From an uncultured Bacillales bacterium (GTDB lineage Bacteria > Bacillota_I > Bacilli_A > RF39 > UBA660): a DNA stretch of 63,346 nucleotides. Below are positions 1-63,346 of this stretch, piece after piece; position 1 is the stretch's first letter; each line of letters starts with the position of its first letter. Under the pieces are notes generated by a model that saw nothing but the letters and a program-made list of their open reading frames with translations, was not told where the DNA came from and did not search any database. The position numbers and the translations under genes were made by a program. The stretch is from contig CANSPQ010000004.1 of NCBI GenBank assembly GCA_947648915.1, forward strand, positions 1 through 63,346. The letters run 5' to 3'.

Positions 1-623
1 CAGCTCATTATGATATTTACTATAGAGTACAGACCCAAGGATTTGGCTGGTTAGGCTGGGCAAAGAATGGTGAAGCAGCAGGGACAGCAGGATTTGGTTA
101 CCGAGTAGAAGCAATTGAAATTAAATTAGTCAAAAAAGGAGCAACAGCTCCCGGAAGTACAGCCAATCATCTTTATGAAAGTATTTCTAGTCTACCACTG
201 AGTCGACAAAATGCCTTGAAACAAGCTCAGAGTTATTTAAAATATAGCCCATTTTCCCGCGATGGATTAATTGAACAGTTGCAGTATGAAAAATATTCTT
301 ATGTAGATGCAATATATGCAGTTGATCATAGTGGAGCAGATTGGTATGAACAAGCATTAAAGCAAGCTCAAAATTATTTAAAATATAGTTCATTTTCCTA
401 TGATGGATTAATTGAGCAATTGGAATTTGAAAAATTTACACATGAGCAAGCAATATATGCAGTTGATCATAGTGGAGCAGATTGGTATGAACAAGCATTA
501 AAGCAGGCTCAAAATTATTTAAAATATAGTTCATTTTCTCATGATGGGTTAATTGAGCAATTGGAATTCGAAAAATTTACACATGAGCAAGCAATATATG
601 CAGTATCAATTATTGGTTTATAA
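1..623 (+). CDS. 3' end of a ChW-repeat surface protein ending in three Ltp-type (host cell surface-exposed lipoprotein-like) repeats; 5' end lies outside the window
   Basis: Frame 3 is open from nt 3 to TAA 621-623; the ORF track shows it only from an internal TTG at 216. nt 3-170 encode ...YDIYYRVQTQGFGWLGWAKNGEAAGTAGFGYRVEAIEIKLVKKG, the same ChW-type repeat as the next gene. Three units of ALKQAQNYLKYSSFS.DGLIEQLEFEKFTHEQAIYAVDHSGADWYEQ follow. Confidence 0.8.
   Translation, partial: AHYDIYYRVQTQGFGWLGWAKNGEAAGTAGFGYRVEAIEIKLVKKGATAPGSTANHLYESISSLPLSRQNALKQAQSYLKYSPFSRDGLIEQLQYEKYSYVDAIYAVDHSGADWYEQALKQAQNYLKYSSFSYDGLIEQLEFEKFTHEQAIYAVDHSGADWYEQALKQAQNYLKYSSFSHDGLIEQLEFEKFTHEQAIYAVSIIGL
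213..620 (+). repeat. 141-bp (47-codon) in-frame tandem repeat, about 2.9 copies, encoding the Ltp-like units
   Basis: GCA/GCC TTA/TTG AAR CAA GCT CAR recurs at 213, 354 and 495, an exact 141-bp period. Copies 2 and 3 are nearly identical at the DNA level. Confidence 0.9.
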
Positions 624-764
624 TGAAATATACGTATAAAAAAAATTAATTCAAATAATGGAGTTAATTTTTTTATATAGTAGATTTAATGTTTTGATTT
701 CAAAAATTGATGATATAATGGTGATGTGCAAAAGAATATATTGTAGTATATGAGGAGGTACCTT

Positions 765-3700
765 ATGTTAAGAAAATTTATTTATAGTTTCATAGCAATT
801 ATAATAGTTAATTTGATTTTACCAATAAAAACTATATTTGCCGAGGATAACTATTTAATTCAGGTTGGAACAGGAAAGTATCAAATAATAGTGAAAGATG
901 ATACGACTATAGACCAAATTAAAAATGTTTTAGGAGAGGCTAAGGTTGTAACAGACTCTGCTTTTGGAGGACATAGTTATACATTTTACACGGATAATAA
1001 TTATAGTAATTATTTATATATAGAAACAGATGAGGTAGAAAAAATTGTTTCTTATGGATCAGTTGACCCTTCTTATAAGACACCAACCTACAGTTATGAC
1101 GATGCTTATAACTATAGGGAAAATGGAGTTTTACATGGATGCTTATTTAATGTAAGTGGGCAGATCAAAGGTGGAGTTTATTATAATAAAAAATACATCC
1201 AATACAATGAAGCATTAGAAAAATACAAAACGAATTATAAAAATGATGAAATAAAGTATTTATATAGTTTGAGTAAACAATCTGTGTCTATGTTTAATGC
1301 CATTAGTAAAAATCAGGGTTATAATGATGGATTAGTATTTAATGATTATTACTTTTATATGAACATGCAATTAAAAGAATTTGGTACAAGTATTAAAGAT
1401 TTAACGGAGAAATTAGATAGATCTCATGAATACAAGGGAATTAAGTTAAAAGAAAAAGTCGATTTTAATAATAGTGTCTATTATCTTTTGAATCCAATGG
1501 TATTTGCTTCTTTGGCAAGTTATGCAAATGAAGTTCAATTTGGAGAACAAAATATTGCAATTTTTGATTATAATATGGATACGAAAATTATCACAACAGG
1601 TGCTGTTAAAAAAGATGTTCTAGAAGTTAAAAATGCAATTTCTTATACACAAGAAGAAACAAAAAAATTAATTGATGGGCGCACTTTATACAATAAAGCA
1701 ATTGAAAATCTATATAAAGAAGAAAAAATATACAAAGTAGAACCCCAAACAACCATTCCATCAACCTTAATAGCGGGAGAATTAGTGGACAGTAAAAAAC
1801 AGGGAATCTTAGACTATGTAAATGCGATTCGTGTGGCAGCAGGACTTTCTAAATTGGAATTAGATGAACATGCATATGATGTTGCCCAGCATATTGCAAC
1901 GCTAATTAGCTATCGAAAAACAGAATTAGGTTTGGATATTGCCCATATTCCACCTAAACCAGATGGAGTAACCGAAGAATATTATCAGGCCTCTCTTGGA
2001 GTAACAGATGGATATGCTGAAAATTTAGGATATGCATCAAGAGAAACAACAGTGGGAACCATGATGCTCCATATTAATATGTTTTTAGATGATGGTTCAG
2101 AAAGGCCTAAAGTGTTCTCACATAGAACAAAATTGTTAGACACAGAATTTACAAAGTTCGGATATGGAATTAGTAATGTAACGTTTGCAAATGAATTTTC
2201 TGGATATAAAGCTTCTGATGTAAAATTGCAAGCATGGCCAGCTGAAGGCGTTACGTTTTTAGAGTCTTTGGTAGATAAAAAGTTTGATTGGAGTAGTCAA
2301 TTTGTAAGACAATATAAAGTAGAAGATGATACCACCGTATCTGTAAAATGCTTAAATACCAATCAAGTATGGAATTGGAGTGAGGAAGAAAAGACAAGTA
2401 ATCGGTATTTTACAAGATATACAAAATCTATTTCATCCGTCAATAACAAAGTAGTTTTTTATGATTCCACTATTATTCCAGAAGCAGGATATGTATATGA
2501 AATAACTGTTCATAATTTATTAGATGAAACAACTAACAAAAAAGCAGATTACACGTATAGAACTGTATTTGAAAATGCCAATATGGAAAGTGGAGCACAG
2601 AAAATAAAAAGTTTAAATATTGAAGTTCCTTCTACTTTGTCAAAAATGGGTGATAATACTTACAAAGCAAAGGTTGGGCAAACTATAAAATTGAATGCTA
2701 AAATTGCAACAACAAGTACGAATGATTATGTACAAGTAACATGGAACTCTTCAGATACTTCTAAGGTAGAGGTAACACAAAATGGACAAATAATCGTAAA
2801 GGATGTTATTGTAGATCCAGTTAGAATTGAGGTAGTAAACGCTTACTCAGGACTAAAAAGTAGTATTGATATTGTTACAGATGTAGAAGGTATTACAATG
2901 AGCTTAGATAAATTATCGTATCAATTAGATTCAATAGGAGATACGGTAAAGTTAAATGCTAAAATAGGAACAGGTGGGACGGTAAACGCAAATTGGAGTT
3001 CTAGTAATGAATCTATTGCAACCGTTGATAGCAATGGTATTGTAAGAGCAAAAAATGGTGGATTTGTTAAGATAAAAGCTACTACAAGATTTGGTAGTGC
3101 TGAATGTTACATATATGTACGAGTACTGCGTACTTTAAGTGATGGAAGTAAGGCATACCCAGGAGACTTAAACCGTGATGGTGTAATTAATTCTATTGAT
3201 GGATCGGTTGTAGCAGATTGGTATAGCAAAAATTTAACTGTTGATGAGATTGCTATTGCTGATATTAATGCAGATGGAGTGGTCAATAGTAATGATGTAG
3301 CTACAATATCCGATATGTATAATAGTAATATTTCATTTCAACCAGGTCCATATTATCCAATTCAATCAATAATATTAAATAAAACTGATATTACTTTAGA
3401 CAGAGGAGATGTATTACAATTAACAGCGACAGTATCTCCAACAGATACAACAGATAGTCCTCACGTTATATGGATTAGTAGCAATGAAAATGTAGTAAAG
3501 GTAGATAGTACAGGTAAAGTAACTGCAATGGGTGGTGGAACTGCAATCGTTACTGCAATTGCGGATAATGGTAGAGGTATTAAGAAAAAATGTAATATAA
3601 CAGTAACAGGAGCCCCTCTTGAAGTCCCAATCACATCCATTCAATTAGATAAAACAACTTTAACGATGAATCAAAATGAAACATTTATTTTAAATGCAAC

Positions 3701-5249
3701 AATCACTCCAATCAATACAACATATAGCAAAGAAGTTATTTGGAGTTCAAGCAATAGTAAAATTGTATCTGTAGACAACAATGGAAAAGTAGTTGCTAAA
3801 TCTGCAGGAACCGCAACTATAACAGCAGAAACAATGAATGGAAAGAAAGCCACTTGTACTATAGTAGTATTGAAAAAAGAGACGGATTTATTATACCAAG
3901 CAAAAGTCGAAAATCAAGGTTGGTTAAATACAGTATATAATGGTGCATCTGCAGGAACCGCTGGAAAAGCATTAAAATTAGAAGCCTTGAAGATAAATCT
4001 AGAAAATCAAGAATATAGTGGAAATATAGAATATAGAAGTCAACTCCAGAAATATGGATGGGAATCAACATGGAAGAAAAATGGAGAAATGACAGGAACA
4101 AATGAAGGACTAAGATTAGAAGCCATTCAAATAAGATTGACAGGAGAAATGGCCAATCATTATGATATTTACTATAGAGTACAAACCCAAGGATTTGGAT
4201 GGTTAGGCTGGGCAAAGAATGGCAGATCAGCAGGAACGGCAGGATTTGGCTACCGAGTAGAAGCAATTGAAATTAAACTAGTGAAAAAAGGTGGTACAGC
4301 TCCTGGAAGTACAGAAAGATCATTCATTGATAGTAATAATATGAAAGTAAGCTATCAAGCAAAAGTCGAAAAAGAAGGATGGTTAAATGCGGTTAATAGT
4401 GGAATCGCAGGAACAGCCGGAAAAGCATTAAAACTAGAAGCTTTAAAAATCAAACTAGAAAACCAAGTCTTAAATGGAAACATCGAGTATAGAAGTCAAC
4501 TCCAGAAATATGGGTTAGAAAGTACATGGAAGAAAAATGGAGAAATGACAGGAACAAATGAGGGACTAAGATTAGAAACGTTACAACTGAGATTAACAGG
4601 AGAATTATCCAATCATTATGATATTTACTATAGAGTGCAAACTCAAGGATTTGGATGGTTAGGTTGGGCAAAGAATGGTGAAGCAGCAGGAACGGCAGGA
4701 TTTGGCTACCGAGTAGAAGCAATTGAAATTAAACTAGTGAAAAAAGGTGGTACAGCTCCTGGAAGTACAGAAAGATCATTCATTGATAGTAATAATATGA
4801 AAGTAAGCTATCAAGCAAAAGTCGAAAAAGAAGGATGGTTAAATGCGGTTAATAGTGGAATCGCAGGAACAGCTGGAAAAGCATTAAAACTAGAAGCTTT
4901 AAAGATAAAACTAGAAAACCAAGTCTTAAATGGAAATATCGAGTATAGAAGTCAACTCCAAAAATATGGACTAGAAAGTACATGGAAGAAAAATGGAGAG
5001 ATGACAGGAACAAATGAGGGATTAAGATTAGAAACGTTACAACTGAGATTAACAGGAGAATTATCAGCTCATTATGATATTTACTATAGAGTACAGACCC
5101 AAGGATTTGGCTGGTTAGGATGGGCAAAGAACGGTGAAGCAGCAGGGACAGCAGGATTTGGCTACCGAGTAGAAGCAATTGAAATTAAACTAGTGAAAAA
5201 AGGTGGTACAGCTCCTGAAAGTACAGCCAATCATCTTTATGTAAAGTAA
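765..5249 (+). CDS. Large secreted multidomain protein: signal peptide, CAP/SCP-like domain, 4 Big_2-like Ig domains, dockerin-like module, 9 ChW repeats
   Basis: GAGGAGG at 752-758 precedes ATG 765; the track start at 750 lies inside the RBS. Signal peptide MLRKFIYSFIAIIIVNLILPIKTIFA. CAP-like GILDYVNAIRVAAGL... at about 1800-2180. Big_2-like VTWNSSDTSKVEVTQNG, NWSSSNESIATVDSNG, VIWISSNENVVKVDSTG and VIWSSSNSKIVSVDNNG. Dockerin GDLNRDGVINSIDG...ADINADGVVNSNDV at about 3160-3320. ChW units GWL..V.NG..AGT.G...R.EA..I at about 3880-5230. Confidence 0.85.
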   Translation: MLRKFIYSFIAIIIVNLILPIKTIFAEDNYLIQVGTGKYQIIVKDDTTIDQIKNVLGEAKVVTDSAFGGHSYTFYTDNNYSNYLYIETDEVEKIVSYGSVDPSYKTPTYSYDDAYNYRENGVLHGCLFNVSGQIKGGVYYNKKYIQYNEALEKYKTNYKNDEIKYLYSLSKQSVSMFNAISKNQGYNDGLVFNDYYFYMNMQLKEFGTSIKDLTEKLDRSHEYKGIKLKEKVDFNNSVYYLLNPMVFASLASYANEVQFGEQNIAIFDYNMDTKIITTGAVKKDVLEVKNAISYTQEETKKLIDGRTLYNKAIENLYKEEKIYKVEPQTTIPSTLIAGELVDSKKQGILDYVNAIRVAAGLSKLELDEHAYDVAQHIATLISYRKTELGLDIAHIPPKPDGVTEEYYQASLGVTDGYAENLGYASRETTVGTMMLHINMFLDDGSERPKVFSHRTKLLDTEFTKFGYGISNVTFANEFSGYKASDVKLQAWPAEGVTFLESLVDKKFDWSSQFVRQYKVEDDTTVSVKCLNTNQVWNWSEEEKTSNRYFTRYTKSISSVNNKVVFYDSTIIPEAGYVYEITVHNLLDETTNKKADYTYRTVFENANMESGAQKIKSLNIEVPSTLSKMGDNTYKAKVGQTIKLNAKIATTSTNDYVQVTWNSSDTSKVEVTQNGQIIVKDVIVDPVRIEVVNAYSGLKSSIDIVTDVEGITMSLDKLSYQLDSIGDTVKLNAKIGTGGTVNANWSSSNESIATVDSNGIVRAKNGGFVKIKATTRFGSAECYIYVRVLRTLSDGSKAYPGDLNRDGVINSIDGSVVADWYSKNLTVDEIAIADINADGVVNSNDVATISDMYNSNISFQPGPYYPIQSIILNKTDITLDRGDVLQLTATVSPTDTTDSPHVIWISSNENVVKVDSTGKVTAMGGGTAIVTAIADNGRGIKKKCNITVTGAPLEVPITSIQLDKTTLTMNQNETFILNATITPINTTYSKEVIWSSSNSKIVSVDNNGKVVAKSAGTATITAETMNGKKATCTIVVLKKETDLLYQAKVENQGWLNTVYNGASAGTAGKALKLEALKINLENQEYSGNIEYRSQLQKYGWESTWKKNGEMTGTNEGLRLEAIQIRLTGEMANHYDIYYRVQTQGFGWLGWAKNGRSAGTAGFGYRVEAIEIKLVKKGGTAPGSTERSFIDSNNMKVSYQAKVEKEGWLNAVNSGIAGTAGKALKLEALKIKLENQVLNGNIEYRSQLQKYGLESTWKKNGEMTGTNEGLRLETLQLRLTGELSNHYDIYYRVQTQGFGWLGWAKNGEAAGTAGFGYRVEAIEIKLVKKGGTAPGSTERSFIDSNNMKVSYQAKVEKEGWLNAVNSGIAGTAGKALKLEALKIKLENQVLNGNIEYRSQLQKYGLESTWKKNGEMTGTNEGLRLETLQLRLTGELSAHYDIYYRVQTQGFGWLGWAKNGEAAGTAGFGYRVEAIEIKLVKKGGTAPESTANHLYVK
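3880..5229 (+). repeat. About 456-bp (152-codon) in-frame tandem triplication; each unit encodes three ChW repeats
   Basis: AGATCATTCATTGATAGTAATAATATGAAAGTAAGC occurs at 4318 and 4774, offset 456 bp. Units 2 and 3 differ at only scattered positions. Unit 1 (from about 3880) is more diverged and carries a 1-codon indel. Confidence 0.9.
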
Positions 5250-5350
5250 ATATGAAAGACTAAATAAGGAAGACGCTATATTTTAATTCAGTGTTTTCTT
5301 TTTTGTTGTAAAATAAATGTATTCAAATACTAAGTTTTTGGGCGATTTAT

Positions 5351-5379
5351 TTGACAAATGTACAAAATTAGTATAGAAT
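5351..5379 (+). promoter_or_regulatory. Sigma-A type promoter of the polysaccharide locus
   Basis: TTGACA (5351-5356), 17-nt spacer, TAGAAT (5374-5379). Confidence 0.55.
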
Positions 5380-5384
5380 GAATG

Positions 5385-5478
5385 TAGCAAACAAAGAGAA
5401 ATTGCATAATAAAATAAAATAGATAATTCAAAAATACACCTGTTTGCTATTTGTAAACGGGGGGTATACCCCTATTTT
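5385..5478 (+). promoter_or_regulatory. Structured 5' leader of the polysaccharide operon (long-range 9-bp helix plus GC hairpin/T-rich tail)
   Basis: TAGCAAACA (5385-5393) is the perfect complement of TGTTTGCTA (5441-5449). GGGGTATACCCC (5461-5472) followed by TATTTTA resembles a short attenuator. Confidence 0.35.
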
Positions 5479-5510
5479 AATGTATAGAAAGAATATTAGG
5501 AGTGATTTAA

Positions 5511-6194
5511 ATGAATGAAGAAATGATAGCTTTGCAGACAACAACTCAAGAACAAATTAAAGATTTGCGGGAGAGTAAACTGTATAGAGTTCCAAAGAGA
5601 GTAGCTGATTTATTAGTAGGAATTGTTGGCGTTATCTTCTTGATACCACTAACTGTTATTATAAAAATTTGCTATATATGTCAACACGATTTCCATCCAA
5701 TTTTATTTAAACAGGAAAGAATTGGGCGAAATGGGAAACCAATTTATATTTATAAATTTCGTTCAATGGTTCCCAATGCAGATCAGGTATTGTTTGATTT
5801 GTTAGAAAAAAATGAAGATTTAAAAAGAGAATATAAGAGATATAAAAAATTAAAAAACGATCCTAGAATTACAAAAGTAGGAAAAATTATTCGCAATACT
5901 TCTATTGATGAAATGCCCCAATTTTTAAATGTATTAAAAGGAGATATGTCATTGGTAGGTCCAAGACCATATTTATATAGAGAAAAAGAAGATATGGGAG
6001 AATATTATGATACTATTATCAAATGTAAACCTGGGATTACAGGTTATTGGCAAGTAAATGGTAGAAGTAATACTGATTTTGGGAAACGATTAGTATTAGA
6101 TGAATATTATTATTATCATCGTAATTTAAATTTAGATGTTAAAATAGTAGGAAAAACAGTAGCTCAAGTGATTATGAAAAAAGATGTAATGTAA
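5511..6194 (+). CDS. Polyprenyl-phosphate sugar-phosphate transferase (bacterial sugar transferase family, priming enzyme)
   Basis: One N-terminal TM, then motifs KFRSM, DEMPQFLNVLKGDMSLVGPRP and GITGYWQVNGRS typical of WbaP/CpsE-type C-terminal domains. Confidence 0.85.
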   Translation: MNEEMIALQTTTQEQIKDLRESKLYRVPKRVADLLVGIVGVIFLIPLTVIIKICYICQHDFHPILFKQERIGRNGKPIYIYKFRSMVPNADQVLFDLLEKNEDLKREYKRYKKLKNDPRITKVGKIIRNTSIDEMPQFLNVLKGDMSLVGPRPYLYREKEDMGEYYDTIIKCKPGITGYWQVNGRSNTDFGKRLVLDEYYYYHRNLNLDVKIVGKTVAQVIMKKDVM

Positions 6195-6214
6195 AATAGA
6201 TATGAGGATTTTAA

Positions 6215-7267
6215 ATGGAGGAAAAAGTAAAATTTAATTCTATTGATGGTTTAAGAGCATTTGCAGCGATAGGAATTATTATGATGCATATTGCCGCCAA
6301 TACCCAATATAATATTAAATCTAGTATATATAGTATAGTTCTTCCACAGTTTGCAACCCTTGTTTTCTTATTTATGATAATTAGTAGCTTTGGAATATGT
6401 TGTGGATACTATGAAAAAATAAAAAATAACAAAATAACATTAAATGAATTCTATCAAAAAAGATATTCAAAAATTTTACCATTTTTTTCAGTTTTGGTTT
6501 TATTGGATTTATTGATTGAAAGAAATTTGCCAGCATTGTATGAATCCATTATGAATTTAACATTGACATTTTCCTTCTTACCCAATTCCAATATTAATAT
6601 AATTGGTGTAGGTTGGACATTAGGCGTTATTTTTGCATTTTATATGTTATATCCTTTCTTTGTTTTTTTATTAGATAACAGAAAAAGAGCATGGTTTAGC
6701 TTATTGATTACAATTATTATTCATATTATATGTATTCATTATTTCTTCACAAGTAAGTTTGTATTACCATCATTTAATTTTAGTCACAATATCCTATATT
6801 GTTCCATATTTTTTATTACTGGTGGAGTTATCTATTTATATAAAGATTGTATTCTAAAATATTTTTCAAAACATAATTACATTGTGTTGCTATTTTCAAT
6901 TTTATTGTCTATCATATATTTTACATTTTTTGAACAAATCAAATATAGGAATTTATATTTATGCCTTGTTTATGCACTTTATTTGATATATGCAATTAAT
7001 TCAAATGGAAAACTATTAAATAATAAAATAACCAAATTTTTAAGTAAAATTAGTTTCGAAATCTACTTATGCCATATGTTAATATTTAGGCTGATTGAAA
7101 AAATGAATTTGCTATATCTATTTGGAAATTCTATATTATCTTTTATTGTTACATGTATTTTAGTTACAATAGGAGCAATTTTCTTTTCCATTATTGTACA
7201 GAAGATAATTGCTAAAATAAAAGAATATTTCAATTATTTTGGTAAAAGGAAGGCAATAAGTTCATAA
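6215..7267 (+). CDS. Acyltransferase family 3 integral membrane protein (probable polysaccharide O-acyltransferase)
   Basis: 350 aa with about 10 hydrophobic segments. N-terminal FNSIDGLRAFAAIGIIMMH matches the acyltransferase-3 signature. Confidence 0.7.
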   Translation: MEEKVKFNSIDGLRAFAAIGIIMMHIAANTQYNIKSSIYSIVLPQFATLVFLFMIISSFGICCGYYEKIKNNKITLNEFYQKRYSKILPFFSVLVLLDLLIERNLPALYESIMNLTLTFSFLPNSNINIIGVGWTLGVIFAFYMLYPFFVFLLDNRKRAWFSLLITIIIHIICIHYFFTSKFVLPSFNFSHNILYCSIFFITGGVIYLYKDCILKYFSKHNYIVLLFSILLSIIYFTFFEQIKYRNLYLCLVYALYLIYAINSNGKLLNNKITKFLSKISFEIYLCHMLIFRLIEKMNLLYLFGNSILSFIVTCILVTIGAIFFSIIVQKIIAKIKEYFNYFGKRKAISS

Positions 7268-7294
7268 ATTTGAATGCTAAATGAGGTGATAACC

Positions 7295-8410
7295 ATGAAA
7301 ATATCTATGTTAGGACAAAAACAAGTGCCATCAAGGCAAGGTGGTGTTGAAATTGTTGTTGAAGAACTAGCAACTAGAATGGTACAATTAGGAAATAATG
7401 TTACCTGTTATAATAGAAATGATAAATCTGCCTCTTTTTCTTCAAATGAATACAAGGGTGTTCAATTAAAAAAAGTAATTACAATTAATCAAAAAGGTTT
7501 AGCAGCTATGACATCTTCTTTTTTTGCAACAATGAAAATACTTTTTTCAAAAACAGATATTGTTCATTATCATGCAGAGGGTCCCTGTGCTATGATGTGG
7601 ATACTTAAATTTTTTAGCAAGAAGAAGCTTGTAGCAACAATTCATGGATTGGATTGGCAAAGAGCAAAATGGGGTAATTTTGCATCAAAATATATTCAGT
7701 TTGGTGAGAAAGTAGCAGTCAAATATGCAGATGAGATTATAGTACTTAGTGAAAATATGCAAACATATTTTAAAACAAAATACAATAGAGACACTGTATA
7801 TATTCCAAATGGAGTTAGTAAACCCAACATTTTGAAAGCTAAAATTATTAAAGAAAAGTATAACGTAAATACCAATGATTACATATTATACTTAGGAAGG
7901 ATTGTTCCGGAAAAGGGAATTCATTACTTGGTATCTGCATTTATGAACCTTGCAACAGATAAGAAATTAATTATAGCAGGAGGTTCAAGTGATACCAACT
8001 CCTATTATGAAGAATTGAAACAAATGGCTAGAAGTAATCCTAATATCATATTTACAGGTTTTGTGGAAGGTGAAGAACTTGCAGAACTATATAGTAACGC
8101 ATACATTTATTGCTTGCCGAGTGATGTAGAAGGAATGCCACTTAGTTTATTAGAAGCAATGAGTTATAACAATTGTTGTTTAACAAGTGATATAAAAGAA
8201 CTTGAAGAAGTGATAGAAGATAAAGGATTAATTTTTAAAAAATCGAATGTAAAAGATTTAGAAAATAAACTAAGTGGATTATTACAAGATGAAACAAGGG
8301 TAAATATGTATAAAGAACAATCCCAAAATTATGTTTTAAAAAAATATAATTGGGATGAAGTGACAAATCAAACATTATCATTATATAGAAAAATATTGGA
8401 AAGTAGGTAA
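7295..8410 (+). CDS. Glycosyltransferase family 4
   Basis: GAGGTGA RBS then ATG 7295. GRIVPEKGIHYL and EGMPLSLLEAMSYNNCCLTSD (E-x7-E region) are typical of GT4/GT1 retaining transferases. Confidence 0.85.
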   Translation: MKISMLGQKQVPSRQGGVEIVVEELATRMVQLGNNVTCYNRNDKSASFSSNEYKGVQLKKVITINQKGLAAMTSSFFATMKILFSKTDIVHYHAEGPCAMMWILKFFSKKKLVATIHGLDWQRAKWGNFASKYIQFGEKVAVKYADEIIVLSENMQTYFKTKYNRDTVYIPNGVSKPNILKAKIIKEKYNVNTNDYILYLGRIVPEKGIHYLVSAFMNLATDKKLIIAGGSSDTNSYYEELKQMARSNPNIIFTGFVEGEELAELYSNAYIYCLPSDVEGMPLSLLEAMSYNNCCLTSDIKELEEVIEDKGLIFKKSNVKDLENKLSGLLQDETRVNMYKEQSQNYVLKKYNWDEVTNQTLSLYRKILESR

Positions 8411-8416
8411 AATATT

Positions 8417-9598
8417 ATGGCGGAAAGAAAATTAAATGGAACTGTTATTGTTACATACAGATGTAATGCAAGATGTACGATGTGTAATCGATACAAGTGT
8501 CCTTCTAAAAAAGAAGAAGAATTGAGTATTGAAACCATTAAAAAATTACCTAAGATGTATTTTACAAATATTACAGGTGGAGAACCTTTTATTCGTGAAG
8601 ACTTAAATGAGATTGTAAGAGAACTATACAAAAAGTCAGATCGAATTGTTATTTCTACAAATGGGTTCTTTTCAGATCGAATTATTAAACTTTGTGAGGA
8701 ATTTCCAAATGTAGGAATTCGTATTTCTATTGAGGGATTAGAAAAAACCAATAATCAAATTAGAGGATTAGAGGATGGTTTTAATAAAGGATATTCTACA
8801 TTAAAAAAATTGGTAGAAATGAAACACCCAGATGTTGGTTTTGGTATGACAGTACAGGATGCCAATGCCAAAGATTTAGTAGAACTTTACAAATTATCTG
8901 ATGAATTAAATATGGAATTTGCAACAGCCTCTTTACATAATAGTTTCTATTTTGTGGAAGCAAAAAATATTATTAAGGATCGAATAATGGTAGCAAAGGA
9001 ATTTGAAAGTCTAATCAATAAATTATTAAATTCTAATTCACCAAAAAAATGGTTTAGAGCTTATTTTAATCACGGATTGATTAATTATATATTTGGTCAA
9101 AAAAGATTACTTCCTTGTGATATGGCATTTGATACCTTTTTCATTGATCCATATGGAGATGTTATGCCTTGTAATGGAACGAAAGAAAAGGAAGTTATGG
9201 GAAACTTAAATACACAGACATGGGAAGAACTTTGGAATTCAGAGCAAGCTGATAAAGTTAGAAATAAGGTAAGACATTGTGACAGAGAATGTTGGATGAT
9301 TGGTTCCGTTTCTCCAGCAATGCATAAATATATATGGAAGCCTACTTTATGGGTAATCAAACATAAATTTTTAAAACCTTTTCAAAAGGAAAAATATTCT
9401 ATGTTTGAAAATAAGATTGTAAGAGATTATCGAGATGGAAAAGTGACAAAAGAAGAATTAGATGCATGTTCTACCTGTGATATGCATTGCGAAGTGAATA
9501 ATGGGTTATCTAAAGAATCATTGGAACAATTAAAAACAAAAACAGGCGAGGAACTAGTGGATTCTGATATCAAAAAACAAATGGAGAGAGAAAAATGA
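8417..9598 (+). CDS. Radical SAM enzyme with Cys-rich (SPASM/twitch-like) C-terminal region
   Basis: CNARCTMCN gives CxxxCxxC at residues 16-23. GGEPF follows. Later cysteines: LPCDMAFDTFFIDPYGDVMPCNG, HCDRECW, CSTCDMHC. Confidence 0.75.
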   Translation: MAERKLNGTVIVTYRCNARCTMCNRYKCPSKKEEELSIETIKKLPKMYFTNITGGEPFIREDLNEIVRELYKKSDRIVISTNGFFSDRIIKLCEEFPNVGIRISIEGLEKTNNQIRGLEDGFNKGYSTLKKLVEMKHPDVGFGMTVQDANAKDLVELYKLSDELNMEFATASLHNSFYFVEAKNIIKDRIMVAKEFESLINKLLNSNSPKKWFRAYFNHGLINYIFGQKRLLPCDMAFDTFFIDPYGDVMPCNGTKEKEVMGNLNTQTWEELWNSEQADKVRNKVRHCDRECWMIGSVSPAMHKYIWKPTLWVIKHKFLKPFQKEKYSMFENKIVRDYRDGKVTKEELDACSTCDMHCEVNNGLSKESLEQLKTKTGEELVDSDIKKQMEREK

Positions 9599-10617
9599 AA
9601 CAAGTAAAATTTTCAGTAATTGTTCCAATATATAAGGTGGAAAAGTATCTTGATAAATGTATTGAGAGCATTTTAAATCAAACATATTCTGATTTTGAAT
9701 TGATATTAGTTGACGACGGGTCTCCCGATAATTGTCCTCAAATGTGTGATGATTATGCAAAAAAAGATAATAGAATAAAGGTAATTCATAAAAAAAATGG
9801 TGGACTTGTGAGTGCTAGAAATGCTGCTATTCAAGTGGCAACAGGGGAGTATGTATGCTATGTAGATGGTGATGATTGGATTAGTGAAAAACTATTAGAA
9901 ACTGTTTATGATAAAGCAATAGAGAAATATTCTCCAGATATGGTAATATTTAATATTGTAAAGCAATATGAAAATGAGCAACAATTAATACCGAATGATT
10001 TAAAAGAAGGACTTTATGATAAAGAGCAATTAGAAAAACAAATTTATCCATACATGATGTATAATCCTCAAAAATCATTTTGTAAAGGACTGGTTTTTCC
10101 AGCTGCTTGTAATAAAATATATCGTACTCGTATTTTAAAAGAACATTTTTGTAGTGATGAAAGAATTCGAATGGGAGAAGATAATGCATTTGTCTTTGAA
10201 TGCCTGTATTATTCTGATAAATTATATGTTTGCACAGACACTTTATATTACTATAATCAACTAAATGAAGGTTCTATTACAAGTCGATATGATGCCAATC
10301 GATTTATTAACAATCAGTATTTAACTACATATATTGAAACGAAATTGGGTGGTATAAATCCACAAATGGATTCCCAAATCAATGCCTTTAAGGCATATTG
10401 GTTAATTATGGCAATATTCCATGAGGTAAAATGTAAACAGAAATTATCAAAATCACGTAAACACATAAAAGAGAATATCAAAAAAACAGGGGTGTTAAAA
10501 GGCATTACATTAAAAGGACTACCAATTACAGCAAAAGTGTATTTAATCATGTTAAAATGTCATTTTTATTATATGTCATTATTTGCTGCTAAAATATTAG
10601 CTAAAAATCGTACGTAA
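9595..10617 (+). CDS. Glycosyltransferase family 2
   Basis: FSVIVPIYKVEKYLDKCIESILNQTYSDFELILVDDGSPD and YVDGDDW. The start overlaps the preceding stop (ATGA). Confidence 0.9.
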   Translation: MKQVKFSVIVPIYKVEKYLDKCIESILNQTYSDFELILVDDGSPDNCPQMCDDYAKKDNRIKVIHKKNGGLVSARNAAIQVATGEYVCYVDGDDWISEKLLETVYDKAIEKYSPDMVIFNIVKQYENEQQLIPNDLKEGLYDKEQLEKQIYPYMMYNPQKSFCKGLVFPAACNKIYRTRILKEHFCSDERIRMGEDNAFVFECLYYSDKLYVCTDTLYYYNQLNEGSITSRYDANRFINNQYLTTYIETKLGGINPQMDSQINAFKAYWLIMAIFHEVKCKQKLSKSRKHIKENIKKTGVLKGITLKGLPITAKVYLIMLKCHFYYMSLFAAKILAKNRT

Positions 10618-10642
10618 TCCTAGGAAGGTTGGAACATGATAT

Positions 10643-13060
10643 ATGAAATCAAGTAAAGCAAAAATTATTTTTCTAACATTTATTTTATTGACACTTGGAA
10701 ATTCAAAATTTTTAATAAATGTTGGAATCAACTCATATGTAGAATTGATAGGCTATATTTTATTAGCAATTGAGATCTGGTTTTATGCTTTAAAAGAAAT
10801 GCCAAAAAAAGGCTTATTATCACTTTTCAAAATTTTCTCGGTCCTATTAATTTTATTTTCCATAGGTATCTGTTTACAACCACTTAAATTATTCATCAAA
10901 TTGCGCTTGCTATTTACCATGTTTATGATGGCAACAATTACTGTCCCATCTAAAAAATATTTGAACTCTTTAAATGGAGTTCGCATGGCTTCCTATGGAG
11001 TACTAATTGGAATCTTTGGTGCAATTTTATTATCCATTATAGGAAATGTTCCATTGTCTGAGATTTCTCATGAAGGTTTTTTGAATTTTGGATTCAATGG
11101 TGGGTTACAATATAAAAATTATTATGCTGCTACTTTACTTGCAAGTTTTATGGGAATATATACTTATCACAAATATGAGAAAAAAAATAGGTTAGATACT
11201 TTAATTATGATATTGCAAGTTATGTTGTTATTACTTTCTAGTTCTAGGGGAGGATATTTACTCTTTATTCTATTTTTTATCTTAATAAACTTTGATTGGA
11301 TTGTGCAACTATATCATCGTATTGATAAGAATAGTTTTGTTACAAAACATAAATGGCAATTGATCGTTTTTGTGATAGTTTTATTTATTGTTGGCTGTTT
11401 TGGAGCTTCAAAATTAATTTGTAACAGTGCAACCTATATGTACCGTGTAAGAGGGGTACAAAATTACATTTCTTTTTACAAAAATGACTGGTTTCATTTA
11501 CTATTCGGAAATGCACAAATGGCATTTGGCAATCCCGATATACCATATGTAACTGCAATTCGAATTGCCATTAATGGTTTTGATGGCTCTTATGAAATGG
11601 GGTTCATCAATGTACTTGTAAAAAATGGTATTATTGGAATACTAGGATATATTTGGGTATATATCATGATTATTCAAAGTACAAAAAAAATGAGAGAAAA
11701 TAAATATAAAATACCAGTGATAGCTGTATTAACTGTATTACTATTTTCTTCTCTTGTAGAATCTTATGTTTGTTCCTTACATGGAATCTTTGGTGTCTAT
11801 TGTTACTTGTTTATGTTAGGCATATGTGGAATAGATGCAACAAATCCAAATAATAAAAAAGAACAAAATAAAAAAATTGTACTGGTTGATGAATGTATTG
11901 ATCGAGTTGGCGGTGTAGAAAGAGTAATTTGTACACTTGCGAATAGTTTATCAGAAAAATATGATGTAACTGTAATTAGTGAGTATAAACTAAATGAAAC
12001 CCCTTTTTATGAATATAATTCGAATGTCAAGATTCAATATTTAATGAACAATACAAAACAGAAATCTTCTACATTAAAAAATAAAAATTTGAAGTATTAT
12101 TTTTATCGATCATTTGAAAAACTGAAATCAAAAATTTTATTAAAACAAAGGATCAAAAAAATAACTTATCATTCTAATGAAATGAGTCATGCAAGTGTTA
12201 TTATCTTTGGAAGAGTTTATATGGCTTTACATTTTTTACCATTTTTAAATAAAAGAGAAAATTGTAAAATTATTGTTCGTGATGCAATTCATTTAAAGTA
12301 TTATAGCAAAAAAATTCAGGAACAGATTTTAACTTATTTCCCAAATAAAGTAGATGAATTTATTGTCTCATCCGATGAAAGTATAAAAGCTTATCAAGAA
12401 TTTTTTAAAGAAAAATCTGTCAATATGAAAAAAATTTATAATCCATTAGGTATTATTCCAAATATAGAATATCATTTTGCAAATAAAAAAATTATATCAA
12501 TAGGAAGATTAGATGAACAAAAGGGATTTGAAACATTGATTCGCGCAATGGCACAAGTTCATAATAAATATGAGGATTGGTCTTTAGAAATCTACGGAAG
12601 TGGAACGTATGAAAAAAAATTACAGGATGAAATTGAAAAACAGAAAGCGGAAGAATATATTAAAATACTTCCAGCTGTTCATGATGTTGTTTCAGTATTC
12701 AATCAATCTTCGATTTTTGTCTTGCCATCTCGATATGAAGGATATGCAAATGTTTTAGTGGAAGCAATGTCTTGTGGAATTCCATGTATTAGTTTTGATT
12801 GGTTAATGGGGGCTGATGAAATCATTGAAGATGGTGAGAATGGGATTCTCGTTCATTTGGTCGATAGGGAAGGTTATTTTAATGGGCTTAATTATGCACA
12901 GGATGCGATGTCTTTAGCAGAAAAAATAGCGTTTTTAATTGAAAGCCCGACTGTATGTGATGAAATGAGCAAAAAAGCCACTCAAATTGTAAATGAAAGG
13001 TCTATCAATGTAATTGTTCAAAAATGGACAAGCATGATTTTGGATACTTATGAGAAGTAA
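10643..13060 (+). CDS. Fusion protein: N-terminal Wzy/O-antigen-ligase-like polymerase domain (multi-TM) plus C-terminal GT4 glycosyltransferase
   Basis: Residues 1 to about 400 hold at least 10 hydrophobic segments with an LLLSSSRGGYLLF motif (Wzy_C-like). Residues about 410-805 are soluble, with GRLDEQKGFETLIRAM and LPSRYEGYANVLVEAMSCGIPCISFD. Confidence 0.65.
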   Translation: MKSSKAKIIFLTFILLTLGNSKFLINVGINSYVELIGYILLAIEIWFYALKEMPKKGLLSLFKIFSVLLILFSIGICLQPLKLFIKLRLLFTMFMMATITVPSKKYLNSLNGVRMASYGVLIGIFGAILLSIIGNVPLSEISHEGFLNFGFNGGLQYKNYYAATLLASFMGIYTYHKYEKKNRLDTLIMILQVMLLLLSSSRGGYLLFILFFILINFDWIVQLYHRIDKNSFVTKHKWQLIVFVIVLFIVGCFGASKLICNSATYMYRVRGVQNYISFYKNDWFHLLFGNAQMAFGNPDIPYVTAIRIAINGFDGSYEMGFINVLVKNGIIGILGYIWVYIMIIQSTKKMRENKYKIPVIAVLTVLLFSSLVESYVCSLHGIFGVYCYLFMLGICGIDATNPNNKKEQNKKIVLVDECIDRVGGVERVICTLANSLSEKYDVTVISEYKLNETPFYEYNSNVKIQYLMNNTKQKSSTLKNKNLKYYFYRSFEKLKSKILLKQRIKKITYHSNEMSHASVIIFGRVYMALHFLPFLNKRENCKIIVRDAIHLKYYSKKIQEQILTYFPNKVDEFIVSSDESIKAYQEFFKEKSVNMKKIYNPLGIIPNIEYHFANKKIISIGRLDEQKGFETLIRAMAQVHNKYEDWSLEIYGSGTYEKKLQDEIEKQKAEEYIKILPAVHDVVSVFNQSSIFVLPSRYEGYANVLVEAMSCGIPCISFDWLMGADEIIEDGENGILVHLVDREGYFNGLNYAQDAMSLAEKIAFLIESPTVCDEMSKKATQIVNERSINVIVQKWTSMILDTYEK

Positions 13061-14552
13061 GAAAGCATTTAAAAATATTATAACCTCATTGTTATTTCAA
13101 TTTTGTACAATCATATGTGGATTTATTGTTCCAAAGTTAATTATTGATAATTTTGGTTCAAAAGTAAATGGACTTATTACATCTATTACACAGTTTTTAG
13201 CTTATATAACCCTTCTCGAATCAGGAATTGGTCCTGTAATTAAGGCAAAGCTTTATAAACCAATCGCCCAAAAAAATAAAAGCGAAATTCAAAATATCTT
13301 ATATGCATCTGAAAAATTTTTTAAAGTGTTATCTCGCATATTTCTAATTTATATATCGTTATTATGTATAATATATCCAATGATTGTTGCATCGGATTTT
13401 GATACATTTTTTACAGTAAGTTTGATTTTAATCATCTCTATTAGTACATTTGCAGAATATTATTTTGGTATGACTTATAAGTTATTTTTACAGGCTGACC
13501 AAAAAGGATATGTCATATCTATCATCCAAATTATAACTACAGTATTCAATACAATATTTGTAATTATACTTATCAAATTAGGAGTAGAAATTCAATTTGT
13601 GAAATTAATGACTGCGACGATTTATGTAGCAAGACCACTCTTTTTGAAATATTATTTTAATCGAAAATATGATATCAAATATTTTGATGTAGATAAAAAC
13701 TATAAGTTAGATAAAAAATGGGATGGACTTGCCCAACATATTGCCTCTGTTATTCATACCAACACAGATGTAGTAGTTATTACCATTTTTTTAAACGTAT
13801 TAGAGGTATCAGTATACTCTGTATATATGCTAGTAGTAAATGGTGTAAAGAGAATTGCAGAGGCACTAACAGGTGGAATTGAGGCAACATTTGGTGATAT
13901 GATTTCTAAAAATGAAAAAGAAACTCTACGGAACCGTTTTGATCAGTATGAGTTCTTATACTTAAATATTTTAACTATATTATTTAGTTGTACGCTGATA
14001 TTAATTACACCATTTGTATCTGTTTATACAAGTAAAATTGCAGATGTTAATTATGTACTGCCTTTGTTTGGCTTCTTAATTGTTTTGGCTGAATTTGTGC
14101 ATTCCATTCGTATGCCATATAATTTATTAACATTATCGGCTGGTCATTTTAAAGAAACGAGAACAGGTGCTTGGGTAGAAGCAGTTTTAAACATTGTATT
14201 ATCTGTTATTTTGGTATTTCATTATGGATTAGTAGGAGTTGCCATTGGAACATTAGTTGCTATGATAATTCGAACGATTGAATTTGTAATACATGCTTCT
14301 AAATATATACTGGAAAGAAGTATTTTTATAAGCATGAAAAAGTTTATGGTATTGATACTTGAAACTTCAGTATTGTTATTGTTGAATTATTGGCTATCTC
14401 CTTATATAATAATTAATAGTTATTTATCATGGTTTTTATTTGCAATTCTAGTATTTTTTATGTCTTGTCTATTTGTTTTTCCAGTGAGTTTATTGATTTT
14501 TAAAGATCAAAGGAGTCTTATTAAGAAAATACTTATGAGAAAGAAAAAATAG
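13050..14552 (+). CDS. Wzx-type polysaccharide flippase (MOP/MATE-like superfamily)
   Basis: 500 aa with about 12-14 hydrophobic segments. Its position next to a Wzy-like gene in a glycan locus supports the call. I recognise no sharper motif. Confidence 0.6.
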   Translation: MRSKKAFKNIITSLLFQFCTIICGFIVPKLIIDNFGSKVNGLITSITQFLAYITLLESGIGPVIKAKLYKPIAQKNKSEIQNILYASEKFFKVLSRIFLIYISLLCIIYPMIVASDFDTFFTVSLILIISISTFAEYYFGMTYKLFLQADQKGYVISIIQIITTVFNTIFVIILIKLGVEIQFVKLMTATIYVARPLFLKYYFNRKYDIKYFDVDKNYKLDKKWDGLAQHIASVIHTNTDVVVITIFLNVLEVSVYSVYMLVVNGVKRIAEALTGGIEATFGDMISKNEKETLRNRFDQYEFLYLNILTILFSCTLILITPFVSVYTSKIADVNYVLPLFGFLIVLAEFVHSIRMPYNLLTLSAGHFKETRTGAWVEAVLNIVLSVILVFHYGLVGVAIGTLVAMIIRTIEFVIHASKYILERSIFISMKKFMVLILETSVLLLLNYWLSPYIIINSYLSWFLFAILVFFMSCLFVFPVSLLIFKDQRSLIKKILMRKKK

Positions 14553-14605
14553 GATTAGGATATTAAATTCATGAGAAATAGTATTTTTTAAGGAAGTGAA
14601 CACTT

Positions 14606-15664
14606 ATGAAAGGGAAAAATAAAAAAGTATATTTGGAATTTTTAAGAATTATAGCAGCATTTTTGGTTATTTTCAATCATAATATTGGCTTTCATTTATA
14701 CAAAACAAATTGTCATGCTATAATGCGGTTATTTTATATTTTCTGTTCTGTAGTCAGTAAAATAAGTGTACCACTTTTCTTTATGATATCCGGTTCACTA
14801 TTATTGGACAAAGAAGAATCGTTAAAAACGTTATATAAAAAGCGGATTGGAAAAATTCTTCTTGCTTTATTATTTGCAAGCTTTGCTATTTATTTGTATA
14901 ATGTGATAGATAAGAATCAGTCGTTTATAATAAGTGAATTTATTCAAAAAATGATATCTGGAAATATTACAGTTGAATATTGGTATTTGTATGCATATTT
15001 AGGTGTATTAATTATGTTACCATTTTTAAAATGTTTAGTAAGAAGTATGAAAAATATGGATTATAAATATTTATTCATCTTACGCATCGTTATGAAATCA
15101 TTGATACCGATTGTCATTTATTTAAGTGGTATACTATTTGATATAAAATTATCATTATCTCCAAACTTTAATATTGCATTTGCAACCGTTTCATGTATCT
15201 TTTACATGCTAATGGGATATTATATTGATAAAAAAATCGATATTGAAAAGTTAACTAAAAATCAGTGGATTCAATTAATCGGTGCTTTTATAGGTGCAAC
15301 ATTTATAACAATTGGCTTTATTTATTATGATGGTATGAAAAATGGATTTAACCAAAATTTTATACAACTCTTTGATTATGTAATAGCAATTAGTACATTC
15401 ATTTTTGTAAAATACATATTTGTCCATAGAGGTGTTAATTCAAAAATACAAGCTGTTATTATATTTGTAGGAAATTTGACATTTGGTATATACTTACTTG
15501 AGCCATTGTTTAGAGTTCCAATTTCAAAAGTAGTAAACATCTTATATCAAATTAACATGCCTGTGTTAGTTGTATCCTTTATTTATTGTGTAGTTGCAAT
15601 GATGATATGTGGGCTAATTACCTATATTTTGAAACATATACCCGGTATCAGGAAAATCGTATAG
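14606..15664 (+). CDS. Second acyltransferase family 3 membrane protein
   Basis: [18 protein letters not shown]-terminus and about 10 TM segments. Confidence 0.7.
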
Positions 15665-15678
15665 GAGGAGTTGAATTT

Positions 15679-16078
15679 ATGAAAACATATTTAGTAACAG
15701 GTGGAGCAGGTTTTATAGGATCTAGTTTAACAAAAAAATTATTGAGTGATGGAAATAAGGTGGTTGTGATAGATAATTTCTGTGATTACTATAACCCACA
15801 AAAAAAGAAAGTAATGTAAAGAATTCTTAAAAAACGATGATTATAGTTTATATCGTGGTGATATTCGCAATCGTGAAGATATCAAAAAAATTATGGATGA
15901 AAATGAAATAGATGTGATTGTACATTTAGCAACTATGGCAGTAGTAAGGCCTTCTATTGAAAACTCAATACTGTATCAAGAGGTAATCAGTGATGTTATT
16001 ATTGCCAATCGATTTGATTCAGAACTGAATGATTGTATCAATAAAATTTATACAAGGGATATTTTTAGAAGATATTAA
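15679..16078 (+). pseudogene. Decayed NAD-dependent sugar epimerase/dehydratase (frameshifted and internally deleted)
   Basis: [17 protein letters not shown]...VVVIDNF (Rossmann GxxGxxG) stops at 15817-15819. A different frame continues DDYSLYRGDIRNREDIKKIMDENEIDVIVHLA.MA.VRPSIEN.ILYQEV and ends after only about 60 more codons. Intact homologues are about 310-340 aa. Confidence 0.8.
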
Positions 16079-16084
16079 GTTGTA

Positions 16085-16116
16085 AAGTAGAAGAAATTGA
16101 ATTCTACTTTTTTTCT
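16085..16116 (+). terminator. Rho-independent terminator
   Basis: AAGTAGAA (16085-16092) pairs with TTCTACTT (16102-16109), followed by a T-run. Confidence 0.7.
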
Positions 16117-16148
16117 GAGTATGATACAATAATATAGGAAGTGATAAC

Positions 16149-17600
16149 ATGGCTAAAAAAAATAAAAGGAAGCAAATGATACTTCATCAACGAATCGGAA
16201 AAGTATTTTCTTTATTATTGGTAATTGTTACCGTTATCTTTTTTGGTATGATTTTCAGCATGAATATTTTACCAATAAAATATATGACTATATTACTTGG
16301 AATATATGCTCCAATTGTAATCATTTTAGTATTACTTATGTTAATGAAAAAACTGAAGTTAAAGATAAAAATACCATGTGAAATCATATCGGTAATTCTT
16401 GTATTTATTTTATTTTTAGGAATATCTTATTTAAATAAAACAATGAATTTCATAGGGAAAATTAAAGACAAAAAATATCAAACAGAAAATTATTATGTAG
16501 TGGTATTAGAAAATAGTCAATATCAAGATTTAAATTCGCTTAAAAATAAAACCATTGGAATTCATACAAGCACTTTAGACAGTCAAGAAGATGCATTCAA
16601 TGATTTTAATAAAAAATTATCTTATAATGGAAAAGATTATACTGATTTCATGAAACTAGGAAATGATTTGATAAATAAGAATATTGATGCGATGTTTATC
16701 AATGGATCATACTTATCGATTCTACAAGATGAGGATGAAACATTCGGTAGTAAAATGAAAATATTAGAAATAATTGAAATTAAAATAAAAAATGAAACTA
16801 TAAAAAAAGATATTGATGTTACAAAAGAACCATTTAATTTATATATTAGTGGTATTGATATTTATGGAAATATTACATCTGTATCTAGAAGTGATGTCAA
16901 TATAATTGTAACTGTAAACCCTGTTACACATCAGATTTTATTAACTTCAATTCCGAGAGATTATTACGTAAGACTTCATGGAACAACTGGATATCGAGAT
17001 AAATTAACGCATGCAGGAATTTATGGAGTGGATATGTCAATTTCTACATTAGAAGACTTATTAGATATCGATATTAACTATTATGCGAGAGTTAATTTTA
17101 CCACATTAATTAAACTAGTTGATGCGATAGGGGGAGTAGATGTATATTCTGATTATACCTTTACATCACATCATGGCAATTTTAAATTTAATGTTGGAAT
17201 GAATCATATGAATGGTGAACAGGCTCTAGGCTTTACAAGAGAGCGCTATGCATTTAAAGATGGAGATCGACAAAGAGGAAAGAATCAACAGAAAGTAATT
17301 ACAGCTATCATTAATAAAGCTTTATCTTCTAAAACGTTAATTACAAAATATACCAATATATTAGATTCATTACAGAGTAGTTTTCAAACCAATTTAGGAA
17401 GTAATAAAATTTATAGCCTAGTGAATATGCAACTAGATAAAATGCCATCTTGGGAGATTACTTCTATTAGTTTAGATGGTACTGGTAAAAGTGAATATAC
17501 GTATTCTTATAGTGGTGGGAAGTTATACGTTATGGAACCAGATTTAAGTACAGTGGAGGATGCTAAAGAGAAGATAAAAGAAATAATGAACATTCAGTAA
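16149..17600 (+). CDS. LytR-CpsA-Psr (LCP) family glycopolymer ligase, membrane anchored
   Basis: N-terminal TM. LLTSIPRDYYV, DKLTHAG, NYYARVNFTTLIKLVDAIGGVDV, MNGEQALGFTRERY..GDRQRGKNQQKVI. Confidence 0.9.
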   Translation: MAKKNKRKQMILHQRIGKVFSLLLVIVTVIFFGMIFSMNILPIKYMTILLGIYAPIVIILVLLMLMKKLKLKIKIPCEIISVILVFILFLGISYLNKTMNFIGKIKDKKYQTENYYVVVLENSQYQDLNSLKNKTIGIHTSTLDSQEDAFNDFNKKLSYNGKDYTDFMKLGNDLINKNIDAMFINGSYLSILQDEDETFGSKMKILEIIEIKIKNETIKKDIDVTKEPFNLYISGIDIYGNITSVSRSDVNIIVTVNPVTHQILLTSIPRDYYVRLHGTTGYRDKLTHAGIYGVDMSISTLEDLLDIDINYYARVNFTTLIKLVDAIGGVDVYSDYTFTSHHGNFKFNVGMNHMNGEQALGFTRERYAFKDGDRQRGKNQQKVITAIINKALSSKTLITKYTNILDSLQSSFQTNLGSNKIYSLVNMQLDKMPSWEITSISLDGTGKSEYTYSYSGGKLYVMEPDLSTVEDAKEKIKEIMNIQ

Positions 17601-17645
17601 ATATTAGGACAATTATTGTTGTTCTTTTTTTTACCTATGAACATA

Positions 17646-17674
17646 TTGACTTAAATAGTAACATATGTTACTAT
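17646..17674 (+). promoter_or_regulatory. Promoter of the toxin-antitoxin pair with embedded 18-bp perfect palindrome (candidate operator)
   Basis: TTGACT (17646-17651), 17-nt spacer, TACTAT (17669-17674). TAGTAACATATGTTACTA (17656-17673) is a perfect inverted repeat covering the spacer and -10. Confidence 0.55.
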
Positions 17675-17694
17675 TATGTTAGAGAGGAGGGAGT

Positions 17695-18051
17695 ATGAAT
17701 TCTAATCAAAATAAATTACTAAATAGAATGAAAAGATTAGTATATGAAGGAAAAAGAAGATTTGAAGATAGAGAGGATAGAAATTATTTTGAAGATTTAT
17801 TGGAAATAAATATATCTCCCTCTCAAGCTTGGGAACACATATTAAGTTTAAATCCCCATATGTATTTTCCAGATTTAAAGCCGTTGTATAATAGGAGTAA
17901 TAATACTCTAACTTTTAAAAAATTAATAAATGGAATATGTGTTTACATAAAACTGCAACTTGAAATCACAAATGAATTAGAAGAAGTCGTTTGTCTTTCT
18001 TTTCATAGAGATTATAAAAGGAGTGAAGAGTATGAAATGTTATGTGTGTAA
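17695..18051 (+). CDS. MqsR-like type II toxin (putative mRNA interferase)
   Basis: 118 aa. By recalled alignment to E. coli MqsR: LNRMKRLVYEGKRRF versus LSQVKKLVNAGQVR, and C-terminal VYIKLQLEI...VVCLSFHRD versus VYLKITVIHDVLIVSFKEK. It lies upstream of, and overlaps, an MqsA-like gene. Confidence 0.5.
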   Translation: MNSNQNKLLNRMKRLVYEGKRRFEDREDRNYFEDLLEINISPSQAWEHILSLNPHMYFPDLKPLYNRSNNTLTFKKLINGICVYIKLQLEITNELEEVVCLSFHRDYKRSEEYEMLCV

Positions 18052-19006
18052 TGGAACAGATACCATTATTAAAGAATATAAAAAAGAATTTATTATAAAA
18101 GGGGAAAAAATTGTAGAAACAATAAAATCAAGGTTTTGTACAAACTGTAATAAACAAATATATGACGAGATATTAGACGAAGAAGCTGCTAAAAAAGTAT
18201 TACTTGCTTATTCAAAACAATATGGAATAGAACCCGATAAAATCAAGCAATTTAGAAAAAAATATCATTTATCACAAGACTTATTTGCGAAAATCATAGG
18301 ATGTGCGAAAAAAACATTAATCAGTTATGAAAATGGAACTTCTATCCCAAACGATACCTACATGATTATAATAAATACTATACTTGAAAATGAAGAAACA
18401 ATCCAACCTATTATTGAGGCAAACCGAATCAGATTTACAGAAGAAGAATATCATAAAATTAAAAGTAAAATATATCCCTATATTGGAAATAATATTAAGA
18501 GTATTTGTTTTCAAATAGATCAAGAAAGAAATCCTTTCAATGGTTTTACAAAATTTTCAATTGAAAAATTAAAAACGATAGTTGTGTTTTTGACAATGAA
18601 TGGAATCAATAAAACAAAACTATTAAAAGAACTATTTTATGTTGATTTTAAATGTTATAAAATGTTTGGATATTCTATGACAGGGCTTGAATATGCAAGA
18701 CTTCCTTATGGACCAGTACCAGATAATTTTGAAATCATGTTACAAGAATTAGAGAAAAGTGAAATTATAGATTATAAAAAAATCATTCATGAAAACTACG
18801 AAGAAGATATCATAGAATCAAAGATAAAAATTGATCCTAGTATCTTAGATAAAGAAGAAATAAAAATTTTAAATTTTGTGAAAGATTACTTTCAAAGTTT
18901 TAACGTAAGTAAAATTGTTGAATTTTCTCATAAGGAAGCAGCTTATAAAAATACCAAGCCATCGGAATTAATCGACTATCAATATGCTTTTGATTTACAA
19001 ATATAG
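18032..19006 (+). CDS. Three-module antitoxin: MqsA-like zinc ribbon, XRE HTH, and C-terminal DUF4065/Panacea (SocA-like) domain
   Basis: AAAGGAG RBS then ATG 18032. Cys3, Cys6, Cys36, Cys39 (CYVC...CTNC). HTH LSQDLFAKIIGCAKKTLISYENG. C-terminal KTKLLKELFYVDFKCYKMFGYSMTGLEYARLPYGPVP resembles DUF4065. Confidence 0.65.
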   Translation: MKCYVCNGTDTIIKEYKKEFIIKGEKIVETIKSRFCTNCNKQIYDEILDEEAAKKVLLAYSKQYGIEPDKIKQFRKKYHLSQDLFAKIIGCAKKTLISYENGTSIPNDTYMIIINTILENEETIQPIIEANRIRFTEEEYHKIKSKIYPYIGNNIKSICFQIDQERNPFNGFTKFSIEKLKTIVVFLTMNGINKTKLLKELFYVDFKCYKMFGYSMTGLEYARLPYGPVPDNFEIMLQELEKSEIIDYKKIIHENYEEDIIESKIKIDPSILDKEEIKILNFVKDYFQSFNVSKIVEFSHKEAAYKNTKPSELIDYQYAFDLQI

Positions 19007-19079
19007 TATATTTTTACCACTTGAATAAAATGGGATTTCCCTGTATACTGTTGTAAGTAACAGTGAGGAATGATTGTAT

Positions 19080-20585
19080 ATGAAAATATTAGAAAAAATA
19101 AATAATGTTTTTAAAAATATAATTCAAAAAATAAATAATTATCAAACAAAAATATTAAATGGGAGGAAAATAAATAAACCTGTTGTTACCATAACGCTTA
19201 TTAATATTATCTTTACAATATTATTAACCGTTTCTATTTGTAAATTAAATTTAATTCCTTTGAAATATCTTATTCTAATTGTTGTAATACTCATTATAAT
19301 GAATATTGCCATTTTACTTTTAATTAGTCGGAAGAAATCTTGGATGAAATATATTGGATATGGATTAACTGTCATTTTAATAGTAATGAGTAGTATTGGT
19401 ATCTATTACATATCTAAAACAAACCATTTTTTAAATAAAGCTTTTAACAATGCAACCAATACGTATACTAATACCTATTATATTGTTACTTTAAGTAATG
19501 ATAAGTATAAAGAATTATCAAATATAAAAATATTGGGATATTATAAAAATATTCCTGCAATTGATGAAGCACTTCAAAAATTTGATGAAATTTATAAAGT
19601 TGGAAAAGAAGATTATAATGAATTTACAGAATTATTAAAAGATTTGAATGCTAAAAAATTTGATGCGACTATTATAGAAGCTTCATTATATGAGGTACTC
19701 ACCAAAGAGAGTAATGTAATGCCCGAGAAGGATTATAAGATAATCTATCAGTTTGATCTCAAAATAGAAGAAGAAGTAGAAGAAATTAAGGACGATGGAA
19801 ATAATTTTAGTATTTATATTGGTGGGACAGATTTTACTGAAAAAAACAATGACTTTAATATGGTAGTAACCATTAATGTGAAGACCCATAAAATATTACT
19901 CACTTCTATTCCAAGAGATTATTATGTCACAGTAAATGGAAAAGGAATGAAAGACATACTAGGGTATGCTGGCTATAGTGGAATTCAAACATCCAGAAAA
20001 ACTGTGGAAGATTTATTTCAAACGAATATTGATTATTTTGTAAAAATTAATACCGATAGTTTAGTTGGATTAGTGGATACTTTGGGTGGCATTGAATATT
20101 GCTCAGATGTTTCATTCACTACAACACATGCGATGGTAAGAGGAACATATGATGATACCAAAGGACAGAAATTGTATGTAGAAAAAGGATGCAGAAATTA
20201 TAACGGAATTCAAATTTTAACCATTTCGAGAGAGAGATTAGCATTCTCTGGTGGCGATAATCAAAGACAAAAGAACTGTCAAAATATCATGGTTAGCATT
20301 TTCAAAAAAATGCTAAGGCCTGAAAATTTAACCAATTATACCAATATCTTAAATGCAGTTAGTAATTTATATACAACTAATATTCCAAGAGAATTGGTAT
20401 CAGAACTTGCGAAAGATACGATTGATAATGGTGCTTCTTGGTCGATTGAACAACAAACGGTAACAGGAAGTGGTAATAGAGGATATGTCCATATGGGAAC
20501 TGTTCAAGATTATATTACTATTCCAAATCAAGAATCTATCAATCAGGCAATCGCAAATATCAATAAGATAAAAGCAGGTAAATAA
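19080..20585 (+). CDS. Second LCP family glycopolymer ligase
   Basis: N-terminal TMs. LLTSIPRDYYV, LGYAGYSG, NGIQILTISRERLAFSGGDNQRQKNCQNIM. Paralogue of 16149-17600. Confidence 0.9.
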   Translation: MKILEKINNVFKNIIQKINNYQTKILNGRKINKPVVTITLINIIFTILLTVSICKLNLIPLKYLILIVVILIIMNIAILLLISRKKSWMKYIGYGLTVILIVMSSIGIYYISKTNHFLNKAFNNATNTYTNTYYIVTLSNDKYKELSNIKILGYYKNIPAIDEALQKFDEIYKVGKEDYNEFTELLKDLNAKKFDATIIEASLYEVLTKESNVMPEKDYKIIYQFDLKIEEEVEEIKDDGNNFSIYIGGTDFTEKNNDFNMVVTINVKTHKILLTSIPRDYYVTVNGKGMKDILGYAGYSGIQTSRKTVEDLFQTNIDYFVKINTDSLVGLVDTLGGIEYCSDVSFTTTHAMVRGTYDDTKGQKLYVEKGCRNYNGIQILTISRERLAFSGGDNQRQKNCQNIMVSIFKKMLRPENLTNYTNILNAVSNLYTTNIPRELVSELAKDTIDNGASWSIEQQTVTGSGNRGYVHMGTVQDYITIPNQESINQAIANINKIKAGK

Positions 20586-20756
20586 TTTTAAAAAATGTAC
20601 AAATTTAGACATTTGTATGTTTTTTTGTTAAAATGAAAAAATTGTTATAATAGAAAAATGAAATTATGATAAAAGTAGAAATCAAAAATAGAAAAAGTAT
20701 CATTTGTAAGAAAAAAACAAGTATGGTATTCTCCTAAAAGAACTGGAGGAATACTC

Positions 20757-21644
20757 ATGAAAGATGTACGCAAAGAAAAACTAGAAGAAGGAAAAATTAT
20801 CCCCTTAACATATGATTATGTATTTACAGCAATATTCAATAACCCCGAAAATATAGATATTGTAGAAAATTTTCTATCTTGTTACCTAGAAATACCACTT
20901 GAAAAAATAAAAGGGAAAGTAAAACTGTGTTCAAGAGATTTACAACTAGAAGGAAAACAAGAAGCGAATAAACAAGTAGATTTAATCCTAGAATTGGAAG
21001 ATGAAAAAATCAATATCGAATTATCCAATAAAGTAAATCAAGGAACGATTGACCGAAATATTATATATGCATGTAATATACATTCTGGAAACCTAAAGTA
21101 TGGAGATAACAGTTATAATAAGATAGGAAGAACCATTCAAATTAATTTAAACAATTGTCGAACTAGTAACAAACTAAAAGAAACCTACTATTTCAGAAAT
21201 GAAGAAGGAAAAATATTAAGTGAAAAATTTAGAATTGACTTTGTAGATATGGTAATTGGAAGCAAATTATGTTATACTGATAGTGAAAGCAACTTAACAA
21301 AATGGTGTTTTGCATTTACAACCCAGAAAAAGGAAGCATTTCAAAAAGTGGTAGGGGAGATAGAGATGGAAGAAAAGGCAAGGAAAAAGTTAATAGAAGA
21401 GGTAGATAAGTATAGTACAGATGAAGAAGTAGTGGCATTATATTCAGCATACACAAGACAAGAGTTAGAATATAATACATTTGTGGAAGATGCGAAAGAG
21501 GAAGGAATACAACAAGGTATACAACAGGGTGTTGAGCAAGAAAAAGAGACAATTGCTAAAAATTTGCTAAAAGAAAATGTAGACATTGAAATTATTATGA
21601 AAGTAACCGGCCTTACAAAAGAACAGATTAGCACAATTGTATAG
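20757..21644 (+). CDS. Rpn-family recombination-promoting nuclease / PD-(D/E)XK putative transposase
   Basis: N-terminal IPLTYDYVFTAIFNNPENIDIVENFLSCYL and QVDLILELEDEKINIELSN (PDDEXK-like core). C-terminal tail EEGIQQGIQQGVEQEKETIAKNLLKENVDIEIIMKVTGLTKEQI is typical of this family. Confidence 0.65.
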   Translation: MKDVRKEKLEEGKIIPLTYDYVFTAIFNNPENIDIVENFLSCYLEIPLEKIKGKVKLCSRDLQLEGKQEANKQVDLILELEDEKINIELSNKVNQGTIDRNIIYACNIHSGNLKYGDNSYNKIGRTIQINLNNCRTSNKLKETYYFRNEEGKILSEKFRIDFVDMVIGSKLCYTDSESNLTKWCFAFTTQKKEAFQKVVGEIEMEEKARKKLIEEVDKYSTDEEVVALYSAYTRQELEYNTFVEDAKEEGIQQGIQQGVEQEKETIAKNLLKENVDIEIIMKVTGLTKEQISTIV

Positions 21645-21763
21645 CAGATATATGGACGATGATTTGTTCCAAAATATTGAAAAGTGATAGAATATCCTGT
21701 ATACTTTGTTTATAACATTGTTTATGTCATATATATTATATATATCAGTATAAGGAGAAGTTT

Positions 21764-22681
21764 ATGAAAGCCATTCGTCAGTTTTTTGTCATATTATTGG
21801 TAATTACAACTTTTATGAGTTTATTGTTACTTACATTAATAGGAAGTAGTCAACTTTTATTTGTCAAAAAAAATATGATTGAACTTGTAAAACAGGTGGA
21901 TTTTAGAGAATTAATCGGTTATCAAGTAGAAGATGATATCTATCAATTACTAGAACAGGCAGGTCTACCAAGTCAATATGTAGATTATATCATAGAAGAT
22001 CAAAATGTTAGAAATTATATAGGCACTTATTTGGCAGAAGGAATGGAATCACTTTTATATAGAAAAGAATCAGCATCTATTGATTCCAATGAATTATATA
22101 ATGTGTTTGTAAAAAGTATGGATCAAGCTTTTATTTCATTTGAAGAAGATACAATAGAAGAGGATGCACATTTGACCAAACAAGATCAACAAAGAATTCA
22201 TCAAAAATTGGAATACTATGTACCTAAAATTGCAGAAAAAATACCATCATTTGAAACACTGTTAGAAACAAAAGTGATAGAAACTACAAAGAACAAAGAA
22301 TTGGCTCAAATGAAATTAATAATTCGGACGCTTCAAAATTTTTATAAGTGGAAACCCGTCTTAAGTATTTTCATATTACTACAACTATTTCTCATATTTC
22401 TTTTAAAAATAAGAAACTTTAAATACATCAAATGGTTTATGGTTCCATTTTTACTAACTGGAGTTGTACTTTATTATTTTAAAATACAACTACCATCTTT
22501 AATGACACATTATTTTCCAAGAAATTTAGCATTTATACAGAACTTTTTGGAACAAACGATGCAAACTATTTATACGAGTTGGGATCGTACGATTCTAATT
22601 TGTTTTAGCCTTTCTGCTTTATTTCTTTTGTTACAATTTTTAATTCGTTTTGTTCAAGTGCAACAAGAAAGACATTCATAA
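21764..22681 (+). CDS. Membrane protein of unknown function (paralogue A)
   Basis: N-terminal TM, about 170-aa acidic soluble region, then 3-4 C-terminal TMs. Good RBS AAGGAG. Confidence 0.7.
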   Translation: MKAIRQFFVILLVITTFMSLLLLTLIGSSQLLFVKKNMIELVKQVDFRELIGYQVEDDIYQLLEQAGLPSQYVDYIIEDQNVRNYIGTYLAEGMESLLYRKESASIDSNELYNVFVKSMDQAFISFEEDTIEEDAHLTKQDQQRIHQKLEYYVPKIAEKIPSFETLLETKVIETTKNKELAQMKLIIRTLQNFYKWKPVLSIFILLQLFLIFLLKIRNFKYIKWFMVPFLLTGVVLYYFKIQLPSLMTHYFPRNLAFIQNFLEQTMQTIYTSWDRTILICFSLSALFLLLQFLIRFVQVQQERHS

Positions 22682-22793
22682 AAGTAAAAATTGTAACAAT
22701 ATTTAAAAATTTGATTGAAAAGTATACTAAAAATCTGTATACTTTTTATTAGAGATTAGGAGTGATTGTAGTGAAGATTGTAGGTAGTAGAAT

Positions 22794-23753
22794 ATGAAAG
22801 CAATAGGACGTATTTTTGGTACTCTTGTTACCATAATATTGGTATTTACAAGTTTGATTTGTCTGCTTGCATCTACTTTTTTAACCAGTACAAAGGACAT
22901 TTTATCAACTGATATTGTAGCGAATATGGTAAAACAAATTGATTTTAAAGAATTAATGGGAGAACAAGTGCATGAAGAAATTTCTTCTGTTTTAGAACAA
23001 GCAGGAATTCCAAATGAATATGTTGAATATGTATTAGAAAATGAAGAACTAAAAGAATATATGGGAAACTATATGGCAGAAGGAATTGATTATATATTAT
23101 ATGAAAAAGAGCTACCTGTGATATCAGAACAAGAGGTAACCAATTTGCTTTCTAATAGTTTTGACCAAGTGATCATAGAACTAGAAAATCATAATATAGA
23201 AGTCTCAACGCAATTAACCAAAGAACAACAAGAACAAATTCATGAGCAAATAGAAGTTTATGTTCCACAGATTGTCGAAAAAATTCCAGAAGTAGAAAGT
23301 TTAATTGAAGATAAAGTTTCTGAAAATGAAGAAATACAAAATGCGAAACAAAAATTAGAAGAGTTGCGTGATCTAAATGAAAAAGTGCAGTTTGTATATC
23401 AAATGCAACCAACGATTTTATTGTTAGCTATTTTGCAACTTGTTCTTATTATTGTATTAAAACGTAAGAACTTCCGTTTTATCAAATGGCTATTCTTACC
23501 ATTTATGGCACTAGCTGTTATCTTAGAAATATTAAACGCAAAAGTACCAACCTTAGTACAACAATATTATCCAGAGAAAATTGGATTTATGAGATCATTT
23601 ATTGATAGTACCTTAAATTGTATTTTTGGAGTATGGAAACAAGATGCACAAATTTATTTCATTCTTGCGATTCTACTTGTAGTTGCACAAATCGCAGTAA
23701 TTGTTGTTTCTATTTCTAAAAATAGAAGACAAAAGGATATGGACATTTTATAA
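22794..23753 (+). CDS. Membrane protein of unknown function (paralogue B)
   Basis: Same architecture as 21764-22681 and colinear similarity: VKQ.DF.EL.G.QV...I...LEQAG.P..YV.Y..E.....Y.G.Y.AEG....LY.KE. Confidence 0.7.
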   Translation: MKAIGRIFGTLVTIILVFTSLICLLASTFLTSTKDILSTDIVANMVKQIDFKELMGEQVHEEISSVLEQAGIPNEYVEYVLENEELKEYMGNYMAEGIDYILYEKELPVISEQEVTNLLSNSFDQVIIELENHNIEVSTQLTKEQQEQIHEQIEVYVPQIVEKIPEVESLIEDKVSENEEIQNAKQKLEELRDLNEKVQFVYQMQPTILLLAILQLVLIIVLKRKNFRFIKWLFLPFMALAVILEILNAKVPTLVQQYYPEKIGFMRSFIDSTLNCIFGVWKQDAQIYFILAILLVVAQIAVIVVSISKNRRQKDMDIL

Positions 23754-23843
23754 GACATCGCAAAATGTGATGTTTTTTTCATCCTGTAATTAGAGTGACA
23801 AAATCCGACAAACAAAAGCAATACAATAAAGATGGTGATGTGT

Positions 23844-24317
23844 ATGAAGAAAAATATAGAAACAATCGTTGTTTGTATTGCTGTTGGATTTTTGATGGGA
23901 CAATTTATGTTTCATCAATACAAAAAAGATGAAAAACCATCTACAAATTCTACTATACCAGTTGTGCAAACAACAGAAAAACTTTATTTTTTACAACAAG
24001 GCGTTTATTCTAATTTGGATAGCATGAAACAAAACCTAACCGATTTTGAATATTATATCTACACTGAAAAAGACAACAAATACTATGTTTATGTAGCAAT
24101 TGTTAAAAGTGTAGAAAATATGGAAAAATTAAAAGGATTTTTCAATCAAAAAGGGTATGATATTTATGTAAAGGAAATTTCTGTTACAAGTACAGCCTTC
24201 TTAGAAGTCCTAAATCAATATGAACAATTATTAAGTGGAACTAACGATGAAAAAACAATTCAAGCTGCTTGTGCACAAATTTTGGCAAAATATGAGGAGT
24301 TAGTGGTAAATGACTAA
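23844..24317 (+). CDS. Membrane-anchored protein with SPOR-like domain
   Basis: N-terminal TM, then YFLQQGVYSNLDSMKQN...YYVYVAIVKSVENMEKLKGFFNQKGYDIYVKE, which resembles a SPOR repeat. Confidence 0.4.
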   Translation: MKKNIETIVVCIAVGFLMGQFMFHQYKKDEKPSTNSTIPVVQTTEKLYFLQQGVYSNLDSMKQNLTDFEYYIYTEKDNKYYVYVAIVKSVENMEKLKGFFNQKGYDIYVKEISVTSTAFLEVLNQYEQLLSGTNDEKTIQAACAQILAKYEELVVND

Positions 24318-25005
24318 AATAAAAGATATTCCAGTACAAGAGCGCCCAATGGAGCGACTACTTCAATACGGAGTGGAATCCATTAGCAATGAAGAATTAC
24401 TAGCAATTCTACTTCGAACAGGAAGCAAAAAACAATCATCTAAAGAACTTGCAACTACAATTTTATCTAAATTAAAACAAGTATCTGAATTAAAAGAAAT
24501 GACTTATGAAGAATTTTTACGGATTGATGGAATTGGAAAATCCAAAGCAATGATTCTAATGGCGGCAATTGAACTTGGAAAACGGATGCAACGGAAGATT
24601 GAAACAATACAGGGAAAAAAGTTCAATCAAGCAAATATAATATATGAATATTATCGTAATCTTTTGGGTGACAAAAAACAAGAACATGTATATTGTCTAT
24701 ACTTAGATTCCAAAAAGAAAATTATTAAGGAAAAATTATTATTCTTAGGAACGATAAACTATAGTATGATTCATCCAAGAGAGATTTTTAAAGAGGCTTA
24801 TTTATCAGGTGCAACTGCAATCATATGCATTCATAACCATCCAACAGGAGATGTGACACCAAGTAAAGAAGATTATGCAATGACGTATCATTTGAAGCAG
24901 GTAGGGGATCTACTTGGGATTCCACTTTTGGATCATATCATTATTGGAAAAAACGGGTATTATAGTTTTTTTGAAACTGGAGATTTTGATAAAATAAACG
25001 AATGA
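24310..25005 (+). CDS. radC: RadC-family JAB/MPN domain protein
   Basis: PMERLLQYG...LSNEELLAILLRTG and HNHPTGDVTPSKEDYAMT. Confidence 0.9.
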   Translation: MTKIKDIPVQERPMERLLQYGVESISNEELLAILLRTGSKKQSSKELATTILSKLKQVSELKEMTYEEFLRIDGIGKSKAMILMAAIELGKRMQRKIETIQGKKFNQANIIYEYYRNLLGDKKQEHVYCLYLDSKKKIIKEKLLFLGTINYSMIHPREIFKEAYLSGATAIICIHNHPTGDVTPSKEDYAMTYHLKQVGDLLGIPLLDHIIIGKNGYYSFFETGDFDKINE

Positions 25006-25016
25006 GAGGGGTATCT

Positions 25017-25856
25017 ATGCGGAAAAAACGAAAAATAGAAAGGCGATATTATATTGTTATTTTTTTCTTATGCATTTCATTATTTTTAGGCTTGCTAATC
25101 TATTTGGTACGAGATGAGAGAAAAACAAGTAGTGTAGAGCGGATTTTGCAAGACTCTGTTTTATTTGTACAAAAAATAGTCTCTGCCCCAATCCACTTTG
25201 TAACCGATCAAATATCAGAAACGAAAGAAAAAAATGACATTTATAAAAAATATAAAAAACTACAAGCTAGAGTAGAACAGATCGAATCTATAGAAGCCCG
25301 AAATAAAGAACTAGAATCTCAATTACAAGAAATGAAAGCCCTATTAGAACTCAATCAAATACTGTCAGAAAATACACCTATTTCTGCAAGTGTGATTACA
25401 CGTAACATTGATGGTTGGTATCAAACTGTTACAATTGATAGAGGAGAAAAAGATGGGATTAAAGAAAATATGGCAGTGATAACTGGTCAGGGGATGATTG
25501 GGGAAGTCATTCAGGTGAACAGTTTTTCTAGTACTGTAAAACTATTAACAAGTGTGGATGGGAATCATAAAATATCTGTAAAAATAGAAGGAAACGAAGG
25601 ATATATATATGGATTATTATCTGATTATGAAACAGGGAATCAGGTTTATAAGATTGAAGGAATTGCCGAAAATACAGAAATCAAAGAAGGTGCAAGTGTT
25701 GTTACGACAGGGCTTGGGAATACCTATCCATCTGGAATTTTAGTAGGAACAGTTACACAAGTGAAAACAGATCACTTTGATCTATCTAGAACGATTCTTG
25801 TGCATCCTAGTGTTGACTTTAATGAAATTCGCTATGTAACGGTATTAAAGAAATGA
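25017..25856 (+). CDS. mreC: Rod shape-determining protein MreC
   Basis: TM, a coiled-coil (LQARVEQIESIEARNKELESQLQEMK), then GIKENMAVITGQGMIGEVIQV and VVTTGLGNTYPSGILVGTV. Confidence 0.85.
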   Translation: MRKKRKIERRYYIVIFFLCISLFLGLLIYLVRDERKTSSVERILQDSVLFVQKIVSAPIHFVTDQISETKEKNDIYKKYKKLQARVEQIESIEARNKELESQLQEMKALLELNQILSENTPISASVITRNIDGWYQTVTIDRGEKDGIKENMAVITGQGMIGEVIQVNSFSSTVKLLTSVDGNHKISVKIEGNEGYIYGLLSDYETGNQVYKIEGIAENTEIKEGASVVTTGLGNTYPSGILVGTVTQVKTDHFDLSRTILVHPSVDFNEIRYVTVLKK

Positions 25857-25866
25857 GTGATAAATC

Positions 25867-26361
25867 ATGCATGCAATCATAATAACCATAATTTCCTTTT
25901 TATTAGAAGGAATCTTTTCTTTCTATATTCCCATTTTTTCTCACTTTTGGCTACCGATTCCTACACTACTTTCCGTATGCTTTTGTCATGTGTATTTTCT
26001 TAAAAATAAAAGTTATATATGGTATGCTTTTCTAACAGGAATTTTATATGATATTGCCTACACCAATACCTTATTTCTTCATGGTATTCTATTTGTTTGT
26101 ATGGGTTATATTGGTAAGAAAATATCCCAGTTTATTTCACATACATGGTATCAATTTTTAGTTATGACAATCTTGCTCATTGGTATTTATCGTTTGTTGT
26201 CTTATATCATACTAATCATCATTGGTTATTTTCATTTTAATCCTTCTTTCTTTTTATCCATTACGTTGGCATCCTTCTTATGGAATGTGATCTATAGTTT
26301 ATTGTTATATGTGATTGATCATTTTATTTTAAAAAAATTCACTACGAAAAGGTTGTTCTAA
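25867..26361 (+). CDS. mreD: Rod shape-determining protein MreD
   Basis: 164-aa polytopic membrane protein immediately after mreC. Confidence 0.65.
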   Translation: MHAIIITIISFLLEGIFSFYIPIFSHFWLPIPTLLSVCFCHVYFLKNKSYIWYAFLTGILYDIAYTNTLFLHGILFVCMGYIGKKISQFISHTWYQFLVMTILLIGIYRLLSYIILIIIGYFHFNPSFFLSITLASFLWNVIYSLLLYVIDHFILKKFTTKRLF

Positions 26362-26399
26362 GTAAATAGAATAGTACATATAATTGAATAGGTGATAAG

Positions 26400-27011
26400 A
26401 TGAATCCAGATATCCGTAGAATTCGTAGTCAAATGAAACAAAAAAAGAAAACACAAAAATCCATTGTCCAACGTACAAGCTATGCAAAATGGCTTTCCAA
26501 ATTGGGCATTACGATCATTTTAACGCTTGTTACACTAATTACATTGAAATCCAATAGTAAATATAAAGCAACATTTTATCAATATGTTTATGATAGCCAT
26601 ATTTCATTTGCGAGTATCAATGCCACTTATCAAAAGTATTTTGGGTCACCTTTGCCATTTCAAGAACTATGGAAAGATAAGACCGCTCCTGTATTTGATG
26701 AAAAATTAATTTTTACAGAACAACATATCTATAAAGATGGAGTGGCGTTAACTGTCGATAGTGGGTATTTAGTTCCTGTCTTAGAAAGTGGAATGGTTGT
26801 ATTTATTGGTGAAAAAGAGGGGTATGGAAATACTGTCATTATTCAGCAAATGGATGGTATTGATGTATGGTATTCTAATTTAGGAACTGTCAATGTGAAA
26901 TTATATGATTATGTAGATAAGGGCAGTTTATTAGGGGAAGTAAAAGGAAATCAACTATATTTGGTTTATAAGAAAAATGGAACTATCTTAAATTATGAAG
27001 AATACATTTAA
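26400..27011 (+). CDS. Membrane-anchored M23/LytM-domain protein (SpoIVFA-like by position)
   Basis: TM, then C-terminal GYGNTVIIQQMDGIDVWYSNLG...VDKGSLLGEV. It overlaps the following M50 protease gene, as spoIVFA-spoIVFB does in B. subtilis. Confidence 0.55.
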   Translation: MNPDIRRIRSQMKQKKKTQKSIVQRTSYAKWLSKLGITIILTLVTLITLKSNSKYKATFYQYVYDSHISFASINATYQKYFGSPLPFQELWKDKTAPVFDEKLIFTEQHIYKDGVALTVDSGYLVPVLESGMVVFIGEKEGYGNTVIIQQMDGIDVWYSNLGTVNVKLYDYVDKGSLLGEVKGNQLYLVYKKNGTILNYEEYI

Positions 27012-27759
27012 ATTTGAAATCTCTGTTATTTATTACATTGTAGGTCTGTTTTGTTTTCTAACAGGATATTTTAAAGATTTTATTTGGATTTCTTTACTCA
27101 TAATGATTCATGAATGTGGTCATGTGACTGGCGCAATCATATGTAATTGGAAGATAGAGCGGGTGATTATTCTACCATTTGGAGGCATGACATTATTACA
27201 CGAGAGTCTCAATCGTCCAATTTATCAAGAATGGTTAATTGTTTTATTAGGTCCTATATATCAAATGCTATTTTTTTTGATATTATATTTTTTGAAGTAT
27301 ATGAATCCTACATTTATGTTGTACCATTTTTTATTGTTGGGATTTAATTTATTACCTATGATTCCTTTGGATGGAGCTAAAATATTACAGTTGGGTTTAG
27401 AACCTATCTTACCTTACAGATGCGCAAAATATGCAGGATTATGGGTATCTATTTTTTTGCTATTATTTTTAATCGGCTATACGATTCATAGTCGTAATAT
27501 TTTGTTTGGGATTGTTTTATTTTTTGTGGCAAAAGAGAATATCAAATTTTATCAACATATTCCTTATCAAATGGAAAAGTTTTTATTGGAACGATATTTA
27601 TATGCTTATTCATTTCGAAAATATTGTTTCATAAAAAGTGACAATTTGTATGCAATGAAAAGAGGATACCAGCATATGTTTTGGAAACAATCTACATGGA
27701 AAACAGAACAAGAAATTTTAGATGCCTATTTTATAAAAAATAAAACTCGTATTATTTGA
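26995..27759 (+). CDS. spoIVFB: Site-2 (M50) intramembrane metalloprotease, SpoIVFB-like
   Basis: HECGH (HExxH) in TM2 and FNLLPMIPLDG (NxxPxxxLDG). Located directly upstream of rplU, as in B. subtilis. Confidence 0.7.
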   Translation: MKNTFKFEISVIYYIVGLFCFLTGYFKDFIWISLLIMIHECGHVTGAIICNWKIERVIILPFGGMTLLHESLNRPIYQEWLIVLLGPIYQMLFFLILYFLKYMNPTFMLYHFLLLGFNLLPMIPLDGAKILQLGLEPILPYRCAKYAGLWVSIFLLLFLIGYTIHSRNILFGIVLFFVAKENIKFYQHIPYQMEKFLLERYLYAYSFRKYCFIKSDNLYAMKRGYQHMFWKQSTWKTEQEILDAYFIKNKTRII

Positions 27760-27784
27760 CAAAATAAGGAAACTATGATAGAAT
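27756..27784 (+). promoter_or_regulatory. Promoter of rplU-prp-rpmA
   Basis: TTGACA (27756-27761), 17-nt spacer, TAGAAT (27779-27784) with an upstream TG. Confidence 0.6.
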
Positions 27785-27790
27785 TCTATA

Positions 27791-27882
27791 TTGTGTAGAG
27801 CCTCACTCTACAACCACACAGAAAAGGTGAAAACATTAGTGTACCTTAATGGTGAGTCTTAGAATCTTAAAGGAGGTTATTT
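27791..27882 (+). promoter_or_regulatory. Structured 5' leader of rplU (possible L21 ribosomal-protein leader)
   Basis: About 90-nt UTR with hairpins TAGAG/CTCTA (27796-27810) and AAGGT...ACCTT. L21 leaders are known upstream of rplU in low-GC Gram-positives. Not verified with a covariance model. Confidence 0.35.
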
Positions 27883-28185
27883 ATGAAAGCTGTTATTGAA
27901 ACTGGTGGAAAGCAATACTACGTAGAAGAAGGAACTGTTCTTTATGTAGAAAAAATGGATGCAGAACCCGGTAAAGCAATTGAATTTGATAAAGTATTAA
28001 TGGCAAATGGTGTTGTAGGACGCCCTTATGTTACTGGAGCAAAAGTTACTGCTGAAGTAATCAAACATGGTAAGCAAAAGAAGATTATCGTTTATAAATA
28101 CAAGCAAAAGAAAAATTACCATAAGACACAAGGTCATCGTCAACCATACACTAAAGTACAAATTAAATCTATCGTGAGCAAATAA
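27883..28185 (+). CDS. rplU: 50S ribosomal protein L21
   Basis: [24 protein letters not shown]... is the canonical L21 N-terminus. Confidence 0.95.
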
Positions 28186-28499
28186 TGATAAGAATAGAGA
28201 TAGAAAATAAAGAAAAACCAGAAAGCATTGTTGTAGAGGGACATGCAGGGTATGGTGTAAGTGGTACCGATATTGTATGTGCGAGTGTGAGTAGTATTCT
28301 AATTACAACAATCAATGCGATGCTTCGTGTCGATGAAAAAAGTATTCGATATGTTCAAAAAGAAGCATATGTGAAATTAGAGATTATAACACATTCTACT
28401 ATGATTGATCTTTTAATGGAGAATATGATTTCACTGTTAGAGGAATTAGAACAAGATTATAAAAAATATGTAAAAATAAATAAGGAGGTGTACTTATGA
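28185..28499 (+). CDS. prp: Ribosomal-processing cysteine protease Prp (YsxB family)
   Basis: [19 protein letters not shown]. Located between rplU and rpmA. Confidence 0.9.
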
Positions 28500-28795
28500 C
28501 AAACTTTATGAGATTAGAAATTCAATTATTTGCGCATAAAAAAGGACAAGGATCTACGAAAAATGGACGTGATTCTATTGCCAAAAGATTAGGTGCGAAA
28601 GCAGCTGACGGAGAATATGTAAGTGGCGGATCTATTTTATATCGTCAACGTGGAACTAAAATTTATCCAGGACATAATGTAGGAATCGGTAGTGATGATA
28701 CTGTATATGCAAAAATAGCTGGATATGTGAAATTTGAACGTGTTGGAAGAGATAGAAAACAAGTAAGTGTTTATCCAGAAAAGCAAGAAGCGTAA
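28496..28795 (+). CDS. rpmA: 50S ribosomal protein L27 with N-terminal Prp-cleaved extension
   Basis: ...[21 protein letters not shown]. The extension before AHKKG matches the Firmicutes Prp substrate pattern. Confidence 0.95.
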
Positions 28796-28911
28796 GTTAC
28801 AAATGAAAAACTTAGCTTTTTTCTTTTTAAAAAATTCTAAGCGATAAAAAAGAAAATACATGATATAATAATATAAAGAGATTTCAGAATAAATAAAGGA
28901 GAAGTATTAAG

Positions 28912-29430
28912 ATGTATAATGATTATTTTGAAGATGAGCAAACAATGGAGATATATCAAACTGCAAACACTTTATATAATCAAATTTGTCAATTTGTGGA
29001 AAACAAAGTTATGTTGGAAGTAAAAGTAGACTTTGATGTTTGTTTCATTATTTCATTACTTTTAAATGAACATAAAATAAAACCAGAATTAGAAAAAGAC
29101 GGATTTTCTTTGCAAAGATTGAGTGATTATTTTCAAATGGATTTGAGTGTATTAGGAGTCAAATCCTATGCGCAAGGGAATATCATGTCGCAATGTGCTT
29201 CTGAAACGTTAGTACATTTGATTAATTATATGGGTCATGAGAAAAATAAAATGAATTGTTATGATATATTGGAAAATCTACATAGCATCCACATGATTGC
29301 ATGGTATCAATGGACAGAAAGAATCAATGGACAAGGACAATTTTATCATGATTCTAATACACACCAATATATACAGAATGTTATATATGCGAATCCAGAA
29401 GACAAAAAAGATACGAGATGGATTAAATAA
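28912..29430 (+). CDS. Hypothetical protein (occupies the position of spo0B in B. subtilis)
   Basis: 172-aa ORF with RBS AAGGAG. I recognise no motif. Confidence 0.6.
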   Translation: MYNDYFEDEQTMEIYQTANTLYNQICQFVENKVMLEVKVDFDVCFIISLLLNEHKIKPELEKDGFSLQRLSDYFQMDLSVLGVKSYAQGNIMSQCASETLVHLINYMGHEKNKMNCYDILENLHSIHMIAWYQWTERINGQGQFYHDSNTHQYIQNVIYANPEDKKDTRWIK

Positions 29431-29460
29431 TAATTTTATTATTAGAAATGAGTGATCAAT

Positions 29461-30735
29461 ATGTTTATTGATGAAGTTACAATTGAACTATATGCAGGTG
29501 ATGGTGGAAATGGATGTATGGCCTTCCGTAGAGAAAAATTTATTCCTATGGGTGGTCCATATGGTGGGAATGGTGGGAAAGGCTCTGACATCATTTTTGA
29601 AGTGGATGAAGGCCTTAATACACTCATTGATTTACGTTACAAAAGGGTCATCAAAGGGAATAAAGGTGCGAATGGTGAAGGCAAAGCCAAACAAGGCGCT
29701 AGTGCCAAAGATATCATTATCAAAGTTCCTTTAGGAACTGTTGTAACAGATACTGAGACCAATTTGATTATAGCCGATTTAACAAAAAAAGAGGATCGTG
29801 TCGTAGTTGCATATGGAGGTCGTGGTGGAAGGGGTAACATGGCCTTTGCAACACGTTCCAATCCTGCTCCTGCAATCGCTGAAAATGGAGAACCTGGGGA
29901 ATATAAAAAAATCAAAGTGGAATTAAAATTATTAGCTGATGTTGGCTTAGTCGGAATGCCAAGCGTAGGCAAATCTACTTTAATTTCTCAAATATCAGCA
30001 TCTAAGCCCAAAATAGCTGCTTATCATTTTACAACATTAACACCCAATTTAGGTGTTGTTCGAGTATCAGAAAATAAATCTTTCGTAGTTGCTGATTTAC
30101 CTGGGTTAATTGAAGGAGCTTCTTTAGGTGAAGGTCTAGGAGATCGTTTCTTAAAACATATTGAACGTACTCGTATTATTGCACATGTAATTGATATGAG
30201 TGGTTTTGAGGGAAGAAATCCATATGAAGATTATCAAATTATCAATCAGGAACTTCGCAATTTTAACGAGAAAATAATGGAAAAACCACAAATTGTAATT
30301 GCCAATAAAATGGATATGGAAGGTGCAAAAGAAAACTTGAGAGAGTTTCAAGAAAAAGTAAAAGATGTTCCAATTTATCCAATTTCTGCAATAAAAAAAG
30401 ATGGATTGCAACCTGTTATTCATGCATTATCTGATCAACTTGATACCATAGAAAAGCAACCATTGTATGAAGAACAACAATTTGAGAGTCATATTTTATA
30501 TCAATTTAAAAGTGAAAAACCATTTACCATTACTAAGGATAGTGATGCATGGATCATTCGCGGTAAAGATGTAGAAAAACTGTTACGCATGACAAGATTT
30601 ACAACTGATGAAGCAGTAGCTCGCTTCGCCAATAAATTACGAAAAATGGGAATTGATGATACCTTGCGTGAAATGGGAGCAGAAGACGGAGATACAGTTC
30701 GAATTTTAGATTTTGAATTTGAATATAAATTGTAA
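29461..30735 (+). CDS. obg: GTPase Obg/CgtA
   Basis: MFIDEVTIELYAGDGGNGCMAFRREKF, GGRGGRGN, G1 GMPSVGKST, DLPGLIEGA, NKMD, and a C-terminal OCT domain. Confidence 0.95.
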   Translation: MFIDEVTIELYAGDGGNGCMAFRREKFIPMGGPYGGNGGKGSDIIFEVDEGLNTLIDLRYKRVIKGNKGANGEGKAKQGASAKDIIIKVPLGTVVTDTETNLIIADLTKKEDRVVVAYGGRGGRGNMAFATRSNPAPAIAENGEPGEYKKIKVELKLLADVGLVGMPSVGKSTLISQISASKPKIAAYHFTTLTPNLGVVRVSENKSFVVADLPGLIEGASLGEGLGDRFLKHIERTRIIAHVIDMSGFEGRNPYEDYQIINQELRNFNEKIMEKPQIVIANKMDMEGAKENLREFQEKVKDVPIYPISAIKKDGLQPVIHALSDQLDTIEKQPLYEEQQFESHILYQFKSEKPFTITKDSDAWIIRGKDVEKLLRMTRFTTDEAVARFANKLRKMGIDDTLREMGAEDGDTVRILDFEFEYKL

Positions 30736-30778
30736 AAACTATTTACTTCATATTAGATTATTAGTATAATTAAAAACA

Positions 30779-30816
30779 GGAATACTTAGTCGTTTAGGTA
30801 CTATTCCCTTTTTTCT
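30779..30816 (+). terminator. Hairpin plus T-run after obg
   Basis: GGAATA (30779-30784) pairs with TATTCC (30802-30807), then CTTTTTTCTTT. Confidence 0.6.
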
Positions 30817-30844
30817 TTAAAACGAATGAAAGGGTGTGATGCTT

Positions 30845-30937
30845 ATGAGAAAGACAGAAAAAGAATTATGTTTTATCATAAAGCTTCTCCTCCTTGTGAT
30901 GATTATCTTGTTAATAAAAATAGTACCAACGATATAG
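30845..30937 (+). CDS. 30-aa hydrophobic peptide (type I toxin-like small ORF)
   Basis: AAGGGTG, 8 nt, then ATG. MRKTEKELCFIIKLLLLVMIILLIKIVPTI has a charged N-terminus and a single TM. Hairpin/T-run terminator at 30964-31002. Confidence 0.35.
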   Translation: MRKTEKELCFIIKLLLLVMIILLIKIVPTI

Positions 30938-30950
30938 TCGGTACAATCTG

Positions 30951-31025
30951 TAAAATAAATCTCGGATAGTACCTAACAACCAAAGCTAGGTATTCCATTT
31001 TTATTGTATGAGATTTCTCTCATCT
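30951..31025 (-). ncRNA. Putative about 75-nt convergent small RNA overlapping the 3' hairpin of the small ORF
   Basis: Minus-strand promoter TTGACA (31060-31055), 17-nt spacer, TAGAAT (31037-31032). The predicted transcript has hairpin ATGAGA/TCTCAT (31023-31008), then the 30996-30964 hairpin and a U-rich tail. Confidence 0.3.
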
Positions 31026-31136
31026 ATATTCATTCTAACATATATTAAAAATGGTGTCAAATTCATTTTATACCATGTATAGTATAGTATTTTAACAATA
31101 ATGAAATTATGTATATGATAGAATGGGAAGAAAGTA

Positions 31137-32012
31137 GTGAAACCTATGAATGGAATATTATTAATCGATAAGCCAGAAAATTATACCAGTAGAGATATTG
31201 TAAATATTGTAAGTAAAAAATTAGGCACCAAAAAAATTGGACATACAGGTACTTTGGATCCACTTGCAACTGGTGTTTTGATTTTGTGTGTTGGAAATGC
31301 GACTAAGATGGTAGAACTTGTTACAGCTTTTGAAAAAGAATATATTGCAACTATAATACTAGGTATAAAAACAGATACAGGGGATATTACTGGTTCAGTA
31401 GTAGAAGAGAGTAAAGTTCATATTTCTAAAGAAATGATTGTAGAGGTATGTAAAAAAATGACGAAAACCTATGAACAAACAGTACCCATTTATTCTGCAG
31501 TAAAAATAAATGGAAAAAAACTATATCAGTATGCACGAGATGGAAAAAGAATAAAATTGCCAACTCGTAAAGTTACGATTTATGAATTAGAATGTATTTC
31601 TGATTCTATTTATGAAAATGGAAAGACAATAGTTCAAATTCGTGCTTTGGTGAGTAAAGGAACCTATATTCGAAGTTTGATTGAAGATATTGCAAAAGAA
31701 TTAAGTACAATTGGAACAATGTCTTCTCTTAGAAGAATAAAACAGGGAAACTATACAATTGAAGCTTGTAATACATTGGAAGATATTGAAAATGGAAGTT
31801 ATCAAATACAGGATCTTACGCAAATTTTATCTCGTTATCCAATTATAGTTGTAGATAATTATTTGGAAAATAGAATCAAAAATGGTAGTATTTTAGAAAA
31901 TCGGTATCAAGAAGAAGTAATTTTATTTCAAAATAAGCGTGAAATTCCACTTGCATTATATAAAATTTATGAAAAGGATCCTACTAAAATAAAACCATGG
32001 AAAATGCTCTAA
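31137..32012 (+). CDS. truB: tRNA pseudouridine(55) synthase TruB
   Basis: NGILLIDKPENYTSRDIV and GHTGTLDPLATGVL (catalytic Asp). The start could be GTG 31137 or ATG 31146. Confidence 0.9.
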   Translation: MKPMNGILLIDKPENYTSRDIVNIVSKKLGTKKIGHTGTLDPLATGVLILCVGNATKMVELVTAFEKEYIATIILGIKTDTGDITGSVVEESKVHISKEMIVEVCKKMTKTYEQTVPIYSAVKINGKKLYQYARDGKRIKLPTRKVTIYELECISDSIYENGKTIVQIRALVSKGTYIRSLIEDIAKELSTIGTMSSLRRIKQGNYTIEACNTLEDIENGSYQIQDLTQILSRYPIIVVDNYLENRIKNGSILENRYQEEVILFQNKREIPLALYKIYEKDPTKIKPWKML

Positions 32013-32094
32013 AGACAGTATGAAACTGTTTTTTTCTATTATAATAAACTATTCATTTATAGCAAAATAATGTATAATGAGTGAGGTGATAACT

Positions 32095-33231
32095 ATGATA
32101 TATTTAGATTATTCAGCAACTACACCTGTACGTCAAGAAGTACTGGATAGTTTTGTTGCAGTTGCAACCGAAAAAATTGGAAACGCCAACTCTTTACACC
32201 GACTGGGTGTAGAATCCAAGCAATTAGAGGTGCAGGCAACGAATCAAATTGCAAATATTTTAAGCTGCAAACCCAATGAGATTATTTATACAAGCGGAGC
32301 AAGTGAATCCAATAATATGGCAATCAAAGGAATTGCTATGAAATATGCCAATCGTGGGAAACATATTATTACAACCAATTTAGAACATTCTTCTGTTTAT
32401 GGTCCCATTGATTATTTACAAAAAAATGGATTTACTGTTGATTTTGTAACAACAGATGAAATGGGAATTGTAGATTTAGAAAATTTAGAACAATTGTTAA
32501 AAGAAGATACAATTTTAGTGAGCATTGCTTCTATTAATAGTGAAACAGGACTAAGACAACCAATAGAAGAAATTGGAAAATTATTAAAAGAATATCCAAA
32601 ATGCCTTTTTCATGTAGATATGACACAAAGTGTTGGCAAAATTCGCATTTCACTAGAAAATATTGATTTAATTAGTTTTTCAGCACATAAATTTTATGGA
32701 ATGAAGGGAATCGGTTGTTTAATCAAAAAAGAACATGTTTCCTTAGAACCTTTAATTCATGGTGGAAAAAGTACTACACCATTCCGATCAGGAACGCCTG
32801 CATTACCATTGATTGTTTCTATGGCAAAGGCGCTTCGACTAGCAGATGAAGAATTGGATCAAAATTTGGAAAAAGTAACAAAATACTGTACAATACTAGA
32901 AGAAAAATTCAAAGAATATCCAAATGTTGTAATCAATCACAATTATGCTTGTATTCCCCATATTTTCAATTTGAGTGTGATGCATGCCAAACCAGAAACG
33001 ATGTTACATGCCTTAGAAGAAAAAGAAATCTATATTTCAACCCAAAGTGCTTGTGCAAATGGAAACACAGTTAGTAAAGCAGTACTGGAGCTTTCTAAAA
33101 AAGAAGAGGTTGCATCTCATAGTATCCGTATCAGTTTATCTGGAAATACAACAGAAGAAGAAATACAAGAATTTCTAAAACAATTTGATATTTGCTACCA
33201 CAAACTAGATTTTGGAAGAGATATAAAATAG
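32095..33231 (+). CDS. Cysteine desulfurase (NifS/IscS-like class V aminotransferase)
   Basis: TGAGGTGA RBS then ATG 32095, with an extended -10 TGTATAAT at 32071-32078. MIYLDYSATTP, SFSAHKFYGMKG (PLP lysine), STQSACA (active-site Cys). Confidence 0.85.
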   Translation: MIYLDYSATTPVRQEVLDSFVAVATEKIGNANSLHRLGVESKQLEVQATNQIANILSCKPNEIIYTSGASESNNMAIKGIAMKYANRGKHIITTNLEHSSVYGPIDYLQKNGFTVDFVTTDEMGIVDLENLEQLLKEDTILVSIASINSETGLRQPIEEIGKLLKEYPKCLFHVDMTQSVGKIRISLENIDLISFSAHKFYGMKGIGCLIKKEHVSLEPLIHGGKSTTPFRSGTPALPLIVSMAKALRLADEELDQNLEKVTKYCTILEEKFKEYPNVVINHNYACIPHIFNLSVMHAKPETMLHALEEKEIYISTQSACANGNTVSKAVLELSKKEEVASHSIRISLSGNTTEEEIQEFLKQFDICYHKLDFGRDIK

Positions 33232-33240
33232 CTTTATTTA

Positions 33241-33256
33241 ATGACAAAAAAGTCAT
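33241..33256. promoter_or_regulatory. Inverted repeat ATGAC-N6-GTCAT upstream of the two-component operon (candidate response-regulator box)
   Basis: ATGACAAAAAAGTCAT lies about 22 nt upstream of the TATAAT at 33278-33283. The same motif precedes the ABC operon at 36806-36821. Confidence 0.45.
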
Positions 33257-33307
33257 TTATAGGAAAAAGATCTATAGTATAATAAAATAACAAAGAGGTG
33301 AAGCATC

Positions 33308-33994
33308 ATGGGCAAAATATTAATTGTAGAAGATGATGAATCCATTCGTTTGGGTTTAAAATATTACTTAGAACAAGAAAATTTTGAAACAGTTTTGGCA
33401 GAAAATAAGAAACAGGCAGAGGAACTGTTTTCCAAAGAGATCGAACTTATTTTGTTAGACATTAATTTACCAGATGGTAATGGATTTGATTTACTCGAAA
33501 AATGCAAACAACAAAGAGATATACCCATTATATTTTTAACGGCTAATGATGCAGAAGTATCGATTGTAATGGGACTTGATATGGGAGCAGATGATTATAT
33601 TACAAAACCATTTAAAGCAAGAGAATTGGTATCTAGAATTAAAAGTGTTTTAAGAAGAACTTCAACCAAAGCGGAAACTAGTACAATTCAGATTCAAAAT
33701 ATTACAATTGATTTGAAACAAGCAAAAGTATTTAAAATGGGAACAGATGTAATGTTAACTGCTTTAGAATATAAAATTCTTTTAGTATTGGCGCTGAATT
33801 CTGGTACTGTTTTTAGCCGTGAAAAGATATTAGCAGATATCTGGGATGTAAATGAAGATTTCGTGAATGATAACACTTTGACGGTCTATATAAAACGAAT
33901 TCGGGAAAAAATAGAAGACAACCCGAATCAGCCGAAAATTATTGAAACAGTAAGAGGAATTGGTTATAAAATAGGAGAGGAAAATGAAAAATAA
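33308..33994 (+). CDS. OmpR-family response regulator
   Basis: Receiver domain (ILIVEDDE..., LILLDINLPDGNG, KPF) and winged-helix output domain (LTALEYKILLVLA..., TVRGIGYKI). Confidence 0.9.
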   Translation: MGKILIVEDDESIRLGLKYYLEQENFETVLAENKKQAEELFSKEIELILLDINLPDGNGFDLLEKCKQQRDIPIIFLTANDAEVSIVMGLDMGADDYITKPFKARELVSRIKSVLRRTSTKAETSTIQIQNITIDLKQAKVFKMGTDVMLTALEYKILLVLALNSGTVFSREKILADIWDVNEDFVNDNTLTVYIKRIREKIEDNPNQPKIIETVRGIGYKIGEENEK

Positions 33995-35201
33995 ATATAA
34001 AAAAGTAATCCTGTTTAGTGTATTTGGTATACTTCTATTAGGAATGGTTTATAGAGTGGGAGTGGGAATTCATACACATTATAAACAGGAATTTATCAAT
34101 CAAGAACAGCTCCTAATTGGTCATATTCTAGAAAATCATCCAGAATTAGAAGAAGAAATGATAGAAATATTGTTAAATAATACAAAAGAAGAAGATCTTG
34201 GGAAACGTTTTTTTGAAGCTTATGGTATTGACTTAGAAAGTTATGATAATATTCATTCTATCTTTGCACTTAAAAAATATACAGTTCAGAAAATAGTAAT
34301 CACATATACTTTGATTATTCTTTTATTTGCTTGTTTGCTGTTTTATCATATTACAAAACAGCATAGGGAAATTAAACAAATCACGCATTATTTAAATCAT
34401 ATCTTAAGTGGTGACTATTCTTTAGAAATTCATGAATATGATGAAAGTGAAATCAATTCTTTAAAGAATGACATTTATAAAATTACGATTTTACTAAGAG
34501 AACAAGAGGATTATTCCAAAAGTGAGAAAAAACATTTAGAAAGCGTTCTTTCTGATATCTCCCATCAATTAAAAACACCACTTACTAGTATGTATGTGAT
34601 TAATGATATATTAGAAAACGATGCAATTGATTCTAATAAAAAGAAAGAAATGTTACATAAAAATAAAAGCCAATTAAAACGAATTGAGTGGTTAGTTTCT
34701 TCTTTATTAAAATTATCGCGATTGGATAGCGGGGTTGTTGTGATGCAACCGAAAAGTGTATCCGTAAATACATTATTAGAACAGGCATTAGAACCTTTGC
34801 GTATTCCGATTGAATTAAAGGAACAAACAGTTGAGATTATAGGAGACGATGATACTTTAATTGAAGTAGATCTTGCTTGGACAGTAGAAGCCTTTGTGAA
34901 TTTAATTAAAAATGCACATGAGCATACCCCTAGTAATGGTAAAATTGTGATTCGTTATCAAGAAAATCCAATCTATATAGAATTTCAAATAGAAGATAAT
35001 GGTGAAGGAATTTCTGCAAACGATTTACCACATATTTTTGAACGTTTTTACAAAGGAGCTACTAGTAATAAAGACAGTATTGGAATTGGGTTAAACATGG
35101 CAAAAACAATTATTCAAAAACAAAATGGTATGATTACTGTAAGTAGTATTGAAAATCATGGTACTATATTCACTATCAAACTTTATAAAAACATACTTTA
35201 A
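33984..35201 (+). CDS. Sensor histidine kinase (two TM, about 90-aa extracytoplasmic loop)
   Basis: H-box SDISHQLKTPLTSM, N-box NLIKNAHEHT, G1 DNGEGIS, G2 GIGLNMAK. Confidence 0.9.
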   Translation: MKNKYKKVILFSVFGILLLGMVYRVGVGIHTHYKQEFINQEQLLIGHILENHPELEEEMIEILLNNTKEEDLGKRFFEAYGIDLESYDNIHSIFALKKYTVQKIVITYTLIILLFACLLFYHITKQHREIKQITHYLNHILSGDYSLEIHEYDESEINSLKNDIYKITILLREQEDYSKSEKKHLESVLSDISHQLKTPLTSMYVINDILENDAIDSNKKKEMLHKNKSQLKRIEWLVSSLLKLSRLDSGVVVMQPKSVSVNTLLEQALEPLRIPIELKEQTVEIIGDDDTLIEVDLAWTVEAFVNLIKNAHEHTPSNGKIVIRYQENPIYIEFQIEDNGEGISANDLPHIFERFYKGATSNKDSIGIGLNMAKTIIQKQNGMITVSSIENHGTIFTIKLYKNIL

Positions 35202-35208
35202 AAATAGT

Positions 35209-35237
35209 TTGACAAGTGGGATTGATTATGTTAGAAT
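35209..35237 (+). promoter_or_regulatory. Near-consensus promoter of the inserted four-ORF operon
   Basis: TTGACA (35209-35214), 17-nt spacer, TAGAAT (35232-35237) with an upstream TG. Confidence 0.55.
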
Positions 35238-35262
35238 ATATTCCCGTGAAGGGGATTAGGCT

Positions 35263-36153
35263 ATGGAAAACAAGAGTGAACAAGAAATTTATTCCTATAT
35301 GATATATGATCGTAAAGTAAGAATGAATCAAAATAAACAAAGAATATATGAATTGAAAAGCAAGTTAGAGCATGATATAAAATATCAGAAGTGTTTAAAA
35401 TTAATTCATAGATTATACCAAAGAAAACAGCTAATAGAAACAGAATTATCAAAAAATGAAAAAGCTTATACAGAAAGATATAAAGACCATGTACTATTAT
35501 CAAATGCCAATCAAATTCAACTAATAGTTGATGCGATTGCAGAAAAAGAAGAAAAAATAAAAATAGTGGATATTATGCAAGAATTAGTTCAAAAAAATGG
35601 GAGAGTCAGTAGGATACGTCTTTTTCAAAAGTGGCATAAGCAACGTAAGCAATCGATGCACGAAGAGTTGGGGGAGCAACCTTTTATTGGTGCAGAACTA
35701 ATTTATTTTATTAAAATTTATCATGAGATTCTTTCAAAGCAAAAGAAACGATTTCCTATTTGTATATCAGAACAAGAAAAGATACAATTGTCATTTGATT
35801 ATTACCATAGCATGAAAGAGCAACTTTTAATGAAGAAAGAACAGAAGGAAGAATATTTTATAGAGCGAAGAAATTTTATCGTATCTTATTTCAAACAAAA
35901 ATTGGAAGCAAAAGAAAAATTATCAACAATAGGTGTACAATTAGATATGCTTAATCCATACTTAGAAAAACTCTTAGAAGAACGAAATCAAATAGAACAA
36001 GAAATCAATATGTTAGAACAATTAAATCAAGGCTATGTAGAGCAGATTCGTAAATTGAGTGAAATATCTATAGAATCAGAAAATGATCGAAAAAAGAATC
36101 ATCAAAAAGTAATAAAAGTATCAAAATATTACAGCAATAGAAAGGTAGGATAA
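35263..36153 (+). CDS. Hypothetical coiled-coil protein
   Basis: 296 aa, very K/E/Q-rich with heptad-like stretches. I recognise no enzymatic motif. Confidence 0.65.
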   Translation: MENKSEQEIYSYMIYDRKVRMNQNKQRIYELKSKLEHDIKYQKCLKLIHRLYQRKQLIETELSKNEKAYTERYKDHVLLSNANQIQLIVDAIAEKEEKIKIVDIMQELVQKNGRVSRIRLFQKWHKQRKQSMHEELGEQPFIGAELIYFIKIYHEILSKQKKRFPICISEQEKIQLSFDYYHSMKEQLLMKKEQKEEYFIERRNFIVSYFKQKLEAKEKLSTIGVQLDMLNPYLEKLLEERNQIEQEINMLEQLNQGYVEQIRKLSEISIESENDRKKNHQKVIKVSKYYSNRKVG

Positions 36154-36154
36154 T

Positions 36155-36250
36155 ATGAAAGATCCAAACTTAATAGAATCAATAAATAAACTAATAGAAG
36201 AAATTGGAAGCTTAGAAGTTCAAAAGAAAAATTTAAAAAAAAGAATATAA
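36155..36250 (+). CDS. 31-aa small ORF, translationally coupled
   Basis: ATG lies 1 nt after the preceding TAA, with AAAGGTAGGA upstream. MKDPNLIESINKLIEEIGSLEVQKKNLKKRI. Confidence 0.3.
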   Translation: MKDPNLIESINKLIEEIGSLEVQKKNLKKRI

Positions 36251-36293
36251 AGCAAAAAAATATGTTTTTGACTTACATTGTAAAGAAGAAAAT

Positions 36294-36638
36294 ATGCTAA
36301 ACAATATGCTAAACAAAAAGGAACGAATTTTTATTAGAATAACTCCATTTGTAGCTGGATTCATTGGTTGGCTATGCCCAATTATGAACATTTTCTTTTC
36401 TATAAATCTTACAGTTTCAGTAACTACAGCCTTATCGTTAGTAGGACTTTATCTTTTAGGTAGTTATTCATTATTTAGTATATATAAAAAACGTAAGATG
36501 AAAAAGATAGAACATTTTGATAAAAATGCATATATAGAGTTAGGTGAACTTGAAAGTCAATTGGAGAATGTAAAACATAGTTTGAATTCCAAAAAGCAAA
36601 AATTACAAAAAAACGGATGTTGCTTTCGAACATTGTGA
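36294..36638 (+). CDS. Small membrane protein (2 TM) with C-terminal helical tail
   Basis: 114 aa. TM segments ITPFVAGFIGWLCPIMNIFF and VTTALSLVGLYLLGSYSLF. Confidence 0.55.
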   Translation: MLNNMLNKKERIFIRITPFVAGFIGWLCPIMNIFFSINLTVSVTTALSLVGLYLLGSYSLFSIYKKRKMKKIEHFDKNAYIELGELESQLENVKHSLNSKKQKLQKNGCCFRTL

Positions 36639-36760
36639 TAGAAGATGAAAAATCAAAACAAGCAATGATGCAATATTATCAAGAAATGGAAGATGCCGTT
36701 TTCTTTAAAACGAATGTAGAAATGGACATTGCAAAAAATCCATACACAAAGAAAAGCTAA
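36635..36760 (+). CDS. 41-aa small ORF overlapping the previous stop (GTGA)
   Basis: GTG 36635 overlaps TGA 36636-36638. VIEDEKSKQAMMQYYQEMEDAVFFKTNVEMDIAKNPYTKKS. The terminator follows immediately. Confidence 0.25.
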   Translation: MIEDEKSKQAMMQYYQEMEDAVFFKTNVEMDIAKNPYTKKS

Positions 36761-36777
36761 ATGAGCTTTTTTCTTTT
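36752..36777 (+). terminator. Rho-independent terminator of the four-ORF operon
   Basis: AAAAGCT (36752-36758), loop AAATG, AGCTTTT (36764-36770), then a T-run. Confidence 0.7.
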
Positions 36778-36805
36778 GACCTGTGATACAATATGATTGT
36801 AGTAT

Positions 36806-36844
36806 ATGACAAAATTGTCATAAAAAAAGTCATGAAAAAGTCAT
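36806..36844 (+). promoter_or_regulatory. ATGAC-N6-GTCAT inverted repeat plus two further GTCAT direct repeats upstream of the ABC operon
   Basis: ATGAC 36806-36810. GTCAT at 36817, 36829 and 36840, spaced 12 and 11 nt. A TATAGT -10 candidate follows at 36844-36849. Confidence 0.45.
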
Positions 36845-36882
36845 ATAGTAAAGGTATAGTGTAATTGTGAAAGGAAGATATT

Positions 36883-37563
36883 ATGGAAATATTAAAAGTA
36901 GAGAATTTATGTAAAACCTATGGAAAAGGGGATACAGAAGTAAAAGCACTAGATCATATCAGTTTTTGTGTTGAAAAAGGAGAATTTGTTGCGATTGTAG
37001 GAGCTAGTGGTTCAGGAAAGAGTACTCTATTACATATCCTAGGAGGAGTTGATAGACCTACATCAGGAAAAGTTTACGTAGGTGGGGAAGATGTGTATCA
37101 GTTAAATGAAACCAATTTAGCGATATTTAGAAGAAGACAAGTAGGCTTAATTTATCAATTTTATAATTTAATTCCAATTTTGAATGTAGCCGAAAATATG
37201 ACATTACCTATTCTGTTAGATACCAAAAAACCAGATGAGAACTATCTAAATGAATTAATCGAAACATTAGGATTACAACATCGAGTTAGCCATTTACCAA
37301 ATGAATTGTCAGGAGGACAACAACAAAGAGTTAGTATTGGTAGAGCTTTAATGAATCATCCTGCCTTATTACTTGCAGATGAACCAACCGGAAATCTGGA
37401 TAGTAAAAGTAGTCAGGAAATTATTGAATTATTGAAACTATCCAATGAAAAATACAAACAAACGATCATCATGATTACCCATGATCATGAACTTGCACTT
37501 AATGCAGGAAGAATTATCACAATTGAAGATGGAAAAATCATAAGCGATGAGTTGGTGAAATAA
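36883..37563 (+). CDS. ABC transporter ATP-binding protein (MacB/FtsE/BceA-like)
   Basis: Walker A GASGSGKST, signature LSGGQQQRVSIGRAL, Walker B LLLADEPTGNLD. Confidence 0.95.
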   Translation: MEILKVENLCKTYGKGDTEVKALDHISFCVEKGEFVAIVGASGSGKSTLLHILGGVDRPTSGKVYVGGEDVYQLNETNLAIFRRRQVGLIYQFYNLIPILNVAENMTLPILLDTKKPDENYLNELIETLGLQHRVSHLPNELSGGQQQRVSIGRALMNHPALLLADEPTGNLDSKSSQEIIELLKLSNEKYKQTIIMITHDHELALNAGRIITIEDGKIISDELVK

Positions 37564-40154
37564 TGAATATATTAAATAGACTAACCATCAAACATATGTT
37601 GATGAATAAAAAAAGAACAATTGTAACTATTATTGGGGTAATTTTATCAACGGCTTTAATGGTGGGAATTGGATTGCTCTTTTCTTCAGTTCGTGATAAC
37701 AGTGTCAAAATGATTATACAAGAAGATGGTCCTCATCATGTTGTGATTCAGAATATGAATTCGGATAAATTATCCATTTTAAATAACAATATTAAGATCA
37801 AACATGTAGATTATGTGAAAGTATTAGGATATTCTAAATTAGAAGAAGAAAGTTATAAACGTTTTATTGAATTAAGTGCAGTCAATCAAGAAATGTTAGG
37901 GACATTTACTTTAAAAGAAGGAAGAATGCCTGAGAATGAAAATGAAATTGTAATCCCAAGTTCCATTCTATATTTAGGAGATACTTATAAAATTGGAAAT
38001 ACAATTTCCTTATCACTTGGAACACTAACAGAAAAAGAAGGTTGGGAAGATTTAGAAGATGACTGGACGATAGATGACCGTTTTCAAATTGATTATCCAG
38101 TATCAAAAAGCTACAAAATTGTTGGTGTTATAGAGAGAAACTATACAACCACAGAAAACGCGGATCGTTCATTCCAATTTTTTACAATTGATAACAATCA
38201 AGATGTGGATGCATTAAGTGCTTATATCACTTATAAGAAACCAAAAGATACTTATCAAAATACAGAGACCATTTTAAAAAATCTAGGGAATGATGATGTA
38301 GAAGTAAAATATAATTCTTCTTTACTTTCTCTTTCAGGGGTCAGTAAATATAACAATATGATTTCCTCTATGATACAGGTAATTATGATTATACTTGCTC
38401 TAGTATCTGTTGGTTGTATCATTGTCATTTATAATTCATTTGCGATTTCTGTAATGGAACGTAAAAAACAATTTGGTTTATTTTCAAGCATTGGTACAAC
38501 GAAAGTACAGCTTAGAAAAACTGTATTCTTTGAGGCTATCTTAGTGGGTATAATTGGAATTCCTTTGGGTATTCTAGGTGCATTTTTAGGAATTGGTATT
38601 GTAATTGCGATTATCAATCATTTATTGCCAGATGCATTCTCCGTTCCACTTGCATTATCTGCTTATCCATTATTTATTGAAATTCCAATTTTATTCATGA
38701 TTGTGGTTATCTTAGTATCTGCATATTTACCAGCACGAAGAGCAAGCAAAATCACACCAATTGAAGCCATTCGCCAAAATGATGATATTAAAATTAAAAG
38801 CAAAAAGATTAAAACACGCAAATGGGTGCGTCGATTATTTGGGATAGAAGGAGAACTTGCATTAAAAAATATCAAACGAAATAAACGAAAATATCGTATT
38901 ACAATTGTTTCCTTATTTATTAGTATTGTTCTATTTATTTCATTTAGTGGAATCATGTATTATGGAATTTCCACTTCTATTGATTATACAGGTCTTCCAA
39001 ATTATGATATTGTTGCAACATTCAGTGATAATGAGGATTATGAAAAGGTGCTTTCTCAAATTCAAAATCATGATCAAGTAGACGAAATGTTAGCGACAGA
39101 AGTATCGGATTATGTTACACATGGAATTCGTAATGAAAATTATGAAGAAAAGTTCTTAGAAAAAGCAGGCTTAGAGATTACAGAAGAAGATCCAATTGCA
39201 GTATCAATTATTGGATTAGATCAGAAGACTTACGACAAGTTCCGTAATGAAATTGGATTAAAAGAAGAAAGACCAATTGTAATCAACTATAGCAAAGGCA
39301 CCTATTATACAAAAAATTCAAGAAAAGCAGTTCGTATGAAAAAATATAAACAGTTACCAGATCGTTTACCACTTTGTTTATATCAAACGAAAGTAAATGA
39401 TGAAGAAATGACAGAAAGTGGACTGGTATGTCCAAAAGAAATTGGTAATTTCTATTATACAGAAAATTATCCAATGGGATTTGATTTATATATTACAACT
39501 TCATATGGTGTTTATGATGATTCCCTTGTGATTATCGTATCTGAAAATATGTATAAAGACTACAATGATATCTTTGTTCGAAATGAGTTAGGAATTGGTA
39601 GTTCTATTACAAGAAATGTACTGATCAAAGCTTCCAAATACGATAGATTAGATAAAATGTTATCTAAGTTAGAGGAAACAGAAGAGGGCGGACTATATAA
39701 CTATGTTAATGTAAAAGAAGAAATGAAAACAATGAATAATATTGTCTTTGTCATTAAAATGTTACTATATGGATTTATTGCACTCGTTACTTTAATTGGT
39801 GTTACAAGTGTATTTAATACAATTAACACAAGCATCAATTTAAGAAGAAAAGAATTTGCGATGCTCCGTAGTATGGGATTAACACCAAAAGGATTTAATA
39901 AGATATTATATTTTGAAAGTATTTTCTTTGGTATCAAATCTTTGCTCTATGGAATACCAGTATCATTAGGGGTTGTATATTTACTTTATATAGCATTCAC
40001 TGGTATGGCAGACCAAAATTTTGTAATTCCATGGAGTAGTATTGGAGTTGCCGTTCTTGGGGTATTCTTAATTGTATTTATTACAATGTGGTATGCTAGT
40101 AGTAAAATTAAGAAAGAAAATATTCTAGATGCAATTCGTGAGGAAAACATTTAA
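37563..40154 (+). CDS. FtsX-family ABC permease with two FtsX modules and large extracytoplasmic domains
   Basis: 863 aa. The TM1-large loop-3TM pattern occurs twice. Start overlaps the ATPase stop (ATGA). Confidence 0.85.
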   Translation: MNILNRLTIKHMLMNKKRTIVTIIGVILSTALMVGIGLLFSSVRDNSVKMIIQEDGPHHVVIQNMNSDKLSILNNNIKIKHVDYVKVLGYSKLEEESYKRFIELSAVNQEMLGTFTLKEGRMPENENEIVIPSSILYLGDTYKIGNTISLSLGTLTEKEGWEDLEDDWTIDDRFQIDYPVSKSYKIVGVIERNYTTTENADRSFQFFTIDNNQDVDALSAYITYKKPKDTYQNTETILKNLGNDDVEVKYNSSLLSLSGVSKYNNMISSMIQVIMIILALVSVGCIIVIYNSFAISVMERKKQFGLFSSIGTTKVQLRKTVFFEAILVGIIGIPLGILGAFLGIGIVIAIINHLLPDAFSVPLALSAYPLFIEIPILFMIVVILVSAYLPARRASKITPIEAIRQNDDIKIKSKKIKTRKWVRRLFGIEGELALKNIKRNKRKYRITIVSLFISIVLFISFSGIMYYGISTSIDYTGLPNYDIVATFSDNEDYEKVLSQIQNHDQVDEMLATEVSDYVTHGIRNENYEEKFLEKAGLEITEEDPIAVSIIGLDQKTYDKFRNEIGLKEERPIVINYSKGTYYTKNSRKAVRMKKYKQLPDRLPLCLYQTKVNDEEMTESGLVCPKEIGNFYYTENYPMGFDLYITTSYGVYDDSLVIIVSENMYKDYNDIFVRNELGIGSSITRNVLIKASKYDRLDKMLSKLEETEEGGLYNYVNVKEEMKTMNNIVFVIKMLLYGFIALVTLIGVTSVFNTINTSINLRRKEFAMLRSMGLTPKGFNKILYFESIFFGIKSLLYGIPVSLGVVYLLYIAFTGMADQNFVIPWSSIGVAVLGVFLIVFITMWYASSKIKKENILDAIREENI

Positions 40155-40172
40155 ATTATGATATCAAAAGAT

Positions 40173-40197
40173 GAAGCAGTGATTATGCTTCTTTTTG
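40173..40197 (+). terminator. Rho-independent terminator after the ABC operon
   Basis: GAAGCA (40173-40178) pairs with TGCTTC (40186-40191), then TTTTTG. Confidence 0.7.
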
Positions 40198-40201
40198 TAT
40201 A

Positions 40202-40325
40202 GAATTTGAAAAAGGTATAGAACATGGTATGGAACAAGAAAAAACTAGAGATTGCTAAGAATGTTAAAGAAAGATTACCAATTGAAATCATTGTCGAAAT
40301 TACAAACTTGATGGCAGATTTATAA
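40202..40325 (+). pseudogene. Frameshifted remnant of the C-terminal tail of an Rpn-family nuclease/transposase gene
   Basis: One frame reads EFEKGIEHGMEQEKT and another reads IAKNVKERLPIEIIVEITNLMADL*. Together they parallel EEGIQQGIQQGVEQEKETIAKNLLKENVDIEIIMKVTGL at the end of 20757-21644. Confidence 0.55.
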
Positions 40326-40412
40326 TTTAAGATAATACGCTTTTTTGACAAACATATTGCATATTCTTTATAAAAATATTATAATAATCAATATATTTTA
40401 GGGGGGAAGGGT

Positions 40413-41816
40413 ATGTTAACACAAGAACTAAACGGTATCATAATTGAAACACAAAAGATTGTAGAGGAGGCTTTTGAGTTTTTGCATGGCAAACCAGATT
40501 TAATTGATAGAATTCCTAGTGTAATGGAAACACCTAGATTATATGAAAATTTTAAACAGGCAATGCAAATAGAAAAAGAAAAGAAAATATGTATTGAAAA
40601 ATTGAAATATATTATAAAATCTATAAGCGATATTATGCCTAAATATTGTCTTGAAGAGTATGGATATGACTTTAAAAGTTATAATGATGCAATGTTTTTT
40701 CTCAAACGTAAACCATTTTATGATAGAGAGGAACAACAAAAAGCTTTTCAGTCACAATTTATGGAAGCTTGTACGGAAGAATTTCCTCAACTTTGTTTGA
40801 GAAATGGTCAAACTTTAAAATTTTTTAATGGAAGTGAGAAAGTATTTCAAATAGAGGATGATTTAGAAGATTTTTTAGATCAAAGTATGGGTATTTACTG
40901 TATAACAGTAAATTCTACAAATTTTGAAGAAGAATATCAAAAATATCGGTATCATTTATTACAACATGGGCACGAATATACAGGAGAAAATGAATTATAT
41001 CCATGGAATTGTATTGCTGAAACGTTAGCGCATCTTTTCGGTGGACAAGTAGAGTTTTGGGGATTTCCTTTTTCTTCATTTAATTTTCATTATCCTTATG
41101 ATTTTGACAATAAAAAATATATTGAATATATAAAAAAAATAGTAGAAATGAGAAAAAATAAGGATTTTATGAGAGCATATAAAATATATTGTTGTGTAAA
41201 AAATATGAATGACAAATTAGGCGATTTGGTATCTCATTATGAAAAGCTTTGTAATGAATGTTTTAACAGTATAAATATGGTATGCCCACAGAATATTGTA
41301 TTTTTGCAAAGATTATATAATTATATAGAATCTTGTAACGGGTATGAAGAGATAGATTATTATAAGGTATTGGATATAGATGCATATAGAGATATATGTG
41401 ATGATAATCACATTGGAGCATGGAAGTATGTGAAGGTAAAGTATCTTTCTATAGTTTCAAAATATTATTCAAATCCAAGGAGAAATCTTGTAAGGGCATG
41501 CTTTGAAGATGGCAGTATGCTTGGTTGTGATTATAGATTCAAAGACAAATCCAGTGAATTGTTATATAATGAAATGAAATTAGTAAAAGTCTGTGATACA
41601 GAAAAAGAAATCAATAATTGTATAAAAAATAAGATTATAATTGTTTCTAATGAAAATTTGAATTATACTGCATTATTAGAGGAGTATTATGCTCATATAG
41701 GAATGAATGCATTGGAATTTAGTCAAATGATTCGTGAAAAATATAATTGCGAAGTGATAACGCCAGAAATGAATCCAGAAAGAACAAAGTTGATGGTATA
41801 TTCAAATCACAAGTAA
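40413..41816 (+). CDS. Hypothetical soluble Cys/aromatic-rich protein, no recognised domain
   Basis: 467-aa ORF with RBS GGGGGGAAGGG. No TM and no motif I can name. Confidence 0.7.
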   Translation: MLTQELNGIIIETQKIVEEAFEFLHGKPDLIDRIPSVMETPRLYENFKQAMQIEKEKKICIEKLKYIIKSISDIMPKYCLEEYGYDFKSYNDAMFFLKRKPFYDREEQQKAFQSQFMEACTEEFPQLCLRNGQTLKFFNGSEKVFQIEDDLEDFLDQSMGIYCITVNSTNFEEEYQKYRYHLLQHGHEYTGENELYPWNCIAETLAHLFGGQVEFWGFPFSSFNFHYPYDFDNKKYIEYIKKIVEMRKNKDFMRAYKIYCCVKNMNDKLGDLVSHYEKLCNECFNSINMVCPQNIVFLQRLYNYIESCNGYEEIDYYKVLDIDAYRDICDDNHIGAWKYVKVKYLSIVSKYYSNPRRNLVRACFEDGSMLGCDYRFKDKSSELLYNEMKLVKVCDTEKEINNCIKNKIIIVSNENLNYTALLEEYYAHIGMNALEFSQMIREKYNCEVITPEMNPERTKLMVYSNHK

Positions 41817-41938
41817 AATATCTTTTCCAAGCATCGCAATTGTATTATTTAAAGGTATTTTTAAATAGTATATAGGGAAAGTTAATTATAAGCACTCATT
41901 TTCATCTTAAAATTGCATATATTAAAGTAGTCGTAAAT

Positions 41939-41966
41939 TTGACAAAATTGATATTTTTGATATAAT
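41939..41966 (+). promoter_or_regulatory. Near-consensus sigma-A promoter of the large ncRNA
   Basis: TTGACA (41939-41944), 16-nt spacer ending in TGA, TATAAT (41961-41966). Confidence 0.65.
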
Positions 41967-41972
41967 GATACT

Positions 41973-42580
41973 TGTAAATTGATGGCACATTATTCTAGTC
42001 AATTACATTTTTGATGAAGGTGGGGCTAAAAATCCACTAAAGAGCATACCTGTGAAGCTTCTGGTGCCTGCTGCTTACGCCCAGTTTGGGGTGGGTGCTG
42101 GAAGATAGAATATTGGGCGATTCATAATGGCATATGAAACCCGACCCAGTATTCGCGGAGACCTAGACTTGTTATTAGCCTATACATGGTAACCATTGAC
42201 GGACTGATGACGACCTAGGATTGAACCTACTATGTGGGGAAACTTACGAGTAGTGTAGCTTGTCTTGCGTGAACAATTTGGGATAGTTGAGCAAATAGTA
42301 CTAATTTGGCCAAATTGATACTGTTATCGCAACTTGAAATATTGTTTGCAAAAAAGAACTAATCAAAGATAGTGTTGGTGAGGAAATCTCCTAGAGTGTC
42401 CATTGGTATGGGATTGCAGTGCGTACTCAGTGGCAATCAAGCCATATATTCGGTGACGATATATCCATTTCTTTAAAGGGGAACCGCTACTCTGGTAACG
42501 GAAAGTAGAAATGGGGGAAATCCTGCTTGACCTTAAGACGTAAAGTTTACCATACCGATTGCCATTACTTTATTTTTTTT
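41973..42580 (+). ncRNA. ole: Large (about 610 nt) structured noncoding RNA, best interpreted as OLE (ornate, large, extremophilic) RNA
   Basis: No ORF of 60 aa or more in any frame. G+C rises sharply (42061-42120 is 34/60 by my count). GNRA-capped hairpins at 42227-42253 and 42487-42508. Long-range pairing of 42550-42563 with 42405-42411 and 42432-42438. The T-run at 42573-42580 is followed at once by a 4-TM protein gene. Identity with the OLE family is not verified by a covariance model. Confidence 0.6.
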
Positions 42581-42599
42581 ATGTTAAAGGTGAATTTAT

Positions 42600-43187
42600 A
42601 TGGACGAAGAAGTCAAAAATTTAAAAGTACAAACAAGAAGAAAAGAAAAAATAAACAAAAATAAAACAGAGTGGAAATGGATTATACAGATTACCTCAAT
42701 TGCATTTATGATATCCTTTCTATTTTCTTTTACATCAGAAATGGTTATACCAAATGTAAATATTGTCATAGGAATACTATTGTTAATTATTTTTATTTTA
42801 CTAGGTGTTCTATTTGATATGATTGGCGTTGCTGTTACAGCAGCCGATGAAAAGCCATTTCATTCGATGAATTCGAGAAAAGTAAAAGGAGCCGATATTG
42901 CGGTTAAATTTAAGAAAAATGCAGACAAAGTCGCATCATTCTGTAATGATGTAGTAGGAGATATTTGTGGGGTTGTTTCCGGATCAGCTGGGGCAATTAT
43001 TGCCTTATCTTTATCTAATATTCTTCATATGGATAAATTTATGATTACATTACTGGTAACTTCTTTGATAGCAGCTCTTACAATTGGTGGAAAAGCAATT
43101 GGTAAAAGTTATGCGATGAATAAAAGTAACATTATTTTATATCAATTTGCAAAAGCTATTTCCTATTTTTATAAACCAAAAAAGTAG
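42600..43187 (+). CDS. oapA: Four-TM membrane protein, candidate OLE-associated protein A
   Basis: 195 aa (about 21 kDa). Four hydrophobic segments at about residues 26-50, 53-82, 118-142 and 147-168. A basic loop HSMNSRKVKGADIAVKFKKNADK separates TM2 and TM3. An NDVVGD (D-x3-D) motif sits at TM3. RBS AAAGGTGA. Confidence 0.55.
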   Translation: MDEEVKNLKVQTRRKEKINKNKTEWKWIIQITSIAFMISFLFSFTSEMVIPNVNIVIGILLLIIFILLGVLFDMIGVAVTAADEKPFHSMNSRKVKGADIAVKFKKNADKVASFCNDVVGDICGVVSGSAGAIIALSLSNILHMDKFMITLLVTSLIAALTIGGKAIGKSYAMNKSNIILYQFAKAISYFYKPKK

Positions 43188-43280
43188 ACAAAATTCTACT
43201 TTTTTTGTAAAATTTGATATTTTTGTTGCTAAAGAGAGAACAAATACTGTATACTAATAATAGAAAAGGAGAATGGATTT

Positions 43281-44108
43281 ATGAAAAAATCAAAATGGTT
43301 AGCAGCTTTACTCGTATCAGTATTTGCGCTAACAGGTTGCGGTAGCAAGAATGATAGTAATGCGAGTGAAGTACTAGACAAAGCAAGAAAGCAAATGAAT
43401 GAACTATCTAACTATTCTATGAAAATGGAAATGAAGATGGGGATTAAGGCAGAAGGAATGACAATGGAAATTCCTGTTGTAGTAGATGCAAAAATTGATG
43501 CAAAATCAAAAACAGGAAAAATGACTACAACTGCAAGTATGTTTGGAATGGAATCTACTACAGAAGGATATACACAAGTAGTAGATGGAAAAACTATTAC
43601 CTATTCAAAAGGAAATTATGAATTTGATGGGGAACAAGTTTGGGTAAAAGAAACATCAGAAGATGAAACAAATTACAATGAGTTCGTTGCAATTACAGAA
43701 TTTGGAACAAAAGTAGAAAAGAAAAAATCAGATGACAAAAACGCAGATTACTATCAACTAACAATTTCTAAAGAAAAAATGAAAGAACTAATGAGTGAAT
43801 CTTCTAGTTTAATGGGAGATATGGATTTTGAATCAGCTGATATTAAAAATGATGTAGTATTAGATATTTATGTAGATAAAAAATCTAACTATATCACAAA
43901 ATTATCAATGGATTTAAAAGATGTGATTTCTATGGAGGATATGGAAGTTGCAATGGAAATCAGTGAATGTAGTCTTACTTTTACATTTGGTGATTTTGAT
44001 AAAGTAGGAACAATTACAATTCCAGAAGATGTGATTACAAATGCAATAGACCAATCTGATGATGATTGGAACTACGATGATCCTGAAATTACAAATCCAG
44101 AAATGTAA
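43281..44108 (+). CDS. Lipoprotein of unknown function
   Basis: Signal peptide with lipobox LTGC (MKKSKWLAALLVSVFALTGCGS). The mature part is beta-rich with an acidic C-terminus. Confidence 0.75.
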   Translation: MKKSKWLAALLVSVFALTGCGSKNDSNASEVLDKARKQMNELSNYSMKMEMKMGIKAEGMTMEIPVVVDAKIDAKSKTGKMTTTASMFGMESTTEGYTQVVDGKTITYSKGNYEFDGEQVWVKETSEDETNYNEFVAITEFGTKVEKKKSDDKNADYYQLTISKEKMKELMSESSSLMGDMDFESADIKNDVVLDIYVDKKSNYITKLSMDLKDVISMEDMEVAMEISECSLTFTFGDFDKVGTITIPEDVITNAIDQSDDDWNYDDPEITNPEM

Positions 44109-44113
44109 AATAG

Positions 44114-44137
44114 GGTAGTTGCAAAACTACCTTTTTC
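44114..44137 (+). terminator. Terminator of the lipoprotein gene
   Basis: GGTAGTT (44114-44120), loop GCAA, AACTACC (44125-44131), then TTTTT. Confidence 0.7.
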
Positions 44138-44142
44138 TATGC

Positions 44143-44168
44143 AAAAAAAATCATCCATTTGGATGATT
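44143..44168 (-). terminator. Terminator of cotE (minus strand)
   Basis: AATCATCC pairs with GGATGATT (44149-44168), with an A-run on the + strand that reads as a T-run on the minus strand. Confidence 0.65.
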
Positions 44169-44178
44169 CAAAAGCATT

Positions 44179-44739
44179 TTAATTTTCTTCACTTGATTCC
44201 GTATTGTTACTCATATATTCCGGATTAACAGATTCATCAATTTCATTTAGAACTGTTTCATCAACATCGTCCTCTATTTCATCCCATGGTTCTTCATCTT
44301 CTTCAATCGCAATTTTCATTTTTGTTTCTCCTACAATTTCAACCCCTAATTCTTTTTCAATATCAAAATTAATGTTTCCATTTTCATCAATATTTACTTT
44401 AATACAATTGGGTTGTTTTAACGTACGAACAATAATATCCGTATCACCCGTTAAATCCGCATTTTCTTTCACTTTCACATTGAATAAATCATTGTAATCT
44501 ACTTTTTTACTTACAACAGTTGTTTTACTATCACCATCATAAGAATACCAAATATTGACATCATATGAGCCATCGACACCGATCTTATCTCCTGATTTAT
44601 ACCCTTTAAATTTGTGATTAATTACCCAACATCCTAACACAGTTGTTGGTTCATTTTCTGTTGTAATTGTATAGTTGTTTTTAAAATATTTTTTTCCTTT
44701 ACCAATCACTGCTTTTGTAACAATTTCTTTGTAAGCCAC
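44179..44739 (-). CDS. cotE: Spore coat morphogenetic protein CotE
   Basis: GAGGGGTG RBS then GTG at 44739. YKEIVTKAVIGKGKK..., VLGCWVINHKF, DVNIWYSYDGDSKTTVV, LKQPNCIKVNI, EIVGETK and the acidic tail are colinear with B. subtilis CotE (YREIITKAVVAKGRK...WIINHKY...INVWYSY...LQQPNCLEVTI...EVVGETK) as I recall it. Confidence 0.85.
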   Translation of the reverse strand: MAYKEIVTKAVIGKGKKYFKNNYTITTENEPTTVLGCWVINHKFKGYKSGDKIGVDGSYDVNIWYSYDGDSKTTVVSKKVDYNDLFNVKVKENADLTGDTDIIVRTLKQPNCIKVNIDENGNINFDIEKELGVEIVGETKMKIAIEEDEEPWDEIEDDVDETVLNEIDESVNPEYMSNNTESSEEN

Positions 44740-44844
44740 GATATCACCCCTCACTTTAATGTATGCGAGTATCCATGAAAAGTGTACCATAAACCTGCAT
44801 AAAATAAGAAATTTAGAATATAGTACAGTGTGAACAAAAAAAGG

Positions 44845-44873
44845 TTGACATATGTTTTTGACTATAGTATAAT
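44845..44873 (+). promoter_or_regulatory. Consensus promoter of rpsP
   Basis: TTGACA (44845-44850), 17-nt spacer, TATAAT (44868-44873). Confidence 0.65.
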
Positions 44874-44899
44874 TTCTACTAGAAACAAGGAGGTGCTTT

Positions 44900-45181
44900 A
44901 TGGCAGTTAAATTAAGATTAAAAAGAATGGGTGCGAAAAAAAGACCATTCTATCGTATTGTAGCGGCGGATTCAAGAAGCCCAAGAGATGGTAGATTTAT
45001 TGAAGTTGTAGGAACTTATAATCCAATTATGGAACCAGCAGAAATTAAAGTAGATGAAGAAATCGCATTAAAATGGTTAAAAAGTGGTGCAATTCCAACG
45101 GATACAGTAAGAGACTTATTTAGAAAACAAGGAATTATGGAAAAATTTCATCAATCAAAAATGAATAAAGAGGGTAAATAA
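44900..45181 (+). CDS. rpsP: 30S ribosomal protein S16
   Basis: [35 protein letters not shown]. Confidence 0.95.
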
Positions 45182-45183
45182 TT

Positions 45184-45429
45184 ATGGATTTGGTTGCTTT
45201 AACAGAATTTTTAGTGAAAAGCATTGCATCCGTTCCCGATATGGTATCTGTCAAACAATTTGATGGAGAAGAAGATATGATTACCATTCAAGTATTGGTA
45301 GATGAAAAAGACATGGGTGTTGTTATTGGCAAAGCAGGTGCGACTGCGAATGCAATTCGTACACTGGTACAAGCATCTGCTTATGTCAATCAATTGGGGC
45401 GTGTGCGTATTAACATTGATTCATTTTAG
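45184..45429 (+). CDS. KH-domain RNA-binding protein (YlqC family)
   Basis: 81 aa directly after rpsP. VIGKAGATANAIRTLV contains the GxxG KH motif. Confidence 0.85.
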   Translation: MDLVALTEFLVKSIASVPDMVSVKQFDGEEDMITIQVLVDEKDMGVVIGKAGATANAIRTLVQASAYVNQLGRVRINIDSF

Positions 45430-45453
45430 GAAGTATTTTGTACTTCTTTTTTT
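45430..45453 (+). terminator. Rho-independent terminator after the KH gene
   Basis: GAAGTA (45430-45435) pairs with TACTTC (45441-45446), then a T-run. Confidence 0.7.
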
Positions 45454-45487
45454 ATTAATATCGAATAGATTGAAACAGGAGGAATTT

Positions 45488-45805
45488 ATGCAAATAAGTG
45501 ATGATTTAATTTCTAAGTTACGTAGATTTAGAAATGGTGTAATGGAAAGTTGTAGTATGGATATCCAAATGCCAGTATATATTATTCCCAATTCTCATCA
45601 TTGTAGTAATGCTACTTTTTTAAATAAAGGTTATTATAAAAAACATAATAATGATATTTGTCTGTGTAAAAATGGAGAAGATAATCCTGATTTCTGTATC
45701 CTAGAATGCGAAACATGTCACAATCAATTTTATTTGATGAATACAGGTGTTCAAAATTGGGACTCTTTTTCTGATAAATGCAAAGAAAAAGTAAATACTA
45801 GATAA
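45488..45805 (+). CDS. Hypothetical Cys-rich small protein
   Basis: ACAGGAGGAA RBS then ATG 45488. 105 aa with 9 Cys (CLCKNG...CILECETCHNQ). The longer track ORF from 45302 overlaps the KH gene and the terminator. Confidence 0.55.
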   Translation: MQISDDLISKLRRFRNGVMESCSMDIQMPVYIIPNSHHCSNATFLNKGYYKKHNNDICLCKNGEDNPDFCILECETCHNQFYLMNTGVQNWDSFSDKCKEKVNTR

Positions 45806-45869
45806 AGATTGACAACTATCCCTTTATAAATTATAATAGGATTCAATTTATAAGAATGGAAGAGATGTT

Positions 45870-47222
45870 ATGCAAAAGTATATAAAATTGGTGGATCAAA
45901 CAGAATTAAATATATTACAAGAAATGATCCAAAATGGGGAATTAAAAGAGTATCAAAAATTATATTCCATTTTAGAACAAGCAAAAGAAAAGATTATCAA
46001 GCTAAAAGATTATAATGTAGCAGATGTAATCAATTGTTTATCAAAGGAGTATATTGATAAGACAAGACAATTTGTGGATGAGAAAAAATGTCTTGGGATT
46101 TCAACAGGAATCCAAAATTATAAGGGACCAGAAATTAATGTATATTATGGAAAAACCAGTGGGTTGGAAAACGCAAAAGAAATTGATGAAACAGTTCGTT
46201 TTGATAGTGCAAGTGTAACTAAAATGTATACAGCATTACTTTATATTTATAAAAGTTATTTTAATAGATGCTCTTTAGATAGTAAAATATCCGATATCAA
46301 CCCAGAATTTCAACAAAAAACAACGTTACGTGAATTGCTGACTTTTTATCATATTTTTCAAACAGATGGTAAATTAGAACTTGTTTGTTCAAACGAAGAG
46401 GAAGCAATATCGTTATTAAAAAATGCTAAGATTATGAAAAGTCATACTTTTTATTATAGCGATATCCCCTATATGATTGCAGCGTTACTTGAACCAAAAT
46501 TTAAAATTTGGTTTGAAAAAATTTTTGTAGAGACAATGGGTTTAAATCAGACTGGCTATGTAGTAAAACCAGACGATATTATTACAGGTGGTTCTATGAA
46601 TGAGCTGAATCTTGTGCATGATCCAAAAGCAAGACTTTTACCTTATGCTGGGCATGCTGGAATATATACAACATCCCATGATTCTTTAAAATTATTCAAT
46701 TGGTTTTGTGAAATTCAAAATTCTTATTACTTCTATTCTAATCTTGCAACTCCATATTTTTTGAATGGTAATCATTTATTCTCTTGTTTTACTCCTAATG
46801 GTTTTGTACCCAAAGGATCAGGAAAAATGTGCTACCAAACCACTACACAAGAAATCAATGGGGAAAAAGTAACGCGATATAAACCAATATGGGTAAAAAA
46901 GGCAATGGGTGTTTACTGCAAGCATCCGCTTGGATTAGATGTGACAGATGTATTACCATATCAAGGTAAGTATGCTTTTGCTGCCGATGGATTTACGGGA
47001 TGTTGGTGTAATTATGATATAGAAAATAAAATGTCTGCAAATATTTTTACAAATCCATTATCAGGTAGTGAAGATGGTAAAAAATCGCAAGGGTATATAT
47101 GGATGCTAGATGGATTAAAAGAAAAATCAATCGAAACCTTGATTGCACTCAAATACGCACAAATTGTATTTGAAACATATTATGGTGCATCAGAAGATTT
47201 TCAAAAACGATATACAAAATAG
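45870..47222 (+). CDS. Serine hydrolase of the beta-lactamase/PBP-like family
   Basis: FDSASVTKMY (SxxK), a later YSD and HAG-like elements. 450 aa, with no signal peptide seen. Confidence 0.65.
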   Translation: MQKYIKLVDQTELNILQEMIQNGELKEYQKLYSILEQAKEKIIKLKDYNVADVINCLSKEYIDKTRQFVDEKKCLGISTGIQNYKGPEINVYYGKTSGLENAKEIDETVRFDSASVTKMYTALLYIYKSYFNRCSLDSKISDINPEFQQKTTLRELLTFYHIFQTDGKLELVCSNEEEAISLLKNAKIMKSHTFYYSDIPYMIAALLEPKFKIWFEKIFVETMGLNQTGYVVKPDDIITGGSMNELNLVHDPKARLLPYAGHAGIYTTSHDSLKLFNWFCEIQNSYYFYSNLATPYFLNGNHLFSCFTPNGFVPKGSGKMCYQTTTQEINGEKVTRYKPIWVKKAMGVYCKHPLGLDVTDVLPYQGKYAFAADGFTGCWCNYDIENKMSANIFTNPLSGSEDGKKSQGYIWMLDGLKEKSIETLIALKYAQIVFETYYGASEDFQKRYTK

Positions 47223-47250
47223 AGGAAAGTGACAAATTTTCCTTTTTCTT
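47223..47250 (+). terminator. Rho-independent terminator
   Basis: AGGAAA (47223-47228) pairs with TTTCCT (47238-47243), then TTTT. Confidence 0.65.
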
Positions 47251-47317
47251 ATGTTCAAAAATGAAAAATGTGTTTAAATTTCAAACAAAATCATGTATAA
47301 TGAATATGGTGAAGCAT

Positions 47318-48046
47318 ATGAAAATGAGTTTACACGATGTAGACGTTCATTATATCCAATATGGAGCAAAAAAAGACCCGATTGTATTTTTACATGGATG
47401 GGGACAAAATATAAAAATGATGCAACCAATCGCAGATCCGATGCAGGAAAATCATGAAATTGTGATAATTGATTTACCAGGATATGGAGAAAGTAGTGAG
47501 CCACCATTTTCTTGGACGGTTGCAGATTATGTCGAATGTATTCATGAACTACTACACAAACTAAACATAGAAAAACCAATATTGGTAGGACATTCCTTTG
47601 GAGGAAAAATTAGCTTACTATATGCAAGTAAATATCCTGTTACGAAAATGGTTTTATTTGGTTCCCCATTTAAAAAAGAAATTGAGAAATTATCTTTCAA
47701 AACAAAAACATTAAAAACGTTAAAAAAAGTACCAGGATTAAATAAATTGGAACAATTTGCAAAAAAACATATTGGTTCTACAGATTATCGAAATGCAAGT
47801 CCTAGAATGCGAGAAATTTTGGTCAACACAGTTAACTTAGATATTACAGATGATGTCAAACAAATTAAATGCCCAACATTAATTGTATGGGGGACTTTAG
47901 ATGAGGCAGTACCAGTAGAAAGAGCCTATGAATTAGAACAATTCATTCCCGATGCGGGTGTTGTTATTTATGAAAATGCAAGTCACTATGCTTATTTAGA
48001 ACAAATCGGAAAAACCATTTCTATTTTGCATAACTTTTTAGATTGA
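47318..48046 (+). CDS. Alpha/beta-fold hydrolase
   Basis: Extended -10 TGTATAAT at 47293-47300, GGTGAAG RBS, ATG 47318. HGWGQN, nucleophile elbow GHSFGG, C-terminal SHYAYLE. Confidence 0.8.
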   Translation: MKMSLHDVDVHYIQYGAKKDPIVFLHGWGQNIKMMQPIADPMQENHEIVIIDLPGYGESSEPPFSWTVADYVECIHELLHKLNIEKPILVGHSFGGKISLLYASKYPVTKMVLFGSPFKKEIEKLSFKTKTLKTLKKVPGLNKLEQFAKKHIGSTDYRNASPRMREILVNTVNLDITDDVKQIKCPTLIVWGTLDEAVPVERAYELEQFIPDAGVVIYENASHYAYLEQIGKTISILHNFLD

Positions 48047-48057
48047 GAGGTATTCGT

Positions 48058-49647
48058 ATGTTAGTAAAATTTATCATTTCACTCATTCCATTTGGAATTT
48101 ATTTATGGATCAAATCGAAGCATTCTGTTCATATGTTACAACAGAATTGGTATAATGAGGGAAACCGTTATATCAAATGGATTTGGAAAAACAAAAAAAT
48201 AGTTTTTTGTAGTTTAGAACTTTTATGCATAGTATGTGCATTTGGTTTTTTCTTAACAGATGTATGGACAATGGTTTTATTTGTAACCTTTTATACGGTA
48301 CTATCATTAATTCTTTTACACCAGGAAGGTAAGGCACAAAATAAATTACCTTTAAAATTTACCAAACGTGTAAAGCGTCTATTTGTAACAATTTATTTGG
48401 TTTATTTGATTCCAATTATTGTAATGATGATATTTTATCAAGAACAATATCTTATGATTTATTATTTCATCATAGGTATTATGGCATATATGAATTACTA
48501 TATGGTATATGTGGCAAATGGGATTAATCATCCGATTGAAAAAGCAATTAATCATAGTTTTAAACGAAAAGCAATCAAAAAATTAAATGCTATGAATATT
48601 AAAGTCATTGGAGTAACAGGTAGTTATGGTAAAACCAGTAGTAAAAATATTCTAAGTGACATTTTGAACATGAAATACAATGCCTTACCAACACCGAAAA
48701 ACTTCAATACACCATTAGGCTTAATTATAACAATTAATAACCATTTGGATAAATTCAATGATATTTTAATTGCTGAAATGGGTGCTTTCAAACAAGGAGA
48801 AATCAAAGAACTTTGTGATTTGGTTCATCCAAATTATGGAATTTTGACGAAAATTGGAACTGCACATTTAGAAAGTTTCGGTTCGCAAAAAAATATTCAA
48901 AAAGGAAAATTTGAATTGATTGAATCCTTACCGCAAGATGGAATTGGTGTTTTAAATGCTGATGATCCATTACAGGTAAGTTATCAATTAAAAAATACTT
49001 GCAAAATTGTATGGATTGGAATTGATAATGAAAAAGCGGATGTACGTGCCGAAAACATTAAATTAGGATTTGATGGTACTACATTTGATGTAAGATTTAA
49101 AGATACAGACAAAAAGTATAGTTTTACAACAAAATTACTAGGACAAGCAAATGTGTATAATATTTTAGCAGGAATTGCCTTAGGATATGAATTTGGAATG
49201 ACGATAGAACAATTACAAGCAGGAGTGAAAAAAGTAAAACCTGTAGAACACCGTTTAGAAATGAAAAAAATGGGGAATATAAATATAATAGATGATGCCT
49301 ATAATTCCAATCCTGTAGGTGCCAAAATGGCTTTAGATACACTTAAACTTATGCCAGGTAAAAAAATTGTCGTAACACCTGGAATGATTGAAATGGGAAT
49401 AGAGCAAGATAAGCTCAATGCAACATTTGGAGAACAGATTGCTGAGGTTGCAGATGCGGTTATTTTAGTAGGAGAAAAACAGACAGAACCAATATATCAG
49501 GCATTGATCAAAAAGAAGTATAAACAAGAAAATATTTATGTATTAAATGATGTAAAAATGGCATTTCCTTTGATGCAAACACTAAGTGAGAAAGATACTT
49601 ATGTTTTATTGGAAAACGATTTGCCAGATATTTTCAATGAGAGGTAG
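48058..49647 (+). CDS. murF: MurF-type Mur ligase (UDP-MurNAc-tripeptide:D-Ala-D-Ala ligase-like) whose N-terminal domain is replaced by about 5 TM segments
   Basis: Residues 1 to about 160 are hydrophobic helices. They are followed by VIGVTGSYGKTSSKNIL (P-loop), GAFKQGEI, GTAHLESFGS and DDAYNSNPVGAKMALDTL, as in MurF central and C-terminal domains. Confidence 0.7.
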   Translation: MLVKFIISLIPFGIYLWIKSKHSVHMLQQNWYNEGNRYIKWIWKNKKIVFCSLELLCIVCAFGFFLTDVWTMVLFVTFYTVLSLILLHQEGKAQNKLPLKFTKRVKRLFVTIYLVYLIPIIVMMIFYQEQYLMIYYFIIGIMAYMNYYMVYVANGINHPIEKAINHSFKRKAIKKLNAMNIKVIGVTGSYGKTSSKNILSDILNMKYNALPTPKNFNTPLGLIITINNHLDKFNDILIAEMGAFKQGEIKELCDLVHPNYGILTKIGTAHLESFGSQKNIQKGKFELIESLPQDGIGVLNADDPLQVSYQLKNTCKIVWIGIDNEKADVRAENIKLGFDGTTFDVRFKDTDKKYSFTTKLLGQANVYNILAGIALGYEFGMTIEQLQAGVKKVKPVEHRLEMKKMGNINIIDDAYNSNPVGAKMALDTLKLMPGKKIVVTPGMIEMGIEQDKLNATFGEQIAEVADAVILVGEKQTEPIYQALIKKKYKQENIYVLNDVKMAFPLMQTLSEKDTYVLLENDLPDIFNER

Positions 49648-49655
49648 TGAATTTT

Positions 49656-50852
49656 ATGAAAATTAAAGTAGGAGTTATTTTTGGTGGGGAAAGTGTAGAA
49701 CATGAGGTAAGTATCATTACTGCTGTTCAGGCAATGGAACATATGGATCAAAATAAATATGACATTGTTCCAATATATGTTTCCAAAGATCGTACTTGGT
49801 ATACAGGTAAAATGCTAATGGAAATGGATGTGTATCGCGATTTTGATACTTTAAAAAGATACGCAAAAAAAGTAATGTTAGTCAAAACAGAAAATGGCTT
49901 TTTTCTACAATCAACGAAGGGATTATTCCACCGCAATGTAGCAGAATTAGATATTGCTTTTCCAATTGTACATGGAAAAGGTGCAGAGGATGGTTCTCTA
50001 GCTGGTTTCTTAGATTTTATTGGAATTCCATATGTAGGTTGTAATGTATTAGGAGCAACATTAGGTCAAGATAAAGTGGTACAAAGACAGTTGATGGAAT
50101 TAAATCAAATTCCTGTTCCTAAATACACATGGTTTTATGATACAGAATATTTAATAGATAGTGCTTCTATTACCAAAGAAGTGAAAAAACTAGGTTATCC
50201 TGTGATTGTAAAGCCTGCGAAACTAGGAAGTAGTATTGGAATTTCAATCGCCACATCTGCAAAAGAATTGGATCAATGTATTACAGAAGCAATTACTTAT
50301 GATAATAAAATTATTGTAGAACAAGTAATTCCCAATTTATTAGAAGTGAACTGTAGTGTATTTGGTAATTATGAATATCAAGAAACTTCTCAGCTAGCAG
50401 AAATGTTAACCAAAAATCAATTTTTAACTTTTGACGATAAATATCTTTCAGGTGGTAAAGGGAAAACAAAGATGGGTATGAAAGCATCTGGTAAAATGTC
50501 AACAAGTGAGATGGTAATACCCGCTAGAATCTCTAAAAAGGTAGAACAAAAAGTAAGAGATCTTTCCATTCAAACATTCCGTGCTCTCAATTTAGCGGGA
50601 ACAGTTCGTATAGATTTTTTAATCAATCGTGAAACAGAGGAAGTATATGTCAATGAACCAAATACAATCCCAGGAAGTTTAGCTTTTTATCTATGGAGAG
50701 ATACGAAAGATTACACTACATTATTGGATGATATGATCACCGCTGCAATTAAAGATTATAAAAATGCAAATAAAAAAACCACTTCATTTGACAGTAATAT
50801 CTTAAGTACCTTCAATGGTTCAAAAGGTATGAAAAGCAAACTCAGAAGTTAA
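49656..50852 (+). CDS. ddl: D-alanine--D-alanine ligase (long form)
   Basis: MKIKVGVIFGGESVEHEVSIITA, HGKGAEDGSLAGFLDFIGIPYVG, ATP-grasp core PVIVKPAKLGSSIGIS, VNEPNTIPGSLAFYLW. An insertion ...YLSGGKGKTKMGMKASGKMSTSE... brings it to about 398 aa. Confidence 0.9.
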   Translation: MKIKVGVIFGGESVEHEVSIITAVQAMEHMDQNKYDIVPIYVSKDRTWYTGKMLMEMDVYRDFDTLKRYAKKVMLVKTENGFFLQSTKGLFHRNVAELDIAFPIVHGKGAEDGSLAGFLDFIGIPYVGCNVLGATLGQDKVVQRQLMELNQIPVPKYTWFYDTEYLIDSASITKEVKKLGYPVIVKPAKLGSSIGISIATSAKELDQCITEAITYDNKIIVEQVIPNLLEVNCSVFGNYEYQETSQLAEMLTKNQFLTFDDKYLSGGKGKTKMGMKASGKMSTSEMVIPARISKKVEQKVRDLSIQTFRALNLAGTVRIDFLINRETEEVYVNEPNTIPGSLAFYLWRDTKDYTTLLDDMITAAIKDYKNANKKTTSFDSNILSTFNGSKGMKSKLRS

Positions 50853-50881
50853 AAATGAAAGAAATTGACTTTCTTTTTTTC

Positions 50882-51091
50882 TTATTGATTTTTAAAAGAA
50901 TCATCTATTAGTTTTCCAAATGTTTCTAACTTTTTTAAATATAAATCATATTCTTGATCCAATAATTTAGAAACTTCAGTTTCTTTGTTTTCTATTACAT
51001 CTTTATAGTGTTCTGAATAAAAGTTATCTAATGGTTTTAAAATGTTCTGTTGATAATCTTTGATTAGATCTTCATTTTTGTAATTGTTCAT
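50882..51091 (-). CDS. Small helical hypothetical protein, divergent from the XRE gene
   Basis: GGGAGG at 51109-51104. ATG 51091 (MNNYKNEDL...) is the best-spaced start; 51103 is an alternative. Confidence 0.45.
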   Translation of the reverse strand: MNNYKNEDLIKDYQQNILKPLDNFYSEHYKDVIENKETEVSKLLDQEYDLYLKKLETFGKLIDDSFKNQ

Positions 51092-51217
51092 CGTTATTTT
51101 CATCCTCCCAAATCGAATTATCTTAAATATTATAGGCATTAGATACATATAACAATTAGTATACAATACCATTCATATTTATAAAAAATAGGGGTATCTT
51201 AATAAGTAGGTGATACC

Positions 51218-51496
51218 ATGAATCAAATTAATTCTCAACATGTGAAAACAGTGTTTGGCAAAAATGTGAAGTACTATCGATTTTTGAAAAAACTAACACA
51301 GGAACAATTGGCAGAGAAAATAGATATTGATATTACTTCTATTAGTGATATTGAATGCGGTGCGAGAGGGGTACAATTTGAAACAATTGCAAAACTTTGT
51401 AATACATTAGAAGTTAAAGTAAGCCAATTATTCGATGAAGAAATACTAGATAAGAATATTCCCAATGATATTCGCGATTTTTATATGAACCAATAA
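51218..51496 (+). CDS. XRE-family HTH transcriptional regulator
   Basis: LTQEQLAEKIDIDITSISDIECG. A hairpin terminator AACCAATAA/TTATTGGTT follows at about 51487-51510. Confidence 0.85.
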   Translation: MNQINSQHVKTVFGKNVKYYRFLKKLTQEQLAEKIDIDITSISDIECGARGVQFETIAKLCNTLEVKVSQLFDEEILDKNIPNDIRDFYMNQ

Positions 51497-51614
51497 ACCT
51501 TATTGGTTTATTTTATTATAACATAGATTATTAAAATAAATACAACAAAATTCGTTCAGTTCACTGATAGCGACTTTAATTTTCTGATTATGGGAAAATT
51601 AGAGTGGTGGTAGT

Positions 51615-52064
51615 ATGAACTTAAAAAGATTAAAAGATTTACGAGAAGATAACGATTTCACACAAGTAGAGTTAGCTGAAAAACTAAATTGTAATCCAAA
51701 CACTTATTCTAGTTGGGAGAATGGTTATGCTTTGATTCCAATTACATATTTAGATCAATTATCCTGTCTTTACGGTGTATCTTTTGGATATTTATTAGGA
51801 ATTACCAAAACAAAAAATCCCAAGATAGGAAAGTTAGATATGCAAGTACTAAGAGAACATATGAAACAAGAGAGAAAGAAAAGGAAGCTGACGCAAGAGA
51901 ATATTGCCAAAATTTTAAAAGTAGGTAAAACAACCTATCATGATTATGAAACAGGAAAATACGATATTAAGATTGATAAGTTAGTAATGCTTGTAAATTA
52001 TTACAAAATAGACATTGATGTATTTTGCGGAAAAATAAAAGAAAGTGAAACATTTACAAAATAA
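51615..52064 (+). CDS. Tandem-HTH XRE-family regulator (two HTH_3 modules)
   Basis: FTQVELAEKLNCNPNTYSSWENG and LTQENIAKILKVGKTTYHDYETG in one 149-aa protein. Confidence 0.85.
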   Translation: MNLKRLKDLREDNDFTQVELAEKLNCNPNTYSSWENGYALIPITYLDQLSCLYGVSFGYLLGITKTKNPKIGKLDMQVLREHMKQERKKRKLTQENIAKILKVGKTTYHDYETGKYDIKIDKLVMLVNYYKIDIDVFCGKIKESETFTK

Positions 52065-52080
52065 TTTTTTATGATATAAT
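52053..52080 (+). promoter_or_regulatory. Promoter inside the 3' end of the tandem-HTH gene, predicted to give a leaderless or near-leaderless kinase-like mRNA
   Basis: TTTACA (52053-52058), 16-nt spacer with TG, TATAAT (52075-52080). The first start codons (GTG 52089, ATG 52092/52098) lie 9-18 nt downstream with no SD. Confidence 0.45.
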
Positions 52081-52088
52081 AGATTCCT

Positions 52089-52877
52089 GTGATGTATATG
52101 AAATGTTTACCTAATATAGAAATAACAAAGGAACAACTAAAATATGGAAGAGAGCAAATTAGTTTTGATTCTGGTGCCGAAAGTATACTATACGAGCTTC
52201 CTTCCATTTTTGGTTCTGGAACAGTTGCCAAAATTTGGAAAAACGGAAGACAAGAGGTAATACAGAATAAATTTGAAAAGATCAAAAGGTTGTACCAAAT
52301 TGAAGAACTAAGAAAAATAAATGATATTACAATTTTGAAGTCCATTTCATGTAATGGTGACATTATAGGATATTTGACCAATAGAGTTTTTTATCACCCA
52401 ATGGCTAAGGGTAACTTCACGCGAATAGAAAAATTAAAGTATTTGCTACTAGCACGTCAAAAATTACAGCAATTTTTAGATCTAGGAATATTGTATGGAG
52501 ATATTTCTAATAAAAATATCTTAGTATCAAAAAATGATGTGTGTTTCTGTGATTTAGATAATGTGGCGTATCAAGAATTGAAAATGGACATTGAACCACT
52601 AATTTTAGATTATTTTTTAAGTGATTATGGAAAATTGGATGAGAAGGCAATATCCTATATGTATAATATATTTACAATAAAAATATTATGTTCATTAAAG
52701 GAAAATCAAGATGTGGAACAATATTTTAAAACAGAAAAAGTACCCCACGAATTGTTACTTGGAGCATATTATTCTATTAGGTACCAAATGATGCATGTAA
52801 AACCTTGGTATGAAGAACACTATTTTATTGACTATATCAAAAATAAATATAAAAAGAGAGTTACGAATCCATTTTAA
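52089..52877 (+). CDS. Minimal protein-kinase-fold protein (RIO/Bud32/Kdo-kinase-like motifs)
   Basis: VAKIWK (beta3 Lys candidate), ILYGDISNKNILV (catalytic loop D..N) and CFCDLDNV (DFG-equivalent) in the canonical order and spacing. About 260 aa. The exact start is ambiguous. Confidence 0.5.
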   Translation: MMYMKCLPNIEITKEQLKYGREQISFDSGAESILYELPSIFGSGTVAKIWKNGRQEVIQNKFEKIKRLYQIEELRKINDITILKSISCNGDIIGYLTNRVFYHPMAKGNFTRIEKLKYLLLARQKLQQFLDLGILYGDISNKNILVSKNDVCFCDLDNVAYQELKMDIEPLILDYFLSDYGKLDEKAISYMYNIFTIKILCSLKENQDVEQYFKTEKVPHELLLGAYYSIRYQMMHVKPWYEEHYFIDYIKNKYKKRVTNPF

Positions 52878-54318
52878 TAGAATGACTGCTGGGGCCTCTA
52901 ATGATATTGCCATCAACATCAAAACGAGAACTATGACATGGACAATCCCATGTTTTTTCTTGTTCATTAAAAATGAGATGACACTTCATATGAGGACAAG
53001 TATTTAAAACTTTATGTCTAACACCGTTTTCATCAATATAGATACCAACTCTTATTCCATTTTCATAGATGACACAAACATGATTTTGATAAAATTTAGG
53101 ATTTTTAATAAGCGTTGTCTGTAAGTAAACCTTTCCATATCGAACACCATCTACTAAAAAATGCATAGAACGTACAAGATTCCAATTTCTTTTGATTGCA
53201 AATAAATCTTCATAAGGGGAAGTTCCTTTTTGAATGATGTCAGCAATCACCTGTCCTGCTAACACACCATTGGTCATTCCCCAAGTCTGAAAACCAGTGG
53301 CAAGCAAAAGATGAGATCCTTTTTCCGTTTCGCCAATAAAGGGAAGACCATCATTGGGAATAATGTCTTGATTGAACCATATACAATCAATCTTTGTCTG
53401 AAAATGATTTTGAAAACGTGTCTTGAAATTCTCAAAATTTTTGCCATCATCTAAATGGTTCGTAAGTGCATGCGCATAACTTCCATATAAAAGATAGTTT
53501 TTATGATAACGAATAGAGTGCATTGGAACTCCTGTTGTAATACAAGAAAGAGATAATGGATTTTTGGTAGATGATGCAATGACATAAGATTTTTCAATAT
53601 GTGTTTTCAGGGGAATGTATCCAGGGTTTATAAAAAAAGGATAGTGTGTACAAACAACTACGTAATTTGCTTGGATGTCGCCAATATTTGTTCTAATGAG
53701 ATAACCATCTTCTTTTTTATTCAATTCTATTGCACATACATTTTCATGGATGGTAACTTTATGCTCTATTAATTTTTTTAGACCATATACATATTTTAAT
53801 GGATGAAATACGGCGCCCTCAACTTCCAAACCATATTGGATGGAAATTGGAAGGGGAAGATCATTTATGGTGGTGTAAGGAACATTCCATTCTTTTAAAA
53901 ATTTTTCTTCTTTTTTGAGTTTGGATACTTGTTTTTTTGTAGAGGCTAAAATATACTCCTTTACCTTTTCATAATCACAATTGAGTTGATAGTCTTTAAT
54001 AATTGTTTCAATCTAGTGAAATGCTTCTACTTGTGATTCATAGTATTTTTTAGCAGCTTCCTTTCCATGCATAGATGCAATTTTTGAGTAGGGAAGCTCT
54101 TGTAAATAGGATATTTTAGCGGTTGTATATGCAGTGGCTCCAAAACCAATGGTCCCTTTATCAATTAAAAGAATGTCATAATTACTATCTTTTAAAGCAA
54201 ATGCAGTAGATATTCCCGTAATACCACCACCAATGATACAAATATCTACTTTTTTCTTTTCTAAAATAGGTTTTTTTGTATTTTTTAAAAATCCCTGTAA
54301 CCAAAGAGAATTATTCAT
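52861..54318 (-). pseudogene. FAD-dependent oxidoreductase with C-terminal Rieske [2Fe-2S] domain, interrupted by one in-frame TAG
   Basis: N-terminal VDICIIGGGITGISTAFAL (FAD GxGxxG). C-terminal CPHMKCHL...CPCHSSRFD (Rieske CxH...CxxH). ORFs 54318-54013 and 53829-52861 share a frame. The only stop between them is TAG (complement of 54010-54012). Confidence 0.75.
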
Positions 54319-54394
54319 ATATAATCACCATTTTTAATATGGAAAAATGTTGTATAAAATATACAAAAAAGAACAAACTACAAATGGTGATGAC

Positions 54395-55216
54395 ATGAAA
54401 AAAATACTTTTAATGGTAAGTATTCTATTGCTAATAACAGGTTGTGGAGAGAAAGAAAAGAAATTGAATATGGAAAAACTTGGAAAGAAATTGGAAGAAC
54501 TTACTACCGACAAACTAGATTATATCAATTTAAATGATGTTATTGAAGAACCATTAGATAAGATAAAAATCTATAGTCAAGAAGAAATTGTCGAGCAACT
54601 AGGAATCGAAGCATCCATGTATCAGAATATATTTTTCTGCGAATCCTTAGAAGGCGTTAACACATACCTAGTAGTAGAACCGAAAGAGTCCGAAAAAGAG
54701 AAAGTGGAAGCTTTAATCGTACAATATTGGAATCAAAAAATTGCAGAGACACAAAATGAAGAAGAAAAAGAAAGCTATCAGAATCGGGTAGAACAATCTT
54801 ATGGAGAAAATTTAATTTACTTAGTTGGGAAGGATTGTAAGAAAAAACTAGATAAAATTAAAACTACAAAGCAAAAATTGTTTCCAAATCTATTAGTATT
54901 AGAAAAAACAGATTTAGAAAAACAACTGGGGCTTTCAATAGATGAAGTTGAATCCTACAGGTTTGCCATGTCCGATAAATTGGATCAAGTAGAACAATAT
55001 ATTATCATAAAATATAATAAAGAGTCAGAAGCGGACATTCGAAAAAAAGTACATGATTATTTTGAAGGATTAGAACAAGAGTGGAAAGTAAAAGATGACT
55101 CCAATTACCAATTACTTAAAAACCGTATGGAAAAAGAATTGGATCAATATTTGATTTATCTTGTTTCTAAAGATAACAAAAAAGCATATCAAATAATTGA
55201 AAATTTATATGAGTAG
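54395..55216 (+). CDS. Lipoprotein with an internally duplicated domain (possibly DUF4358-like)
   Basis: GGTGA RBS then ATG 54395. MKKILLMVSILLLITGCGEK lipobox. Two similar halves both end in ...YLIYLV(G/S)KD.KK. The family assignment is tentative. Confidence 0.6.
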   Translation: MKKILLMVSILLLITGCGEKEKKLNMEKLGKKLEELTTDKLDYINLNDVIEEPLDKIKIYSQEEIVEQLGIEASMYQNIFFCESLEGVNTYLVVEPKESEKEKVEALIVQYWNQKIAETQNEEEKESYQNRVEQSYGENLIYLVGKDCKKKLDKIKTTKQKLFPNLLVLEKTDLEKQLGLSIDEVESYRFAMSDKLDQVEQYIIIKYNKESEADIRKKVHDYFEGLEQEWKVKDDSNYQLLKNRMEKELDQYLIYLVSKDNKKAYQIIENLYE

Positions 55217-55264
55217 AATAAATCATGAATAACGACATACACTAAAACTATATGGAGGGATTAT

Positions 55265-55627
55265 ATGAATTTTAGAAATAATTTACTATGGAATGGTTTT
55301 ATGGATCGCAATGAAGTAGAAACGTTTAAGGCCGATATTTACGAATTCGAAAATGGTGAGTGTATTGAAATGGATTTACCTGGTTATGACAAGGAAAATA
55401 TGAAAATAGATTACAATAATGGATATTTGACCATTACTGCAACCAAAGCAGAAGAGACTAGAAATTATATTCACCAAGAACGCTATTATGGGGAATACAG
55501 TCGTACTTTTTATATAGGAGAGGTCAAAGAATCAAGTATTAAAGCAAATTTTCAAAACGGAATTTTAAAAATCACATATCCAAAAGAAAATACGCAACCA
55601 ATCGAACATAATATTCCAATTGAATAG
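55265..55627 (+). CDS. Small heat-shock protein (Hsp20/alpha-crystallin family)
   Basis: ADIYEFENGECIEMDLPGYDKENMKIDYNNGYLTITA...FQNGILKITYPK. Confidence 0.9.
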   Translation: MNFRNNLLWNGFMDRNEVETFKADIYEFENGECIEMDLPGYDKENMKIDYNNGYLTITATKAEETRNYIHQERYYGEYSRTFYIGEVKESSIKANFQNGILKITYPKENTQPIEHNIPIE

Positions 55628-55812
55628 ATACTTTTTGTATCTTTTTCAATTTTATATAATTTTAGAAATTGGTAGGGTATAATAGAATAAAAATTAAAAT
55701 ATGGTATAGCAAATTTTAATTATCTGTTTTATTTTTTAATACAAATATACTAAAACTGTCGTTTGTGTCAAGTTAACCTCTATGTTATAGTGATAACCAA
55801 GGAGGGATAAGT

Positions 55813-55986
55813 GTGGCAAGATTATTATATGGACAGGAACTAGAAAAATTTAAACAAGAATACCAAGTGGAAGCTTTTTCTATCATTATTAAAATAGATG
55901 ATATGAGAAAGACAGCTAGCTATATCATCGATGGTCAAAAAGAAATTAAAGGCAACTATGAAGTGCTAAAAAAATATATGGATTAG
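55813..55986 (+). CDS. 57-aa hypothetical small protein
   Basis: GGAGGG (55801-55806), 6 nt, then GTG 55813. MARLLYGQELEKFKQEYQVEAFSIIIKIDDMRKTASYIIDGQKEIKGNYEVLKKYMD. Below the 60-aa cutoff of the ORF track. Confidence 0.4.
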   Translation: MARLLYGQELEKFKQEYQVEAFSIIIKIDDMRKTASYIIDGQKEIKGNYEVLKKYMD

Positions 55987-56020
55987 ATCAATATAAAAAT
56001 CGCCAAAAAGCGATTTTTTC

Positions 56021-56311
56021 CTATTTTTTTCTAGATTGGTTATTCTGTGCAAGGTTTTGGCTTACAAGTGTATGAAATTCTTGAATTTTATCATATTGAG
56101 ATGCGATTCGAACTGGTGTAGTAGTGAATTGAACGGTATCTTCTTTTGCCAAATTCTTTACTGCTTCTAAAATGTCTTGGTTTCTTATTTGAGTTTGAAT
56201 TTGTATGATTTTATCTAGTAAACTATTATTAATAGGTTTATTTTCAAACATATCAAGTGCTAATAATTCAATATATTGCTGATAGGTTTGTTCTAATTCT
56301 AGTTTATTCAT
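56021..56311 (-). CDS. Hypothetical helical protein
   Basis: 96-aa ORF downstream of the ATP-grasp gene on the same strand. No motif recognised. Confidence 0.5.
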   Translation of the reverse strand: MNKLELEQTYQQYIELLALDMFENKPINNSLLDKIIQIQTQIRNQDILEAVKNLAKEDTVQFTTTPVRIASQYDKIQEFHTLVSQNLAQNNQSRKK

Positions 56312-56448
56312 ATGAAATCTTCCCTTTCTTTTAATTATATTATCATAAAGTAGAAAAAATGTATATATTTTAGTATGTATTTGCTTGGATTCATTTATAC
56401 ATAAATGTACTTTAAAAATTTATACAGTATTTATGATACTTAAATTTG

Positions 56449-57549
56449 CTATTTTAGTACTTTTATTGTATTTCGTTTTTTATTAGCTAATAAATGTAAG
56501 GCCTCATATCTTGCCTGTAAATCTAATTCTAAATAATTTAAATATCCCTTTATGTTTTGTGTTTGAGGAATCTTGATTCCCTTTACCCATGCCCATTCCT
56601 CAATAGCAGGAAATGCCTGATTTTCTAAATAATACCATTTGCCATCAAATTGATTGAGCATAAAATCAATACCACACATAATACCAAGTTCTCTATTGCA
56701 TTTTTCCATAATGTTTTTACACACTTCTAACACCGAAATGGGCAAACTCAAATTTGCTAAATCGAAACCATGTTCAGCCAAAATAGACGTTTTTTCTGAA
56801 GAATATTTTGGTTGTGAAAAAGTGATGTTTTCTCCACCAGAATAATAATTAAACATTTTTTGCGCATTAATAAAATATTCTGATTGAGGATTTAATAAGT
56901 TTTTTTCAAAGAAGCCTGCTAAATGAGTGTTATTTGCTGTTCTAATTGCATATTTTAAACTTGCTCCCATGATATCTCCAGATCCAGCTACTAAAACCCT
57001 TAAATAAGTCGCATATTTACCTGGATTTTTTAAAAATTGTTGACATATTGTACAATTAAAAGCGTCATTATAGTCAGAAATATTATAATAATTATGGTAA
57101 AATTTTCTAATGATTTCCACCTGTTTCGAAGTTTCAATCAAAAATTTATCTTGTCCACCATTTGTTAGTTCATTCTTGAAAACAGCGGGGAAAAAAGGAT
57201 TATTAAGATAATCTTTCAGAGGGAGAGAAAAAGGATAATTAAAATAATCTCCTGCGCTTTCAAATATTTTCTGGTCAAATAATTTTTTATAGACATCAAT
57301 CGAAATGTCCTTCCCACAAAGTGCTGTATTGTCCATTATTAGACAGATTGTATTTTCATCAATGTCTTCTTTATTATAAGTAATATTAAACCCTTCATTT
57401 TTAAGCGTTTCAACAAAAATTTTTCTTTTCTTGGAAATTTCGTTTTTCGCGTATAAATATTCAAAAGTATTTTTGATTGTAAAAAGGCAAGTGTTGCCAT
57501 TTAACCATTCTTTTTCAATGAAAATTGTAAAAATATTGTTTTCATCCAT
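56449..57549 (-). CDS. ATP-grasp fold enzyme of unknown specificity
   Basis: FPAVFKNELTNGGQDKFLI (P-loop-like), CQQFL....YLRVLVAGSGDIMGASLKY, NYYSGGENITF, GIMCGIDFMLNQFDGKWYYLENQAFPAIE. Their order and spacing match RimK/Ddl-type ATP-grasp proteins. Confidence 0.6.
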   Translation of the reverse strand: MDENNIFTIFIEKEWLNGNTCLFTIKNTFEYLYAKNEISKKRKIFVETLKNEGFNITYNKEDIDENTICLIMDNTALCGKDISIDVYKKLFDQKIFESAGDYFNYPFSLPLKDYLNNPFFPAVFKNELTNGGQDKFLIETSKQVEIIRKFYHNYYNISDYNDAFNCTICQQFLKNPGKYATYLRVLVAGSGDIMGASLKYAIRTANNTHLAGFFEKNLLNPQSEYFINAQKMFNYYSGGENITFSQPKYSSEKTSILAEHGFDLANLSLPISVLEVCKNIMEKCNRELGIMCGIDFMLNQFDGKWYYLENQAFPAIEEWAWVKGIKIPQTQNIKGYLNYLELDLQARYEALHLLANKKRNTIKVLK

Positions 57550-57688
57550 CCAATATCAAGCTCCTTTTTATCAATAATTGTTTTGTATTATAACAAATAT
57601 TCAAATTTAAAGCAATAAACTAAATAAAAAGAGCATTCAAATTTTAAAAATGAATGCAATCAAACTAAAAGTTTGTATGATACAATAA

Positions 57689-57765
57689 TGGTGTTCATGA
57701 TGAGATTTGAACTCATGACCTCTTCCTTCGGAGGGAAGCACTCTATCCAGCTGAGCTACATGAAC
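57689..57765 (-). tRNA. tRNA-Arg (anticodon CCG), CCA encoded
   Basis: The reverse complement GTTCATGTAGCTCAGCTGGATAGAGTGCTTCCCTCCGAAGGAAGAGGTCATGAGTTCAAATCTCATCATGAACACCA folds as a cloverleaf. Anticodon loop is CTCCGAA. Confidence 0.95.
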
Positions 57766-57809
57766 AATGAAATAAAAAAATCTTATTTTAAAAGATTTAA
57801 ATTTTTAAA

Positions 57810-57885
57810 TGGTGGACTGTTAGGGATTCGAACCCTAGACCCACTGATTAAGAGTCAGTTGCTCTACCAACTGAGCTAACAGTCC
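57810..57885 (-). tRNA. tRNA-Lys (anticodon CUU), CCA encoded
   Basis: The reverse complement GGACTGTTAGCTCAGTTGGTAGAGCAACTGACTCTTAATCAGTGGGTCTAGGGTTCGAATCCCTAACAGTCCACCA folds as a cloverleaf. Anticodon loop is CTCTTAA. Confidence 0.95.
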
Positions 57886-57965
57886 AAAACAAATGCAAAT
57901 ACAGTATAACATCTTTTTACTGATTTGACTAGTAGTTTCATCAAAAGATTTCAAAAATAATGTAA

Positions 57966-58565
57966 TTATGTCTTTTTTAGAGTACAATAACATGTTTTTT
58001 TAACCTTAAAATTTAATAAGTGGGGGAACAATTGTTCCTTTATGTTGTCCCAAATATTATTAGGTACTAAAATTTGATAGGTAATGGTTTCTTGATAATC
58101 ACTAGATAAAATCGTAACTTCTTTTAATAACAAATCCACCATTTTTTTATGCTCATAGGAAAATACAATATCGATTTCATGTCCTAAAACCATATCAGCA
58201 AAAGAAGCCTCTTTTAGTGCAGTAGTAACAGAAGTGGTATAAGCATGTACGAGTCCACCAGCACCCAATAAAATACCACCAAAATAGCGAACGACAATAC
58301 ATAAGATGAAATTCAGATTTTGTTTTTCTAATACATTTAAAATAGGCATTCCTGCTGTACCAGAAGGTTCTCCATCATCAGAGCACCGTTTATTATTCTC
58401 TAAAATATAAGCATAACAGTGATGTGTCGCATCTGGATATTGTTTTTTAATTTTTATTAGATGTTCATTCACCATATCTATGGTTGTTACTGGGTATAAA
58501 AAACATAAAAATTTTGATTTTTGTACTTCATAAGTAGTTGTAATGGATTGTGCGATTGAAAGCAT
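57966..58565 (-). CDS. yigZ: YigZ/IMPACT family protein
   Basis: GGTGA RBS then ATG at 58565. SKFLCFLYPV, HHCYAY, DDGEPSGTAGMPIL, RYFGGILLGAGGL. Confidence 0.85.
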   Translation of the reverse strand: MLSIAQSITTTYEVQKSKFLCFLYPVTTIDMVNEHLIKIKKQYPDATHHCYAYILENNKRCSDDGEPSGTAGMPILNVLEKQNLNFILCIVVRYFGGILLGAGGLVHAYTTSVTTALKEASFADMVLGHEIDIVFSYEHKKMVDLLLKEVTILSSDYQETITYQILVPNNIWDNIKEQLFPHLLNFKVKKTCYCTLKKT

Positions 58566-58630
58566 ACAAATCACCACTCACATTATAGCAGATTTTTAAA
58601 AATTTTGATATAATGAGTATGGTGATTTAC

Positions 58631-60412
58631 ATGAATGCAATCAAACAAAAGCTCGCACTTGTTCCCAATAAACCTGGGTGTTATTTAATGAAAAACAAAG
58701 ATGGTGTTATCATCTATGTTGGAAAGGCAAAAAAATTAAAGAATCGTTTAAGTTCCTATTTTAGAGGAACGCATACAGGTAAAACCGCAAAACTAGTTAG
58801 TGAAATTGTTGATTTTGAATATGTTGTAGTCGGGAGTGAAACAGAATCTCTCATTCTAGAAATCAACTTAATTAAAGAACACGATCCTAAATACAATATC
58901 TTATTACGGGATGATAAAAGTTATCCATATATTGAACTCACCAATGAAAAAATACCAAGATTACTTGTCGTACGTAGTCTAAATAAACGTAAAAACAAAA
59001 GTCGTCTTTATGGACCATATCCCAATGTGGTTGCTGCTAGAAATACCGTAAATCTACTCAATCGTATGTATCCTTTAAGGAAATGCAACACCATGAATAA
59101 AACACCTTGTTTATATTACCACATTGGGCAATGTCTTGGATATTGTAGCAATCAAGTAGAAAAGGGAACTGTTACGCAAATGGAACATGACATCATCCAA
59201 TTTTTAAAAGGAGACCATACATTAATTACCAAAAAAATAAAAGAAGAAATGTTTCAAGAAAGTGAAAAGATGAACTATGAAAAAGCCAAAGAATTAAAAG
59301 AATTATTAGATTATATTGAAATTACTCTAACCAAACAAAAGGTGGAGATTAAAGACAATATAGACCGTGATTTATTTGGCTATTACGTGGACAAAGGCTA
59401 TTTATCTGTGCAAGCATTTTTTATTCGCAGTGGCAAAATTTTAGAAAGGCATTCTGCTATATTCCCTTATATTGATGAAATAGAAGAAGAACTTACAAGA
59501 TACATTGCTCGTTTCTATGAAAAAAATTTCTTATTACCAAAAGAAGTTTTAGTACCAGAAATTGTTGATGCAGAATTGTTAGAATCCTATTTTCAAATTC
59601 CAGTGAGAAAACCCGTTAAAGGTGTAAAATATAAATTAATCGAGATGGCTGCTAAGAATGCTGAAATTGCTTTGAATGAAAAATTTGAACTCATTCAAAA
59701 GGATGAACAAAGAACAGTTGCTGCCAACGAAGAGTTAAAAGAGTTGTTGCATTTGGATAAACTAGATCGCATTGAACTGTTTGATAATTCCCACTTATTT
59801 GGGACGTTCAGTGTTTCAGGAATGGTTGTCTTTGTGAACGGAAAACCAAGTAAAAATGACTATCGCAAGTTTAAAATAACAGAAAACAGTAACGATGAAT
59901 ATGCAATGATGCATGAGGTGACTTATCGCAGATATTTTCGGGTTTTAAAAGATAATTTGGCAAGACCAGATTTAATTATTGTCGATGGTGGTATTGGTCA
60001 AATTCATGTCGTAAGAGAAGTGGTAAATAGTTTAGGACTTCCTATTATGGTAGTAGGTCTTAAGAAAAATGACAAACATGCAACTTCTAGTTTACTTGCA
60101 TTTGAACCAATTCAAGAATTGGAAATTGACCGAAAAAGCAATCTATTTTACTATTTAGAAAGAATGCAAGATGAAGTTCATAATTTTACGATTCATTATC
60201 ACAAACAAATTAGAAGTAAAGGCTCTTTAGAAAGTGTTTTAGATCATGTGGAAGGAATTGGTGAAGTCAGAAAAAAAGAACTTCTCAAAAAATACAAGAC
60301 GATTACGAGATTAAAACAATTATCGATAGAAGAGTTGGAAGAAATTTTGCCAACCAAAACCGCATGTCATTTATATGAATTTTTACAGAACTATGAAAAT
60401 GATAAAAAATAA
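58631..60412 (+). CDS. uvrC: Excinuclease ABC subunit C
   Basis: GGTGA RBS then ATG 58631. GIY-YIG (PGCYLMKNKDGVIIYVGKAKKLKNRLSSYF), UVR domain, RNase H-like endonuclease and C-terminal HhH (GIGEVRKKELLKKY). Confidence 0.95.
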   Translation: MNAIKQKLALVPNKPGCYLMKNKDGVIIYVGKAKKLKNRLSSYFRGTHTGKTAKLVSEIVDFEYVVVGSETESLILEINLIKEHDPKYNILLRDDKSYPYIELTNEKIPRLLVVRSLNKRKNKSRLYGPYPNVVAARNTVNLLNRMYPLRKCNTMNKTPCLYYHIGQCLGYCSNQVEKGTVTQMEHDIIQFLKGDHTLITKKIKEEMFQESEKMNYEKAKELKELLDYIEITLTKQKVEIKDNIDRDLFGYYVDKGYLSVQAFFIRSGKILERHSAIFPYIDEIEEELTRYIARFYEKNFLLPKEVLVPEIVDAELLESYFQIPVRKPVKGVKYKLIEMAAKNAEIALNEKFELIQKDEQRTVAANEELKELLHLDKLDRIELFDNSHLFGTFSVSGMVVFVNGKPSKNDYRKFKITENSNDEYAMMHEVTYRRYFRVLKDNLARPDLIIVDGGIGQIHVVREVVNSLGLPIMVVGLKKNDKHATSSLLAFEPIQELEIDRKSNLFYYLERMQDEVHNFTIHYHKQIRSKGSLESVLDHVEGIGEVRKKELLKKYKTITRLKQLSIEELEEILPTKTACHLYEFLQNYENDKK

Positions 60413-60437
60413 TTGTATTGTGTTGTAGGGGGATATT

Positions 60438-61085
60438 ATGGAAACAAGGAAGTTATGTTGGGTACCCAGTTTACAAGAATTAGAGGATGCGATTACATTA
60501 GAGGAATGGGGACCTTATTATTTGGATTATTACACATCTCATTATTTTAGTTGTGTGACTCAGATTGTCGAAACGTACTGGCAACAAATTTGTAAGGCCA
60601 CTTTAAATCCCGATGATGGAAAAATAGTGGTTTTCAAAGACGACATTAATGTAAAAGGTAGTTGGATCGAAAGACCGATTAGACCGCTCTATGCATCTGA
60701 TTTACAAAAACTAGGAAAACAGTTATCGCAACTACACACTTTTAAAATGTTAGAACAAATGGATTATTATAGTTTTCAAATGAAAAAGAATGAAGGATAT
60801 GAAAGACTATTCTTATTAGATGATTATAGGGGATTACAAGAAATAATCAATCTAAATGATACAATACAACAACAAAATTATGAGTTCATCAAAAAATCCG
60901 TTCATCAAAAAATGGTTACAAGGGTAAATTATTATGAAATAATTCGCCAACTATTGAGTATGAAAGAATGGAATAAAAAAACATTGTTACCAATGAGAGG
61001 AGAATATATTTCTTTTAGAACACTTGAAGAAGTAGACTCAATTGCGATAGAAAAACAGTTAACAAAGAAGAATTTAATTTTTTAA
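60438..61085 (+). CDS. Hypothetical protein
   Basis: 215-aa ORF with RBS GGGGGA. No motif recognised. Confidence 0.6.
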   Translation: METRKLCWVPSLQELEDAITLEEWGPYYLDYYTSHYFSCVTQIVETYWQQICKATLNPDDGKIVVFKDDINVKGSWIERPIRPLYASDLQKLGKQLSQLHTFKMLEQMDYYSFQMKKNEGYERLFLLDDYRGLQEIINLNDTIQQQNYEFIKKSVHQKMVTRVNYYEIIRQLLSMKEWNKKTLLPMRGEYISFRTLEEVDSIAIEKQLTKKNLIF

Positions 61086-61178
61086 AAACACATACGATAG
61101 TATTGAAATAAATTTTGGAAATACAATTGACATCTCATCAAAAAAAATTGTAATCTAATAAATAGAAGGAGTGTAAGT

Positions 61179-62450
61179 ATGTTTTGTGGAGAATGTGGAA
61201 CGAAAAATGAGAAAGGTGCACAATTTTGTGAAAATTGTGGTTCTAAATTAGTAGAAGAGAAACCAGTGAATCAAACCAAAAAGGTTTCAACTTCAAAACA
61301 AGTACCCAAAGAGAGTTTTGGTACAAAAGTCAAAAAAATGCCAATGAAAAAGAAAATATTGTTAGGAGCTAGTTTGATAGTTGTTGTTGCCTTACTTACA
61401 ACATTTACTATTATAAGTAATAAACTATCACCAAAATCAATTGCAAAAGATTATTTCCTTGCTGTTGTAAATGTCAATACAGATAAGTTATATCAATATA
61501 TGGATATTGAAAAAACGGAATTTACAAGTAAGGATATGTTTGAACAATTGGCAAAACGTGAGTTAAATGAAGACAACAAGAAAAAAATTTCCAATTACAA
61601 AATTGGTAAAGTAGAGAAAAATGAAAATGGTTTAACAGCAACTGTAACAATTACTTATGTAATAGAAGGTGATGATGAACCTGAAACTGTTCGCGTTGGT
61701 TTGGTTAAACAAAAATCAAAAAAATATTTCTTCTTTGATGATTGGCGCATTAGTAACAATATGTCAGTAATGGATACTACTAAAGATTATAAAATCAAGG
61801 TCTTAAAAAATTCTACAGTTACTATTGAAGGTGTTGCAGTAGATAAGAAATATATTGATACAGATGCTTCAAATGAATCTTATGATGTTTACAAAATGCC
61901 TACAATGTTTACAGAAGGCTATCAAATGAAGATTGCTTTACCTTTAGGGTTTGAAGTAGAAGATACTCTCTATGTATCTAATTACTCTAGTTCAGGGTAT
62001 ACATTTAGTCTAAATGAGGAAAAATTACCAGAAGATACAAAAAAACAATTGATTGAAACAACAAAAAAAGGATTACAAACACTATATAATGGAGCAAAAG
62101 ATCAAAAATCGTTTGATGATATTAAAAGTGAATTTGAATATGAAGGTGCCGATTTAAGCAATCTGAAAAAAACATATGAATCCTTAAGTAAAAGTTTATC
62201 TAATTCTGATTTAAGTGCAATTGAATTTACGGAAATTGAATTGGATTCTTTCACTACAACGGATAAAGGTTTTAGAGCTTATATTGATACAGATTATAAA
62301 TATACTGTTTCTTATACTTCCGGTAGTGAAGCCAAAACACATGATAGCAAGAGTTCAGATTCTATGACAATCTATTATGCATATCATGATAATGCATTCA
62401 AGATTACAGATGCTGGTAGTCTGGTTACATATTTTTCAAGATATTATTAG
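61179..62450 (+). CDS. Zinc-ribbon, single-pass membrane protein with large extracytoplasmic domain
   Basis: MFCGECGTKNEKGAQFCENCGSKL, a basic linker, TM ILLGASLIVVVALLTTFTII, then about 340 aa outside. Confidence 0.7.
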   Translation: MFCGECGTKNEKGAQFCENCGSKLVEEKPVNQTKKVSTSKQVPKESFGTKVKKMPMKKKILLGASLIVVVALLTTFTIISNKLSPKSIAKDYFLAVVNVNTDKLYQYMDIEKTEFTSKDMFEQLAKRELNEDNKKKISNYKIGKVEKNENGLTATVTITYVIEGDDEPETVRVGLVKQKSKKYFFFDDWRISNNMSVMDTTKDYKIKVLKNSTVTIEGVAVDKKYIDTDASNESYDVYKMPTMFTEGYQMKIALPLGFEVEDTLYVSNYSSSGYTFSLNEEKLPEDTKKQLIETTKKGLQTLYNGAKDQKSFDDIKSEFEYEGADLSNLKKTYESLSKSLSNSDLSAIEFTEIELDSFTTTDKGFRAYIDTDYKYTVSYTSGSEAKTHDSKSSDSMTIYYAYHDNAFKITDAGSLVTYFSRYY

Positions 62451-62465
62451 AAAGAGGGAAATAAA

Positions 62466-63221
62466 ATGGCAAAATTTTGTACAAAATGTGGAAAAGAATT
62501 AGTAGATGGAAAAGCATGCAGTTGTAGTTCAAAAAAGGAAGAGACTGTTGTTGTTACATCAAATGGAGTGAATTTTAAAGAAAGTTGCATGGACTGTGTA
62601 AATGTGTTCAAAAATATTTTTACAAGACCTTTTAATGCAATTAAGGAATTTGTTTGTGAACATAAATATTTTGCAGGAATTATATTAATCTTATTGGTGG
62701 CAATCTCTAGTGGGTTATATAAAATTGCAGTTTTAAAGAATATGTATTCTTCAACTTCTCCAGATGCTTTTAATGCAAATGATCTTTTAGGGATTCTAGG
62801 TGGAGCATTAACTGGTGATTTAGGTTTTGGAGCACCTAACTATATGAAGGAGTTCTTTACTACTTTCGCTACGAGTTTAGCAGAGTATGCATTAATCGTA
62901 TTCATTGGATACTTAATTATTGCAAAATTATTCAAAGGAAAAGCTACATGGAAAAATATGATTACAGTTGTAGCAATTGGTTTATCAGTTGTTCTTGTTG
63001 GAAATGTAATCAATTCTATTCTTGTATTTATTGATGGAGAATTTATTGGTAATATTAGAAGTTATATTGCATCATTTGCATCTATTATGAGCATGTTAAT
63101 ACTATATGGTGCAGTGAAAGAAGTAGCCGAAATCGATAAGAATAAATTATTTGTTACCGTTGCTTCTATGTCTGTATTGGCAACTGTAGTAATTGATGTT
63201 GCTAAGAAAATATTTAAGTAA
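62466..63221 (+). CDS. Zinc-ribbon protein fused to a Yip1-like polytopic membrane domain
   Basis: MAKFCTKCGKELVDGKACSC, then about 5 TM segments. Confidence 0.6.
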   Translation: MAKFCTKCGKELVDGKACSCSSKKEETVVVTSNGVNFKESCMDCVNVFKNIFTRPFNAIKEFVCEHKYFAGIILILLVAISSGLYKIAVLKNMYSSTSPDAFNANDLLGILGGALTGDLGFGAPNYMKEFFTTFATSLAEYALIVFIGYLIIAKLFKGKATWKNMITVVAIGLSVVLVGNVINSILVFIDGEFIGNIRSYIASFASIMSMLILYGAVKEVAEIDKNKLFVTVASMSVLATVVIDVAKKIFK

Positions 63222-63292
63222 GTTAAATTTAAGTTAGAAAAGTATTGTCAAAAACAAGCAATTATGTTATTATTATATTGCTTGTTTGAAAT

Positions 63293-63346
63293 GGCGCTGT
63301 AGCTCAGTTGGCTAGAGCAATCGGTTCATACCCGATAGGTCGAGAG
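63293..63346 (+). tRNA. 5' part of a tRNA with CAU anticodon (elongator tRNA-Met-like); continues beyond the window
   Basis: GGCGCTGTAGCTCAGTTGGCTAGAGCAATCGGTTCATACCCGATAGGTCGAGAG has anticodon loop TTCATAC. It closely resembles B. subtilis elongator tRNA-Met as I recall it. An Ile2 (lysidine) identity cannot be excluded. Confidence 0.85.

Follow-up and report, generated by a model that had tools for sequence, protein, structure and literature searches.

Identity of the locus

We asked whether a G+C-rich segment of about 600 nt, followed by the gene of a small membrane protein, encodes an OLE RNA together with its partner OapA, as the first-pass annotation had proposed, or whether it is a large non-coding RNA of a new kind. 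OLE RNA is a large, ornate, membrane-associated non-coding RNA, recently proposed to span the bilayer; it reportedly goes back to Puerta-Fernandez et al. (2006) and the Breaker laboratory. The locus was analysed within a stretch of 63,346 nt, called the window throughout, and the coordinates of its features are collected in Table 1.

We have very little doubt that the locus is an ole-oapA two-gene unit, consisting of an OLE RNA gene and oapA, the gene of its membrane-protein partner. The Rfam OLE model RF01071 (gathering score, 50 bits) matched the forward strand at 436.7 bits (E 6e-125) over model positions 1-616 of 616, and a permissive local covariance search gave the same result as the default one. 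No other Rfam family, including ROOL, GOLLD and raiA, was matched at E ≤ 10 in 41850-42700, and the runner-up matches after OLE reached at most 18 bits. The window RNA was identical to the model at 213 of the 249 upper-case (highly conserved) consensus positions (86%), and of the 159 consensus base pairs, 141 were canonical, 13 non-canonical and 5 deleted. The 616-nt match had an MFE z-score of -3.6 and a G+C content of 40.7%; the 1-kb flanks have 26.6% and 30.5%, and the whole window 29.5%. These results, together with the OapA similarity described below, bear out the original ole-oapA call, and the simpler observations behind it were reproduced: 42061-42120 has 34 G+C residues in 60, and the interval from 41816 to 42600 contains no ORF as long as 60 aa, its longest ones having 42, 45 and 57 aa.

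In comparison with the OLE RNAs described by RF01071, the window RNA has the same length, conserved sequence blocks and helices, the A-rich and GGCC loops, the GNRA hairpin, the U-rich 3' tail and oapA immediately downstream. Its score falls within the range called full-length in the literature (at least 390 bits), a threshold that was derived using another model (PMC11332333). It differs from the model in a loop at 42187-42200, which is longer by 14 nt, and in the absence of a 4-bp hairpin (model positions 424-434), an absence common to the whole gut-Bacilli clade. Thus, the OLE copy found here is full-length and standard, and the locus represents an already known pair of RNA and protein and no new kind of element.

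Table 1. Features of the ole-oapA locus, in window coordinates
Feature	Position	Strand	Basis or remark
SigA-type (sigma-70) promoter, TTGACA, 16 nt, TG-extended TATAAT	41939-41966	+	12/12 score
OLE RNA gene (extent of Rfam match)	41966-42581	+	RF01071 match, conserved positions, consensus pairs, MFE z-score
Terminal helix joining the two ends of the RNA, 5' strand	41974-41987	+	pairs with 42560-42573
P3.1/P3-type stem, 5' strand	41987-41998	+	pairs with 42391-42399; encloses 5' domain
Hairpin with conserved A-rich loop CUAAAAAU	42019-42038	+	6-bp consensus helix; loop identical to model
Long G+C-rich hairpin, loop GCCCA	42058-42104	+	20-bp consensus stem; contains 11-bp helix
GAAA-capped hairpin	42227-42253	+	consensus helix; -9.3 kcal/mol, z -3.9
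Tip of long stem, palindromic loop UGGCCA (42307-42312)	42292-42327	+	15-bp consensus helix
P3/P3.1-type stem, 3' strand CUAGAGUGU	42391-42399	+	covariation with 41987-41998
3' domain, closing helix 42401-42411:42550-42560	42401-42560	+	Rfam consensus helix, 11 bp
GUAA (GNRA)-capped hairpin, loop 42495-42498	about 42486-42508	+	consensus helix; -5.1 kcal/mol, z -2.0
Terminal helix 3' strand (42560-42573) into U8 tract (42573-42580)	42560-42580	+	duplex energies; Rfam U-rich tail
Ribosome-binding site AAAGGTGA	42586-42593	+	sequence; 7 nt upstream of ATG; conserved in L001
oapA	42600-43187	+	195 aa; four-helix membrane protein; DxxxD at residues 117-121
Terminator-like hairpin (core GUAGA/UCUAC), then U7	43180-43206	+	-7.2 kcal/mol, z -2.6

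Architecture of the RNA

Comparative analysis shows that the window RNA has the conserved OLE architecture, with the A-rich loop and the GGCC-palindrome loop in the 5' domain and the GNRA hairpin in the 3' domain. The two ends of the RNA are joined in a terminal helix, a duplex of 13 bp with one mismatch and an energy of -10.7 kcal/mol, which the MFE fold likewise predicts. The helix covaries strongly: in 57 distinct OLE RNAs, its mean energy was -11.5 kcal/mol for native partners and -7.7 kcal/mol for swapped ones (z -11.6), and none of 5000 permutations was as good. The U-rich tail that follows belongs to the Rfam OLE consensus and is common among the related loci.

The 14-nt segment next to this tail had been proposed to pair contiguously with two separated upstream segments. 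One half of the proposal stands, as the pairing of CCATACC (42550-42556) with GGTATGG (42405-42411) belongs to the consensus helix that closes the 3' domain, for which we also noticed a compensatory change in the related locus L004 (UUAUAUAG:CUAUAUAA). The other half does not: GATTGCC (42557-42563) and GGCAATC (42432-42438) are complementary here, but this is not conserved among the 57 OLE RNAs, which gave no partner-specific signal. This pairing and a shorter pseudoknot version, GUGGY with RCCRY, were both rejected, as native partners could not be told from swapped ones by duplex energy (z +0.9). When the candidate partners of the 3' tail were set against each other, the 5'-terminal partner won in 53 of the 57 sequences.

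Covariation was seen in the stem that encloses the 5' domain. Pair -5:a2 was UG in 25 sequences, UA in 5, GC in 6 and CG in 2, and pair -1:a1 was UA in 24, UG in 11 and CG in 3, so that both were canonical in 38 of 38. We tentatively equate this stem with the published P3.1/P3, going by PMC12265935, and the P-numbers used here for the outer stems are likewise tentative. The Rfam structure line annotates neither the terminal helix nor the P3/P3.1-type stem.

The GAAA, GUAA and 42058-42104 hairpins pointed out in the first-pass annotation all fold, and all coincide with Rfam OLE consensus helices. For the 42058-42104 hairpin, the folding energy is -23.6 kcal/mol (z -3.4), and the 11-bp helix noticed in it (42058-42068:42094-42104) is real, contains 4 G-U pairs and forms the base of the 20-bp consensus stem. 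Three of the hairpins may be matched to sites described for OLE RNA. The hairpin with the A-rich loop is probably P4, the published dimerisation contact, and the tip with the palindromic loop, whose GGCC does not vary in either the model or A1, is probably P9, the published kissing-loop dimerisation site (both PMC12265935). The GUAA hairpin, judged from its position and tetraloop, is probably the P13 GNRA hairpin at which OapB binds (PMC7936274).

The OapA protein

The 195-aa protein, whose reading frame starts 19 nt past the end of the OLE match, is OapA as far as its sequence tells, agreeing with OapA in every respect that could be assessed here. It was similar to a published OapA (42% identity across 171 aa, E 5e-36); the published sequence was taken from machine-extracted text of the supplement of PMC12286853, and its source species is not confirmed. 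Like the known OapA proteins, which are basic, of about 21 kDa and predicted to have four transmembrane helices, it has a calculated mass of 21.5 kDa and a pI of 9.7, and hydrophobic segments at about residues 27-46, 44-84, 118-142 and 144-167. The AlphaFold model (pLDDT 81) has four long hydrophobic helices at residues 25-49, 55-81, 108-142 and 146-174. The T8 run, the ribosome-binding site, the ATG and the D-x3-D motif listed in the first-pass annotation are all present. The motif, D117-VVG-D121, lies as in known OapA in an FCNDVxGDIxG block, and both of its Asp residues were invariant in 66 diverse homologues of 34-52% identity. DxxxD has been described as a distinctive motif of OapA that is without a counterpart in CNNM domains (PMC11332333). 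Known OapA proteins also lack a proline that CNNM domains conserve. Between its second and third helices the window protein has a basic loop (residues 88-110) with R93, K94, K96, K103, K105, K106 and K110, of which R93, K106 and K110 do not vary in close relatives; the loop may correspond to the cluster of basic residues conserved on the cytoplasmic side of OapA. We found no difference of note from known OapA in these sequence features.

The membrane domain shares its fold, and weakly its sequence, with the CNNM/CorB/CorC/MpfA family of Mg2+ transporters. The Pfam CNNM model (PF01595) matched the window protein at 21.7 bits, under the 28.4-bit cutoff, and such sub-threshold similarity has been described for OapA (PMC11332333). 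The top PDB structure matches of the model were CorB (7M1T/7M1U), CorC (7CFF) and 7CFG, with a Foldseek probability of 1.0 and query-normalised TM-scores of 0.52-0.57 for 7M1T, 7M1U and 7CFF; the same top structural match was reported for OapA of Halalkalibacterium (H.) halodurans (PMC11332333). A search against PDB sequences gave nothing at E ≤ 1, and no NCBIfam model matched. Unlike a CNNM/MpfA Mg2+ transporter, however, the window protein has no CNNM match that reaches the Pfam gathering threshold, comprises only 195 aa, without CBS-pair, CorC/HlyC or any further domains, and has four helices where the transporters have three.

Promoter and transcription

The near-consensus promoter recognised in the first-pass annotation is the sole perfect match in 41500-43500. 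In 44 of the 59 distinct related loci, a promoter scoring at least 10/12 precedes the OLE 5' end by the same distance (control mean best, 6.6), and the -35 box together with about 45 nt upstream is conserved in the related loci L001, L004 and L006. Such a strong SigA-type promoter would start transcription near 41973 and yield an OLE RNA roughly 600 nt long, probably beginning at 41973-41974. A consensus scan found no canonical intrinsic terminator between OLE and oapA, and folding of 42540-42600 gave no significant local hairpin (z -0.3). Since no canonical terminator separates the two genes, transcription probably runs on into oapA, and it probably stops at the weak hairpin and U-run that overlap the oapA stop codon, which the consensus scan missed because the stem has fewer than three G-C pairs.

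The arrangement raises the question of whether the 600-nt element could mainly be a cis-regulatory leader of oapA, controlling read-through at U8, and not a trans-acting RNA. A single promoter serving both genes with no canonical terminator between them, and the position of U8 directly after the terminal helix, would fit a leader. However, with about 575 nt between its strands, the terminal helix is unlikely to be an intrinsic terminator, and published work shows OLE to be abundant and stable and to bind OapA in trans (PMC12265935). Moreover, there are several related loci where a terminator hairpin belongs to OLE itself and 0.5-3.8 kb separate the RNA from oapA; the RNA is therefore conserved independently of a leader position. 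We consider a mainly cis-regulatory role improbable and prefer the reading of the element as an OLE RNA gene with its partner gene.

In H. halodurans, OLE is reported to lie in a long polycistronic cluster, a housekeeping operon (PMC12265935), whereas the ole-oapA of the window is a two-gene unit with its own promoter. It is possible, although we would put it on the unlikely side, that ole-oapA in this clade of uncultured gut Bacilli is an autonomous module of two genes with a near-consensus, TG-extended promoter of its own, in which the terminal helix and U8 could act as a leaky terminator setting a high OLE-to-OapA ratio. If this is true, the locus would offer a compact natural unit in which to study how OLE expression is coupled to that of its membrane partner.

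Host and genomic neighbourhood

OLE lies upstream of OapA homologues on the same strand in 83 of 86 loci, and the distance between OLE and oapA is at most 150 nt in 71 of the 83 linked loci. The closest loci come from gut metagenome-assembled genomes labelled 'uncultured Bacilli bacterium'. OLE hosts belong to the Bacillota and are typically anaerobes or extremophiles. CotE and an L21 leader occur in the window, whose host is a member of the Bacillota and, going only by the gut source, probably an anaerobe. In the window, ole-oapA has as neighbours an ABC transporter, a DUF6612 lipoprotein, cotE and rpsP, and not the isoprenoid or recN genes of the Bacillus context, as had been correctly stated in the first-pass annotation. 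The Rpn-nuclease remnant that was also said to adjoin the locus was not found by Pfam searches of the neighbouring ORFs, even at E ≤ 5.

The OapC site on OLE is a k-turn near P5. OapB (ybzG) is a small beta-barrel protein of the KOW type and OapC (ybxF) a member of the L7Ae family, and from published profiling a host of full-length OLE would be expected to have oapB and oapC and to lack MpfA, a CNNM-CBS-CorC protein. Genes for OapB, OapC and bS21 were absent from the 63,346-nt window: tblastn for oapC/ybxF and bS21 gave only noise (E above 4), and no L7Ae or KOW protein was matched by Pfam among the small window ORFs scanned.

Relative to the related loci L001 and L002, about 1.7 kb is inserted between the ABC-transporter gene and OLE. 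An upstream ORF of 467 aa is an orphan, missing from the closest relatives, without a match in Pfam, NCBIfam, PHROGs or PADLOC and without a tblastn match in plasmids. The insertion, the 13 non-canonical consensus pairs and the missing small hairpin might suggest a decaying, non-functional OLE remnant stranded by this nearby insertion with its 467-aa orphan ORF. Yet the OLE match scores no lower than in relatives that lack the insertion (432 and 421 bits), the promoter and some 45 nt ahead of it remain intact and conserved, the oapA frame is intact with all invariant residues, and the small hairpin is absent from the whole clade, which together make decay very improbable. Least probable of all, to the point of being scarcely conceivable, is an unclassified new large RNA, or a ROOL, GOLLD or raiA member resembling OLE in size and context; this fallback of the first-pass annotation has nothing in its favour beyond the caution expressed there, as size and G+C richness are generic to large non-coding RNAs, and it is refuted by the full-length OLE match, the conserved positions and the lack of any competing Rfam match.

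Function and significance

The function of the OLE-OapA pair in the window is extrapolated from distant species, namely from the OLE RNAs of H. halodurans and Clostridium. By this analogy, the RNA would dimerise through its conserved loops, and the sequences of both dimerisation loops, CUAAAAAU and GGCC, are conserved in the window RNA. According to Block et al. (2011), as cited in PMC12265935, OapA binds OLE cooperatively and tethers the RNA to the membrane. Dimers of OapA would thus be expected to bind the RNA and to hold it at, or possibly across, the cell membrane, where OLE with OapB, OapC and bS21 may help the cell to withstand cold, short-chain alcohols and excess Mg2+ and to live with poor carbon sources.

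The OLE copy of the window adds nothing categorically new, because the standard Rfam model detects it and published surveys have already searched all GTDB genomes. Its value is modest and lies in a well-delimited ole-oapA unit, from promoter to terminator, in a gut Bacilli lineage, in comparative support for both the terminal helix and the stem of P3/P3.1 type, and in evidence for a strong dedicated promoter as the rule in the gut-Bacilli clade.

Identification of the OLE RNA

We scanned the entire window against 4227 Rfam families and obtained a full-length match to OLE (RF01071; 436.7 bits, E 6e-125, against a gathering score of 50 bits), in support of the first-pass annotation, which had proposed an OLE RNA/OapA-like locus from the sequence. 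The score lies within the "full-length" range of a published survey (at least 390 bits), a cut-off that was set with a different model (PMC11332333). The RNA was identical to the consensus at 213 of 249 highly conserved model positions, and of 159 consensus base pairs 141 were canonical, 13 non-canonical and five deleted. In a permissive rescan of 41850-42700, no match other than OLE exceeded 18 bits and ROOL, GOLLD and raiA gave nothing at E <= 10. The full-length OLE match, together with the lack of ROOL, GOLLD and raiA matches, refutes the earlier fallback of a new large ncRNA. The region, part of an uncultured gut Bacilli genome, carries a textbook ole-oapA locus, and the element is already known.

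The sequence features behind the original proposal were reproduced. Across all frames, the longest ORFs between 41816 and 42600 were 42, 45 and 57 aa, with none reaching 60 aa, and G+C was 34/60 at 42061-42120 and 40.7% over the RNA, compared with 26.6% and 30.5% for the kilobase on either side and 29.5% window-wide. Each of three hairpins, at 42227-42253 with a GAAA loop, 42487-42508 with a GUAA loop and 42058-42104, was more stable than shuffled controls, and all three are consensus OLE helices. The T8 run, the RBS AAAGGTGA and the ATG at 42600 were also present. The RNA differs from the consensus in a loop at 42187-42200, which is longer by 14 nt, and in the absence of a 4-bp hairpin (model positions 424-434, window 42399-42401) that in the consensus separates the CCUAGA block from the 3'-domain closing helix. 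This hairpin was absent in the window and in all related gut-Bacilli loci and present, sometimes enlarged, in Oscillospiraceae and Clostridium loci; this is a clade-level structural variant.

Features of the ole-oapA locus and of the rest of the window
Feature	Position	Strand	Remark
467-aa ORF	40413-41816	+	flanks 40155 to about 41890
Promoter	41939-41966	+	
OLE RNA	41966-42581	+	RF01071
Terminal helix	41974-41987 with 42560-42573	+	13 bp, one mismatch, -10.7 kcal/mol
Second stem, enclosing 5' domain	41994-41998 with 42391-42395; 41987-41990 with 42396-42399	+	covariation
oapA	42600-43187	+	
Short hairpin + U7	43180-43206	+	folding; overlaps oapA stop codon
cotE (outer spore coat protein E)	44179-44790	-	
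cotE in L001	9644-10204		relative
cotE in L002	7636-8196		relative
cotE in L004	8330-8878		relative
PF07553 protein, 135 aa	216-623	+	
L21 leader	27802-27869	+	RF00559, 45.3 bits
Three ORFs after L21 leader	27883-28795		
101-aa ORF	54013-54318	-	
tRNA	57692-57765	-	complete
tRNA	57813-57885	-	complete
tRNA	63293-63346	+	partial, cut at window end

The downstream protein is OapA

By its published definition, OapA spans the membrane with four helices, has a mass of about 21 kDa, carries a distinctive DxxxD motif and combines weak CNNM (DUF21) homology with a CorB-like predicted fold, and its gene lies directly downstream of ole (PMC11332333, PMC12265935). The window protein shares every one of these hallmarks. 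Its 195 residues (21.5 kDa, pI 9.7) carry the D-x3-D motif noticed earlier as D117VVGD121, and D117, G120, D121, G128 and K169 were invariant in an alignment with 65 relatives of 34-52% identity. An exhaustive HMMER search yielded 870 clusters (defined at 50% identity) of relatives of similar size at E <= 1e-10. The OLE cryo-EM paper gives an OapA sequence in its supplement, and the window protein matches it at 42% identity (E 5e-36), a similarity that, with the motif and the CNNM-like fold, bears out the OapA assignment.

In the AlphaFold model (pLDDT 81, pTM 0.71), the hydrophobic segments lie in four long helices, and the model's only meaningful PDB matches were the membrane domains of CorB (7M1T, 7M1U) and CorC (7CFF, 7CFG); 7M1U is also the reported top structural match of H. 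halodurans OapA (PMC11332333). A CNNM/MpfA transporter was ruled out, as the sole Pfam match, CNNM, reached 21.7 bits, under the 28.4-bit cutoff, CBS and CorC domains were lacking and there were four helices instead of three.

Long-range helices

The 14-nt segment at 42550-42563 had been proposed to pair with two separated upstream segments. Its first half (42550-56 with 42405-11) forms the consensus 3'-domain closing helix, with compensatory changes in the related locus L004, while the pairing of 42557-63 with 42432-38 was unsupported, its complementarity existing in the window and not in the 74%-identity relatives. We used an alignment-free test, in which duplex energies of own segments were compared with those of swapped partners in 57 distinct OLE RNAs, and an internal partner for 42557-63 was rejected (native mean -6.54 vs swapped -6.65 kcal/mol, z +0.9), with no partner-specific signal. 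For the 3' tail and the 5' terminus, the native mean was -11.54 vs -7.69 kcal/mol for swapped partners (z -11.6), and 0 of 5000 permutations were as good; although the permutation takes no account of kinship, the difference is large and pairs of diverse types occur.

The 3' tail thus pairs with the 5' terminus, and the resulting terminal helix, which joins the two ends of the RNA, begins 7-8 nt past the -10 box, with its 3' strand leading straight into the U8 tract. Its strands are UGAUGGCA:UGCCAUUA in the window, AAGAAGUGGU:ACCAUUUCUU in L028, AAGAGUGGCG:CGCCACUCUU in L066 and GCUAAGCAGCGG:CCGCUGCCUUAGC in L061; L028, L066 and L061 are related loci, and the covariation seen across these sequences clearly supports the helix. 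In the 5'-domain stem, one pair was UG, UA, GC or CG and canonical in 38/38 sequences, and this stem fits P3/P3.1 as described for published OLE (PMC12265935). For both helices, covariation is strong in sets of about 40-57 distinct OLE RNAs; the Rfam structure line annotates neither, and the model has their nucleotides unpaired. The two probably correspond to the outer helices already published.

Proposed transcription unit and linkage of ole to oapA

The promoter reported earlier (TTGACA, 16 nt, TGaTATAAT) scores 12/12, has an extended -10 box and is the sole perfect instance in the 2 kb scanned. Promoters scoring at least 10/12 were found in 44 of 59 distinct upstream regions (at least 11/12 in 40), most with the TG extension, whereas control windows from the same loci had a mean best score of 6.6. 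In the promoter-bearing regions, the -10 box ended 21-32 nt before the conserved CUAGUCA block. The promoter is not a chance match. Because scanning and folding found no canonical terminator between OLE and oapA, and a hairpin with U7 follows oapA, we infer that the locus would form a promoter-OLE-oapA-terminator unit.

Contigs with 87%- and 74%-identical OapA, from gut metagenomes, each had OLE (421-432 bits) immediately upstream. Searching one genome for each GTDB species with the OapA motif provided 80 further loci, the majority from gut MAGs labelled "uncultured Bacilli bacterium", sampled from humans, goats, mice, rabbits and chickens, and the rest including some Oscillospiraceae and one Clostridium oceanicum. 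By iterated nhmmer, OLE was located upstream of the OapA gene on the same strand in 83 of 86 loci, within 150 nt in 71 of these 83. L014 and L030, whose OapA homologues are about 60% identical to the window protein, had no OLE within 5 kb on either side and are rare exceptions to the linkage; the upstream sequence of L054 extends for 116 nt, too short for the linkage to be judged there. In eight loci (L029, L034, L035, L039, L043, L051, L062, L065), OLE was 0.5-3.8 kb upstream of oapA and not adjacent, and several of them had a clear G+C-rich terminator hairpin after the OLE 3' tail; thus OLE can form a separate transcription unit.

Gene neighbourhood

Moving away upstream, the locus is followed by the 467-aa orphan ORF, a MacB/FtsX-type ABC transporter pair, two unknown ORFs and a two-component system, and downstream by a DUF6612 lipoprotein, cotE, rpsP, a KhpA-type KH protein, a beta-lactamase-fold protein, an alpha/beta hydrolase, a Mur ligase and Ddl. 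These genes agree with the non-isoprenoid/recN context noted in the first-pass annotation; the Rpn-nuclease remnant placed beside the locus was not recovered, as no Rpn-like nuclease was found. The neighbours belong to published OLE-associated categories, namely sporulation, translation and cell wall (PMC12265935). In the window, and in relatives whose OapA is as little as 74% identical, the gene for CotE lay within one to three genes of oapA, which fits the published statistical association of OLE with sporulation genes. The genes for the OLE partner proteins, oapB, oapC and rpsU, were not found within the window.

The 467-aa ORF had no family in Pfam, NCBIfam, PHROGs or PADLOC and no match in the plasmid collection. 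The closest relatives, L001 and L002, lack a segment of about 1.7 kb that includes this ORF, and their OLE promoter region comes immediately after the ABC-transporter permease gene; the segment is therefore a lineage-specific indel.

Elsewhere in the window, a ribosomal protein L21 leader precedes three ORFs, with a Prp cysteine protease (Pfam) encoded by the middle one and, presumably, rplU and rpmA on either side of it. The similarity of the 101-aa ORF to the FAD-dependent oxidoreductase (DAO) domain is confined to the first ~60 domain positions, and the ORF may be a truncated gene fragment. Three PF07553 repeats (Ltp-type, "host cell surface-exposed lipoprotein") are present in the 135-aa protein; the domain occurs in prophage superinfection-exclusion proteins, and the gene for the 135-aa protein adjoins a 1499-aa ORF on the downstream side.

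Proposed function

The present analysis establishes the identity of both genes, their architecture and linkage, and the conserved promoter. By analogy with published work in other species, the RNA would dimerise via conserved loops and be bound by OapA dimers, which would keep it at or across the membrane. This ribonucleoprotein complex may help cells to tolerate cold, alcohols, Mg2+ and poor carbon sources.
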